A DNA stretch of 49,775 bases from an uncultured Methanosarcinales archaeon (GTDB taxonomy: Archaea; Nanobdellota; Nanobdellia; Woesearchaeales; CAZXZL01): the NCBI GenBank assembly GCA_964645415.1, contig CAZXZL010000001.1:1-49775 (forward strand), written 5' to 3'. Position numbers and translations under genes: made by a program. The notes below the pieces were generated by a model. That model saw only the letters and a program-made list of their open reading frames with translations, searched no databases and was not told the origin of the DNA. Within the stretch, counting starts at the first letter, position 1, and every line of letters begins with the position of its first letter. This document shows positions 1 to 49,775 of the stretch, piece by piece.

Positions 1-2
1 AA

Positions 3-1463
<1,461 letters not shown>

Positions 1464-1522
1464 TTTTATTTTCAAATTTTATCAAACATTAATTAACATT
1501 GTTTGTTGGACTGTTCTTTTTT

Positions 1523-1595
1523 GGGCTTGTAGCTCAACTGGTAGAGCGTCGCCCTTGCAAGGCGAAGGCTCTGGGTTCAAGTCCCAGCAAGTCCA
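1523..1595 (+). tRNA. tRNA-Ala(TGC) in 16S-23S spacer
   Basis: Acceptor GGGCTTG/CAAGTCC-A with G3-U70; anticodon arm TCGCC-CT-TGC-AA-GGCGA; T arm CTGGG-TTCAAGT-CCCAG. Confidence 0.97.
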
Positions 1596-1666
1596 CTCAT
1601 TTTAGCAATGCCACATGTCAATCATGTGGTATGGTGGATCCTAGAATGTGTCATTACTTCATATTC

Positions 1667-1697
1667 AATGAGGGTCGTGCATAAGTAGATGCTATGA
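1667..1697 (+). other. 5' arm of pre-23S processing stem (pairs with 4611-4641)
   Basis: AATGAGGGTCGTGCATAAGTAGATGCTATGA is complementary to TTATAGCATCTACTTATGAATGACCCTTATT (31 positions, one G.A mismatch, three G-U pairs). Confidence 0.9.
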
Positions 1698-1703
1698 TTT
1701 TTT

Positions 1704-4609
<2,906 letters not shown>

Positions 4610-4610
4610 C

Positions 4611-4641
4611 TTATAGCATCTACTTATGAATGACCCTTATT
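4611..4641 (+). other. 3' arm of pre-23S processing stem
   Basis: Complement of 1667-1697; followed by a T-run (likely terminator). Confidence 0.9.
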
Positions 4642-4847
4642 CTTTTTTTTTTAAATTAATAATTCTTTCATAATCAATTTCTTATAGAGTCATCTATATT
4701 GAGATATGATTTTTCTAAATTTTATCTTTAATTTTTTTGAATCTATTAAGAATTTATTGTGATTTTTTCTATTGTTTTTATTTTTTTTATTAGACAATTT
4801 TTTATAGAATTTCTTTTTTGTTTATTTACTAAGAATAGGAGATTTTT

Positions 4848-6662
4848 ATGGAAAAATTAATGTTAGGTAATGAAGCTATTGCAAGAGGTGCTTATGAATC
4901 AGGAGTTACTGTTGTTACTTCTTATCCAGGTACACCTTCTACTGAAATTGCAGAATCTGTTTCAGATTATGATGAAATTAATGTTGAGTGGTCTGTTAAC
5001 GAAAAAGTTGCTTTAGAAATTGGAATTGGATCTTCTATAGCAGGAGCAAGAACTTTAGTTTCTATGAAACATGTTGGTTTAAATGTTGCTGCAGATCCTT
5101 TTATGTCTTTTTCATATCTTGGTGTTAATGGTGGTCTTGTTATTGTCGTTTCTGATGATCCTGGTCAAAAAAGTTCACAAAATGAACAAGATACAAGACA
5201 TTATGCAAGGTTTGCAAAAATTCCTATTCTTGAACCATCTGATAGTCAAGAATGTAAAGATTTTATTAAAAAAGCTTTTTCAATTAGTGAAGATTTTGAT
5301 ACACCTGTTATTGTTAGAATAAATACGAGAATATCTCATTCAAGATCTATTGTAAAATTAGATAAAAGAATTGATTATAAATTAAAAGACTTTGATAAAA
5401 ATCCTACAAAATATGTTGTAGCTCCTGCTTATTCAAAATTAAGAAGGAAAGTCGTTGAAAAAAGACTTAATAAATTAAAAAAATTTTCTGATTCTACTAA
5501 AATTAATGAAATAGAGTATAATGATAAAAAAATAGGTGTGATTACAAGTAGCACTTCTTATTTGTATTGTAAAGATGTTTTTAAAAATGCTTCTTTTTTG
5601 AAGATAGGTTTTTCTTATCCACTCCCTAAAAATAAAATTAAAGATTTTTGTAATAATTGTGATATTATATATGTCGTTGAAGAACTTGACCCTATTATTG
5701 AAAATCAAATTAAATCTTATGGTATTGAAGTATATGGTAAAGATATTTTTCCAAATATTGGTGAATTCACTCCTAAAATAATTAAAAAATCAATATTAAA
5801 AAGTGAAAAAAGTAATTCTAATTTTAAAATATCTAATTTTATTAATAATCAAAATAAAGGTAATAAGAATAATAATAATGATGATAGTGATAACAACTTT
5901 AAAATTGATAAAAAGTTACCAAAAAGACCACCTGTTTTATGTTCAGGATGTCCTCATAGAGGGGTTTTCTATGTTCTAAATGAACTTGATTTAATTGTTT
6001 CTGGTGATATTGGTTGTTATACTCTTGGAGCTTTTCCTCCTTTAAATTCTATGCATACTTCAATTTGTATGGGTGCTAGTATAGGAATGGCTCAAGGGTT
6101 TGAAAAGGCTCGTGGAAAAGATTTCTCAAAAAAATCAGTTGCTGTAATTGGTGACTCTACTTTTTGGCATTCTGGATTATCTAGTCTTACAAATTTAGTT
6201 TATAATGATAGTTTTTCAACTGTTATTGTTTTAGATAATTCTTCAACTGCTATGACTGGACATCAAGATAATCCTTCTACTGGATATGATATTAATAAAG
6301 ATGAAACAAATAAAATTAATTTTGAAAGTGTTGCAAAATCAATTGGTGTAAAAAATGTTAGTTCAGTAAGTGCTTTTAATTTAGATAAAATAAAAAGTTT
6401 AATCTCTGATTATATTAATAGAGATTCAAGTTCGTTAATTGTTATAAAAGGAGATTGTGTATTACATCATTCAAACAACATTCAGAAAAAATACTCTTTT
6501 GTTGATGAAGAACTTTGTGTTGGTTGTAAAAAATGTATGGATATTGGTTGTCCTGCTATTTCATTTAATAAAAAAGCTATTATTGATAAGTCTCTTTGTT
6601 TAGGTTGTAATGTATGTAACTCTGTTTGTAAATTTAATGCTATTCAGGAGGATAAAAGATGA
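4848..6662 (+). CDS. iorA: Indolepyruvate:ferredoxin oxidoreductase alpha subunit
   Basis: GNEAIARG, YPGTPSTEI, MKHVGLNVAAD, CSGCPHR, GDIGCYTL, TPP-binding GDSTFWHSG and C-terminal 2x[4Fe-4S] motifs; AGGAG SD. Confidence 0.95.
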   Translation: MEKLMLGNEAIARGAYESGVTVVTSYPGTPSTEIAESVSDYDEINVEWSVNEKVALEIGIGSSIAGARTLVSMKHVGLNVAADPFMSFSYLGVNGGLVIVVSDDPGQKSSQNEQDTRHYARFAKIPILEPSDSQECKDFIKKAFSISEDFDTPVIVRINTRISHSRSIVKLDKRIDYKLKDFDKNPTKYVVAPAYSKLRRKVVEKRLNKLKKFSDSTKINEIEYNDKKIGVITSSTSYLYCKDVFKNASFLKIGFSYPLPKNKIKDFCNNCDIIYVVEELDPIIENQIKSYGIEVYGKDIFPNIGEFTPKIIKKSILKSEKSNSNFKISNFINNQNKGNKNNNNDDSDNNFKIDKKLPKRPPVLCSGCPHRGVFYVLNELDLIVSGDIGCYTLGAFPPLNSMHTSICMGASIGMAQGFEKARGKDFSKKSVAVIGDSTFWHSGLSSLTNLVYNDSFSTVIVLDNSSTAMTGHQDNPSTGYDINKDETNKINFESVAKSIGVKNVSSVSAFNLDKIKSLISDYINRDSSSLIVIKGDCVLHHSNNIQKKYSFVDEELCVGCKKCMDIGCPAISFNKKAIIDKSLCLGCNVCNSVCKFNAIQEDKR

Positions 6663-7231
6663 ATATAATTATTTCTGCTGTTGGTGGACAAGGAGCAATA
6701 CTTGCATCAAAAATAATTGGTAAAGTATCAATTCTATCTAATAGAGATGTAAAAATTTCTGAAGTTCATGGCATGGCACAAAGAGGAGGAAGTGTAATTT
6801 GTCATATCAGATATGATGAAGATAAAGTTTATTCTCCAATTGTTGAAAAAGGAAGAGCAGATATTATTTTAGCATTTGAAAAACTTGAAGGCTTTAGAAA
6901 TTTATCTTTTTTAAAACAAAATGGTAAGTTAATTCTTAATGATCATGAAATTGAACCAATGACTGTTAAAAATAATGATGACATTTATCCTAAAAATATT
7001 ATTGATTATTTAAATAAATTAGATTTAGATTTAATTTCAGTAAAAGCAAATAGGATTGCATTTGATATAGGTAATATCAAAATAATGAATGTTATTTTAT
7101 TAGGTATTTTAGCAAATGAAACTAATTTTAAAATAAAATTATGGAGGAAAGCTTTAAAGGAAGTTATTCCTAAAAAATACTTAGATATAAATTTAAAAGC
7201 TTTTGAAGCTGGTTTAAATTATAATAATTAG
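6659..7231 (+). CDS. iorB: Indolepyruvate:ferredoxin oxidoreductase beta subunit
   Basis: VGGQG and SEVHGMAQRGGSV motifs; ATGA overlap with iorA. Confidence 0.95.
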   Translation: MNIIISAVGGQGAILASKIIGKVSILSNRDVKISEVHGMAQRGGSVICHIRYDEDKVYSPIVEKGRADIILAFEKLEGFRNLSFLKQNGKLILNDHEIEPMTVKNNDDIYPKNIIDYLNKLDLDLISVKANRIAFDIGNIKIMNVILLGILANETNFKIKLWRKALKEVIPKKYLDINLKAFEAGLNYNN

Positions 7232-7292
7232 TTTTGAAAGATATATGATTTTTAACTATTTTTAATTATTTTATCTTATTTAAGGTTTTAAA

Positions 7293-7685
7293 ATGAAAGT
7301 TATAAAAGGTATATATGCACTTTGTTTTGAGTTAAAAACTGATTTAAATATAAGAGATTGGAATCTAACTAAAGGTAAATATGTTTATGTTGGTTCTGCT
7401 CAAAATAATCTTTTAAAACGTGTTAAAAGACACATTAAAAAAAATAAAAAGAAACATTGGCATATAGATTATCTTACAACTTTAAATGAGTGTGTTATTA
7501 AAGAAGTCTTTTATTTAGAAAAAAAGAAATTATTTGAAGACGTTATATCATTTATTGTTGGGATTTATGGTGACTCAATAAATAATTTTGGTGCTAGTGA
7601 TTCAAAATATAACTCTCATCTCTTTAGAGTTAAAGATTTTAATTTTTTAGAAAAATATATGTTTATTTTGAATAATAATGACTAA
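7293..7685 (+). CDS. GIY-YIG nuclease family protein (DUF123-like)
   Basis: KGIY...YVYVGSA...RVKRH...HWHIDYL...FGASD...SHLF. Confidence 0.85.
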   Translation: MKVIKGIYALCFELKTDLNIRDWNLTKGKYVYVGSAQNNLLKRVKRHIKKNKKKHWHIDYLTTLNECVIKEVFYLEKKKLFEDVISFIVGIYGDSINNFGASDSKYNSHLFRVKDFNFLEKYMFILNNND

Positions 7686-8766
7686 TCTTTTCTTTTAATT
7701 GATTGAAATTTTCTTCTTCAATTGATTTTCTAATTCTTTTCATTAAATCCATCATAAAATAAATATTATGATATGTTAAATAAATTTGATAAGTATACTC
7801 ATTATTTTTATAAAGATGTCTTAAATAACTTCTTGAATATCTTTTACAAATTTTACACTTACATTCTTCATCTAATGGTTTTTTTGAATATTTATACTCT
7901 GATCTTTTTAAATTATATTTACCTTTCCATGTAAATATAGTTGCATGTCTTGCAATTTTAGTTGGATATATTGAATCAAAAATATCTACTCCTTTATCAA
8001 CTGCTCTTATTATATCAAGTGGATGTCCAATTCCCATCATATATCTTGGCTTATTTTCATCAATCTCTGACAAACATGCTTCTAATAGTTTTTTAGTTAA
8101 ATCTCTATCTTCTCCTATTCTTAATCCACCAATTGAAACACCATCAAAATCTAATGAATTGATATATTTTGCACTTTTCTTTCTTAATTCTTTTTTAAAT
8201 CCACCTTGAGCTATTCCAAATAAAAGTTGATTTGAATCAATTTTATCATGATGTTTTTTACATATCTTTGCCCATTTATGTGTTCTTTCTGTTGATTTTA
8301 TCATCTCTTCTTTTGTATATTTATACAATGGCATATGGTCTAAAACCATTGCTGCATCACTCCCTAATGTATTTTGTATTTCAATTGCTTTTTTTGGAGT
8401 AAGAAAGTGAGATGAACCATCATAAGGACTTTTAAATTTAATTCCATTATCATTTATTTCTTCAAATATTTTTTCCATACTTAAAACTTGAAAACCTCCT
8501 GAATCAGTAAAATTAGATTTTTTCCAGGTAGAGAATTTATGAATCCTGCCATGTTTTTTAATTATATCAAGACCAGGTTTTAAATACATTAATAAAGAAT
8601 TTGAGATAATTGATTGTACTCCAATTTCTTCTAAATCATTCATAGAAAGGAACTTAACAGTTGCTTTTGTTCCAACAGGCATAAAGAATGGTGTATTATA
8701 AGTTCCTGTTTTTGTTGTTAACTTACCTATTCTTCTATTTTTATTTTTTTTAATTAGCTTAAACAT
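7663..8766 (-). CDS. tgt: tRNA-guanine(34) transglycosylase, bacterial-type
   Basis: TPFFMPVGT, DSGGFQVLS, FGIAQGG, PRYMMGIG, DIFD and Zn motif CKCKIC...H; 367 aa with no PUA domain. Confidence 0.93.
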   Translation of the reverse strand: MFKLIKKNKNRRIGKLTTKTGTYNTPFFMPVGTKATVKFLSMNDLEEIGVQSIISNSLLMYLKPGLDIIKKHGRIHKFSTWKKSNFTDSGGFQVLSMEKIFEEINDNGIKFKSPYDGSSHFLTPKKAIEIQNTLGSDAAMVLDHMPLYKYTKEEMIKSTERTHKWAKICKKHHDKIDSNQLLFGIAQGGFKKELRKKSAKYINSLDFDGVSIGGLRIGEDRDLTKKLLEACLSEIDENKPRYMMGIGHPLDIIRAVDKGVDIFDSIYPTKIARHATIFTWKGKYNLKRSEYKYSKKPLDEECKCKICKRYSRSYLRHLYKNNEYTYQIYLTYHNIYFMMDLMKRIRKSIEEENFNQLKEKISHYYSK

Positions 8767-8787
8767 ACTTTTTAAATTTGCTTATTA

Positions 8788-8922
8788 CTTAAATTAGTTT
8801 CCCTCAATTTTTATCAAGATTGACCAGGATGGTACCATTCTAAAGAATGGCACGGGGTTCCTATAGTATTCTATTTATTTCTGATTTTGTTTTTATAAAA
8901 TCCTTTTCTTTAAGATGATTTG
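8788..8922 (-). repeat. Dispersed structured element, core copy a (P1 8832-8853, P2 8804-8823)
   Basis: Minus strand reads boundary motif, TTTATAAA, TAGGAAC, GTGCCATTC-TTTA-GAATGGTAC, TCAATCTT-GATA-AAAATTGA, then a degenerate boundary motif. Strand is my convention. Confidence 0.88.
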
Positions 8923-9050
8923 ATCTCAATTTTTATCAAAATTGGTAAGGATGGTACTATACTTCGTATAGCACGTTAGTTTCTATAATTTTCTAATTAT
9001 TTTTGTTTTCACTTTTATAAACTTCTATTTCTTTTTTTAAGATGATTTTG
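8911..9050 (-). repeat. Dispersed structured element, core copy b (P1 8954-8974, P2 8927-8944), tandem with copy a
   Basis: GTGCTATAC-GAA-GTATAGTAC and CAATTTT-GATA-AAAATTG, bounded by CAAA(A)TCATCTTA motifs. Confidence 0.9.
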
Positions 9051-9061
9051 ATGGACTAACC

Positions 9062-9104
9062 TCGAAGAAGAGAAAACGTAGATGTTTTTCGAAGAAGAGA
9101 TGAT
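9062..9104 (-). repeat. Module C of the element (TCGAAGAAGAGA present twice)
   Basis: Reverse complement of 9062-9083 (ATCTACGTTTTCTCTTCTTCGA) matches 39199-39220 at 21 of 22 nt. Confidence 0.8.
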
Positions 9105-9193
9105 CCTTTATTTATACTTTTATTTTAAATATGAATGTACATCTTTGTTATTTTAAGTTTATTTGTAAATAATGTATAAAAAAAGTTTAAGAT

Positions 9194-9376
9194 ATTCGTT
9201 TTAGCTAAAGAGTATGTATTCGTATAAGTGCAGTGTGTAGGGCAAAAACATCTAAGAGACAAGTAACGATTTGAATTAAACAAAATAAATAGAAATTTAT
9301 AGGAATTACTGTGCCATACGAAGTATGGTACTATCCTGGTCAATCTTGATAAAGATTGAGGGCAAAATCATCTAAG
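9194..9376 (+). repeat. Module B (9194-9256) plus core copy c (P1 9311-9331, P2 9340-9359)
   Basis: AAGTGCAGTGTGTAGGGCAAAAACATCTAAG, then GTGCCATAC-GAA-GTATGGTAC, TCAATCTT-GATA-AAGATTGA and GGGCAAAATCATCTAAG. Confidence 0.9.
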
Positions 9377-9386
9377 AGAATTTGTC

Positions 9387-9406
9387 GACTTTTTTTAAAA
9401 AAAGTC
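9387..9406. terminator. Perfect 20-bp palindrome, possible bidirectional T-tract terminator
   Basis: GAC-T7-A7-GTC gives T7 on both strands; lies between element copy c and the 3' end of the ferredoxin gene. Confidence 0.35.
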
Positions 9407-9487
9407 TCCTTATAATAATTGTAACTGTAATTTTCTAGAAAAAATGGTATGAGAAAGAAAGATAAAAAAAATAAAAAATAAAAAAAT

Positions 9488-9670
9488 CTACTCAATACTA
9501 ATTGCATTTGTTGGACACATATCCTCAGCTTCTTTGTTACAATCAACTTCATCTACTTCTAAACTTTTTGGCTTAGCTTTAGAACCATCTAATTCCCAAT
9601 TATCAGGACAAACAGAAACACATGCACCACATCCTACACAATCATCTTTACTAAAATTTATTTTGACCAT
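9488..9670 (-). CDS. Single-cluster ferredoxin
   Basis: CVGCGACVSVCP...CPTNAI in 60 aa; GAGGTG SD. Confidence 0.9.
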   Translation of the reverse strand: MVKINFSKDDCVGCGACVSVCPDNWELDGSKAKPKSLEVDEVDCNKEAEDMCPTNAISIE

Positions 9671-9812
9671 TATTTACACCTCTTTTCATTAAAACTCCAC
9701 ATTTTGAACAAGGTATGTTATTACATGGAACTCTACCTTCAACTTTTTTTATATTCCCACATTGTGGACATTTACATACCAGCCAATCTTTAGATTTATC
9801 TAAATTTGACAT
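9651..9812 (-). CDS. Small Cys-rich metal-binding protein (53 aa, not in ORF track)
   Basis: Manual translation MSNLDKSKDWLVCKCPQCGNIKKVEGRVPCNNIPCSKCGVLMKRGVNNGQNKF; CxCPxCG...PC...CxxCGxxMxR pattern. Confidence 0.8.
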   Translation of the reverse strand: MSNLDKSKDWLVCKCPQCGNIKKVEGRVPCNNIPCSKCGVLMKRGVNNGQNKF

Positions 9813-9907
9813 GTTTTTAATTCAAATCAAAATTATTTAAATGTTGTGTATATGTTATTAGTAAATACACAAAAAGATTATTAAGTAACTATTTTTTCTT
9901 GGTCTTG

Positions 9908-11869
9908 ATGATTTCAAGAGACTATGTTAAGAACTTTAAAGAACTTATTGAAGATGAGAGACAGAATGATATAAAAACTCATAGAGAAGAAATATCAAAA
10001 ATTTCTGGTATAGAAAGAGAAAAAAGAGGTAGAGCAATTATTGGACTGAATGTAAAAAAAATTAAAAAAAGAGGTTCAGTAAACTATAAATTATTCAAAG
10101 AAGATAAAAAACTCCCTTTTACAAAAATAGGTGAAGGTGATGTTGTATTAGTTTCAGTTAAAAATCCAAAAAATGAAGGAATAGAAACAACAGTTATTGA
10201 AAAAAGTAAAAAGTATATTATGCTTGAATTTAATTCATCACAAATAAAAATAGATAGAGCTATTAAATCTAATAAAAAATTAAGAGTTGATCTATATATT
10301 AATGATACTACATATCAAAGAATGATAAATTCTTTAAATTATTTCGATCGTAAAAGACCAAAATTAAAAGATGTTATTTTATTAAAAAGAAAACCTAATA
10401 TTGATTTTAAAAAAGATACTTCTCATATTGAAAGCTTAAATTTCTTTAATAAACTTAATGAGTCTCAAAAATTAGCTCTAATTAATTCAGAAAAAGAAGA
10501 AGAACTATTCTTTATACAAGGACCCCCTGGAACAGGAAAAACACAAGTTGCTGCAGGAATAATCCTTTCAAATATTTTAAAAGGAAATAAGATACTAGTT
10601 ACTGCTGAATCTAATAATGCAGTTGATAATTTATTGAAGAGAACTTATAGATTGATGAAAGATTATAAAGAAGGAGATTTAGTTAGATTAGGTCATACTT
10701 CAAGAATCTCAAGAGGACTTAAAAAATTTTCGCTAAAAAATATTGAAAAAAAGAAGATATCTATAGAAGAAAAAAACCTAACAAAAAGAATTGAAGATTT
10801 AATTGATAAAAGAGAAAACTACATTAAACCAACAAAAAAAATTAGAGAAGGATTATCTAATTTTCAAATAAAAAAGTTTGCCGAAAGAGATCAATCTTTT
10901 GGATCAATTGATTCAAAATCTATGAAGTCTATGTCAAATTGGATTAAAACTCATCAAAAAATATCTTCGTTAATTAATAAAAAAAATAAAAAATTTTCAA
11001 AAAAAGATAGGAAAATCATTGATAATGCAAAAGTTATTTTCTCTACAAATTCTACTTCTCATACATTAATAGAAAGATATAGTGATATAAAATTCGACTT
11101 ACTTGTTAGTGATGAAGCTTCCCAAGCAGTTGAACCTTCTTCATTAATTCCAATGAACTTCTCTGATAAAGCAATATTTATAGGTGATCATAAACAACTT
11201 CCTCCAACTGTTAGTAATCCTGGAGAATTATCTAAAAGTTTATTTGAAAGATTATTTGGTAAAGTAAGATATGTTTTACTTGATACACAATATAGAATGA
11301 ATGATAAAATAATGCAATTTTCTAATCAAGAATTTTATGAGAATAGATTAAAATCACATAGAAGTGTAAAAAATGCTAAATTAGAAAAAAACTTATTTGA
11401 TCAACCAATTGTATTAATTGACTTAAAATCTAAAGAGAAGACTTTTAAAAGTTCAAACTCTTATTATAATCCTAAAGAAGCTGAAAAGTCAATAGAACTT
11501 GTAAAAAAATATCACGAATTAGGTTATAAAGATATAGGTATAATAACTCCTTATGTAGATCAAATTAGATATATATTAGATAATCTAAGTAATGAATTAT
11601 CTGAAATTGTAGAAGTTGATTCAGTAGATGGATTTCAAGGTAGAGAAAAAGATATAATTATTATGAGTTTAGTTAGATCTAATACAAAAAATAATATTGG
11701 ATTCTTAAAAGACATTAGAAGATTAAATGTAGGTTTAACAAGAGCAAAAAGACAAATTGTAATTATTTCTAATATTAAAACTTTAAAAACAAATGAAACC
11801 TATTCTAATTTAATTGATTATATTAAAAATCAAGGAGAAATAAAAAAAGTAGAATTAGTTTCTGAATAA
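9908..11869 (+). CDS. SF1 helicase, Upf1/IGHMBP2-like
   Basis: QGPPGTGKT, SNNAVDNL, DEASQ, GDHKQLPP, QYRM, VDGFQGREKD and RLNVGLTRAK. Confidence 0.93.
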   Translation: MISRDYVKNFKELIEDERQNDIKTHREEISKISGIEREKRGRAIIGLNVKKIKKRGSVNYKLFKEDKKLPFTKIGEGDVVLVSVKNPKNEGIETTVIEKSKKYIMLEFNSSQIKIDRAIKSNKKLRVDLYINDTTYQRMINSLNYFDRKRPKLKDVILLKRKPNIDFKKDTSHIESLNFFNKLNESQKLALINSEKEEELFFIQGPPGTGKTQVAAGIILSNILKGNKILVTAESNNAVDNLLKRTYRLMKDYKEGDLVRLGHTSRISRGLKKFSLKNIEKKKISIEEKNLTKRIEDLIDKRENYIKPTKKIREGLSNFQIKKFAERDQSFGSIDSKSMKSMSNWIKTHQKISSLINKKNKKFSKKDRKIIDNAKVIFSTNSTSHTLIERYSDIKFDLLVSDEASQAVEPSSLIPMNFSDKAIFIGDHKQLPPTVSNPGELSKSLFERLFGKVRYVLLDTQYRMNDKIMQFSNQEFYENRLKSHRSVKNAKLEKNLFDQPIVLIDLKSKEKTFKSSNSYYNPKEAEKSIELVKKYHELGYKDIGIITPYVDQIRYILDNLSNELSEIVEVDSVDGFQGREKDIIIMSLVRSNTKNNIGFLKDIRRLNVGLTRAKRQIVIISNIKTLKTNETYSNLIDYIKNQGEIKKVELVSE

Positions 11870-11900
11870 ATTTTTTATATAATCTAATAAGTTTTTATGT

Positions 11901-12491
11901 ATGAAAAAGAGACTTGAAAAAAATAATCTTTTAACAAGAAAAATATTACATATTTCTTTTGGTATTTTTATGATTTTATTTTATTGGTTTTTTTCTAAAG
12001 AATTTGTTTTAGGTTTTAATCTTTTATTATTTAGCTTTTCTTTAATGTTTAGTCAATACTTAAAAAAACACGAATTTCCATTCTTTTCTTGGTTAGTTGA
12101 TAATTTTTCTAAAGAAGATGAAGAACCTTTAATGGGTTTTATATACTTTCTTGTTGGTGCAAGTTTGTCTATTTATTTTTTTGAAAAACAAATAGCTTTA
12201 GCGAGTATATCAATATTAAGTTTTGGTGATTCTTTTAGTTCAATTTTTGGTAGAGAAGGTAATCTAAAATTAGATATGAGTGATAAAAACCTTGAAGGAA
12301 TAATTATTGGAATGATAGTAGCTACATTAGTTTCTCAATTTTTTGTTGGATTAAATACTGCTTTTTTTGGTTCATTTTTTGGTATGTTTGCAGAGTATAT
12401 AGATTTAAAAACAAAATTTGAAATGGATGATAATATAATGATTTGCTTAGTTTCAGGAATTGCAATGAATATTCATTATATCTTATTTTAA
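11901..12491 (+). CDS. SEC59/DGK1/VTE5-family (dolichol/phytol kinase-like) membrane protein
   Basis: RKILH, GDSFSSIFG, KNLEG and DDN motifs; multiple TM segments. Confidence 0.82.
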   Translation: MKKRLEKNNLLTRKILHISFGIFMILFYWFFSKEFVLGFNLLLFSFSLMFSQYLKKHEFPFFSWLVDNFSKEDEEPLMGFIYFLVGASLSIYFFEKQIALASISILSFGDSFSSIFGREGNLKLDMSDKNLEGIIIGMIVATLVSQFFVGLNTAFFGSFFGMFAEYIDLKTKFEMDDNIMICLVSGIAMNIHYILF

Positions 12492-12567
12492 AGTACTTTA
12501 ATTTATCTCAATAACTATTAAATAATAGTAACGATATTTTTTAATAATATAGATGGGGTTTTAGTAT

Positions 12568-14022
12568 ATGGATACTCTTAATAAAAAGAATAGTGAACTT
12601 CTTGATGAATTTGATTTTGATGAAGAAGAAATAGAGTATACTAAAGGTACAAATATAAAAACAGGTTATCCAAAACCTGAACATAGATATAGATTCTTTT
12701 ATAGATCACCTAATGATGAATTAGAAGATATGTATTTTTATTTTATCAATTTTTTAAAAAATGAATTAGGTTATCCAAAAATTGAAAAAATTACTGATGT
12801 TTTTTCTGCAAGTGAACATTCGACTCAATTTGGAGATTCCATGCAAAGAGTTGGAATTCAACAACAAAAAGCAATGGAATTATTAAGAACAATAGGACAA
12901 CTTGTTAAAGAAATTTTCCAACATGTTAGAGACCTTAGGATGGCTGATGAACGATTAAAGTATTATGAAGATTCTAAGGATAAACCATCTGCTGATACTG
13001 CCTTAAAAGGAATCTGGGCGGATACTGTTGATTCAAATGAAAAAACTGGTCAATCTATTTTTTCTTTAGCAAATAAATTAGATTATAGTACACTCCCTAC
13101 TTTTTTCTTTAATATTTATATTAAAAATCGAGATGAAATTGATGAAAAAGTAGAAAGTATTGATATAGACAACAAACAAGTTAAAAGTCTTTTAAAAAGA
13201 AAATTTTATCAATTTCTTAATTGGAAAGAAGAATCAGAAAAACAATTAAAGACTTTTAGAAAATTTCAATTAAACTATTTAAAACAACAATATAATACTA
13301 TTAAATTATATATCAGTTGGTTAAAACCCTATATTACAAATGTTAAGAATTTACAAAGTGATACTTCTCTCAATCAGAAAGCTGAAATGATTAAATCATT
13401 TGAAACATCAAGTATCGAACTTGAGACAATGGGAGTGAAAAAAGATAATGGTTTATATAATTGTCTTCATTTAACATTTGATTATCTTACTAAACCTAAT
13501 GTTGTAACAAATCAAAGACATCAAAAATTTATGACTCACTCTGGTGAAGTTGAAGTTAATATAAGAGGTTATGTTTGGACAGAAGAAGAATACAAAAAAT
13601 TTAAAGAGATGAAAGAAAAGGAAGAACTTGAATTAATTGGATCAATTGATGAATCAATAAAAGAAGCTGTTGATTCTTTAGGTGATGAACTAATGGCATA
13701 TTTGGAAGAAGCCAATAAATATGATAATGAAGAAAATGATGAAGAAAATAAGAAAAATAGTAATGATAAAAAAAATAAAAAACAATTTAATAATCCATTA
13801 AAACCTTTTACTGATGTTTTCTCTGGATTTTATCAACTTGGGAAAATAATGTTTCCATTTAATTTAAGTTCAGGTTCTAGTGATGGTTCAGATAATGAAG
13901 ATTCTGAAAGTAATAATTCAGATGAAGATAAAGATAAGTCAAAAAACATTAAAACCATTAAAAAACATACATTTATTACTTATAATGTCTATAAAAAAAT
14001 ACATGGTTTTGAATCTTGGTAA
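12568..14022 (+). CDS. Hypothetical protein, largely helical (resembles a DPANN-conserved family)
   Basis: 484-aa ORF with typical codon usage; no catalytic motif recognised. Confidence 0.75.
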   Translation: MDTLNKKNSELLDEFDFDEEEIEYTKGTNIKTGYPKPEHRYRFFYRSPNDELEDMYFYFINFLKNELGYPKIEKITDVFSASEHSTQFGDSMQRVGIQQQKAMELLRTIGQLVKEIFQHVRDLRMADERLKYYEDSKDKPSADTALKGIWADTVDSNEKTGQSIFSLANKLDYSTLPTFFFNIYIKNRDEIDEKVESIDIDNKQVKSLLKRKFYQFLNWKEESEKQLKTFRKFQLNYLKQQYNTIKLYISWLKPYITNVKNLQSDTSLNQKAEMIKSFETSSIELETMGVKKDNGLYNCLHLTFDYLTKPNVVTNQRHQKFMTHSGEVEVNIRGYVWTEEEYKKFKEMKEKEELELIGSIDESIKEAVDSLGDELMAYLEEANKYDNEENDEENKKNSNDKKNKKQFNNPLKPFTDVFSGFYQLGKIMFPFNLSSGSSDGSDNEDSESNNSDEDKDKSKNIKTIKKHTFITYNVYKKIHGFESW

Positions 14023-14050
14023 ATTGATTGTTCTAAATTAGAATTAATTT

Positions 14051-14227
14051 TTATTTATCATCAATAACATCAAGCATTAAATCTTTTGAATTTTCATATT
14101 CTGATTGACAATCCTTACAAATAGGATACTCTCTTTTTTTATTCTTTACTACTCTATAAATAAAAGTGCCTTCTATCTTATCAAGATTATTCTTTCTTAT
14201 TTCGTTATTACAAATTTTACATTTCAT
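14051..14227 (-). CDS. Small zinc-finger protein
   Basis: CKIC...CKDC; start overlaps the glycosyltransferase stop. Confidence 0.7.
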   Translation of the reverse strand: MKCKICNNEIRKNNLDKIEGTFIYRVVKNKKREYPICKDCQSEYENSKDLMLDVIDDK

Positions 14228-15338
14228 TTTCAATTACATTAAATATATTTTTAATTGACTCTTTTGTTTTTGGAAAGTTTGGTGGATTATAATTCTTTTC
14301 ATTTTTAAGATACTCTTCTATATTAATATTGTCTTGACTTGATGTATAAAAATAATTATTTTCTTTTAAATAATCTCCTAGATACTCTTGTTCTACTTGT
14401 CCAGGTGTTGGAATTAAGTAACCTTTTTTATTACACTCAATTAAATCCATTACTGTAGTATAACCTGTTCTTCCAATAATATGGTTTGCATTATCAAACA
14501 TAATCTTTTTCAAATCACCCATAATATATGGTATTTTTACAATATTTTCATTTATGAATTCTGGTCTTTTCTTCTTAACATCTCCTGTAACAATTACTGT
14601 TTTTTTATTAATCTCCTTTAATTGTTTTTCAGCTTCTTTTATGAAAGATGGCTTTTTATCTAAAATATAACCGCCCATAATAAAAAGAAATTCTAAATCA
14701 GAAACTATTTTTTTTAATTTACTATTTTTTATTTCATAATTAATATTATCTAAATCATACAATGATGAAAGTATTCCAACAAATTTCTTTTTTCTAGAAT
14801 ATTTCATTACCCCATGACTCATTTTTCCACTAATATTTTTTTTATTAGATTTTATATCTGGAATAATTACTCCATCAAATTGATTTAATAATTTAATATT
14901 TTTTTTAAGAACAACCTTTTCAAATGGCTTTAATAAACTTGGTAGAAGAATTCTAATTTGGTGATTTATAATATATGAAGGGATTTTTTTATTATTAAAA
15001 CCATATCTTCCATCATTTATAATTAAATCATAATCTTTATTTTTTAATAACTTATTAAGAAATCTTCTTTCTCGTTTCATAACATCTTTTAATTTTTTTG
15101 AATCAATAATTAAGTTTGGAATATAATCTAAATCTCCCTTTCCTCTCATGAATTTAGGATAGTCTTGAAATTTGTAATATTTTATTTTATTTTCATATTT
15201 ATTTTTTAGATACTTTAATGAATTTCCATAACAAATTATTGTTATGTTATGTCCTTTTTCAAGAAATTTATCAATGATTGGAATTGTTCTTGTTACATGT
15301 CCCAAACCCAAACTACTAATACCAAATAATACATTCAT
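14217..15338 (-). CDS. GT-B glycosyltransferase (MJ1255/GT28-like)
   Basis: GLGHVTR, DGRYG, RTGYTTVMDL and PTPGQVEQEYL. Confidence 0.88.
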   Translation of the reverse strand: MNVLFGISSLGLGHVTRTIPIIDKFLEKGHNITIICYGNSLKYLKNKYENKIKYYKFQDYPKFMRGKGDLDYIPNLIIDSKKLKDVMKRERRFLNKLLKNKDYDLIINDGRYGFNNKKIPSYIINHQIRILLPSLLKPFEKVVLKKNIKLLNQFDGVIIPDIKSNKKNISGKMSHGVMKYSRKKKFVGILSSLYDLDNINYEIKNSKLKKIVSDLEFLFIMGGYILDKKPSFIKEAEKQLKEINKKTVIVTGDVKKKRPEFINENIVKIPYIMGDLKKIMFDNANHIIGRTGYTTVMDLIECNKKGYLIPTPGQVEQEYLGDYLKENNYFYTSSQDNINIEEYLKNEKNYNPPNFPKTKESIKNIFNVIENEM

Positions 15339-15387
15339 CACATATTATCTTTTTTATTCCTTTTTTAATCTTTCTAAAAAACTTATG

Positions 15388-15401
15388 GAAAGATTTATAA
15401 A
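15388..15401 (+). promoter_or_regulatory. BRE-TATA promoter, probably leaderless transcript
   Basis: GAAAGA-TTTATAAA ending 24 nt before the ATG at 15425. Confidence 0.6.
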
Positions 15402-15424
15402 TAAACTATAAGTTATTTTATAAA

Positions 15425-16903
15425 ATGGGTTGGAGTGTGAAGAAGTTTTTATTTTTGGTAATCTTTTTTTTGGCTTTTAGTGTTGTAGGTTTTGGTTTAG
15501 ATGTTGAAGTATCTCCAATAAGAAATGATATTTTTCTAAATGAATCTGCTATTTTTGAATTTAATGTATATAATAATCAAACAGAGACTAGTGATTATCG
15601 TTTTAGAGTTCAACCTAGCTTTCCAGATTGGTCTATTTTTTCTGATCCTAGTCATGTACATAGTTCTGGTTTTAACTTAGATCCAAATGAGAATAAATCA
15701 TTTAATTTAGAGATTAATCCACTTAGAGATTTAGATCCTAAAAGATACTTATTAAGATATTCTTTTAGAGATAGAAGAACAAATGAAGTAATTGAAAGTG
15801 ATTATCTCTCAATTCGAGTTAAATCTAGAAATATTGAAGATTTATCATATCCTTTAGTAGTTAGATCAAACCTAAACGTTGATGATTTTAATGTTAAGCC
15901 TACTGATGGATTAAATTTTAATTTATTACTTGAAAATAGAAATCCTAGAGATATTGGTGATGTTACTATAAATGTTAAAAGTAATAGATCTTTATTTGAA
16001 GAAGAAATTAAAACTAATTTAGGTCCAAGATTTTCAGATTCTCCAAGAGAAGATTACTTTAAATCAATAGATTTTGAATTTGACTTTGATAAATTTCAAG
16101 AGCCTATTAATGATATTGCTTTCATTGAAGTTCGAGACGAATATGATAATTTAATATTTGAAGATGATTTTTATTATAATATCTTATCTTTTGAAAACAA
16201 AAGTATTGATGAATCAGAGCATATGGAATTTTTAAAATATAATTATAATTTTACTATTGAAAATAATGGGAATGTTCGACAAAATTTTTCCGTAAGGAAA
16301 CCTGTTGATTGGTTTTCTAGAATTTTTGTTAATAGTAGAGGTCATACTTTCATTAGAGAGAATGATCAAACTCTTATCTTATGGGAATGTAGTCTTGAAC
16401 CAGGTCAATCTTGTAGTTCAAAAATGTCTGTTAGTTTCTGGCCTATAATTTATGTTATTTTTGTTCTTGGTATTTTATTTTTCTTGTTTTTAATTTTTGA
16501 ATCTCCTTTAGATATAGAAAAAAGAGTAATTAATAAAGAAATTAACGAAGATGGTAGTATTATTTTAAAATTTAATCTATATATTAAAAATAATGATAAA
16601 AAAGAAGTAAAAGAAGTAAAAGTATATGATACTTTACCTGTAATGGTTTCCTACTTAGATTCAGATGTATTTGGTGCTTTAATGCCAGATGAAGTAATTA
16701 GAAAGGGTAAAAAAGGTAGTTTATTGAAATGGGATATTGGTGTAATGGAACCGCTTGAAGAAAGAATTTTAGCATATAAAGTGAAACTAAAAATGAATGT
16801 TGTTGGAAAGGTTATTCTACCTGGTGGTATTGTTAAATATAGAGGAGTTTTTGATAAATTATTTGAAATAAGCAGTAATAAAGTAGAAGTAGTTCTTGAG
16901 TAA
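15425..16903 (+). CDS. Single-pass membrane protein with Ig-like domains
   Basis: N-terminal signal peptide, beta-rich domains, TM helix near aa 338-358, C-terminal DUF11-like domain (VKVYDTLP...LKWDIG...YKVK). Confidence 0.75.
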   Translation: MGWSVKKFLFLVIFFLAFSVVGFGLDVEVSPIRNDIFLNESAIFEFNVYNNQTETSDYRFRVQPSFPDWSIFSDPSHVHSSGFNLDPNENKSFNLEINPLRDLDPKRYLLRYSFRDRRTNEVIESDYLSIRVKSRNIEDLSYPLVVRSNLNVDDFNVKPTDGLNFNLLLENRNPRDIGDVTINVKSNRSLFEEEIKTNLGPRFSDSPREDYFKSIDFEFDFDKFQEPINDIAFIEVRDEYDNLIFEDDFYYNILSFENKSIDESEHMEFLKYNYNFTIENNGNVRQNFSVRKPVDWFSRIFVNSRGHTFIRENDQTLILWECSLEPGQSCSSKMSVSFWPIIYVIFVLGILFFLFLIFESPLDIEKRVINKEINEDGSIILKFNLYIKNNDKKEVKEVKVYDTLPVMVSYLDSDVFGALMPDEVIRKGKKGSLLKWDIGVMEPLEERILAYKVKLKMNVVGKVILPGGIVKYRGVFDKLFEISSNKVEVVLE

Positions 16904-16962
16904 ACATATTATGATAAAATTTAAATAATTCTTTAAAATTCATTACTTAGTAAGATATTTTT

Positions 16963-17064
<102 letters not shown>

Positions 17065-17186
17065 CCTTCTTTTATTTTTTAAATCTCAAATAATTCTAGT
17101 TCTTAATAGATTATCAAAGTTATTTAAAAAATAATTCTATAATAATATTTATATAATAAAACTTTTACTACATAATAGTATTAAAA

Positions 17187-19085
17187 ATGAAACAATTTAA
17201 AATTTTATTCTTTTTGATGGTATTTATATTATTTTCAACTTCTCTATACTCACATGAGTCTAATTTATCTATTCAAGAAGAAAGAAATTTATTAATAAAT
17301 ACAATTCCAAACGAAGAATTAGTTCTTGATTTTTCTCATTTAGATCCAATCAATGTTAAATATAATAATCCTTTTAGTGAGGAAGGAAAATTTACTCCAA
17401 ATAAATCTAAGATAATTAATTCCACTATTTTTTTAGAATATGACACTTATTTAATTAAATATAATTTAATGATCAATGTTTCAGATGAGAGATCTTTGAG
17501 AGGAGATAGTAAAGAATCTCTACCTAAAATTGAAGCAACAGAAGGAGATACAATTTCTTTTGATTTTGATTTATTTCATCCTGATGGAAAAGAAACTGAA
17601 ATGATTTATTTTGATCCATTAACTGAAAATGGAACTTGGAATACAAAAGTTGGTGACTATGGAAATCATTCATTAAAGTTTGGTATTTATGATGGTATTA
17701 AAATAACTTACCACTATTTTGATGTATATATAAGAGAAAATAAAAATTATCGTTTAAATACTTATGAATTTAATTATACTGTTTATAATGATGAATTAGT
17801 TAATTTAAAAGAAATTATTCTTCATAATACTGAAAAATTAGGTTATGTTGAAGATATTTTTTGTAAACCAGACTCTTGTGAAAATAAAGTTAATGAAAAA
17901 AATAATTTTTTTGAACTAACTGCAACAAATGGATATTATGAAAAACCTGTCTATTTTAATTTTAGTATTTATCCCGAGTCAGAATTTATTTATGATTTTG
18001 AAGACAAATACTTTGTTAAAGAAGGTGATTCTATTTCAATCCCTATTTTAAAAGAAAAAAATAGATTTAATGTTAGTTCTAATTATGGTGATTTCAATGG
18101 AACTCATATTAAATTTGAAACATCAGTTGGTGATGTTAAACATAGATTTATAGATAAATTTATTAGATTATTTGACTCTAATCATCGACCAAGAAAAGAT
18201 CTTTATCTTAAATTAGATTTTGAAAATAATTATGATACATTTTCTAAAAAACTTTTAATTCATATTAATGATAATAAGCCTTTACCTAGTTTTAAAGTAG
18301 ATCGTGTTTCTTTTAATGTTACTGATTATTTTTATTTAGATAATTATGTTAAAAAATTAAATCATTCCTCTACTAATATTAAAGTTGAAGATTGTCCTTT
18401 TAAATATAGATCTTATATTGACTATTTGAATGAAGGAACTTATGATTGTGAATTTATATTATCTGATGGTATTTATAGAAATAAAGAAAATTTAACTATT
18501 GAAATATTTGGAAAAAATAGACCTGCTTATTTTAGATGGCTTAAAGATAGTTATGAAGTCTATGAAGATGATAAAGTAGAGATTAACTTTAATGCCTTTG
18601 ATCCTGATCAAAGAGAATTAGAGTATGATATAGAATTTAATGAAAAAGATTGTATAGACTATAGTGTTGATCATCAAAATAATTTCTTAAAAGTTTCTAC
18701 TGATTATTGTGAAGATTTAAGAGATGGTTATTTTGAAGAGAATATTATATTTAAAGTAAATGATAGTCTCGATGTAACTAAGAAAAATGTCACATTGAGA
18801 GTGAATCATAAAAATAGGCCTCCTATTTTAACACATAAATCTACTGAAGATAGAGTTTTAAGAGATAATTCTATTAAATTTAGTGCAAATTTCTATGACC
18901 GTGATGGTGATGAACTTTCTTATTATTGGAAAGTACAAGGAAATAAAATCAATCATAATGATACTAAAATAAGATTTAGATTTTTAAATCCTTCAAATAA
19001 AAAAGTTGAACTTATTGCTTATGATGGAAAAGACAAATCTACTGCAAAATGGAATGTTCAAGTCTTAGATTGGTATTATCGTTAA
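17187..19085 (+). CDS. Secreted Ig-like/PKD-repeat surface protein
   Basis: Signal peptide; repeated NRP(P/A), DPD, DRDGDELSYYW and AYDG motifs. Confidence 0.78.
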   Translation: MKQFKILFFLMVFILFSTSLYSHESNLSIQEERNLLINTIPNEELVLDFSHLDPINVKYNNPFSEEGKFTPNKSKIINSTIFLEYDTYLIKYNLMINVSDERSLRGDSKESLPKIEATEGDTISFDFDLFHPDGKETEMIYFDPLTENGTWNTKVGDYGNHSLKFGIYDGIKITYHYFDVYIRENKNYRLNTYEFNYTVYNDELVNLKEIILHNTEKLGYVEDIFCKPDSCENKVNEKNNFFELTATNGYYEKPVYFNFSIYPESEFIYDFEDKYFVKEGDSISIPILKEKNRFNVSSNYGDFNGTHIKFETSVGDVKHRFIDKFIRLFDSNHRPRKDLYLKLDFENNYDTFSKKLLIHINDNKPLPSFKVDRVSFNVTDYFYLDNYVKKLNHSSTNIKVEDCPFKYRSYIDYLNEGTYDCEFILSDGIYRNKENLTIEIFGKNRPAYFRWLKDSYEVYEDDKVEINFNAFDPDQRELEYDIEFNEKDCIDYSVDHQNNFLKVSTDYCEDLRDGYFEENIIFKVNDSLDVTKKNVTLRVNHKNRPPILTHKSTEDRVLRDNSIKFSANFYDRDGDELSYYWKVQGNKINHNDTKIRFRFLNPSNKKVELIAYDGKDKSTAKWNVQVLDWYYR

Positions 19086-19124
19086 ATTAGAAACATATAA
19101 AAATGATTAATTCAATATATTTCT

Positions 19125-19784
19125 ATGAATTACCTTAAAGAAGTTATGGAAGATAGGAGAAGCATAAGAAGATTCCTTAATAAACAAGTAGAATGGGAAA
19201 AAGTAGTAAATTTATTACATGCTGGTAATTCAGCTCCAACTGAGGGTAATTTACAAGCGAGAAAATTCATTGTTACAAAAGATGAAGGAATTATCTCAAA
19301 AATCTCTAAGGCATGCTATAATCAAATGTGGATTAATCAAGCATCTTATGTTATTGTAGTTGTTGGTGAGATTAAAAAATCAAATAAATTTTATGAGAGA
19401 GGTGAATTTTATAATACTTTAAGCAGTGGTGCTTGTGTTCAAAATATTCTATTAAAAGCTCATTCTATTGGTTTAGGTGCTTGTTGGGTAAGTGCTTTTG
19501 AAGAAGAAAAAATTAATGATGTATTAAGTATAAAATCTCCAAATAAACCAATGGCAGTAATCCCAATTGGTTATCCTGCTGAAACACCTGTTAAACCTAA
19601 AAAAGAAGATTTATTTGATCAAACATTTATTAATTCTTGGGGTCAAAAAGTACATGATTTAGATTTAAAATATCAAAATTTTAGATATTTAGAGAGAAGC
19701 TTATCTATTTTTGAAAAAATTCTTAATTGGTTGAATAATATTCCTAACTATCTTAAAAATTTCTTTAATAATTTCAATAAATAG
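19125..19784 (+). CDS. Nitroreductase family protein
   Basis: RRSIRRF, APTEGNLQ, QNILLKAHSIGLGACWV and IPIGYP. Confidence 0.93.
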   Translation: MNYLKEVMEDRRSIRRFLNKQVEWEKVVNLLHAGNSAPTEGNLQARKFIVTKDEGIISKISKACYNQMWINQASYVIVVVGEIKKSNKFYERGEFYNTLSSGACVQNILLKAHSIGLGACWVSAFEEEKINDVLSIKSPNKPMAVIPIGYPAETPVKPKKEDLFDQTFINSWGQKVHDLDLKYQNFRYLERSLSIFEKILNWLNNIPNYLKNFFNNFNK

Positions 19785-19843
19785 TTTGTTATCACTTAGT
19801 TAATACAAATGTTTAATAATTTATTTTGTCATATTATTTACAT

Positions 19844-20843
19844 ATGGGTTTCCTTAATAAGTTTAAGTCTATGTTTAGTAAAGTTGGAAGTGGAGATGAT
19901 ATTTATGATTCGCAAGTTCCAACAGTTGATGATTCTTTAATAGGTGATAATGAGGATATTATGAACTCTAATAACTCTAATCGTTCTGAAGAATCTAATT
20001 CTAATAATATTAACAATATTAATAATTTAAATGATATTAATAATTCTAGTAAATCGAATAATAATAATAATAATAATAATAATAACCTTAACAAATCTAA
20101 CAGATCTACTAGTAATAATAATAATAACAATATTAATAACAATAATAACAATAATAATAATAATAATAATAATAATTTTTTAAGTAATTCAAATAAATCA
20201 GACTCTAATGTTAAAAGTAATTCTAATATGTTTAATCATCCAAATAATAACAATAATAACATTAACCAAAACTTAAACTCTTTAGAAGTAATTCCTAATG
20301 CTGCTCCTAAATTGAATTCTAATAAAATAAATAATTCTAATATTCCTAACTTTGGTAAAAATGATGATTCTTTACAAAATAATAATAATAATAATNNNNN
20401 NNNNNNNNNNNNNNNNNNNNNNNNNNNNNNNNNNNNNNNNNNNNNNNNNNNNNNNNNNNNNNNNNNNNNNNNNNNNNNNNNNNNNNNNNNNNNNNAATAA
20501 TAATAATAATAATCAAGCACAATTTAATTCAAGTTTAGCTAAAAGAGATGAAAATAGTCAAAATTCTTTATTTAATGAAAGTTCAGGATATCTTAAAAAT
20601 AATTTATCAAAAAGAAGTATTTACTCAATTAAAACTCCTCTTTATATTGATCTTAACTCATTTGGTAAAGTTTTAGAAGAGATATCTGAAATTGATGATA
20701 CTATTGATGATTTTATTAAAAGTAGTATTAAAGAAAAAGTTGATAAACAAAAAAAATTATATGAGGAATGGATTAATTTAATTGAAGAGACACAAAATAA
20801 TTTTTTAGATGTTGATAGACGTTTTTTTAAAAATCAAAATTAA
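19844..20843 (+). CDS. Poly-Asn protein with C-terminal coiled-coil domain (paralogue 1), spans assembly gap
   Basis: AAT-encoded Asn runs enter and leave the 100-N gap. Joining the two frames is inferred because the gap length is arbitrary. C-terminus PLYIDL...W...VDRRFF. Confidence 0.7.
20058..20513 (+). repeat. (AAT/AAC)n trinucleotide tracts encoding poly-Asn
   Basis: Several runs of 7 or more AAT/AAC codons, two of them flanking the gap. Confidence 0.92.
20396..20495. other. Assembly gap (100 N)
   Basis: Run of N. Confidence 1.
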
Positions 20844-20848
20844 ATAAA

Positions 20849-21079
20849 ATGGATAATAAAAAACCAATGTTTGTTAGAATTAAGGATCATGAAGAGGTTT
20901 TAAATGCAATTAACTCTATGAAAGAAACTCTGTCAAACTCTAATCAACTAATTGAAGAAATTGAAAGTTTAAAGAAAGATGAGGAACAAATGATAGAAGA
21001 TTGGTTTTCTGAGATAGAAGAAATTGAAAATAGAATTAATTTAGTAGATGAAAGCTTATTTGAACCTGATGAAGTTTAA
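20849..21079 (+). CDS. Small coiled-coil protein (paralogue 2)
   Basis: PMFVRI...INSMK...W...VDESLFE. Confidence 0.82.
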   Translation: MDNKKPMFVRIKDHEEVLNAINSMKETLSNSNQLIEEIESLKKDEEQMIEDWFSEIEEIENRINLVDESLFEPDEV

Positions 21080-21111
21080 TTTTTTATTGATGTTTATTTA
21101 GAGGTATTTTC

Positions 21112-21342
21112 ATGGATGATCAAAATAAAATGTTTGTAAGGATTGATGAATATAAAAAAATATTAGATACTATTAATTCTATGAAAAGTAGAATTTCAGA
21201 TTCAAAAGAACTTCTTGAAAAAATTAATAATACTAGAATTGAAGAGAATGAAGAGATTAATCAATGGATATCTAAACTTAAAGATATTGAAGAAAATTTA
21301 ATTTATGTAGATGAAAATATTTTTGAGTCAGGTGATTTATAA
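21112..21342 (+). CDS. Small coiled-coil protein (paralogue 3)
   Basis: KMFVRI...INSMK...W...VDENIFE; GAGGT SD. Confidence 0.82.
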   Translation: MDDQNKMFVRIDEYKKILDTINSMKSRISDSKELLEKINNTRIEENEEINQWISKLKDIEENLIYVDENIFESGDL

Positions 21343-21343
21343 A

Positions 21344-21748
21344 ATGGAAAAATCAAGACATCAAGATGATTTATTTGTTTCTATCGATGAACCTTTAGCA
21401 TTAAGGAAACAAGTTCTTGAATCTTCAAAAACTTTTATTCAAATTATGCATAAATATGATGATTTAATGAAAATAAGAAAAGAAAAATTAAAAAAAATTT
21501 CAAAACTAAAAGAAAATATTTCTGGTTTGAAAAATATGCTAAATAAAGTTAAAAGAAGACTTCCAGATACACCTGGAAATAAAATAAATACCAAAAAATC
21601 ACGTTCTCATTCAAAAAATTATTCTTCAAATAAAAATTCTAATGATTTAAGTCATGAAGATGATGATGAAGATAAAGTAGAAAAAATTGAAAAAGAGTTA
21701 AGTGATATTGAATCTGAATTAAATGAAATCAATGATTTAATTACTTAA
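21344..21748 (+). CDS. Coiled-coil protein (more distant paralogue 4)
   Basis: LFVSIDEP, long helix, low-complexity linker and C-terminal helix; AGGTGA SD supports the start at 21344. Confidence 0.78.
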   Translation: MEKSRHQDDLFVSIDEPLALRKQVLESSKTFIQIMHKYDDLMKIRKEKLKKISKLKENISGLKNMLNKVKRRLPDTPGNKINTKKSRSHSKNYSSNKNSNDLSHEDDDEDKVEKIEKELSDIESELNEINDLIT

Positions 21749-22427
21749 ATATACTTTTCACTATCTCTTTAGTATATAATATAATCCCTTTTGTTTTATT
21801 TTTTGTTGGATTGAACTTTTCTTTCTTTTTATGAACAGAATATATTCTTGCTTGATTTATTACATGTATCTGTTGTGTTAATGATGGATCAAGATTTACT
21901 TGTTTTTTCTTTAATTTAGCGATTAATTTTCCTAAACCAATACCTGGTGCTTTTTCAAGTAAGTCATTATTTGTTTTTTCATAATATAATCTATGAAGTG
22001 ATGTTTCAAGTACTCTTGCACACATTATTATACTTGCTTTATAACATTTATTTTTATAACATCTTTCAATTTCTTTTATATCGTCTATCATTTCACTTTT
22101 TAATTCATTTGGGATATTTAACTTTTCTATTTCAAATAATTCTATAGAATCTTTTTTATTAAATTTTATTTGATTTAAAATTATTTTTATTTCTTTTTTA
22201 TTCTTTTTATTTAATACATCTTTTATTTTTCTTTTATTTTGTTTTAATTCTTTTAAGTTATTTTCTTCTTCAATAGACTTAATTTCTTCATCTACTTCTT
22301 TTTTTATATCTCTTAATTTTTTTTTAAACTTATTGAAATCCTTTCTATTTTTACTTTCTAATAGTTTCTTTACTTCTTTTAATTTTTCATACTTACTTTT
22401 TTCCTTTTGTTTGTTAAAACTTAACAT
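21741..22427 (-). CDS. DUF4145-like (HEPN-like) domain protein
   Basis: C-terminal ASIIMCARVLE...LGKLI...RIYSVH (Rx4H); Lys-rich helical N-terminus. Confidence 0.7.
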   Translation of the reverse strand: MLSFNKQKEKSKYEKLKEVKKLLESKNRKDFNKFKKKLRDIKKEVDEEIKSIEEENNLKELKQNKRKIKDVLNKKNKKEIKIILNQIKFNKKDSIELFEIEKLNIPNELKSEMIDDIKEIERCYKNKCYKASIIMCARVLETSLHRLYYEKTNNDLLEKAPGIGLGKLIAKLKKKQVNLDPSLTQQIHVINQARIYSVHKKKEKFNPTKNKTKGIILYTKEIVKSIFK

Positions 22428-22533
22428 ATTAAGAAAGTGTATATTCTCTTTTAAAAGTTTATTTATTAATTAGTATATAGTATATTTTAGTATTATTTTT
22501 GAACTATTTAATCATAATAATAATCATAATAAT

Positions 22534-22633
22534 NNNNNNNNNNNNNNNNNNNNNNNNNNNNNNNNNNNNNNNNNNNNNNNNNNNNNNNNNNNNNNNNNNN
22601 NNNNNNNNNNNNNNNNNNNNNNNNNNNNNNNNN
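22534..22633. other. Assembly gap (100 N)
   Basis: Run of N preceded by AAT/CAT repeats. Confidence 1.
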
Positions 22634-22692
22634 ATTAGATTCATCGTATAAAGAATAACACAAAAATCTAATATTTTGTTTTGATTAGAAAA

Positions 22693-22817
22693 TCCCAACC
22701 CCCGGAATTGAACCGGGAACCTGTCGGTATCGGCTGGTTGTATATCATATATAGCTTAGACACTTTATCAATACAACATCTACAGCCGACCGCTCTACCT
22801 AATTAAGCTAGGTTGGG
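22693..22817 (-). tRNA. tRNA-Tyr(GTA) with 51-nt intron (22729-22779)
   Basis: Acceptor CCCAACC/GGTTGGG-A with archaeal C1-G72; anticodon arm GTCGG-CT-GTA-G^A-CCGAC; T arm CCCGG-TTCAATT-CCGGG. Confidence 0.92.
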
Positions 22818-22842
22818 TGCTATTTAGGTAAAATGTGAGTTA

Positions 22843-22858
22843 TTTATAAACTTTACTT
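22843..22858 (-). promoter_or_regulatory. BRE-TATA promoter of tRNA-Tyr
   Basis: AAGTAAAG-TTTATAAA about 25 nt upstream of the tRNA 5' end. Confidence 0.6.
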
Positions 22859-22923
22859 TTTTTATTTATCTTTTTTTCATAAAATCCTAAAATTATTTAT
22901 TTTATCTTATTTTTAATAATTTA

Positions 22924-24141
22924 ATGAATCCAAAACTATGTCAAAAATGTAAAGGAGTAAAAAATTTATGTGGTTCAAAATATTGTCCAATAAAATCTAA
23001 ATTGGAATCACTAAATTCAATTAAACCAAAAAAATCTTTTAAAAGTTCTACAAAAAATGTTTTTATTGGAGAATCAAATTATCCAAATATCAATGTTGGA
23101 GTGCTTTCAGTACCAAAATCATCTAAAATTAAATTAGGTCATGATCCAATTGATTGGAAAGAAAATAAAATTAATGATGTAATCAATTATAAAATTAATA
23201 CTGTTAATTCTCATTCAAAAAAACAAGCAAGAGTACTTACATCATCAAATACTTTAGAAGTTCAAGAAATTGCGATGTCACAAAAAGAACTTGATCTAGA
23301 TGTTGAACTTAAAAAAAGACCTAAGAAATCTTTTCTCATAAATTCAACAATATTTCCTCATGGTTTATCTGAAAAAGTAAATGAAATAGATGTTAATGAT
23401 AATCCAAGTATTCCTCGAAAAGTAGAGAATATTTTTTATGATACTGATGTTAAATCATATAATGCTATTAATGAATTATATGATTATGATTATGATGAAT
23501 ATTATTTATCTAAAATTCTTTCTGCAGGAACCTTAGGAAGAAAAACTGATAGAAAATTTGTTCCAACTAAATGGTCTATTACTGCAGTTGATGATACTCT
23601 TGGTAAAAATTTAATTGAAAAAGTTAAAAATTATGAGATTATTGATGAACCAATTGTATTATATGGTGATTTGAAGGGAAATTATATTTATACTATATTA
23701 CTTCCTAATCAATTTTCTTTTGAATTTTTTGAAATTCATTTACCTAATTCTGTTTGGAATAGGTCTGATGGTGTTATTGTTGCAAGTGATTATGAATCTT
23801 TTTTTGGTCGTAAAAAATATGCTGACAATACAACAGGGGGTTATTATGCTGCAAGATATCCTGTTTTAGATTATTTAAATGAAAATGAAATTCAGGCTTC
23901 AGCTTTAGTTTTAAGGGTTGTAAATGAAGAGTATTGGGCTCCATTAGGGGTTTGGGTTGTAAGAGAAGCTGTTAAAAATGCTTTGAGTAATAATAAAATT
24001 AACTTTGAATCTTTAACTTTAGTAAAGAATTTTTTGAAGAAATATTTGTTGAATAAATTTAATTATAATTCTTCAAAAGTTTTAAATGATAGTGTTCTTC
24101 TCAACATATCAGAAAAACAATCAAAATTGTCTAATTTTTAG
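22924..24141 (+). CDS. nreA: Nre-family DNA repair protein
   Basis: N-terminal CxxCKG...CG...CP, RKFVPTKWSITAVDD, GGYYAAR, PLGVWVVRE and C-terminal PIP box QSKLSNF. Confidence 0.92.
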   Translation: MNPKLCQKCKGVKNLCGSKYCPIKSKLESLNSIKPKKSFKSSTKNVFIGESNYPNINVGVLSVPKSSKIKLGHDPIDWKENKINDVINYKINTVNSHSKKQARVLTSSNTLEVQEIAMSQKELDLDVELKKRPKKSFLINSTIFPHGLSEKVNEIDVNDNPSIPRKVENIFYDTDVKSYNAINELYDYDYDEYYLSKILSAGTLGRKTDRKFVPTKWSITAVDDTLGKNLIEKVKNYEIIDEPIVLYGDLKGNYIYTILLPNQFSFEFFEIHLPNSVWNRSDGVIVASDYESFFGRKKYADNTTGGYYAARYPVLDYLNENEIQASALVLRVVNEEYWAPLGVWVVREAVKNALSNNKINFESLTLVKNFLKKYLLNKFNYNSSKVLNDSVLLNISEKQSKLSNF

Positions 24142-24204
24142 TAAAGAAAAATTTTTAAATACTATGTTTTTTCTTTACATGATGGTTGGTTAGAGGTATT
24201 TAAA

Positions 24205-24492
24205 ATGGAAATCGATATAATCGAAGAGAATAAAAATAAAATAATAATTAATATTAAAAATGAAGATATTGGCTTTTTTTCAGTTTTAACTGATGAGCTT
24301 AATAATAAAGATGATGTTAAGTTTTCGGGTTATAATGTAGATCATCCTTTAATTAAGAATATAAGATTATTGGTTGAACTTAATGATGATTCAGATGCTG
24401 ACCCAAAAACCGTTCTTGAGGATTCAATTAATAATATTAAAAACTCTCAAGACAAATTAGTTAAATCTTTTTTAGATAAAACTGATAATTAA
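24205..24492 (+). CDS. rpoL: RNA polymerase subunit L (Rpo11)
   Basis: 95 aa with VKFSGYNVDHPL; GAGGT SD. Confidence 0.85.
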   Translation: MEIDIIEENKNKIIINIKNEDIGFFSVLTDELNNKDDVKFSGYNVDHPLIKNIRLLVELNDDSDADPKTVLEDSINNIKNSQDKLVKSFLDKTDN

Positions 24493-24503
24493 TTTTTTAT
24501 TTT

Positions 24504-24578
24504 GGGTCCATAGCCTAGTCTGGATAGGGCAACGGCCTTCTAAGCCGTAAGTCCAGGGTTCAAATCCCTGTGGGCCCG
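24504..24578 (+). tRNA. tRNA-Arg(TCT)
   Basis: Acceptor GGGTCCA/TGGGCCC-G; anticodon arm ACGGC-CT-TCT-AA-GCCGT; T loop TTCAAAT. Confidence 0.97.
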
Positions 24579-24610
24579 CTTTTTTATAATATTTAATGGA
24601 GGTAATTTAT

Positions 24611-25006
24611 ATGGCAGAAGTAAAATTAGTTATTAATGATTCGAAAGAGGGAAAATCTTACTCTGATGAAGTTGATTTAGACTCGTTTTTAGGGTTAAAA
24701 ATAGGTGATGAAATTAAAGGTGATGAATTCGGTTATGATGGTTATACCTTTAAAATTACTGGCGGTAGTGATGATGCTGGTTTTCCTATGAGAAAAGATA
24801 TTGAAGGAACTAAGAAAAAGAAAATTTTTACCGGTAAAGCTACTGGTGTTAAAACTCTTAATGGTGCTCAAAGGATTAAAAAATTAGTTTCTGGAAATAC
24901 TGTTTATGAAAGAACTTCTCAATTAAATCTTAAAGTTTTGAAAAAAGGTAAGGATCCTTTAGGCGAATCAAAAGAAGAAGATAATAAAGAGGAAGAAAAA
25001 GAATAA
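24611..25006 (+). CDS. rps6e: 30S ribosomal protein S6e
   Basis: GLKIGDEI and KITGGSDDAGFPMR; GGAGGT SD supports this start. Confidence 0.95.
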   Translation: MAEVKLVINDSKEGKSYSDEVDLDSFLGLKIGDEIKGDEFGYDGYTFKITGGSDDAGFPMRKDIEGTKKKKIFTGKATGVKTLNGAQRIKKLVSGNTVYERTSQLNLKVLKKGKDPLGESKEEDNKEEEKE

Positions 25007-25007
25007 A

Positions 25008-26240
25008 ATGGGTAAGTTAAATAAAGATCCAGTTATGAACATAGGACTTGTAGGACATGTTGATCACGGTAAAACTACTTTGACTGGTGCATTATCAGGA
25101 ATTTGGACTGATAAGCATTCAGAAGAGTTAAAGAGAGGAATAACTATTAAATTAGGTTATGCTAATTCAGATATTTATTTTTGTGAAGATTGTGATAAAT
25201 ATATTCCTAAAAACAAATGTGATGAATGTAATAATGAAACAGAATTTGTTCATACTATATCTTTTGTTGATGCACCAGGACATGAAAGTCTAATGGCTAC
25301 TATGCTTTCAGGTGCAGCGATTATGGATTATGCTGTTTTGATTATTGCTGCAAATGAAGATTGTCCACAACCTCAAACAAGGGAACATTTGATGGCTCTT
25401 GATATAATTGGTCTTGAAGATATTATTGTAGTACAAAATAAAATTGATCTCGTCTCTAAAGATGAAGCAATTGAAAATTATAATCAAATTAAAGAATTTT
25501 TATCTGATACTAAATTTAAAGATGCTCCAATTATTCCTGTTTCTGCACAACAAGGAGCAAATATTGACGTTTTACTTGAAAAAATGATGAACTTATTTAA
25601 AGTACCAAAAAGAGATCCAAAAAAAGATACTAGATTTTATGTTGCAAGGTCTTTTGATGTAAATAAACCTGGTACTCCTATTAAAGACTTAGTTGGTGGT
25701 GTTATTGGTGGTGTTGTAAAACAAGGAACAATAAACTTAGGTGATAAAGTAACTATTAAACCTGGTAGAAAAGTAGTTGAAAAAAATCAAGTTCGGTGGG
25801 AAGAAATAGAAACTGAAATTACCGGAATTCATTCTGGTACTGAAAAAATCGAATCTGCAACACCTGGTGGTTCTATGGCTTTATCTACTGATTTAGATCC
25901 TGCTTTTGTTCAAGGAGATCATTTACTTGGTAGTGTTGTAGGAAAAAAAGAAGAACTTCCAGAAACAAAATATAAACTAAAACTTGATGTTAATTTATTA
26001 GAAAGAGTTGTTGGTTCAAAAACTGATATGAAAATAAAAAAATTAAAAGTTAATGAACAATTATTGTTAAATGTTAATTCATCTACTACTGTTGGAGTTG
26101 TTACAAAAATGCTCAAAGGAGGAATCTTTGAAATAGCTTTAAAAATTCCTGTTTGTGTAGATGAAGGTGAAAGAGTTACAATTTCAAGAAAAGTAAAGAA
26201 TAGATTTAGATTAATTGGTTATGGAACAATTGCTGATTAA
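25008..26240 (+). CDS. eif2g: Translation initiation factor 2 gamma
   Basis: GHVDHGKTT, RGITIKLGYA, Zn ribbon, DAPGHE, QNKID and RLIGYG. Confidence 0.97.
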   Translation: MGKLNKDPVMNIGLVGHVDHGKTTLTGALSGIWTDKHSEELKRGITIKLGYANSDIYFCEDCDKYIPKNKCDECNNETEFVHTISFVDAPGHESLMATMLSGAAIMDYAVLIIAANEDCPQPQTREHLMALDIIGLEDIIVVQNKIDLVSKDEAIENYNQIKEFLSDTKFKDAPIIPVSAQQGANIDVLLEKMMNLFKVPKRDPKKDTRFYVARSFDVNKPGTPIKDLVGGVIGGVVKQGTINLGDKVTIKPGRKVVEKNQVRWEEIETEITGIHSGTEKIESATPGGSMALSTDLDPAFVQGDHLLGSVVGKKEELPETKYKLKLDVNLLERVVGSKTDMKIKKLKVNEQLLLNVNSSTTVGVVTKMLKGGIFEIALKIPVCVDEGERVTISRKVKNRFRLIGYGTIAD

Positions 26241-26273
26241 TATTTATTATTTTAATTTAGAGGTGTTTAAAAA

Positions 26274-26459
26274 ATGTCAAAACTAAAAAATCCAAAATCA
26301 AAATTTGTTAAGGTTAGATGTAAAAAATGTAAGAATGAACAGATTGTATTTGGTAAATCTTCAACACATGTTGAGTGTTTAGTATGTGGAAAAGAATTAC
26401 TTAAAAAAACTGGTGGAAAATCTGAATTTGAATCAATGATACTTGAGGTTTTAGATTAA
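26274..26459 (+). CDS. rps27e: 30S ribosomal protein S27e
   Basis: PKSKFVKVRCKKCKNEQIVF...CLVCG...TGGK. Confidence 0.96.
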   Translation: MSKLKNPKSKFVKVRCKKCKNEQIVFGKSSTHVECLVCGKELLKKTGGKSEFESMILEVLD

Positions 26460-26464
26460 ATAAA

Positions 26465-27241
26465 ATGAGATATAATCTCAAAAAAGGATTTCCTGAAGAA
26501 GATGAAGTAATCTATGGAACTGTTGTAGATATAAATAATAGAGTAGTTGTAGTAAGATTAGATGAATTTAGTGATAATTTAACTGGCTTTTTGTATCCTC
26601 ATGAAGTTGCACCAGGTAGAATTAGAAATATAAGAGATTATGTTAAAGAAGGTAAAAGAATTGTGTGTGTTGTTTTAGACTCTGATAAAAAAACACAAAG
26701 GATTAACCTTTCTCTTAGAAGAGTTTCTAAAAAAATAAAAGATAAAAAACTTGATCAGGTTAAGAAAAGTAAAATTGTAGATAATATAGTGGAAAATTTA
26801 TCAAAACAATTTGATAAAGATCCTGAAAAAATTTATGATGATCTTCTTGATTCTTTTCCTAAAGAAATTCCTTCCTTAGAAGTTGCTTTTCAAGATTATG
26901 TTGATAATAAATTAAAATTAACTGATTATATTACTGATGAAAAGTTAATTGAACCTTTAGAAAATGCAATTGAAGGTCGTTTTAAACCAAAAAGAGTGAC
27001 TATTAAATTTCATATAAAATCTATTACTTCTTTATCTTCTGGATTAAATTTAATTAAAGATTCTTTTTCTGAGATTAAAAAAATGAATTGTGTCGTTATC
27101 TATTTAGGTGGAGGAAAATATGAGATTAGAATAGAGAGAAAAGACTATAAAACAGCAGAAAAAGTTTTTGATAAAATTAAAGATTATCTTGAAGAAAATT
27201 TAGAACCTAAATCAGAAGAGTTTAATATAATGAGGGTATAA
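26465..27241 (+). CDS. eif2a: Translation initiation factor 2 alpha
   Basis: S1 domain, EVAPGRIRNIRD, INLSLRRV and DYKTAEK; canonical rps27e-aIF2a-nop10 synteny. Confidence 0.93.
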   Translation: MRYNLKKGFPEEDEVIYGTVVDINNRVVVVRLDEFSDNLTGFLYPHEVAPGRIRNIRDYVKEGKRIVCVVLDSDKKTQRINLSLRRVSKKIKDKKLDQVKKSKIVDNIVENLSKQFDKDPEKIYDDLLDSFPKEIPSLEVAFQDYVDNKLKLTDYITDEKLIEPLENAIEGRFKPKRVTIKFHIKSITSLSSGLNLIKDSFSEIKKMNCVVIYLGGGKYEIRIERKDYKTAEKVFDKIKDYLEENLEPKSEEFNIMRV

Positions 27242-27248
27242 ATCTAAT

Positions 27249-27410
27249 ATGTCAAAACACATAAGAAAATGTGATAGTTGTAATACTTACACATTAAAAG
27301 AAGTTTGTCCTAATTGTTCTAATAAAACTGATAGAATAAAAGTGATGAATTTTTCTGTTGAAGATAGATATGGGAAATATCGTCGAAAACAAAAATATGG
27401 TGCTCAGTAA
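27249..27410 (+). CDS. nop10: H/ACA RNP protein Nop10 (53 aa, not in ORF track)
   Basis: Manual translation MSKHIRKCDSCNTYTLKEVCPNC...FSVEDRYGKYRR; expected synteny. Confidence 0.92.
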   Translation: MSKHIRKCDSCNTYTLKEVCPNCSNKTDRIKVMNFSVEDRYGKYRRKQKYGAQ

Positions 27411-27411
27411 A

Positions 27412-28218
27412 ATGTCTAAAATAAAATTAGTTTTGGATAAAGAAAAAAAAAAGAATGTAATTTCTAAGTCAAAAGATAATGATAAAAATATATTCATTGA
27501 GGGAATGCCTGGTGTAGGAAACATTGGAAAACAAACTATTGATTATCTTGCAAAAAAAAATGATGTAATTAAAATTGCTGAAATTTATTCTTCTTATTTT
27601 CCTCATATTGTTAAAATAAAAAATGAAATTACATTACCTCATCATAATTTATATTATTTTGAAAATGATAATATTGGATATTTTTTATATACTGGTGATG
27701 CCCAATCAAAAACTGATGAAGGGACTTATGAATTTGCTAAATTTATTCTTGATTTAATTTCTGATTTTAATATCGAAGAGATAATAACTATTGGAGGAGT
27801 TGGTTTAAAATCATATGTAGAAGATCCAAAAATTTATCTTATTGGAGATGATGATTTAAAAGAAAGATATAGTACTGATTCTACTAGTTCTGAAACAAAA
27901 GGGAAAGTAAATATGATACTAGGTCTTTCTGGAATTATTTTAGGTCATGTTGATTTATTGAGAAAATCAAATAAAGATATTAATTATAATTATTTAAGTG
28001 TTTTAATAGAAACAATGAGTTCACCTTTGTATCCTTCTTATAAAGAATCAAAGTTAATGATTAAATTTTTTGATGAACATTTCAATCTTGACATAGATTA
28101 TTCTGATATTGATAAAAAAATAGAAACATTCAATAAAAGTAAAAAAGTTTCAAATGATTTAAAACAATTAGATAGATTAAATAAATCAGATGATGATTCT
28201 GGTTCTTATATTGGATGA
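27412..28218 (+). CDS. PAC2-family proteasome assembly chaperone
   Basis: EGMPGVGNIGK, TGDAQ, ITIGG and C-terminal YIG; follows nop10 (track start at 27358 lies inside nop10). Confidence 0.88.
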   Translation: MSKIKLVLDKEKKKNVISKSKDNDKNIFIEGMPGVGNIGKQTIDYLAKKNDVIKIAEIYSSYFPHIVKIKNEITLPHHNLYYFENDNIGYFLYTGDAQSKTDEGTYEFAKFILDLISDFNIEEIITIGGVGLKSYVEDPKIYLIGDDDLKERYSTDSTSSETKGKVNMILGLSGIILGHVDLLRKSNKDINYNYLSVLIETMSSPLYPSYKESKLMIKFFDEHFNLDIDYSDIDKKIETFNKSKKVSNDLKQLDRLNKSDDDSGSYIG

Positions 28219-29129
28219 AAATGAATCTTGTTACAAGTAATGATTTTTTGGATTTTTTAGATAATGAGACAAAAGAAAATTTAATTTCGATTATTGATTT
28301 AATTGATGAAAAAAATCATTATTCTCATATTTCTTTAATTACTAAGATTATTCATATTTTTCATTTTTTATTTTATAAAAATCATCTTAAAAGTTATAAA
28401 AATTCTTCTTTAAAAAAATGCATTGAAGTTTCTGTTTCTCTTCATAATAAAGAAAAAAAGAAATTAAAAAAATATGTTAGAAAGAATTTAAGACAAGTTA
28501 ATGTTTCTTTTTATGATCAATTTGATTATGATGATAGTTTAAAAGGAATAAAACCAATTGAAGAACGAGGTAATGAAGAAAAAATAATATTCAAAAATTT
28601 TAATTCTTATAATTCATACGTTCATCTTGGTGGTTGTTTAGAGCCATTATATTTTAAAAAATTTAACTGGTATTCTGGTAAAAAAATCATTGTTGATATA
28701 AATCAAAAACAAATGAATTATACAAAAAAAAGAATTGATAATTTATTTACTATTGATTTTGATTTATCACTTTTATATGGGAACTATAATGAAAAGTCAA
28801 TTTTTAATGATATTTTAAATTTATATCTTAATTATCATAACCTAAAGTTGAATGATTTATTTGAATTTCTATCAAATGATATTATTTTTATGCTTAAAAC
28901 TTTTGATTTATTAGATGATCATATTAAATATGCTGTTACAGAAGAGTTACTTACTAATTTAAAATATAAACAATTTATTCTATCTTTTCCTAAAAAAACT
29001 CTATCTGGAAAAAGAATGCATGTTAATAGGAAAGAAATTTGGCTTGAGAAGATGTGTGAAAGATTAAATATTAACTATGATATAAAAGATACTAATAATG
29101 AATTATTTTATTTTTTAAATACTAATTAA
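28215..29129 (+). CDS. Divergent ArmA/Rmt (16S G1405 N7-methyltransferase)-like protein
   Basis: HLGGCLEPL resembles DLGCGLNPL; VDIN, DIIFMLKTFDLLD and LSFPKKTLSGK (like VSFPTKSLGGR). Confidence 0.55.
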   Translation: MKMNLVTSNDFLDFLDNETKENLISIIDLIDEKNHYSHISLITKIIHIFHFLFYKNHLKSYKNSSLKKCIEVSVSLHNKEKKKLKKYVRKNLRQVNVSFYDQFDYDDSLKGIKPIEERGNEEKIIFKNFNSYNSYVHLGGCLEPLYFKKFNWYSGKKIIVDINQKQMNYTKKRIDNLFTIDFDLSLLYGNYNEKSIFNDILNLYLNYHNLKLNDLFEFLSNDIIFMLKTFDLLDDHIKYAVTEELLTNLKYKQFILSFPKKTLSGKRMHVNRKEIWLEKMCERLNINYDIKDTNNELFYFLNTN

Positions 29130-29212
29130 AATTCTTTTACTTTTATATGAATAATTTTAAATAATTGTTTAATTTAATTAAATTTATTATATTCTAATTA
29201 ATTGGTGAAATT

Positions 29213-30922
29213 ATGAATTATCAAAAAAGAACACATAAATGTGATGAATTAAGATCAAAAAATAGTGGTCAAGAAGTAGTCCTTAATGGTTGGGTTAAAA
29301 AAATTAGAGAACATGGAAATGTTACTTTTATTGATTTAAACGATAGATTTGGAATAACTCAGACAATTATTAATAGTGATGATTTTAATGATTCAAATAT
29401 CTCTTTGAATGATGTAATATGGGTAAAAGGTAAAGTTAAAAAAAGACCTGAACCTAATGATGAAATAAAAACAGGTGATATTGAAATTGATGTTACTGAC
29501 TTTGGAATAATTAATAAATCTAAACCTTCTCCTATTGATGATAATGCTAATCTTGAAACTAAATTAGAATATCGTTTTTTAGATCTTAGAAATAAAAATA
29601 ATATGAATAAAATAATAAAAAGACATCAAATTATTAACTTTGTACGTGATTATTTTAATAAAAATAATTTTTTAGAAATTGAAACTCCTTTATTGATGAA
29701 GTCTACTCCTGAAGGGGCTAGAGACTATATTGTTCCATCTCGTGTTAATAAAGGTAAATTTTATGCTCTACCTCAATCACCACAACTTTATAAGCAAATT
29801 TTAATGATTTCTGGATTTGATAGATATTTTCAAGTAGCTAAATGTTTACGAGATGAAGATTTAAGAAAAGATAGGCAACCTGAACACACTCAATTTGATT
29901 TTGAAATGAGTTTTGTTGATTCTTCTGATATTAGAAACTTTGTAGAAGATTTATTTAAAGATTTATTCAAAGAATTTTTAGATATTAAATTAGATGATTT
30001 CTCTATTTTAACTTATGATGAATCTATGAAAAATTATGGTACTGATAAACCTGATTTAAGATATGATTTAAAATTAAGTAATTTTACTGAAGTTGGTAAC
30101 AATTCTGATTTTAATATTTTTAAAAATGCAGATTCTATCCGTGGAATTGCTGTTAATGAAGATTTTTCAAGAAATGAAATTGATGAATTAACTGATGTAG
30201 TAAAAGAAATGGGTGCTAAAGGTTTGGCATATGTTAAGGTTAATGATCAAAAACTTGAATCAGGAATTTCTAAGTTCTTTAAAGAAGAAGAAAAAGAAGA
30301 AATTGTTAAAATTTCAAATATTAATAATGGAACAATATTCTTTGTAGCTGATAAGGATAAGATTGTATTTGATTCTTTAGATAAGTTAAGAAGAGAGCTT
30401 GCAAGAAAGCTAAACTTAATTGATGAAGATAAATATGAGTTTGCTTGGATAGTTGATTTTCCATTATTCTCTTATGATGAAGATGAGGGAAGATGGGCTC
30501 CTGAACATCATATGTTTTCGATGCCTAAAAAAGAGTATCTAGATACTTTTGATGAAAAACCTGGTGAAGTTAAAGGAGACTTGTGGGATCTTGTTTTAAA
30601 TGGTGTCGAGTTAGGTTCAGGTTCTATTAGAATAAGTGATCCTAATATTCAAAGAAGAGTAATGAATTTAATTGGTCTTTCTAATGAAGAAGCTAAAAAG
30701 AGATTTGGTTTTTTATTAAATGCTTATAAGTATGGTGCTCCTGTTCACGGTGGTATGGGATTAGGCGCAGATAGAATTATTGCTTTGATGTTAGGTGAAA
30801 GTGATATAAGAGAAGTTATACCATTTCCAAAAAATAAAAATGCAGAAAATCCAATGGATGGTTCACCATCAAGTATTGATAAAGAACAACTTGATGAACT
30901 TGGTATTTCTTTGAAAAAATAA
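29213..30922 (+). CDS. aspS: Aspartyl-tRNA synthetase, bacterial-type
   Basis: RTHKC, TPEGARDY, YALPQSPQLYKQILM, DEDLRKDRQPE, GAD insertion domain, GAPVHGG and IREVIPFPK. Confidence 0.96.
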   Translation: MNYQKRTHKCDELRSKNSGQEVVLNGWVKKIREHGNVTFIDLNDRFGITQTIINSDDFNDSNISLNDVIWVKGKVKKRPEPNDEIKTGDIEIDVTDFGIINKSKPSPIDDNANLETKLEYRFLDLRNKNNMNKIIKRHQIINFVRDYFNKNNFLEIETPLLMKSTPEGARDYIVPSRVNKGKFYALPQSPQLYKQILMISGFDRYFQVAKCLRDEDLRKDRQPEHTQFDFEMSFVDSSDIRNFVEDLFKDLFKEFLDIKLDDFSILTYDESMKNYGTDKPDLRYDLKLSNFTEVGNNSDFNIFKNADSIRGIAVNEDFSRNEIDELTDVVKEMGAKGLAYVKVNDQKLESGISKFFKEEEKEEIVKISNINNGTIFFVADKDKIVFDSLDKLRRELARKLNLIDEDKYEFAWIVDFPLFSYDEDEGRWAPEHHMFSMPKKEYLDTFDEKPGEVKGDLWDLVLNGVELGSGSIRISDPNIQRRVMNLIGLSNEEAKKRFGFLLNAYKYGAPVHGGMGLGADRIIALMLGESDIREVIPFPKNKNAENPMDGSPSSIDKEQLDELGISLKK

Positions 30923-30988
30923 TTCTAATTAATAAAATTGGAATTTAATTTAAAAAGAAATATAAATCTGTAGTTTCAAATTGTAATA

Positions 30989-31489
30989 ATGGTTGATGAA
31001 TCTAGTTTAACTAAATATATTATTAAAGAGTATAAAGAGGGTTATTCTTTTGAAAACATAAAGAGTATACTTCTAAAAAATAATTATGATGAGGATTTAG
31101 TTGAAAGCTCGTTAAAAAAAGCCAAGAAGATAATAAAAGGAGAAAAATTAAATTTAAATATTAAAGAAAGAAATCCTGTCTGGGTTTTGATTTTACCTTT
31201 TATTACATTTGGTATTTATTATTTTTATTGGCTTTCAAAAACTACTGATGAGTTAAAAGAAAATACTGGAAAAGCACCTAGTAAGTGGCTATTGTTCATT
31301 TTATTTATCCCAGGTATTCATTTATTCTTTTTTTGGAAATATTCTAAAGCTTTTTCTAAACTTACAGGAATAGATAATATTGTTATTTTTATACTAATGG
31401 CTTTTACTTATCCTTCTATGTTTTATATATCAATGATGGTTTGTCAAATCGAGTTAAATAAAGTATCATCTAAATATTTAATAGAATAA
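30989..31489 (+). CDS. DUF4234-like membrane protein
   Basis: RNP...ILPFITFGIYYFYW...Q.ELNK; short helical N-terminal domain (GYSFENIK). Confidence 0.72.
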   Translation: MVDESSLTKYIIKEYKEGYSFENIKSILLKNNYDEDLVESSLKKAKKIIKGEKLNLNIKERNPVWVLILPFITFGIYYFYWLSKTTDELKENTGKAPSKWLLFILFIPGIHLFFFWKYSKAFSKLTGIDNIVIFILMAFTYPSMFYISMMVCQIELNKVSSKYLIE

Positions 31490-31579
31490 ATTTGAAGTTA
31501 TTTTGTGGTGTGTTTTTGTTGTCACTAACTAATAAGTAATTTACAAAATATTTATAAACTATTATTTTCTTAACATTAT

Positions 31580-32545
31580 ATGAAAGTTTTACAATTTACT
31601 GATTTACATGAGGATACATCAAGATTAGAAAATATAATAAATCATCTTGAAAAATACGAAGATGAGATTGATGTAGTTTTAAATACAGGAGATACTACTG
31701 GTTCAGATGGTAAAAATAAGGAGAATTTTGAAAATAAAATCAATAATGAAGTAAATTCTAACTCAAAACTTTCTAATTTAGAAAATAAGATACAGGATTT
31801 TATGAATGATAATAATATTAATAATCAATCAGATCTTTTTCAGCTAGATGATGACTTAAAAGAAAAATATTTTAATATGGAATCTGAGAAAAGTCAGTTA
31901 TTATCAGATATCACTGAAAAAGCTTATGAAGATTCTATTAACAAATTAAAACCTTATTTTAAAACTATTGATGATTCTGTAGATCATTTTATTGGAATAG
32001 CTGGTAATCATGATTTAAATTTAATTTATGATTCATTGGGCGATTATATGACTTTTATTGATAAAGAAGAGAAATATGAGGTTGATATGAATGAAAATTC
32101 TAAAATGATATTTAAAGGTTTAATTAATTCTCCTGAAATTCCAAAGAAACATAGACTTATTCCTGAAGATTATCATATAAATTATCAATCAAGTTCTCCT
32201 ATTGAAGATAATTATAGTGATGATTTAAAAGAATTATTAAAAAATTCTCAAGAAAAAGAAAAAAATCGTCTTAATGGGTTTGATTGTGATATAATGTTAT
32301 TTCATAAAGATCCAAGGTTTGATAGTAATAAATATGGTGATTCTTGTCAAGTATCTCATGATTTTTATGATAATAGTAATGCTAGTTCTTCTTATAATGG
32401 TCATATTCATGGGGGTTATGTTCATGTTGATGAAGAGGGGAAAGTTAGAATGAATCCTGGGATAAATCATTTTTTTCAAGTTGAATATAAAGATGATAAG
32501 AGTATTAAGTCAATTAAAATTTATCGTTATGAATCTAGTTCTTAA
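31580..32545 (+). CDS. Calcineurin-like metallophosphoesterase with helical insert
   Basis: DLH, TGD, GNHD, FH and GHIH motifs. Confidence 0.85.
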   Translation: MKVLQFTDLHEDTSRLENIINHLEKYEDEIDVVLNTGDTTGSDGKNKENFENKINNEVNSNSKLSNLENKIQDFMNDNNINNQSDLFQLDDDLKEKYFNMESEKSQLLSDITEKAYEDSINKLKPYFKTIDDSVDHFIGIAGNHDLNLIYDSLGDYMTFIDKEEKYEVDMNENSKMIFKGLINSPEIPKKHRLIPEDYHINYQSSSPIEDNYSDDLKELLKNSQEKEKNRLNGFDCDIMLFHKDPRFDSNKYGDSCQVSHDFYDNSNASSSYNGHIHGGYVHVDEEGKVRMNPGINHFFQVEYKDDKSIKSIKIYRYESSS

Positions 32546-32563
32546 GTATCTATTAATTTTTCA

Positions 32564-32771
32564 CTTAGATGATTTGCTCACAATCTTTATCACAGCTTTT
32601 ATCAAAGCTGGCAAGGATGGTACCATTCTGAAGAATGGAACTGTAGTTTCTATTAAATTCTATTTCTTTTTGCTTCTTTTTTTATAAGCTTCTTTTTTTC
32701 TTTTCTTTAGATGATTTTGCCCTACACACTGCACACTTAATCGAAGATATATTCTTTAGCTAAACACGAAT
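32564..32771 (-). repeat. Dispersed element locus 2: module B plus core copy d (P1 32620-32641, P2 32593-32610)
   Basis: Minus strand reads GCAGTGTGTAGGGCAAAATCATCTAA, CTTATAAA, GTTCCATTC-TTCA-GAATGGTAC, CAGCTTT-GATA-AAAGCTG and GCAAATCATCTAAG. Confidence 0.9.
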
Positions 32772-32848
32772 AAATATTATACTATTGAACGAATAAGTTT
32801 AAACATTTAAAATTTAAACAATTTAAAAGAATGTACAAATTTTAAAAT

Positions 32849-34165
32849 TTACTTTTCTTTTTTATCTTTTTCTTTTCTTTTTTCTAATAATTCCTTATAA
32901 GATTTCACTTGATTTTTAATCATGTTTTCAAATGAATAATTTTCTAGTACGAATTTTCTTCCTTTCTCTGCAATTTTATCATGATCTTTTGATTTATGAT
33001 TTTTCAATACATCTTTTAAAACATTAGCAATTCCTTCTGGGTGTCTATCTTCTTCATTAATTCCTATCCCTATTCCTTTTGAAATATATAAATCATCTAA
33101 GGCTTTAGTTTTTGTCATTATTGGAATTCTTTTATGCATCAATGCCTCACTTGCTGTTAAAGAAAAACTTTCTGCAGTACTTGGTATTATAACATAATCT
33201 GTCCATCTATAATGTTCTTTTAATTTTTCTTTATCAGAAATCCATCCTGTAAATTCAATATTTGATAAGTAATCTTTATGATTATGTTTTTCTTTGTCTG
33301 AAAAATAATCTTTTATTCTTTTTTCAACTTTATTCCTATACTCTTTTACTAAATTTCCTTCTTTATCACCACCAACTAGCTTTATTTTAGCATCTGGATG
33401 TTCTTCAAATACTTGAGGAAGTGATTCTATTAACTCATCAATACCTTTTTCTTTTGCAAACCGTCCAACATATAAAATTCTTTTATCTTTTGGTCTTTCT
33501 GTATACTCTTCAATTTTTTCTACTCCATTAGGGATAACTTTATGTTTGTTTTTATTTTCATTAGCTTTATATTCATTAATTATCTCGTTTTTATAAACAT
33601 CATTCATATGTTGTATTGAATCAGAGATGGTCATAATCTTTTCTTGTCTGTATATAGATGATCCCCAGAAAGTTTCTCCAAATTTTGTAGGATCTTCTAA
33701 AATACCATTATCTAAATAATATTTTAAACATTTGAAATCATTTTTAAGTTGTTCTTCATCGGAATTTTTAGCATTGTTATAATGTGTAAGAAATTCTTTT
33801 TTGACACTTGAATGTACTGTATTTACTATTTTTGTATTTTTCTTATTTTTTACTTTTTCTAAATTTTCAAGTACACCATAGTGAGGAACTCCGTGTACAT
33901 GAACAAGGTCATAATCATCAATTATCTTCTCAAGACCTCCCTCAACTTCTACTTTTTTATTACCATCAATATCTTTTATTAATTCTGATTTTTCTGGTTT
34001 CATCTCTTGATGATTATAATCTGTTAAAAGTGAATGTGATTCAAATTCATCATATTCTTTTAAACCTTTATTCAAATATTTAATTACATTTCCAACTCCA
34101 CCATTAATTGCATTTTTGTTTGTAATATGTAATACTTTTTTATATCCTTCATCTATTTTAATCAC
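32849..34165 (-). CDS. Family 4 glycosyltransferase
   Basis: GGVG, HVHG, IPNGV, YVGRFAKEKG and ESFSLTASEA (EX7E). Confidence 0.92.
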   Translation of the reverse strand: MIKIDEGYKKVLHITNKNAINGGVGNVIKYLNKGLKEYDEFESHSLLTDYNHQEMKPEKSELIKDIDGNKKVEVEGGLEKIIDDYDLVHVHGVPHYGVLENLEKVKNKKNTKIVNTVHSSVKKEFLTHYNNAKNSDEEQLKNDFKCLKYYLDNGILEDPTKFGETFWGSSIYRQEKIMTISDSIQHMNDVYKNEIINEYKANENKNKHKVIPNGVEKIEEYTERPKDKRILYVGRFAKEKGIDELIESLPQVFEEHPDAKIKLVGGDKEGNLVKEYRNKVEKRIKDYFSDKEKHNHKDYLSNIEFTGWISDKEKLKEHYRWTDYVIIPSTAESFSLTASEALMHKRIPIMTKTKALDDLYISKGIGIGINEEDRHPEGIANVLKDVLKNHKSKDHDKIAEKGRKFVLENYSFENMIKNQVKSYKELLEKRKEKDKKEK

Positions 34166-34737
34166 CTACTAAAATTACCTTCATCCCATAATCTTTTATT
34201 ATAATTATTCAATTCATCTTCTGTTATTTCTTTTTCTAAATTCTTTTCCTCTTTTTTGAAAGGATTTATTCCTGTTATATAAAAAATCAATCCTATAAAT
34301 ACACCAAAGACTAATACAAATTGCCAGATCCATGAAATAAATACATATAAAAATTCTAAGTTAAACATTCCAAATAAATATACCCATGAAAAAAATGAAA
34401 TAATTAATACAAATATTGGAACATATTCTGATTTTATAAATTCATTTTCAATATTACTTATTGAAATTATTAGTTGTATGAAGAATGTTATTAAAACTGA
34501 AAAAACAGCTGCTAATATAATCATATTAAAGACATCAACTCTTGATTGTGAAAAAATAAAATGTGCTGAAATAATCATACTAATCATAGCATTGAATCCT
34601 TTTTCATTTTGTGTTCTTGAAAATAACTTGCTTTTTGTTAAAATAGAAAAGCTAATCGTGAAAATTATAACAAATGGAATAATGACTGAAAAAACACCTA
34701 AATCACCCATGAAATTCACGATATTTGTTAATGTCAT
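34162..34737 (-). CDS. Multi-pass membrane protein, hypothetical
   Basis: About 5 TM segments; stop overlaps the GT4 GTG start; first ATG chosen as start. Confidence 0.72.
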   Translation of the reverse strand: MTLTNIVNFMGDLGVFSVIIPFVIIFTISFSILTKSKLFSRTQNEKGFNAMISMIISAHFIFSQSRVDVFNMIILAAVFSVLITFFIQLIISISNIENEFIKSEYVPIFVLIISFFSWVYLFGMFNLEFLYVFISWIWQFVLVFGVFIGLIFYITGINPFKKEEKNLEKEITEDELNNYNKRLWDEGNFSR

Positions 34738-34857
34738 ATAATAAATTAGTTTTTGATATTTATAATATTTTCCTATACTTTTTGATGTATTATAAACTAA
34801 CATTAATTTTTTTATATTATCTCAATCATTTTATAAACTAAAATATCTTAATTAATT

Positions 34858-34871
34858 GAAAGATTTATAAA
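34858..34871 (+). promoter_or_regulatory. BRE-TATA promoter
   Basis: GAAAGA-TTTATAAA, identical to 15388-15401, upstream of the PINA gene. Confidence 0.55.
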
Positions 34872-34911
34872 TGTTAATTATAATCATATTAATGGAAAAC
34901 ATGGTGAAATT

Positions 34912-36777
34912 ATGAAAAAGAATAATAAAAATTTTAAAAAATATAACTTAAAAAGTAAATTAAATTTAGATAAAATTACATTAGATACAAGTATAATTAT
35001 TGAAAAAGTTATTTCTAAAAAATTAAAAAATGATTCTTTAAAAGTTAGTGAAATTTATGTACATGAAGCAACACTTGCAGAACTTGAACATCTAGCTAAT
35101 GATAAAAAAACTATTGGATTTATTGGTTTAGAAGAACTTCAAGAACTTAAAGAGATTTCTGAAAATAAAGGGATTGATATTATTTTTGATGGTGATAGAC
35201 CACATTATAATGATATTGAGAATGCAAAGTCTGGAGCAATTGATTCTTTAATTAGAAACCTTGCTTACAATTCTGGTTCAACTTTACTATCTTGTGATAT
35301 GGTTCAAACTTTAGTTTCAAAAGGTAAAGGTATTGAATCTTATTATTTTGAAGGAACTAAAAAATCTAAGAAGTTAAGTTTTGAAAAATATTTTGATAAA
35401 AAAACAATGAGTGTTCATCTTAGAGAAAATGTTCCTGTTATGGCAAAAAAAGGTCATCCAGGTAATTGGAGTTTTGAGAAAGTTACTAAATCAAATATTA
35501 AAAGAGAAAGAATTATGAATATTGCTTCTGAAATTGTTGAAGCTGCTGAGAGTTCTAATGATGGTTTTTTAGAGATTGAAAGAAAGGGTTCTTCAATTGT
35601 ACAATTGTCAAATTATAGAATTGTTATTACAAGACCTCCTTTTTCAGATCATTGGGAAATTACTATTGTAAGACCTGTAAAAAAACTTAAACTATCTGAT
35701 TATAAATTATCTGATGATTTAAAATCAAGATTACTTGAAAGTGCTGAAGGAATTATTATTTCCGGTGCTCCTGGTCAAGGAAAAAGTACTTTTGCACAAG
35801 CACTTGCTGAACGTTATGATGAAATGGATAAAGTTGTGAAAACTGTTGAAGCACCTAGAGATCTTCAATTATCTGATTCTGTTATTCAATATGCAATGAG
35901 TCATGGTTCTCAAGAAGAGATTCATGATATCTTACTTTTATCAAGACCAGATTATACGATTTATGATGAAATGAGAAATTTAGATGATTTTGAATTATTT
36001 TCTGATATGAGACTTGCTGGTGTTGGAATGATTGGTGTTGTACATGCAACTAATCCAATTGATTCAATCCATAGATTTATTGGAAAAGTTGAATTAGGAA
36101 TGATTCCTCAAATTCTTGATACTGTTGTATATATCAAAGGAGGAGAGGTTTATACTGTTTATAGTATTAAAATGGAAGTTAGAGTCCCTACCGGTATGAC
36201 TGAAAGTGACTTAGCAAGACCTGTTGTATTGATTAGTGATTATGAATCAAAAGAGATTAAATATGAAATTTATTCTTATGGTGAAGAAACAGTTGTTGTT
36301 CCGGTTGATGATGTTGAATCTGATTCAGATCCTGTAAAAAAACTTGCTCAAGAAAAGATAAAAGAGCAATTTGAAGAATATTCTTCTAAAGCAGAAATTA
36401 AATTTATTTCATCTAATAAAATTAAAGTTAAACTTCCTGAAAAAGTAATTGCTCAAGTAATTGGTAAGGGAGGAAAAAATATTGATAAACTTGAAAAAGA
36501 ATTAGGTGTAAGTATTGATGTTCAAGAGTTAGATCCTGATAAGGATACTCCTGTTAAATATCAAGCAGAAATTAGAAAAAGTAAATTAAAGTTATATTTA
36601 CCTAATAAATTCTCTTCAAGAGATGTGATTTTAAAGATTGAAGGTAAAGAGGTAGCAAATGCTAAAGTTGGAAAAGATGGAGTTATTTCATTTAATAGAG
36701 GTTCAGAAGAGAGCCCTGGTGAGATATTAACTCATGCTTTAAATGAAGAAAAAGAAGTTGAAATATATCAAAAGTGA
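34912..36777 (+). CDS. PINc/VapC-family ATPase with KH domain (PINA-like)
   Basis: PIN domain (LDTS), Walker A GAPGQGKST, DEMR and KH GKGG motif. Confidence 0.93.
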   Translation: MKKNNKNFKKYNLKSKLNLDKITLDTSIIIEKVISKKLKNDSLKVSEIYVHEATLAELEHLANDKKTIGFIGLEELQELKEISENKGIDIIFDGDRPHYNDIENAKSGAIDSLIRNLAYNSGSTLLSCDMVQTLVSKGKGIESYYFEGTKKSKKLSFEKYFDKKTMSVHLRENVPVMAKKGHPGNWSFEKVTKSNIKRERIMNIASEIVEAAESSNDGFLEIERKGSSIVQLSNYRIVITRPPFSDHWEITIVRPVKKLKLSDYKLSDDLKSRLLESAEGIIISGAPGQGKSTFAQALAERYDEMDKVVKTVEAPRDLQLSDSVIQYAMSHGSQEEIHDILLLSRPDYTIYDEMRNLDDFELFSDMRLAGVGMIGVVHATNPIDSIHRFIGKVELGMIPQILDTVVYIKGGEVYTVYSIKMEVRVPTGMTESDLARPVVLISDYESKEIKYEIYSYGEETVVVPVDDVESDSDPVKKLAQEKIKEQFEEYSSKAEIKFISSNKIKVKLPEKVIAQVIGKGGKNIDKLEKELGVSIDVQELDPDKDTPVKYQAEIRKSKLKLYLPNKFSSRDVILKIEGKEVANAKVGKDGVISFNRGSEESPGEILTHALNEEKEVEIYQK

Positions 36778-36839
36778 TCTTAGTTAACCACTTTTTGATT
36801 AAAACAATATTATAAAAATATAAAATCCATTTTTTTTAT

Positions 36840-37814
36840 ATGGTTGAATATGACGTAGTGACTTTTGGGAGTAATACAGTTGATTATTTTGTATATAGTG
36901 ATAGTGAATTAATTGAAATAAAAGCACCAAATTTTAATGAGTCATTACTTGCTTATCCTTATGGTTCTAAACAATTAATAAAAGAATTTTCAAAGAGTAT
37001 TGGTGGTGGTGGAACTAATACTTCAGTTGCTTTTTCTAGGTTAAAATTAAATACTGGATATTGTGGTGTTTTAGGAAAGGACACAAATGCAACAGAAGTT
37101 ATGAAAAAATTAAGATCTGAAAAAGTTGATTTTGTTGGTGATGTAATTGATGAATCTACTGGATTTTCAATTATTTTAGATAGTTTTGAAAAAGATAGAA
37201 CTATTTTAACTTATAAAGGAGCAAATAATCACTTAAAATATGAAAATTTAGATCTTTCTAAGTTAAATACAAATTGGTTTTATTTTTCTTCTTTAGTTAA
37301 TGAATCTTTTGAAACTATGAAAAAATTATTTAATTATTCTAAAGAAAATAATATTAATGTTGCATTTAATCCATCAAGTTATCAGGTAGATAAACTTAAA
37401 ATGAATGAAATTGAAAATGTTGATTATTTAATATTTAATAAAGAAGAAGCAGAAAGTTTTTTAAATGTTAAAAAGGAAAATATTTCTTCTATTATTGATG
37501 AACTTTCTAAGTATGTTCACCCTGTCATTACTCATGGAAAAAACGGTGCTTATACTGTTAATGAAGGAGATGTTTATCATATTGTTCCAAACGAAATAGA
37601 GGTTGTTGAATCAACTGGGGCAGGAGATGCTTTTGCATCAGGCTTTATTTTTGGAAGAATTAAAGGTTATAATATTTTAGATTCGTTAAAATTTGGCTTA
37701 CTTAATTCAGAATCAGTTATTACTTATAAAAGTGCAAAAAAAGGCTTACTTCATTATGATGATATTATGAAGAAGTTTAATGAGATGGATTTTGAGATTA
37801 ATAAATTAAATTAG
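36840..37814 (+). CDS. PfkB-family carbohydrate kinase
   Basis: GGGGTNTSVAFSRL, FNP, NKEEA and STGAGDAFASG. Confidence 0.93.
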   Translation: MVEYDVVTFGSNTVDYFVYSDSELIEIKAPNFNESLLAYPYGSKQLIKEFSKSIGGGGTNTSVAFSRLKLNTGYCGVLGKDTNATEVMKKLRSEKVDFVGDVIDESTGFSIILDSFEKDRTILTYKGANNHLKYENLDLSKLNTNWFYFSSLVNESFETMKKLFNYSKENNINVAFNPSSYQVDKLKMNEIENVDYLIFNKEEAESFLNVKKENISSIIDELSKYVHPVITHGKNGAYTVNEGDVYHIVPNEIEVVESTGAGDAFASGFIFGRIKGYNILDSLKFGLLNSESVITYKSAKKGLLHYDDIMKKFNEMDFEINKLN

Positions 37815-37831
37815 TAATTATTTTTGGTGTA

Positions 37832-39160
37832 ATGATGTCAGGTAAAATTAATAATTCATGGAAAAATGTAAAAAAAAAACAAAAAGAAAAAATATTTAAT
37901 TATTCTGAGGGATATAAAAATTTTCTAAATAATTGTAAGACAGTTAGAGAAACTATTAGTTTTATTGAAACTAAAGCAAAAGAGTCAGGATATGAAAATA
38001 TAGAAAATAAATATAACTTAAAAAAAGGAGATAAAGTTTTTTTTAAAAAAAATAATGAATCAATCTTTCTTGCAAAAATAATGAAAAATGATCTTAACAT
38101 AATTGTAAGTCATGTTGATTCTCCAAGACTTGATTTAAAACCAAAACCTTTAGTAGAAAAAGGAGGATTAGCTTTTTTTAAAACACATTATTATGGTGGA
38201 ATTAAAAAGTACCAATGGGTAAATATTCCTTTAGAATTAAGAGGGGTTGTTATAACAAGTAAAGGTAAAATTAGAATTCGTGAAGAAGTTGATTTTACTA
38301 TTTCTGATCTTTTAATTCATTTATCTAAAAAACAATTAAAAAAGAAAGCTAAAGAAGTAATTGGAGGAGAAAATCTTAATGTGATTTTAGCGAATATGCC
38401 AAATAATGATAGTATGAAAGAAAATGTATTATATCATCTTAATAAAAAATATGGTTTAGTTGAAGAAGATTTAATTACTTCTGATTTAAATTTTGTTCCA
38501 AAATTTAAACCTAATGATGTTGGTTTTGATAAGAGTATGATTGGAGGTTATGGTCATGATGATCGAAGTTGTGTTTATAATTCATTGAAAGCTTTTTTAG
38601 ATACAAATAATTCAATTAGAACTAATATTGCGATGTTTGTTGATAAAGAGGAAGTAGGTTCAGATGGGAATAGTGGTGCTAAATCAAGACAGATTGAATA
38701 TTTTATTGAATTAATTAAATCAAAATGTAATTGGAAAAAATCAATTAATGAATTATTATTAAATACAAATGCAATATCTGCAGATGTTACTTCAGCATAT
38801 GATCCCTTCTTTTCAGATTCATATGATCCTTCTAATTCAACATATCTTGGTGATGGGGTAGCAATAAAAAAGTATACTGGTTCACGTGGTAAATCTCGCA
38901 CAAATGAATCTAATGCAGAGTATTTTTATCGTTTTAGGGAATTATCTAAAAATGAAAAAATTAATTGGCAAACAGGTGAGATAGGTAAAATTGATTTAGG
39001 TGGAGGAGGTACTGTTGCAAAATTTCTTGCTAAATTAGGATTAGATATCGTTGATGTAGGTATACCTGTATTAGGAATGCATTCTCCATATGAGATTATT
39101 AGTAAATTAGATTTATATGAGTGTTATCGTTTATTTAATAAATTCTATGAAAAATTTTAA
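37832..39160 (+). CDS. M18-family aminopeptidase
   Basis: HVDSPRLDLKP, THYYGGIKKYQW, DDR, DKEEVGS, SADV and MHSPYE. Confidence 0.93.
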   Translation: MMSGKINNSWKNVKKKQKEKIFNYSEGYKNFLNNCKTVRETISFIETKAKESGYENIENKYNLKKGDKVFFKKNNESIFLAKIMKNDLNIIVSHVDSPRLDLKPKPLVEKGGLAFFKTHYYGGIKKYQWVNIPLELRGVVITSKGKIRIREEVDFTISDLLIHLSKKQLKKKAKEVIGGENLNVILANMPNNDSMKENVLYHLNKKYGLVEEDLITSDLNFVPKFKPNDVGFDKSMIGGYGHDDRSCVYNSLKAFLDTNNSIRTNIAMFVDKEEVGSDGNSGAKSRQIEYFIELIKSKCNWKKSINELLLNTNAISADVTSAYDPFFSDSYDPSNSTYLGDGVAIKKYTGSRGKSRTNESNAEYFYRFRELSKNEKINWQTGEIGKIDLGGGGTVAKFLAKLGLDIVDVGIPVLGMHSPYEIISKLDLYECYRLFNKFYEKF

Positions 39161-39198
39161 TCATCTTTTTTTTAATATTAGAAAAATGTAAAGATATA

Positions 39199-39478
39199 AT
39201 CTACGTTTTATCTTCTTCGAAAAAAATTATTTTTGTTAAACTAAAGTGTATGTATTCGTATAAGTGCAGTGTGTAGGGCAAAATCATCTAAAAAAAAATA
39301 ATAGGAGCTTATAAAAACAAAAATAGAAACAAATAAAATAATATGGGAACTAACGTGCTATACGAAGTATAGTACCATCCTAACCAATTTCTATTAAATC
39401 TTTGATTTAAAGATTCTAAAAACTTTGTTTTTAGTAATTGATAAAAATTGTGATAAAGATTGTGAGCAAATCATCTAA
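39199..39478 (+). repeat. Dispersed element locus 3: module C, module B and core copy e (P1 39355-39375; P2 with 48-nt insert)
   Basis: ATCTACGTTTTATCTTCTTCGA, TATGTATTCGTATAAGTGCAGTGTGTAGGGCAAAATCATCTAA, GTGCTATAC-GAA-GTATAGTAC and GCAAATCATCTAA. Confidence 0.9.
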
Positions 39479-39519
39479 AGAAAAGAAAAAAATAAATTAT
39501 TCTATTAGTTTTTTTAAAT

Positions 39520-40113
39520 ATGGTTTTAAAAGCTGACTTTTTTAATACTGATGCAATTTCTCTAGCAAAAAAATTATTAGGAAAAATAATTGTACGAGAG
39601 ATAAATGATAATATAATTAAATGTATGATTGTTGAAACTGAAGCATATGTTGGTCCAAAGGATAAGGCTTGTCATGCTTTTAATAATAAAAGAACTAAAC
39701 GAACAGAAGTAATGTTTTGGGATTCAGGATTTAGTTATGTATATCTAATTTATGGTATGTATTATTGTTTTAATATAGTTGCATCAGATAAGGAAAAACC
39801 AGAGGCAGTTTTAATCAGAGCAGTAGAACCAATTGAAGGAGTTGATTTAATAAAAGAAAATAGAAAAATAAAGTCAAATAAAATAAAAGACTTAACAAAT
39901 GGTCCTGGAAAACTTTGTCAAGCTCTATCAATTGATAAAACTTTTAATGGTTTTAACTTAACTAAAGGAGATAAATTATATCTTGAAAATGGAGATAAAA
40001 TTAATGAAACTAAAATTGAATCTTCACCAAGAATAAATATTGATTATGCTGAAGAATATATTGATAAGAAGTGGCGTTTTTTTATAAAAAATAACAATTT
40101 TCTATCTAAATAA
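39520..40113 (+). CDS. 3-methyladenine DNA glycosylase (MPG/AAG family)
   Basis: IVETEAY, DKACHA, YVYLIYGMYYCFN, AVLIRA, TNGPGKLCQAL and PRINI. Confidence 0.95.
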   Translation: MVLKADFFNTDAISLAKKLLGKIIVREINDNIIKCMIVETEAYVGPKDKACHAFNNKRTKRTEVMFWDSGFSYVYLIYGMYYCFNIVASDKEKPEAVLIRAVEPIEGVDLIKENRKIKSNKIKDLTNGPGKLCQALSIDKTFNGFNLTKGDKLYLENGDKINETKIESSPRINIDYAEEYIDKKWRFFIKNNNFLSK

Positions 40114-40198
40114 GTTCAATAATTTATCATTTTATAGAAATTTATTTATAGAATTAAATATTCAACCATACTTGTGTCATAGTTTTGGTGTAAAAAAT

Positions 40199-41233
40199 AT
40201 GGAATATAAAAAATATTTTTTTGAAAATCTATTAGATAATTCTTCTTTAAATGAAATTATTGGTCAGACAAAAATTAAAAATCAATTGAAATCTGCTCTT
40301 TTTACAGAGAGAAATGTTTTATTAGTCGGTCCACCAGGTGTTGGTAAGACAACTTTAGCAAAATCTGTTGCTAGATTACTTCCTGAGATTAAAGCAATGA
40401 ATTGTGGTTTTAATTGTCTTCCAAAAATCCCTTTATGTCCAATGTGTCTTGATGAAAAATCTGAAAAAGAGGTGTCTGTGCCTGGTGAAGAGAGGTTTGT
40501 AAGAATTCAAGGATCTCCTGATTTAACTGTTGAAGATATTTTAGGTGATATCGATCCAGTAAAAGCATTAGAATATGGTCCGACTAGTCTTGAAGCTTTT
40601 AAACCAGGTAAAATTTTCAAAGCAAATAACGGAATATTGTTTTTTGATGAAGTTAATAGAGCTCCTGAAAGAGTTCAAAATTCTTTACTTCAAGTTCTTG
40701 CTGAAGGAAAAGCAACTTTATCAAATTATGATATTGATTTTCCAGCAAATTTAATATTAATTGCTACTATGAATCCAGAAGATTCATCTACAGAACCACT
40801 TTCTGATGTTTTTCTAGATAGATTTGATGTAATTCATGTTGGTTATCCTGAAAGATTTGACGAAGAAAAACTTATCGTTCCTAATAATTCAAATCCAATT
40901 CAAGATGTGGATTTTCCAGAAGATGTTTTAGATACTTTAGTTAAATTCATTAGAGAACTTAGAGATGATGTAAACTTAGAAAAAAAACCTAGTGTGAGGG
41001 CAAGTATTGGTATGTATGAAAGAATGTCTTCAACAGCATTTCTAAAAAATAAAGAATCTGTAGATCTTAATGATATGAAGGAAAACTTAATTTCAGTTCT
41101 TTCTCACAGATTAAGATTAAATCCTAGTAAGAAATATACTGAGGATACTGATGATTATATTCTGAGAAAATTCAAGAATTTCTTACAGAGAAATAAAATC
41201 GACCTTCCAAAGGAGTCAGGTGATTCACCCTGA
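40199..41233 (+). CDS. ChlI/MoxR-like AAA+ ATPase
   Basis: GPPGVGKT, Cys-rich insert, RIQGSPDLT, FFDEVNR, ATMNP, DRF and SVRA. Confidence 0.9.
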   Translation: MEYKKYFFENLLDNSSLNEIIGQTKIKNQLKSALFTERNVLLVGPPGVGKTTLAKSVARLLPEIKAMNCGFNCLPKIPLCPMCLDEKSEKEVSVPGEERFVRIQGSPDLTVEDILGDIDPVKALEYGPTSLEAFKPGKIFKANNGILFFDEVNRAPERVQNSLLQVLAEGKATLSNYDIDFPANLILIATMNPEDSSTEPLSDVFLDRFDVIHVGYPERFDEEKLIVPNNSNPIQDVDFPEDVLDTLVKFIRELRDDVNLEKKPSVRASIGMYERMSSTAFLKNKESVDLNDMKENLISVLSHRLRLNPSKKYTEDTDDYILRKFKNFLQRNKIDLPKESGDSP

Positions 41234-42380
41234 AAAATCCTTAAAAAAGAGAACAAAAAAACAAAATAAAAAAAAGGATAGAGTATTAGGTAAAGATAAA
41301 AAGACTTCATTAACAGAAAAAGATTCTGAAAAAAGAGAAAAAGGAGAAATTGTAAATGAAATGATAAATCAAGGTTTTCCTTTTGTACCTGATGTAATGT
41401 TTGAAAACATTGTTGATAATTATGAACAAGCAGTTGAAACATACGGAGAGACAATTATTAGATTAGTTTCTGGTTATTCTCCAGGTTATATTGAAAAAAA
41501 TATAGATATTCCTGAATTTAAAAGAGAACTTAAAAGTAAGTTAGATGAAAAACAAGATGAATTAAAGAAAATTCAAGATGGTAAAAAATTCAAGGAAGAA
41601 TATATTGATGTTGCAACACGTGTTTTAATTGTTGAAGAACTTTCTAAATTTAAAAATTTATTAAATCGTGACTTTTCAAAAGAAAATAAAAATAATACTG
41701 GTAGTGTAACAGGAACTATACCTTATAAGATAAAAAAGAAAAGTGATATTAATGTTAGAAAAACAATTAGAAAAGCGGTTGGTAGAAATAAAAATAAAAT
41801 CGATGCTAATGACCTTTTAGTTAATGAAAGAAAATCAGATGAAAAACCAAATGTAATATATGCTGTAGATTCTAGTTCAAGTATGAAAGGTTTTAAAATT
41901 CATGCTGCAAAAAAAGCTGCTGTTGCTCTTTCATATAAAACAATTAATGATAAAGGTAAAATTTCATTACTTTCTTTTTCAACTCAATCAAATAATCTTA
42001 CTGGTTTTTTAGAAGATTTTTATTTCTTTGCTAAAAAATTAACTGAAATTAAACCTAATGGTGAAACAAATATTGCAAATGCAATAAATGAATCTATTAG
42101 TAAATTTAAAGATAAAAAAAATAAAATATTATTTTTAATAACTGATTTTGAACCAACTAGTGGAGAAGAACCAGTACAAGATGCAATTAAGGCAGCTTCT
42201 ATATTACGTGATTCAAATGTAAAACTTGTATTAGTTGGTATTGATTTAAGTGATGATGGAAAAGATGTTGCTGAAAGAATTGCAGAAGTTTCTGAAGGAG
42301 AATTTATGTTACTAAATACTGATGCTTTGAAAGATTTAGATATTATTTTACTTGAAAAATATTCAGAATTAGTTAAATAA
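41220..42380 (+). CDS. vWA-domain protein (ChlD C-terminus-like)
   Basis: MIDAS DSSSS, GETNI and ITD; AGGAG SD before the GTG start. Confidence 0.88.
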   Translation: MIHPEKSLKKRTKKQNKKKDRVLGKDKKTSLTEKDSEKREKGEIVNEMINQGFPFVPDVMFENIVDNYEQAVETYGETIIRLVSGYSPGYIEKNIDIPEFKRELKSKLDEKQDELKKIQDGKKFKEEYIDVATRVLIVEELSKFKNLLNRDFSKENKNNTGSVTGTIPYKIKKKSDINVRKTIRKAVGRNKNKIDANDLLVNERKSDEKPNVIYAVDSSSSMKGFKIHAAKKAAVALSYKTINDKGKISLLSFSTQSNNLTGFLEDFYFFAKKLTEIKPNGETNIANAINESISKFKDKKNKILFLITDFEPTSGEEPVQDAIKAASILRDSNVKLVLVGIDLSDDGKDVAERIAEVSEGEFMLLNTDALKDLDIILLEKYSELVK

Positions 42381-42405
42381 AAAAAAGAAAAAAATTTAAT
42401 TGAAT

Positions 42406-42882
42406 TTACTCAATTAAAGTTTCAATCTCTTCAATCAAAGAATCAATTTCATCAATTAATTCATCTTCAGTTATTTCACCAAGATTATATTTTTCTTCAA
42501 TTTCAAAAAACTTAGTCTCTATCTCAATTAATTCTTCTTGGTATGTTTCAAAATTTCCTTGTTCTTGAATTTCTAAAAACTTTGAATCAAGTTCCATAAT
42601 TTTTTGAATTACTTCATCATCTTCATCAAATTGCTCAGGAACTTCTTGTTGATCTTGAGTTTCTTCTTGGATTTCTTCTTCTATTTGTTCTTCAATTTCA
42701 TCAATATCGTCTTCAAATTCATCTGGTATTTCATCAACTTCATCTTCTACTTCGTAAGTTTCTTCTTCAATATCTTCTTCTATTTCTTGATCTTCATAAA
42801 CTGTTTCTTGTTCATTCATACAACCTGAAAGAATAAATATTCCAATTAAAAACACCGCAATTAATGTTATTTTCTTTTTCAT
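42406..42882 (-). CDS. Highly acidic putative lipoprotein
   Basis: MKKK, hydrophobic stretch and LSGC lipobox-like motif; Glu/Asp-rich body; GAGGT SD. Confidence 0.75.
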   Translation of the reverse strand: MKKKITLIAVFLIGIFILSGCMNEQETVYEDQEIEEDIEEETYEVEDEVDEIPDEFEDDIDEIEEQIEEEIQEETQDQQEVPEQFDEDDEVIQKIMELDSKFLEIQEQGNFETYQEELIEIETKFFEIEEKYNLGEITEDELIDEIDSLIEEIETLIE

Positions 42883-42963
42883 CTTAAATTAAACCTCTTA
42901 TGTTATTTAAACATATAAAAATAAAAAATAAAAAAATAAAATTTTTATTTATCATAAAGATCC

Positions 42964-43161
42964 TTATGGCATTGGAACTGGTTCTCCGCCTTCATCTTCG
43001 ATTGGATCTTGCATTGGATCTTCTTCGATTGGATCTTGCATTGGATCTTCTTCGATTGGATCTTGTTCAATTGGGTCTTCTTGTGCAGGTCCTGTTTCAG
43101 CACATCCTGCAAGCATTAAAACACCAACTAAAAGTACCATAAAAATACCAATTTTTTTCAT
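42964..43161 (-). CDS. Small acidic putative lipoprotein with DP repeats
   Basis: MKK, hydrophobic stretch and LAGC; DPIEEDPMQ repeats; GAGGTGA SD. Confidence 0.78.
   Translation of the reverse strand: MKKIGIFMVLLVGVLMLAGCAETGPAQEDPIEQDPIEEDPMQDPIEEDPMQDPIEDEGGEPVPMP
42994..43065. repeat. 27-bp in-frame tandem repeat (about 2.7 copies)
   Basis: Unit TTCTTCGATTGGATCTTGCATTGGATC at 42994 (one mismatch), 43021 and partially 43048. Confidence 0.9.
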
Positions 43162-43509
43162 ATTAAATTCACCTCAAAGTTTTTTTTTTATTATCTTATT
43201 TAAAACTTATTAATTTATCCCTTTTTTTAATTAATTCTTTAATTTTAACTTCTTTTTTACTTTATTTTAGTTATTTGGGCTTATTATTTTTTTATATTAT
43301 TTAGTCAAGTTTTTATTTACTATTCATTAAACATTACTAATTTTTTTATATGTTAAAATTGATTATTTCCCTATATAGTACAATATTTATGTTAAAGAAT
43401 TTTTCATATTTAGTATACATTTTTGTATAATAATTTATGAAAAAGAAATATTTATATACTAATATTTTTGTAATCTAATGTTAGTGCTTGTTTAATTTGA
43501 GGTGAGATG

Positions 43510-43619
43510 ATGAAAAAAGGAAATTTAAATTTATCTATTAATTCTATTGTTGTTTTAATTTTAGCTATTACTATGCTTGGGCTTGGACTTGCTTTTATGA
43601 GAAACATTTTTGGAGATGC
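43510..43619 (+). repeat. 110-bp exact direct repeat (second copy 44112-44221)
   Basis: Identical from ATG to GGAGATGC; upstream TAATTTGAGGTGA is also shared. Confidence 0.93.
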
Positions 43620-44097
43620 TATGGAGCAATTTGAAGGAGTTTCTGCAGAAATGGAAACTGAAATGACTGAATCTTTAAGAGATACAAGAGATGATGTTGC
43701 TTTAAATGTTAGAGAAACTAGTGCAGAGATGAGATCTACTTCTAGAATTTATTTAGGTATACAAAATGATAGAAGTGATACTTTATATTATCAATATGAT
43801 ATTTTTGAGAGTGGTCAAGATAACCCTTGTGATTATGAATCTGGAGAAACAGGAGATTGTAAAATTGATTTAGATGTTTTTAATGACGGTTCTGTTGAAG
43901 GAAATGATGTTGAAGTAATTCCTATTACTTTTGAACCTGACTTTGATGAAGAAAATGAAGATCTTGATAATCAAGGATATACTTTATTTGTATGTGAAGC
44001 AGATGATCGAGATGATCTTCCAAGTCAATGTCATCCTAGTGAGGATTTAGATAATTCTCATATTCATGGTATTGTAAACTTTTATGTTACTGTATAA
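43510..44097 (+). CDS. Type IV pilin-like protein 1
   Basis: Class III signal peptide MKKG^NLNLSINSIVVLILAITMLGLGL; acidic beta-rich body. Confidence 0.8.
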   Translation: MKKGNLNLSINSIVVLILAITMLGLGLAFMRNIFGDAMEQFEGVSAEMETEMTESLRDTRDDVALNVRETSAEMRSTSRIYLGIQNDRSDTLYYQYDIFESGQDNPCDYESGETGDCKIDLDVFNDGSVEGNDVEVIPITFEPDFDEENEDLDNQGYTLFVCEADDRDDLPSQCHPSEDLDNSHIHGIVNFYVTV

Positions 44098-44111
44098 TTT
44101 GAGGTGAAATA

Positions 44112-44645
44112 ATGAAAAAAGGAAATTTAAATTTATCTATTAATTCTATTGTTGTTTTAATTTTAGCTATTACTATGCTTGGGCTTGGACTTGCTTTTAT
44201 GAGAAACATTTTTGGAGATGCAACTGAGCAATTTGAAACAGTTAGTGAAGAGATGCAAACAGAAATGGCTGATCAAATGAAAGATGCAAGAGAACCTGTT
44301 GATTTAAACATTCATAGGGTAGAATTAGGTGAAAATGAAGAAGAAACGATATATATGGGTGTTAGAAATGATCGAGGTTCACAAAGAGAATTTAGAATTC
44401 CTACTTGGGATGATTTAGGAGAAGAAGATGATTTTCAATGTCGAGGAGATAGTGATGTGATTAATATAAATTATCCTGAGGGTGAAAGATGGATTGATGG
44501 AGATGAAGTTGATGTTTTACCGGTTAGAATTGAAGGGGTAGGATCTGGTACTTGTAGAGTTAGATTCTTTGCAGAAAAAGGAGATGAAGATGGTACTGAA
44601 TTTAATCGAATTGGTTCAAGAACAGTTTATATTGAAGTTTCTTAA
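44112..44645 (+). CDS. Type IV pilin-like protein 2
   Basis: Same class III signal peptide; divergent acidic body. Confidence 0.8.
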   Translation: MKKGNLNLSINSIVVLILAITMLGLGLAFMRNIFGDATEQFETVSEEMQTEMADQMKDAREPVDLNIHRVELGENEEETIYMGVRNDRGSQREFRIPTWDDLGEEDDFQCRGDSDVININYPEGERWIDGDEVDVLPVRIEGVGSGTCRVRFFAEKGDEDGTEFNRIGSRTVYIEVS

Positions 44646-44660
44646 TTTTAGGTGATAATT

Positions 44661-44894
44661 ATGGTTAGTAAGGATGAAAAGATTAAAAGAAGAATGACTG
44701 AAGAACAAGAATTTGAAATGATGAAGCTTGTTTTTGATAAGTTTCTTTGGTTAGGTTTTGGTGTAATGGCTTATGGTTTATTTCAAATGATTGAAAGAAG
44801 TATTTTAAGACAAGGATTTTATTTTCTACTTGCAGGTGTTGTAATCCTTTTAGTACTTGTAGGAATTATTGTTAGAGAGTATGAAGTAAAATAA
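44661..44894 (+). CDS. Small two-TM membrane protein
   Basis: QEFEMMKLVFDKFLWLG followed by two hydrophobic helices; AGGTGAT SD. Confidence 0.78.
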   Translation: MVSKDEKIKRRMTEEQEFEMMKLVFDKFLWLGFGVMAYGLFQMIERSILRQGFYFLLAGVVILLVLVGIIVREYEVK

Positions 44895-44906
44895 TAGGTG
44901 TTTTTT

Positions 44907-45563
44907 ATGAAAAAAGCTGCATTAGAGATTTCTTTAAATTTTATAGTGACAACTATTTTAGGAATAGTTATTTTTTTTGGTATTGCAGTATTAAATAGAA
45001 ATGTTTTCGTTGAAACCCTTGAAATGCAAGATCAATTAGATGCTCAAACTGAAAGAGAACTTATGGATGTGTTTCAAGTTTCTTCTGAAGATTTTATAGT
45101 ACCTTTTAGAACAGAAGAAGGAACTCCTGGTGATTCTGTTTATTTTCCAGTAGGACTTAGAAACGCTTTTAATCATAGTGATTGTAATGAAATGAATATT
45201 TCTGTTTCTCCAGGTAATGAAGAGATGGGTGAAAGTATAACTCCTGATATGGATATTGATGGTTGTACTGGTTATGGTTTCCCTGTTGGATATACTAGAG
45301 ATGAATGGGAAGTAATTTGTTCAGAAGATGTTGATTTTGATACGGGAGAAGATATATATGATTGGATTTTTGCATCTGATAATAAATACGGTCCTTATGA
45401 AATTTCACAAGGAAATGTAGATACATTCCCTATTGTTTTTACTATCCCTGATGAAAATATTCCTGATGGAATTTATTTTTTTACTCTTTCTGTGGAGAAT
45501 AATCATGATCATTGTTATGTTGATGTTTATAATGATGTAACTGTATACATTCTAATTGATTAA
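44907..45563 (+). CDS. Type IV pilin-like protein 3
   Basis: MKKA^ALEISLNFIVTTILGIVIF. Confidence 0.75.
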   Translation: MKKAALEISLNFIVTTILGIVIFFGIAVLNRNVFVETLEMQDQLDAQTERELMDVFQVSSEDFIVPFRTEEGTPGDSVYFPVGLRNAFNHSDCNEMNISVSPGNEEMGESITPDMDIDGCTGYGFPVGYTRDEWEVICSEDVDFDTGEDIYDWIFASDNKYGPYEISQGNVDTFPIVFTIPDENIPDGIYFFTLSVENNHDHCYVDVYNDVTVYILID

Positions 45564-45564
45564 A

Positions 45565-46167
45565 ATGAAAAATAAAAAATCTATGTCTACAACAGTTACG
45601 ACTCTATCAATAATTATAATATCAATTACTGTATTTTTAGTCGCTCTTCCGGCATATAGATTAACAGTTGGTTCTATGAGAGATTTACAAGAAATAGTCT
45701 CTCCTGATGATGATGACTTACATAGATTAGGAAGATCAAGTGCAAGATTTTCAACGACAAGGTCAAATATTAATGTTGATAGACAAGTTCCATATCTTTT
45801 TCCTTTAGTTATTAATAATATTTTTACTAGTTCTCATTCTGATGATAATCAAACATATTTCTATCTTGAAGCACAATGTTATAATTCTTCTAATATGGAA
45901 AAGAAATGTACTGACTTTAGCGAACACGATGATGAAGGAATTTTTGGAACTGAAGAAGGTGATGATAAAGGAATTTTTGGTCCTTTTTTAATAGGTACTG
46001 GTGATTATGATATTGTTGATATTACTTTTTCAATAGATTCTGATTATAAGGAAGGAGAATATTATATCCATGTCATTTCTTATTACAGTCAAGAGTATCA
46101 TTCTTTTCCAGATAATGATGATTGGAGTGAGTATGATGATTTGTCATTTTTAATTGAGTTATCATAA
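45565..46167 (+). CDS. Type IV pilin-like protein 4
   Basis: MKNKKS^M plus hydrophobic stretch; body similar to pilin 3 (FPLVINN vs FPVGLRN; GPF vs GPY; EGEYY vs DGIYF). Confidence 0.62.
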   Translation: MKNKKSMSTTVTTLSIIIISITVFLVALPAYRLTVGSMRDLQEIVSPDDDDLHRLGRSSARFSTTRSNINVDRQVPYLFPLVINNIFTSSHSDDNQTYFYLEAQCYNSSNMEKKCTDFSEHDDEGIFGTEEGDDKGIFGPFLIGTGDYDIVDITFSIDSDYKEGEYYIHVISYYSQEYHSFPDNDDWSEYDDLSFLIELS

Positions 46168-46198
46168 ATTATTTAAATTTGTTTTAAGATTAATAATT

Positions 46199-46981
46199 AT
46201 GATGTCTTATTTAACTTCTTTAAATATATCTATTTATTTTTCAACATTTATAGGTATTTTTTTGTTCTTTCTTTCATTTAAATTAATTGGTAAAAATTAT
46301 CTATTTTTTACTACTTTATTTTTATCTTTTTTTTCTTATCTAATTTATATTGTATTTTATAATACTTCTATTCAATTTTTTTCTGGAAGTTATTTTTTTA
46401 TGTTAATATCTCTTTCTCTATTTTATTCTTTAATATTTATCTTCATTAGTTGGTTTTCATTTTATCTTGATACATCAATAAAAAATTTATTTTCTGTTGC
46501 AATGTGTTTTTTTGGAGTTAGGTTTTTTCAAAATTCTATTTATCTTGCTTCACAAAGATCAATAATTGTTTCAAGTATTGAAGTCTTAGAATTAAGGCTT
46601 GGAAAAGATTTGTTGGGTGGTAATATTAGTAATTTAATTTCTTTAGAGGGTATTAATTTATCCAATATTATTTATCCATTTTTTTCTATTTTTGAAAACA
46701 TAACTGAGTTTTTTCTATTTTTTTGTTTTTTATTATTCATATTTATTTTAATGTATCGTATTTCTTATTTAAAAGATAAAAATACTTTTTTAAAATATTC
46801 ATTAATAACTTTTTTATCTGCAGGTTTTTTCTTTTTATATAATTATTTAATAGCAATTAATTTTATAGTATTTTTGTTTATATTATCTATCCCTTTAATA
46901 TTAATACTCTTAAACTTTTTTTATTCAAAAAAGAGTTTGACTATTTTTAAAGATTTTTTTGGTGACTTAAATGACAGATGA
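46199..46981 (+). CDS. Polytopic membrane protein, hypothetical
   Basis: About 7 hydrophobic segments; start uncertain. Confidence 0.62.
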   Translation: MMSYLTSLNISIYFSTFIGIFLFFLSFKLIGKNYLFFTTLFLSFFSYLIYIVFYNTSIQFFSGSYFFMLISLSLFYSLIFIFISWFSFYLDTSIKNLFSVAMCFFGVRFFQNSIYLASQRSIIVSSIEVLELRLGKDLLGGNISNLISLEGINLSNIIYPFFSIFENITEFFLFFCFLLFIFILMYRISYLKDKNTFLKYSLITFLSAGFFFLYNYLIAINFIVFLFILSIPLILILLNFFYSKKSLTIFKDFFGDLNDR

Positions 46982-47264
46982 CTTTGAAAGATTAAAAGAT
47001 GAAATTGAAGAAGAACTTGAAGATTTTAATTTAGATGAAGATTTTAGTTCTTATTCAAAGAAAGAACTTAAAGATTTAATTTCAAAACTTTATGATGAGC
47101 TAAAAAGAAAAGATAAACTTTTATTAGACTTAAAAGAAAAAATTTCTGTTCTTACTGATATGGTTATGAAAAGAAGTGATAGAATGATTGATTTACAAGA
47201 TAAAGTTAAAGATCTTAATAAAAAAATTTCTGATTTAAGAGAGGTTGATAAAAATGAAAAATAA
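46971..47264 (+). CDS. Coiled-coil hypothetical protein
   Basis: Heptad pattern; GGTGA SD. Confidence 0.72.
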   Translation: MTDDFERLKDEIEEELEDFNLDEDFSSYSKKELKDLISKLYDELKRKDKLLLDLKEKISVLTDMVMKRSDRMIDLQDKVKDLNKKISDLREVDKNEK

Positions 47265-48528
47265 AATTAAAAAAGATATTATTTCAGTTCTTGATAGTTC
47301 TTATAAAGCTATTAAAGATGATCAGTTTCATAAATTAAAACCTATTAGTGAAAGAGTAATTCATAATATTAGTATTTACCAAGACCGTGATTCTGTCACA
47401 ATCTCTACTTTAATTTATTCTCTTTATAAAATAATGCCTAAAAGTCCTGGATTAAAACCTTTTATCCTAAAATCTTTAAGAGATCTTAAAAGAAGTCTTA
47501 TTAAGAATAATTTTTCTAGATACAATAAAATAAATAATTCTTTGTTTGATGAAATTAAAGATAGAAATTTTAGCATTAAGGAGTATGTTAAAACAGTTTT
47601 TGAACAAGCTAGTTTAAAGAAAGGTGCTCATGCTGTTTATCACGGATTATCTATTGCAAAAGTAGCTAAAACTTTTGGTATTAGTAGATGGGAACTTCAA
47701 AACTATTTAGGTAAAGCTAATTTGATTGATGATTATATAAAAGAGTATGATTATGAAAAAAGGTTAGAATTACTCTATAAAACTTTTAAGGAAGATAATG
47801 ACCATTGTACTTTAATTCTTGATGCTGGTCCTGTTATTAACTTTGCTCTTAATAATCTTTTATGGGTATATGAAAAATTTAAGAAAGATTTCGATGTTAG
47901 GTTTTTAATTCCAAAAAATGTATTTGATGAAGTTATTAAAAAACCACTAAAAACTAGAAAATATAAATTTGAAGCTCTTGAAGTAAGTCGTTTAATTTCT
48001 AAAGGAGTTTTTGATATTGTTGAAGAAAAACCACTAGAAAATACAGTTAATGACATTGAAAAATTAGCAAATAATTCTTTTAAAGCTAGAGGTAGAAGTA
48101 TAAATTTAATTCATGGTGGAGAACTTGAAGTTTATGCTTATGGTCTTCAATTATTATCTGATATTATGGTTATTGATGAAGCAACAGCTAGATATCTTAT
48201 TGAATCTCCTGAAAGAGTTAGAAAAAGATTTGAAAGAAAGTTACACACATCAGTTAATATTGATGAAAATAATCTTAAAAAACTAACCAACAAGTTATCT
48301 CATCTTAATGTTGTTAGATCTGTTGATTTAGCCGTATTTGCATATGATTTAGGATATTTTTCTGAACTTGAAAGTGAAAAAATAAAAGGAATTATTGGGA
48401 GAGATAATTTAAAAGCAGAAATATTAGATTCATTACTATGGGCATTAAAATTAAGTGGCTGTGCTATTAGTGAACAAGAAATTTATAATATTATTGAGCT
48501 TGAAAGAAAGAAATTTAAAAATAAATAA
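47254..48528 (+). CDS. Two-domain protein: helical/HTH-like N-terminus plus PIN-like C-terminus
   Basis: HGLSIAKVAKTFGISRWEL (HTH-like); LILDAGP...VFDE...HGGELE...IDE (PIN-like acidic residues). Confidence 0.68.
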   Translation: MKNKIKKDIISVLDSSYKAIKDDQFHKLKPISERVIHNISIYQDRDSVTISTLIYSLYKIMPKSPGLKPFILKSLRDLKRSLIKNNFSRYNKINNSLFDEIKDRNFSIKEYVKTVFEQASLKKGAHAVYHGLSIAKVAKTFGISRWELQNYLGKANLIDDYIKEYDYEKRLELLYKTFKEDNDHCTLILDAGPVINFALNNLLWVYEKFKKDFDVRFLIPKNVFDEVIKKPLKTRKYKFEALEVSRLISKGVFDIVEEKPLENTVNDIEKLANNSFKARGRSINLIHGGELEVYAYGLQLLSDIMVIDEATARYLIESPERVRKRFERKLHTSVNIDENNLKKLTNKLSHLNVVRSVDLAVFAYDLGYFSELESEKIKGIIGRDNLKAEILDSLLWALKLSGCAISEQEIYNIIELERKKFKNK

Positions 48529-48557
48529 AGAAAATAAAAATAAAGAATATAGAAGTT

Positions 48558-48854
48558 TTATTCTTTTTTCTTTATTAAAACGATATCCATTGTTGAAACT
48601 CTAACATTTTTTCCATCATCATTTTCAAATTCTTCAGAATCTACTTTAATGTTATCAATTTCAACTTTATTTTCAAGAAATCTTTTTTTAGCAACTTCTA
48701 CAATATCAACTGCTCTAGAGATATATCTTCCTCTTGCTTTTACAATAACTTCTTCTGCTTCTTTTGTAGTAAATTGCATAACAATACCTGTTACATAATT
48801 CATAAAAGGTTTTCCACCGACATATATAATATTGTCTTTACCATCTTTTTCCAT
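48558..48854 (-). CDS. albA: DNA/RNA-binding protein Alba
   Basis: IYVGGKPFMNYV...KARGRYISRAVD. Confidence 0.95.
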   Translation of the reverse strand: MEKDGKDNIIYVGGKPFMNYVTGIVMQFTTKEAEEVIVKARGRYISRAVDIVEVAKKRFLENKVEIDNIKVDSEEFENDDGKNVRVSTMDIVLIKKKE

Positions 48855-48870
48855 TTTATCACCTGTTCAA

Positions 48871-49083
48871 TTATTTAATTGCAGTACTACTCTTCTCATA
48901 ACCTTTTTTTATTAATCTGGTAACATAACCAGCAATCATATTTCTAATTTTCTTTGATTGTACTTCTGCTACTTCATCAATTACATTTTTATTATTTTCA
49001 AAATCTTCATTGAATCTATCTCTATAGTCTTCAAGAATTTCATGTGTTACCCTTTTAATTGCTCTTGTTTTAATTCTTCCCAT
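48871..49083 (-). CDS. rps17e: 30S ribosomal protein S17e
   Basis: MGRIKT...DFENNK...SKKIRNMIAGYVT. Confidence 0.96.
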   Translation of the reverse strand: MGRIKTRAIKRVTHEILEDYRDRFNEDFENNKNVIDEVAEVQSKKIRNMIAGYVTRLIKKGYEKSSTAIK

Positions 49084-49383
49084 AATTTATCCCTACTTAA
49101 ATTTAAATCTCAGTAATTGTAAAAGAAACAATTATATAAATATTTTCATTAAAGGCTCAAATTACTGTTTTAAAGCTTTTTATACTCTAATTTTTTAAAA
49201 CTCTTCTATCTTTTAGATATTAGCTTTATAATCAGTTTTTTTAAATATAAAATCATAAACTTTATATATAAGTGTTGTCTTATATATATAAATTTAACGA
49301 AAATATGTTTTATGTTGATAATTTATTTATATTTATTTTTTACTATATTTTATTATAATTAATTGTTTGGGGGTTATTATAAA

Positions 49384-49775
49384 ATGGCAAAGGAAAAAAA
49401 ATGTCCTAATTGTGGTTCTGAAGATGTTGAAATTAATCGTAAATCCGGTGAAGTTATTTGTCGTTCTTGTGGTCTTGTAATTGAAGATAATATGGTTGAC
49501 CATTCTCAGGAATGGCGTAATTTTGAGGAAGAAAGAGAAAGTCGTAGGAGAACTGGAGCACCTATTACACATGGAAATCCTATTGATAGAACTGTTATAA
49601 GTACTAGTTATAAAGATTTATCTTCTGGAAAGAGACGTATGTTTAGACATTTGAAAAAATGGCAAAAACGTATGGCTACTGCAACTGAAAGGAATTTAAC
49701 TCAAGCTTCTATTGAGTTAACAAGAATTGCTTCTCAGTTAAATGTTCCAGAAAGAATTATTGAAGATGCTAAAAG
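49384..49775 (+). CDS. tfb: Transcription initiation factor IIB (truncated by window end, not in ORF track)
   Basis: Manual translation MAKEKKCPNCGS...GEVICRSCGLVIED...EWRNF...RTGAP...ERNL. Confidence 0.95.
   Translation, partial: MAKEKKCPNCGSEDVEINRKSGEVICRSCGLVIEDNMVDHSQEWRNFEEERESRRRTGAPITHGNPIDRTVISTSYKDLSSGKRRMFRHLKKWQKRMATATERNLTQASIELTRIASQLNVPERIIEDAK

Follow-up and report, generated by a model that had tools for sequence, protein, structure and literature searches.

REP/BIME elements of bacteria are abundant, intergenic and strand-specific imperfect palindromes, which form mosaics of several module types and occur as inverted pairs together with RAYT. IS200/IS605 elements insert 3′ of a target of 4–5 nt, and we know of no target duplication in either IS200/IS605 or RAYT chemistry. 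Classical MITEs, such as the archaeal SM1–SM4 of Sulfolobus, are non-autonomous, short, multicopy and intergenic, and are flanked by target duplications. The pneumococcal BOX element is modular (boxA-boxB(n)-boxC), with variable internal modules and predicted stable hairpins; to our knowledge, BOX elements neither form genome-wide head-to-tail arrays on a self-renewing target nor carry a promoter-like box in each unit. Little repeated DNA is expected in archaea whose genomes are very small. Direct repeats of tRNA ends are reported to be left by the integrase-mediated integration of archaeal viruses and plasmids of the SSV and pNOB8 types, and a model has been proposed in which tRNA introns and fragments arise through such integration (PMC3293823). 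A 2026 preprint on Asgard tRNA introns states that the route by which introns arrive 'remains open' (10.64898/2026.10.13.758758).

Here, we analysed a window of 49,775 nucleotides from the 0.96 Mb genome of a Woesearchaeales archaeon (G000), in which a multicopy structured repeat had been predicted from the letters of the DNA alone. One structured, gene-less family takes up about 2–3% of this genome, in which we could recognise neither a transposase nor an integrase or reverse transcriptase, and the family looks like a previously undescribed kind of gene-less mobile element. We give an even chance to the reading that it is a non-autonomous insertion element without genes, which duplicates its target on insertion and has undergone a burst here. 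Its expansion across the genome, the direct repeats accompanied by an empty site, and the presence of low-copy relatives next to tRNA genes all go beyond the original prediction.

The units share with REP/BIME and IS200/IS605 palindromes an intergenic location, strand specificity and a mosaic build, but differ from REP/BIME in their archaeal host, in the absence of Y1/HUH or TnpB, in their head-to-tail arrangement and in their direct repeats of 13–21 nt. They have the non-autonomous, short, multicopy, intergenic and duplication-flanked habit of MITEs, yet they lack terminal inverted repeats, show a duplication that varies from 10 to 21 nt, stack in tandem at what would be a self-renewing target, and have no parent IS among the families searched (DDE_Tnp_1 gave 0 matches, and there is no multicopy coding repeat). 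Constant end modules, a variable number of internal modules and stable predicted hairpins recall the BOX element, whose sequence and host are unrelated. Relatives of the element in other genomes resemble SSV/pNOB8-type integrants in that they sit at tRNA ends and have the tRNA terminus directly repeated on either side, whereas the inserts are about 70–190 nt long with no integrase inside, the genome studied here has no Phage_integrase match, and the core occurs at different targets, in conflict with a single attP.

Architecture of the unit and its copies in the window

The unit, referred to here as Y, consists in order of a TATA-like box with an A-rich leader, a first hairpin (P1, 9 bp), the linker ATCCT, a second hairpin (P2, 7 bp with a GATA loop) and a tail, CAAAATCATCTAA, of 13–21 nt; the same tail sequence also precedes the unit as a direct repeat. 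In its conserved module, P1 has a CGAAG-type apex and is joined by the linker ATCCTG to P2, which has a CTTGATAAAG apex; the linker ATCCT and loop GATAAA are invariant in 24/24 aligned copies. Long inserts, from 45 to about 190 nt, can be accommodated in the P2 loop, with the stem still closing. The units are strongly AT-rich, and the A-rich tract is located 5′ of the unit, not 3′.

The original prediction had counted five copies at three loci. All five cores were placed by the covariance model R1 on the predicted strands, and the count stands within the window; genome-wide, it is superseded by 79 nhmmer matches and 74 matches with R1. At the first locus, unit a (8788–8922, minus strand; R1 match 8797–8870, E 7.5e-15; repeat families D6, D7 and I7) has a TATA-like box, a leader, P1 CCATTC/GAATGG with loop TTTA, the linker ATCCTGG, a P2 with one C·A mismatch, and a tail that has decayed. 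This unit comes last in a minus-strand array, directly upstream of the start of the ORF at 7663–8766 (minus strand). Unit b (8911–9036, minus strand) gave the best R1 match in the genome (8919–8992, E 2.5e-19; repeat families I1 and I2), and comprises a TATA-like box, a leader, P1 CTATAC/GTATAG with loop GAA, the linker, P2 CAATTTT/AAAATTG and the tail CAAATCATCTTAA. Next to it lies an X-type leader of the minus-strand array (9037–9105), which contains degenerate TCTTCTTCGA motifs and ends in the tail/direct-repeat motif CCATCAAAATCATCTTAA; an X-type module ending in TCTTCTTCGAAGTTAGTCCATCAAAATCATCTAA recurs on many contigs. The plus-strand array of the same locus includes an X leader (9196–9259; ATTCGTTTTAGCTAAAG..GTGCAGTGTGT), most of it shared with the third locus as repeat D12 (9200–9262 versus 39236–39298, 89% identity). 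This leader is followed by unit c (9260–9358, plus strand; R1 match 9293–9366, E 1.7e-18), in which a leader precedes P1 (9311–9331; CCATAC/GTATGG, loop GAA), the linker (9332–9339) and P2 (9340–9359; CAATCTT/AAGATTG).

At the second locus, unit d (32565–32706, minus strand; R1 match 32585–32659, E 6.5e-17; repeat families I8 and D6) has a TATA-like box, a leader, P1 CCATTC/GAATGG with loop TTCA and P2 CAGCTTT/AAAGCTG, with 12 nt copied from a different P2 type (TGATAAAGATTG) standing between P2 and the tail. The X leader of this locus (32707–32775, minus strand) ends in GTGTAGGGCAAAATCATCTAA, and repeat I11 links the locus to the third (32701–32734 versus 39264–39297, 97% identity). There, on the plus strand, an X leader (39197–39291; ATCTACGTTTTATCTTCTTCGA .. 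GTGCAGTGTGTAGGGCAAAATCATCTAA; repeat families D12 and I11) is followed by unit e, a long form (39292–39478; R1 match 39337–39412, E 2.7e-11; repeat families I1, I8 and D11) with the TATA box TTATAAAA, a leader, P1 CTATAC/GTATAG with loop GAA, the linker, a P2 with two additional hairpin modules in its loop, a partial P2 and a tail. The window cores are thus tied together by repeat families D6, D7, D11, D12, I1, I2, I7, I8 and I11.

No known family had been recognised in these repeats, and this agrees with a scan of the whole window against Rfam 15, which matched archaeal SSU and LSU rRNA and four tRNAs only. For positions 8700–9500, with E up to 10, Rfam 15 gave three matches, all with E of at least 4.1 and scores far below gathering.

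Covariation, strand and possible transcription

The P1 stems and loops of all five window copies, and the P2 stems of units b, c and d with their GATA loop, read just as the original prediction had them, and the compensatory changes that it described are present. Across 24 short-form copies, 93.4% of cells are paired, compared to 35–48.5% when the partners are slid, and seven pairs are changed on both sides (37 cells). In 500 shuffles, the pairing, cell count and covariation score of the real alignment were never reached; the number of covarying pairs was reached by 49/500 shuffles and the number of further pair types by 474/500, and these statistics count related copies more than once. The structure thus exceeds chance, and the central claim of the original prediction, a multicopy, non-coding element with covarying hairpins, is borne out. 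We note that covariation among paralogues can also arise at the DNA level through palindrome correction. P2 was also compared across genomes, where 93.5% of cells are paired, four pairs are changed on both sides and 0/500 shuffles reach the pairing. A mid-P2 mismatch occurs in 3/8 copies of relatives, and the linker and loop letters are invariant across all six genomes of the alignment.

A constant non-Watson–Crick position had been proposed for the third pair of P1. It is G·T (G·U) in four of the five window copies and in 21/24 aligned copies, while unit d has T·T, so that the position is conserved but not constant. The conserved G·U favours the forward strand. Given the covarying stems, the invariance of the linker and loop letters, and a third-pair wobble that gives G·U on the forward strand only, the forward strand is probably recognised as a folded single strand, either RNA or single-stranded DNA.

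A TATA-like octamer lies 36–52 nt upstream of P1 in 43/64 copies (exactly TTATAAAA in 31). Purines make up 80% of the 8 nt that precede this octamer, which resembles the aaaa-TTTATAWAT boxes found upstream of tRNA genes in this genome. Most units bear such a box and are probably transcribed. This raises the possibility that the units are functional small structured RNAs, each a gene with an archaeal promoter and an RNA of about 90–300 nt (P1, the AUCCUG linker and P2) that acts in trans through a protein or through its invariant letters, with the multiplicity reflecting dosage or diversification of P2. The likeness of the octamer to tRNA-gene boxes would fit this, as would the forward-strand bias of the third P1 pair and the way in which the stems covary around an unchanging ATCCT and GATAAA, also across six genomes; the closing of P2 around its long inserts is reminiscent of expansion segments. 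However, a T5 run follows within 40 nt of only 7/80 tails, the opposite strand being the T-rich one, which leaves the units without terminators on the forward strand. No long-range pairing beyond P1 and P2 was predicted in the consensus fold of nine full units, nor any leader–tail or unit-end pairing, and terminal inverted repeats are absent from these nine. Complementarity to rRNA did not exceed runs of 9–10 pairs, G·U included, when tail, linker, leader and P2 loop were compared to 16S and 23S. Truncated units and partial P2 copies are common, the full-unit model R1 is without match in 60 genomes of the order, and the patchy, low-copy relatives described below are insertions with target duplications, unlike a conserved RNA gene. 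Together, these observations leave functional small RNAs as a possible but rather unlikely explanation. If the units did prove to be expressed small RNAs, they would be among the largest small-RNA gene families per genome size in any archaeon.

Two other candidates were tried and rejected. A small ORF (ATG GTA CCA .. ATC ATC TAA) is open in unit c, but its ATG is lost in the CTATAC/GTATAG variants and its frame is lost in tails with one A fewer. The reverse-strand tail UAGAUGAUUU resembles the C box of a C/D box sRNA, but the D-box sequence CUGA is found in unit a only and is absent from units b–e. Inspection by eye for a bulge-helix-bulge fold at the unit boundaries gave one candidate enclosing helix around P1, AGGA/UCCU, which has one pair broken in 13/24 copies and shows no covariation. 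An archaeal bulge-helix-bulge intron would lie inside a tRNA or rRNA gene, whereas the arrays are intergenic and the core is absent from the five intron-bearing tRNA genes of this genome that were read.

Direct repeats, empty sites and arrays

Unit c is a 99-nt Y unit inserted between 21-nt direct repeats, the first of which (9239–9259, AGGGCAAAAACATCTAAGAGA) is read as the end of the plus-strand X leader. The second (9359–9379, AGGGCAAAATCATCTAAGAGA) is identical to the first at 20/21 positions and is followed by a terminal module T (9380–9421, plus strand), made up of TTGTCGAC, a hairpin GACTTTTTTT/AAAAAAAGTC with a T7 run, and TCTCCTTATAATAA. A paralogous empty site is found on contig C35 (4040–4175), where the X tail and the T hairpin are adjacent without a Y unit; module T also directly follows the X tail on contigs C40 and C8. 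The original prediction had suggested comparing orthologous loci for empty sites. Within this genome, which is the sole member of its family among the genomes searched, the comparison yields the paralogous site on C35, and an orthologous pair comes from the relatives (G389 and G360, below). We infer from these data that each insertion duplicates its target, and that the preferred target in this genome is the 13–21 nt tail ..GGGCAAAATCATCTAAGAGA carried by the second repeat, X. An insertion of this kind would recreate its own target, so that later insertions would stack into head-to-tail arrays. Across this genome and the relatives, the duplication lengths seen are 10, 13, 14, 17 and 21 nt.

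The family forms about 78 intergenic repeat blocks, which cover 20,672 nt or about 2.2% of the 961,391-base assembly. Within each array, all units are oriented head-to-tail. Truncated units are frequent at array ends, including units that keep the 5′ part alone, and 12-nt partial P2 copies, consisting of the 3′ end of P2 only, occur in tandem. Among 55 parsed copies, the P1 and P2 types are freely recombined, although they lie only 8 nt apart. Whole divergent double arrays also recur between contigs (C25:36–640 versus C22:14854–15492, 75.6% over 652 nt).

Such arrays could instead have been made in place from an immobile repeat, by tandem duplication, unequal crossing-over and gene conversion, and perhaps kept as DNA sites such as protein-binding sites or promoter cassettes, with the direct repeats being simply the period of the array. 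Indeed, arrays could grow by tandem duplication and unequal crossing-over with no need for transposition, a direct repeat within a periodic array is indistinguishable from the repeat period, and a deletion between two tails would yield the same filled and empty picture, the C35 site being a paralogue rather than an orthologue. The strictly head-to-tail order, the shuffling of P1 and P2 types over so short a distance, which suggests frequent conversion or recombination, the double arrays shared by C25 and C22, and the failure to find a transposase in this genome are all compatible with this explanation. It does not, however, explain the spread to about 78 separate intergenic blocks, the single insertions with duplicated tRNA ends in other genomes, or the filled and empty orthologous sites within one genus, and compensatory stem changes are not what one would expect in the binding site of a dimeric DNA-binding protein. 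We therefore consider the making of the arrays in place to be quite unlikely, and continue with target-duplicating insertion as our preferred reading.

Arrays occupy tandem, convergent and divergent intergenic regions alike, and their flanking genes are unrelated. Genes downstream of arrays are co-oriented in 21 cases and convergent in 25, in a count that leaves out six lysine-rich, coding low-complexity blocks and sides without an ORF. On these numbers, a promoter cassette for downstream genes was rejected. A type III toxin–antitoxin RNA array would lie directly upstream of one conserved toxin gene, whereas the arrays border unrelated genes in all orientations. Of the 40 tRNA genes, 6 lie within 300 nt of a block, where random placement gives 2.5 on average and reaches 6 in 4.6% of draws, so that the family is only weakly tied to tRNA genes in this genome.

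Relatives of the core beside tRNA genes

Five further genomes of the order (G284, G180, G233, G389 and G034) carry the linker-plus-P2 core at 1–2 copies, and the core ATCCTG..CAAnCTTGATAAAGnTTG is identical letter for letter in all of these and in G000. In a search of 401 genomes of the order, the pattern ATCCTNNYCANNYTKGATAAANNNTG had 26 matches in G000, two each in G180 and G233, and one each in G284 and G389, compared to 0 matches everywhere for the reversed pattern; allowing two mismatches added one further genome, G034. With two mismatches allowed, the core pattern was absent from all 248 genomes searched in other orders of the class; both the order-wide and the class-wide searches used patterns only. 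The full-unit model R1 had no match in the 60 genomes of the order searched with it, and scores the relatives weakly (E 1e-4 for G284 and 0.046 for G389), the likeness being limited to about 26–30 nt plus a P1-like hairpin. BLAST of window positions 8780–9420 against 400 genomes of the order recovered the 30-nt core in G284 and G389, and otherwise gave only short AT-rich chance matches. In public genome contigs, the loose pattern ATRGTACYATCCTNNYCAA gave at least 110 single chance matches, and in viral contigs 69; when 179 such loci were fetched, two passed a 3-substitution regex, and neither had the P1 of the family. More specific patterns gave 0 matches in metagenome contigs and 0 in viral contigs.

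Where the flanks are readable, the core mostly adjoins tRNA genes and lies between 10–17 nt direct repeats of the target. Four copies in the relatives are bounded by such repeats, three of which are the ends of tRNA genes. In G389, the tRNA-Val 3′ end GGGTGGACCCATA is repeated 105 nt later; in G233, a tRNA 5′ end TTGCCTCTGTAGCT is repeated on contig 3 and GCGGGGCTAT on contig 1; and in G034, the tRNA-Cys 3′ end plus a T-run is repeated with 16/17 positions identical. The tRNA-Val site is filled in G389 and empty at the orthologous position in G360, of the same genus. Within one genus, related hairpin modules also occur inside tRNA genes, namely one tRNA-Leu gene and tRNA-Val genes, where they are found at positions in the D-loop and T-loop. 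Rfam returned tRNA matches only at six loci of relatives, and we found no paper on tRNA-linked hairpin insertion modules of Woesearchaeota-type archaea in the literature searched.

The tRNA-linked modules are, like the units of G000, short, gene-less, equipped with hairpins and bounded by direct repeats of the target; their repeats are of 10–17 nt, and they too stack in tandem behind one target. Across genomes, their 3′ module is conserved and their 5′ parts vary. The units of G000 differ in being AT-rich, in carrying a TATA-like box and an A-rich leader, in using the tail of repeat X as target where the relatives use tRNA ends, and in copy number (74–79 versus 1–2). The core thus links the family to small, tRNA-end-duplicating insertions in related genomes. 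A broader interpretation would be that the module is the free-living form of a selfish element that, in related archaea, is a tRNA leader, trailer or non-canonical intron, and that moves by way of a folded, single-stranded intermediate (RNA or ssDNA) with the help of a host or other enzyme, leaving a 10–21 nt duplication; here it would have escaped, acquired a promoter and been amplified about 75-fold. We think this unlikely, but if true, it would offer a direct handle on how archaeal tRNA introns arrive.

Search for a mobilising enzyme

Searches of the genome gave 0 matches to Y1_Tnp (PF01797), the TnpB zinc ribbon (PF07282), RVT_1 (PF00078), Phage_integrase and DDE_Tnp_1 (PF01609, the sole DDE family tested), and there is no long, high-identity, multicopy coding repeat. 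The assembly comprises 79 contigs and its marker completeness is given as 100%. Among carriers of the core, Cas1 was found in none of five (G000 and four relatives), Phage_integrase in 4/4 relatives but not in G000, and Y1_Tnp in two of the four relatives (G389 and G180, not G233 or G284). None of these three enzymes is therefore shared consistently by the carriers.

One hypothesis of the original prediction was that the hairpins are single-stranded DNA substrates of a trans-acting HUH (Y1) transposase, as a REP/BIME–RAYT analogue or as palindromes derived from IS200/IS605. The hairpins are indeed strand-specific, with a conserved G·T mismatch and a C-GAA-G apex, they form a mosaic of several modules as in BIMEs, and two of the four core-bearing relatives do encode Y1_Tnp. 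However, the proposed scan for TnpA and TnpB genes came back empty in a genome given as complete, Y1_Tnp is missing from the core-bearing G233 and G284 as well, the units stand head-to-tail and not as inverted pairs, and direct repeats of 13–21 nt in this genome, or 10–21 nt when relatives are included, flank the insertions. We now regard HUH mobilisation as most improbable. A further candidate is a SINE-like retroposon, in which promoter-bearing units would be transcribed and their 3′ hairpins recognised by a reverse transcriptase priming on a nicked target, which would yield variable duplications and truncations. The conserved 3′ module with variable 5′ parts across genomes, the range of duplication lengths from 10 to 21 nt, the TATA-like box of most units and the tandem 12-nt copies of the P2 3′ end alone all accord with this. 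Yet RVT_1 is absent from the genome, the A-rich tract is on the wrong, 5′ side of the unit, and units truncated to their 5′ part are also common at array ends, which makes retroposition very unlikely.

With an abundant element, promoter-like boxes and a defined 13–21 nt target, this genome provides many junctions to analyse, and it is an obvious one in which to seek the intermediate and the enzyme.

Effect of the family on the assembly

The family breaks the assembly at many contig ends, 46 of the 158 being no more than 120 nt from a repeat block. Three DNA runs from one soda-lake metagenome study were also inspected. The contig joins listed in these runs derive from paralogous copies and are uninformative on polymorphism. 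The contigs of the runs stop inside arrays, where summed depth rises from ~21 to as much as 563 (run X1).

Structure of the repeated hairpin unit

A repeat search of the window, together with direct reading of the sequence, recovered the five cores where they had been predicted, at 8788-8922(-), 8911-9050(-), 9300-9376(+), 32564-32652(-) and 39344-39478(+) (copies a to e, respectively). These are joined by the direct repeat families D6, D7, D11 and D12 and the inverted families I1, I2, I7, I8 and I11. The predicted P1 stems, P1 loops (GAA, TTTA or TTCA) and P2 stems with a GATA loop were all borne out. P1 forms a 9-bp stem, GTGCCATAC/GTATGGTAC, whose third pair, G.T, is the non-Watson-Crick position of the original prediction; that position was said to be constant, but G.U is kept in 21 of 24 copies rather than in all.

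An alignment was built from 24 short-form copies drawn from the whole host genome (G000). Pairing is seen in 93.4% of 408 cells, compared to 35-48.5% with slid partners, and changes on both sides occur at seven pairs (37 cells). None of 500 shuffles attained the observed pairing, cell count or covariation score, but the number of covarying pairs was attained by 49 of 500 shuffles and the number of further pair types by 474. Covariation among paralogues may also arise through palindrome correction at the DNA level. The RNAalifold structure comprises P1 and P2 only, and no family in Rfam matched the repeat unit.

Read forward, a unit runs from A-rich sequence through a TATA-like octamer and a conserved leader (AAAGAAATAGAAT..TATAGGAAC) to P1, a linker, P2, and the tail GAG(G/A)(G/T)CAAA(A)TCATCTAA. 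Of 64 copies, 43 have the octamer at -52 to -36 relative to P1, with the exact form TTATAAAA in 31, and the linker CATCCT is invariant in 24/24 copies. The P2 loop is a hot spot, being GATA in the short form and holding 45 to about 190 nt of extra small hairpin modules in long forms, where the strands flanking the inserts are still complementary (CAAATT..AATTTG, CAGCTT..AAGCTG, CAACTT..AAGTTG).

Copy number and array architecture

The G000 assembly, whose rRNAs match archaeal Rfam models, has 961,391 bases in 79 contigs at about 25% G+C, the window being contig C1. It contains 79 unit copies by nhmmer and 74 by a covariance model of the unit (R1). By self-BLAST, 2.86% of the assembly lies within blocks present at least five times, and 78 blocks carry marker motifs of the hairpin family, summing to 20,672 nt. 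As 46 of 158 contig ends fall within 120 nt of a family block, and contigs in three public DNA runs likewise break off within an array, the true copy number is probably higher.

Units within arrays are strictly head-to-tail. An array starts with a second module, the X leader, built of degenerate short motifs (TATTCGTnTTAGCTAAAG, TCTTCTTCGAA, GTAGAAATC or GTAGGGC) and closing with the same tail as the hairpin units, and often ends in a truncated next unit. Tandem 12-nt copies of the P2 3′ half alone (TGATAAAGATTG) follow complete P2s, as in window copy d, and P1 types combine freely with P2 types among 55 parsed copies. A head-to-head double array, with minus-strand units on the left and plus-strand X and hairpin units on the right, recurs whole at no fewer than four loci (C1:8789-9380, C25:1-666, C22:14838-15520 and C4:9843-10410); those on C25 and C22 share 75.6% identity over 652 nt.

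The exact string CAAAATCATCTAAGAAAAAGAAATC, which equals the repeat tail together with the beginning of the following unit, also turns up inside genes whose low-complexity products are rich in lysine and serine (C4:22895, C4:30242, C12:29-203, C19:8550-8700 and C42:1314). Such matches may be fortuitous, the DNA being AT-rich and of low complexity, or may point to a common origin.

Filled and empty sites

Window copy c is a 99-nt piece (9260-9358) bracketed by the repeats AGGGCAAAAACATCTAAGAGA at 9239-9259 and AGGGCAAAATCATCTAAGAGA at 9359-9379, with the hairpin module TTGTCGAC-GACTTTTTTT/AAAAAAAGTC downstream. Contig C35 carries the same X leader, a single tail and the same hairpin module contiguously, with no hairpin unit, and C40 and C8 share this layout; the comparison of filled and empty sites is paralogous, not orthologous. 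The direct repeats, the filled and empty sites, the copy number and the core homology described below are shown; the best-supported reading is a gene-less insertion element with a conserved 3′ module (P1, linker and P2) that is old within the order. Such an element would insert with duplication of 10-21 nt of target, and the burst in G000 would represent repeated insertion at the tail, each event recreating the tail as the target of later ones. Its insertion chemistry is putative, and the form recognised would be single-stranded. A less well supported rival is that the arrays formed solely by local duplication.

The core in other genomes

R1, run on 60 further genomes of the order, found no match, and specific patterns gave none in a metagenome collection or a viral collection. 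When the locus was compared by BLAST with 400 genomes of the order, two 30-nt matches of 93% identity fell at linker-P2, the remainder being AT-rich chance matches. Across 401 genomes, the pattern ATCCTNNYCANNYTKGATAAANNNTG has 26 matches in G000, one each in G284 and G389, and two each in G180 and G233, while its reversed control matched in none; the scanned set took in three unpublished genomes (G112, G335 and G273), on which no claim is based. Allowing two mismatches added one genome of the order, G034, and none of 248 from other orders of the class.

P2 stems in the relatives covary (CAACCTT/AAGGTTG, GAACCTT/AAGGTTC, CAAGCTT/AAGATTG). In an alignment of 11 sequences from six genomes, 93.5% of P2 cells are paired and four pairs are altered on both sides, with a central mismatch in three copies. 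Copies from G284, G180, G034 and G389 have a P1-like hairpin ahead of the linker, with a CGAAG-type apex in G284, G389 and two of three G180 copies.

Association with tRNA genes

In G389 the element lies downstream of tRNA-Val, whose region ends in 13 nt (GGGTGGACCCATA) that are repeated 105 nt on, the repeat being followed by a second module. On contig 3 of G233, two modules upstream of a tRNA are each followed by TTGCCTCTGTAGCT, the 5′ end of that tRNA, and on contig 1 a module of about 75 nt is flanked by GCGGGGCTAT. In G034, the tRNA-Cys 3′ end plus T-run (CCCTGCGCTTTTTTTTA) is repeated behind a 68-nt module. The tRNA-Val locus, orthologous across four genomes of the genus, varies: the site behind the tRNA is filled in G389 and empty in G360, where the gene has two introns; in G287 an intron lies in the T-loop, and G233 has a diverged core on the opposite side.

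The genus of G233 and G389 has a larger family with the common module GAYGC-loop-GCRTC-GCGACyG(m)AAGGAGCATG, whose companion hairpin motif (GGNNNNNNCCGTTNACAC) has eight occurrences in G389 and two in G233. This larger element adjoins the 5′ ends of several G389 tRNAs, and relative to the intact G389 copy, a G233 tRNA-Leu gene has D-loop and T-loop inserts, the latter holding the family's module. A G389 two-hairpin module of ~60 nt (GAYGC-loop-GCRTC, CGACCAAnGGGAGGCTG, GTGTnAACGG-loop-CCGTT; loci L247, L241, L244 and L245 on contigs 11, 12 and 13) sits flush against the 5′ ends of tRNA-Glu, tRNA-Met and tRNA-Ala, and would thus belong to the pre-tRNA leader.

In G000, tRNA proximity is weak, with 6 of 40 tRNAs within 300 nt of a block (random mean 2.5; 4.6% of random draws reach 6). 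The window tRNA-Tyr, 22693-22817(-), has a ~50-nt intron containing TTGATAAAG, a string that also forms the P2 apex of the repeat family. Box motifs of AGATGATG type, as in C/D guide RNAs, lie inside three other G000 tRNA introns (tRNA-Trp, C30:5076-5196; tRNA-Met, C44:136-259; tRNA-Leu, C28:7592-7721).

Our literature search found such arrays and tRNA-linked modules nowhere described. In one study, an integrase model explains both how tRNA ends come to be directly repeated and how introns are gained (PMC3293823); a preprint treats the route by which tRNA introns arrive as still open (10.64898/2026.10.13.758758).

Strand, gene context and candidate enzymes

A true small-RNA gene family is a rival, less well supported reading of the units. 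The forward strand is favoured by the G.U at the third P1 pair, present in 21 of 24 copies, and by the 8-nt stretch preceding the TATA-like box, which is 80% purine, as at G000 tRNA promoters. Public sequencing runs that contain the locus are DNA runs, none being an RNA run. Against simple forward-strand genes, a T5 run follows within 40 nt of the tail in only 7 of 80 cases. The T-rich strand is the reverse, and six C.A or A.C cells of the alignment would read G.U on that strand, so the wobble evidence hangs mainly on one conserved position. Arrays occupy tandem, convergent and divergent intergenic regions, and downstream genes are co-oriented in 21 cases and convergent in 25, a count leaving out six lysine-rich coding blocks and sides with no ORF. 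On the insertion-element reading, too, most units are probably transcribed.

Profile searches of G000 gave no matches for Y1_Tnp, TnpB zinc ribbon, RVT_1, Phage_integrase, DDE_Tnp_1 or Cas1, and no coding repeat in G000 is at once long, multicopy and of high identity. Among four core-bearing relatives, Y1_Tnp is found in two, Cas1 in none, and a Phage_integrase-family match (112-160 bits) that has the size of a housekeeping recombinase in all. No candidate enzyme from the searched families is common to all carriers searched. The proposal that the hairpins are substrates of a HUH transposase, as a REP/BIME analogue, fares worst of the rivals, given the lack of Y1_Tnp and TnpB zinc ribbon matches in G000; an RNA-mediated retroposon is a further rival, against which stands the lack of an RVT_1 match in G000. 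The G000 assembly, given as 100% complete for markers, yielded no Phage_integrase-family (Xer-type) recombinase.

Other features of the window

A 218-nt direct repeat (family D3; 43489-43706 and 44091-44308, 88% identity, spacing 602 nt) is unrelated to the hairpin family. Long asparagine-rich coding repeats of (AAT)n type with a 9-nt period lie at 19988-20513 and 22447-22648, with a short run of N near 20395-20400. The window opens with a complete archaeal rRNA operon (1-4610), comprising 16S (2-1463), a spacer tRNA-Ala (1523-1596) and 23S (1691-4610).
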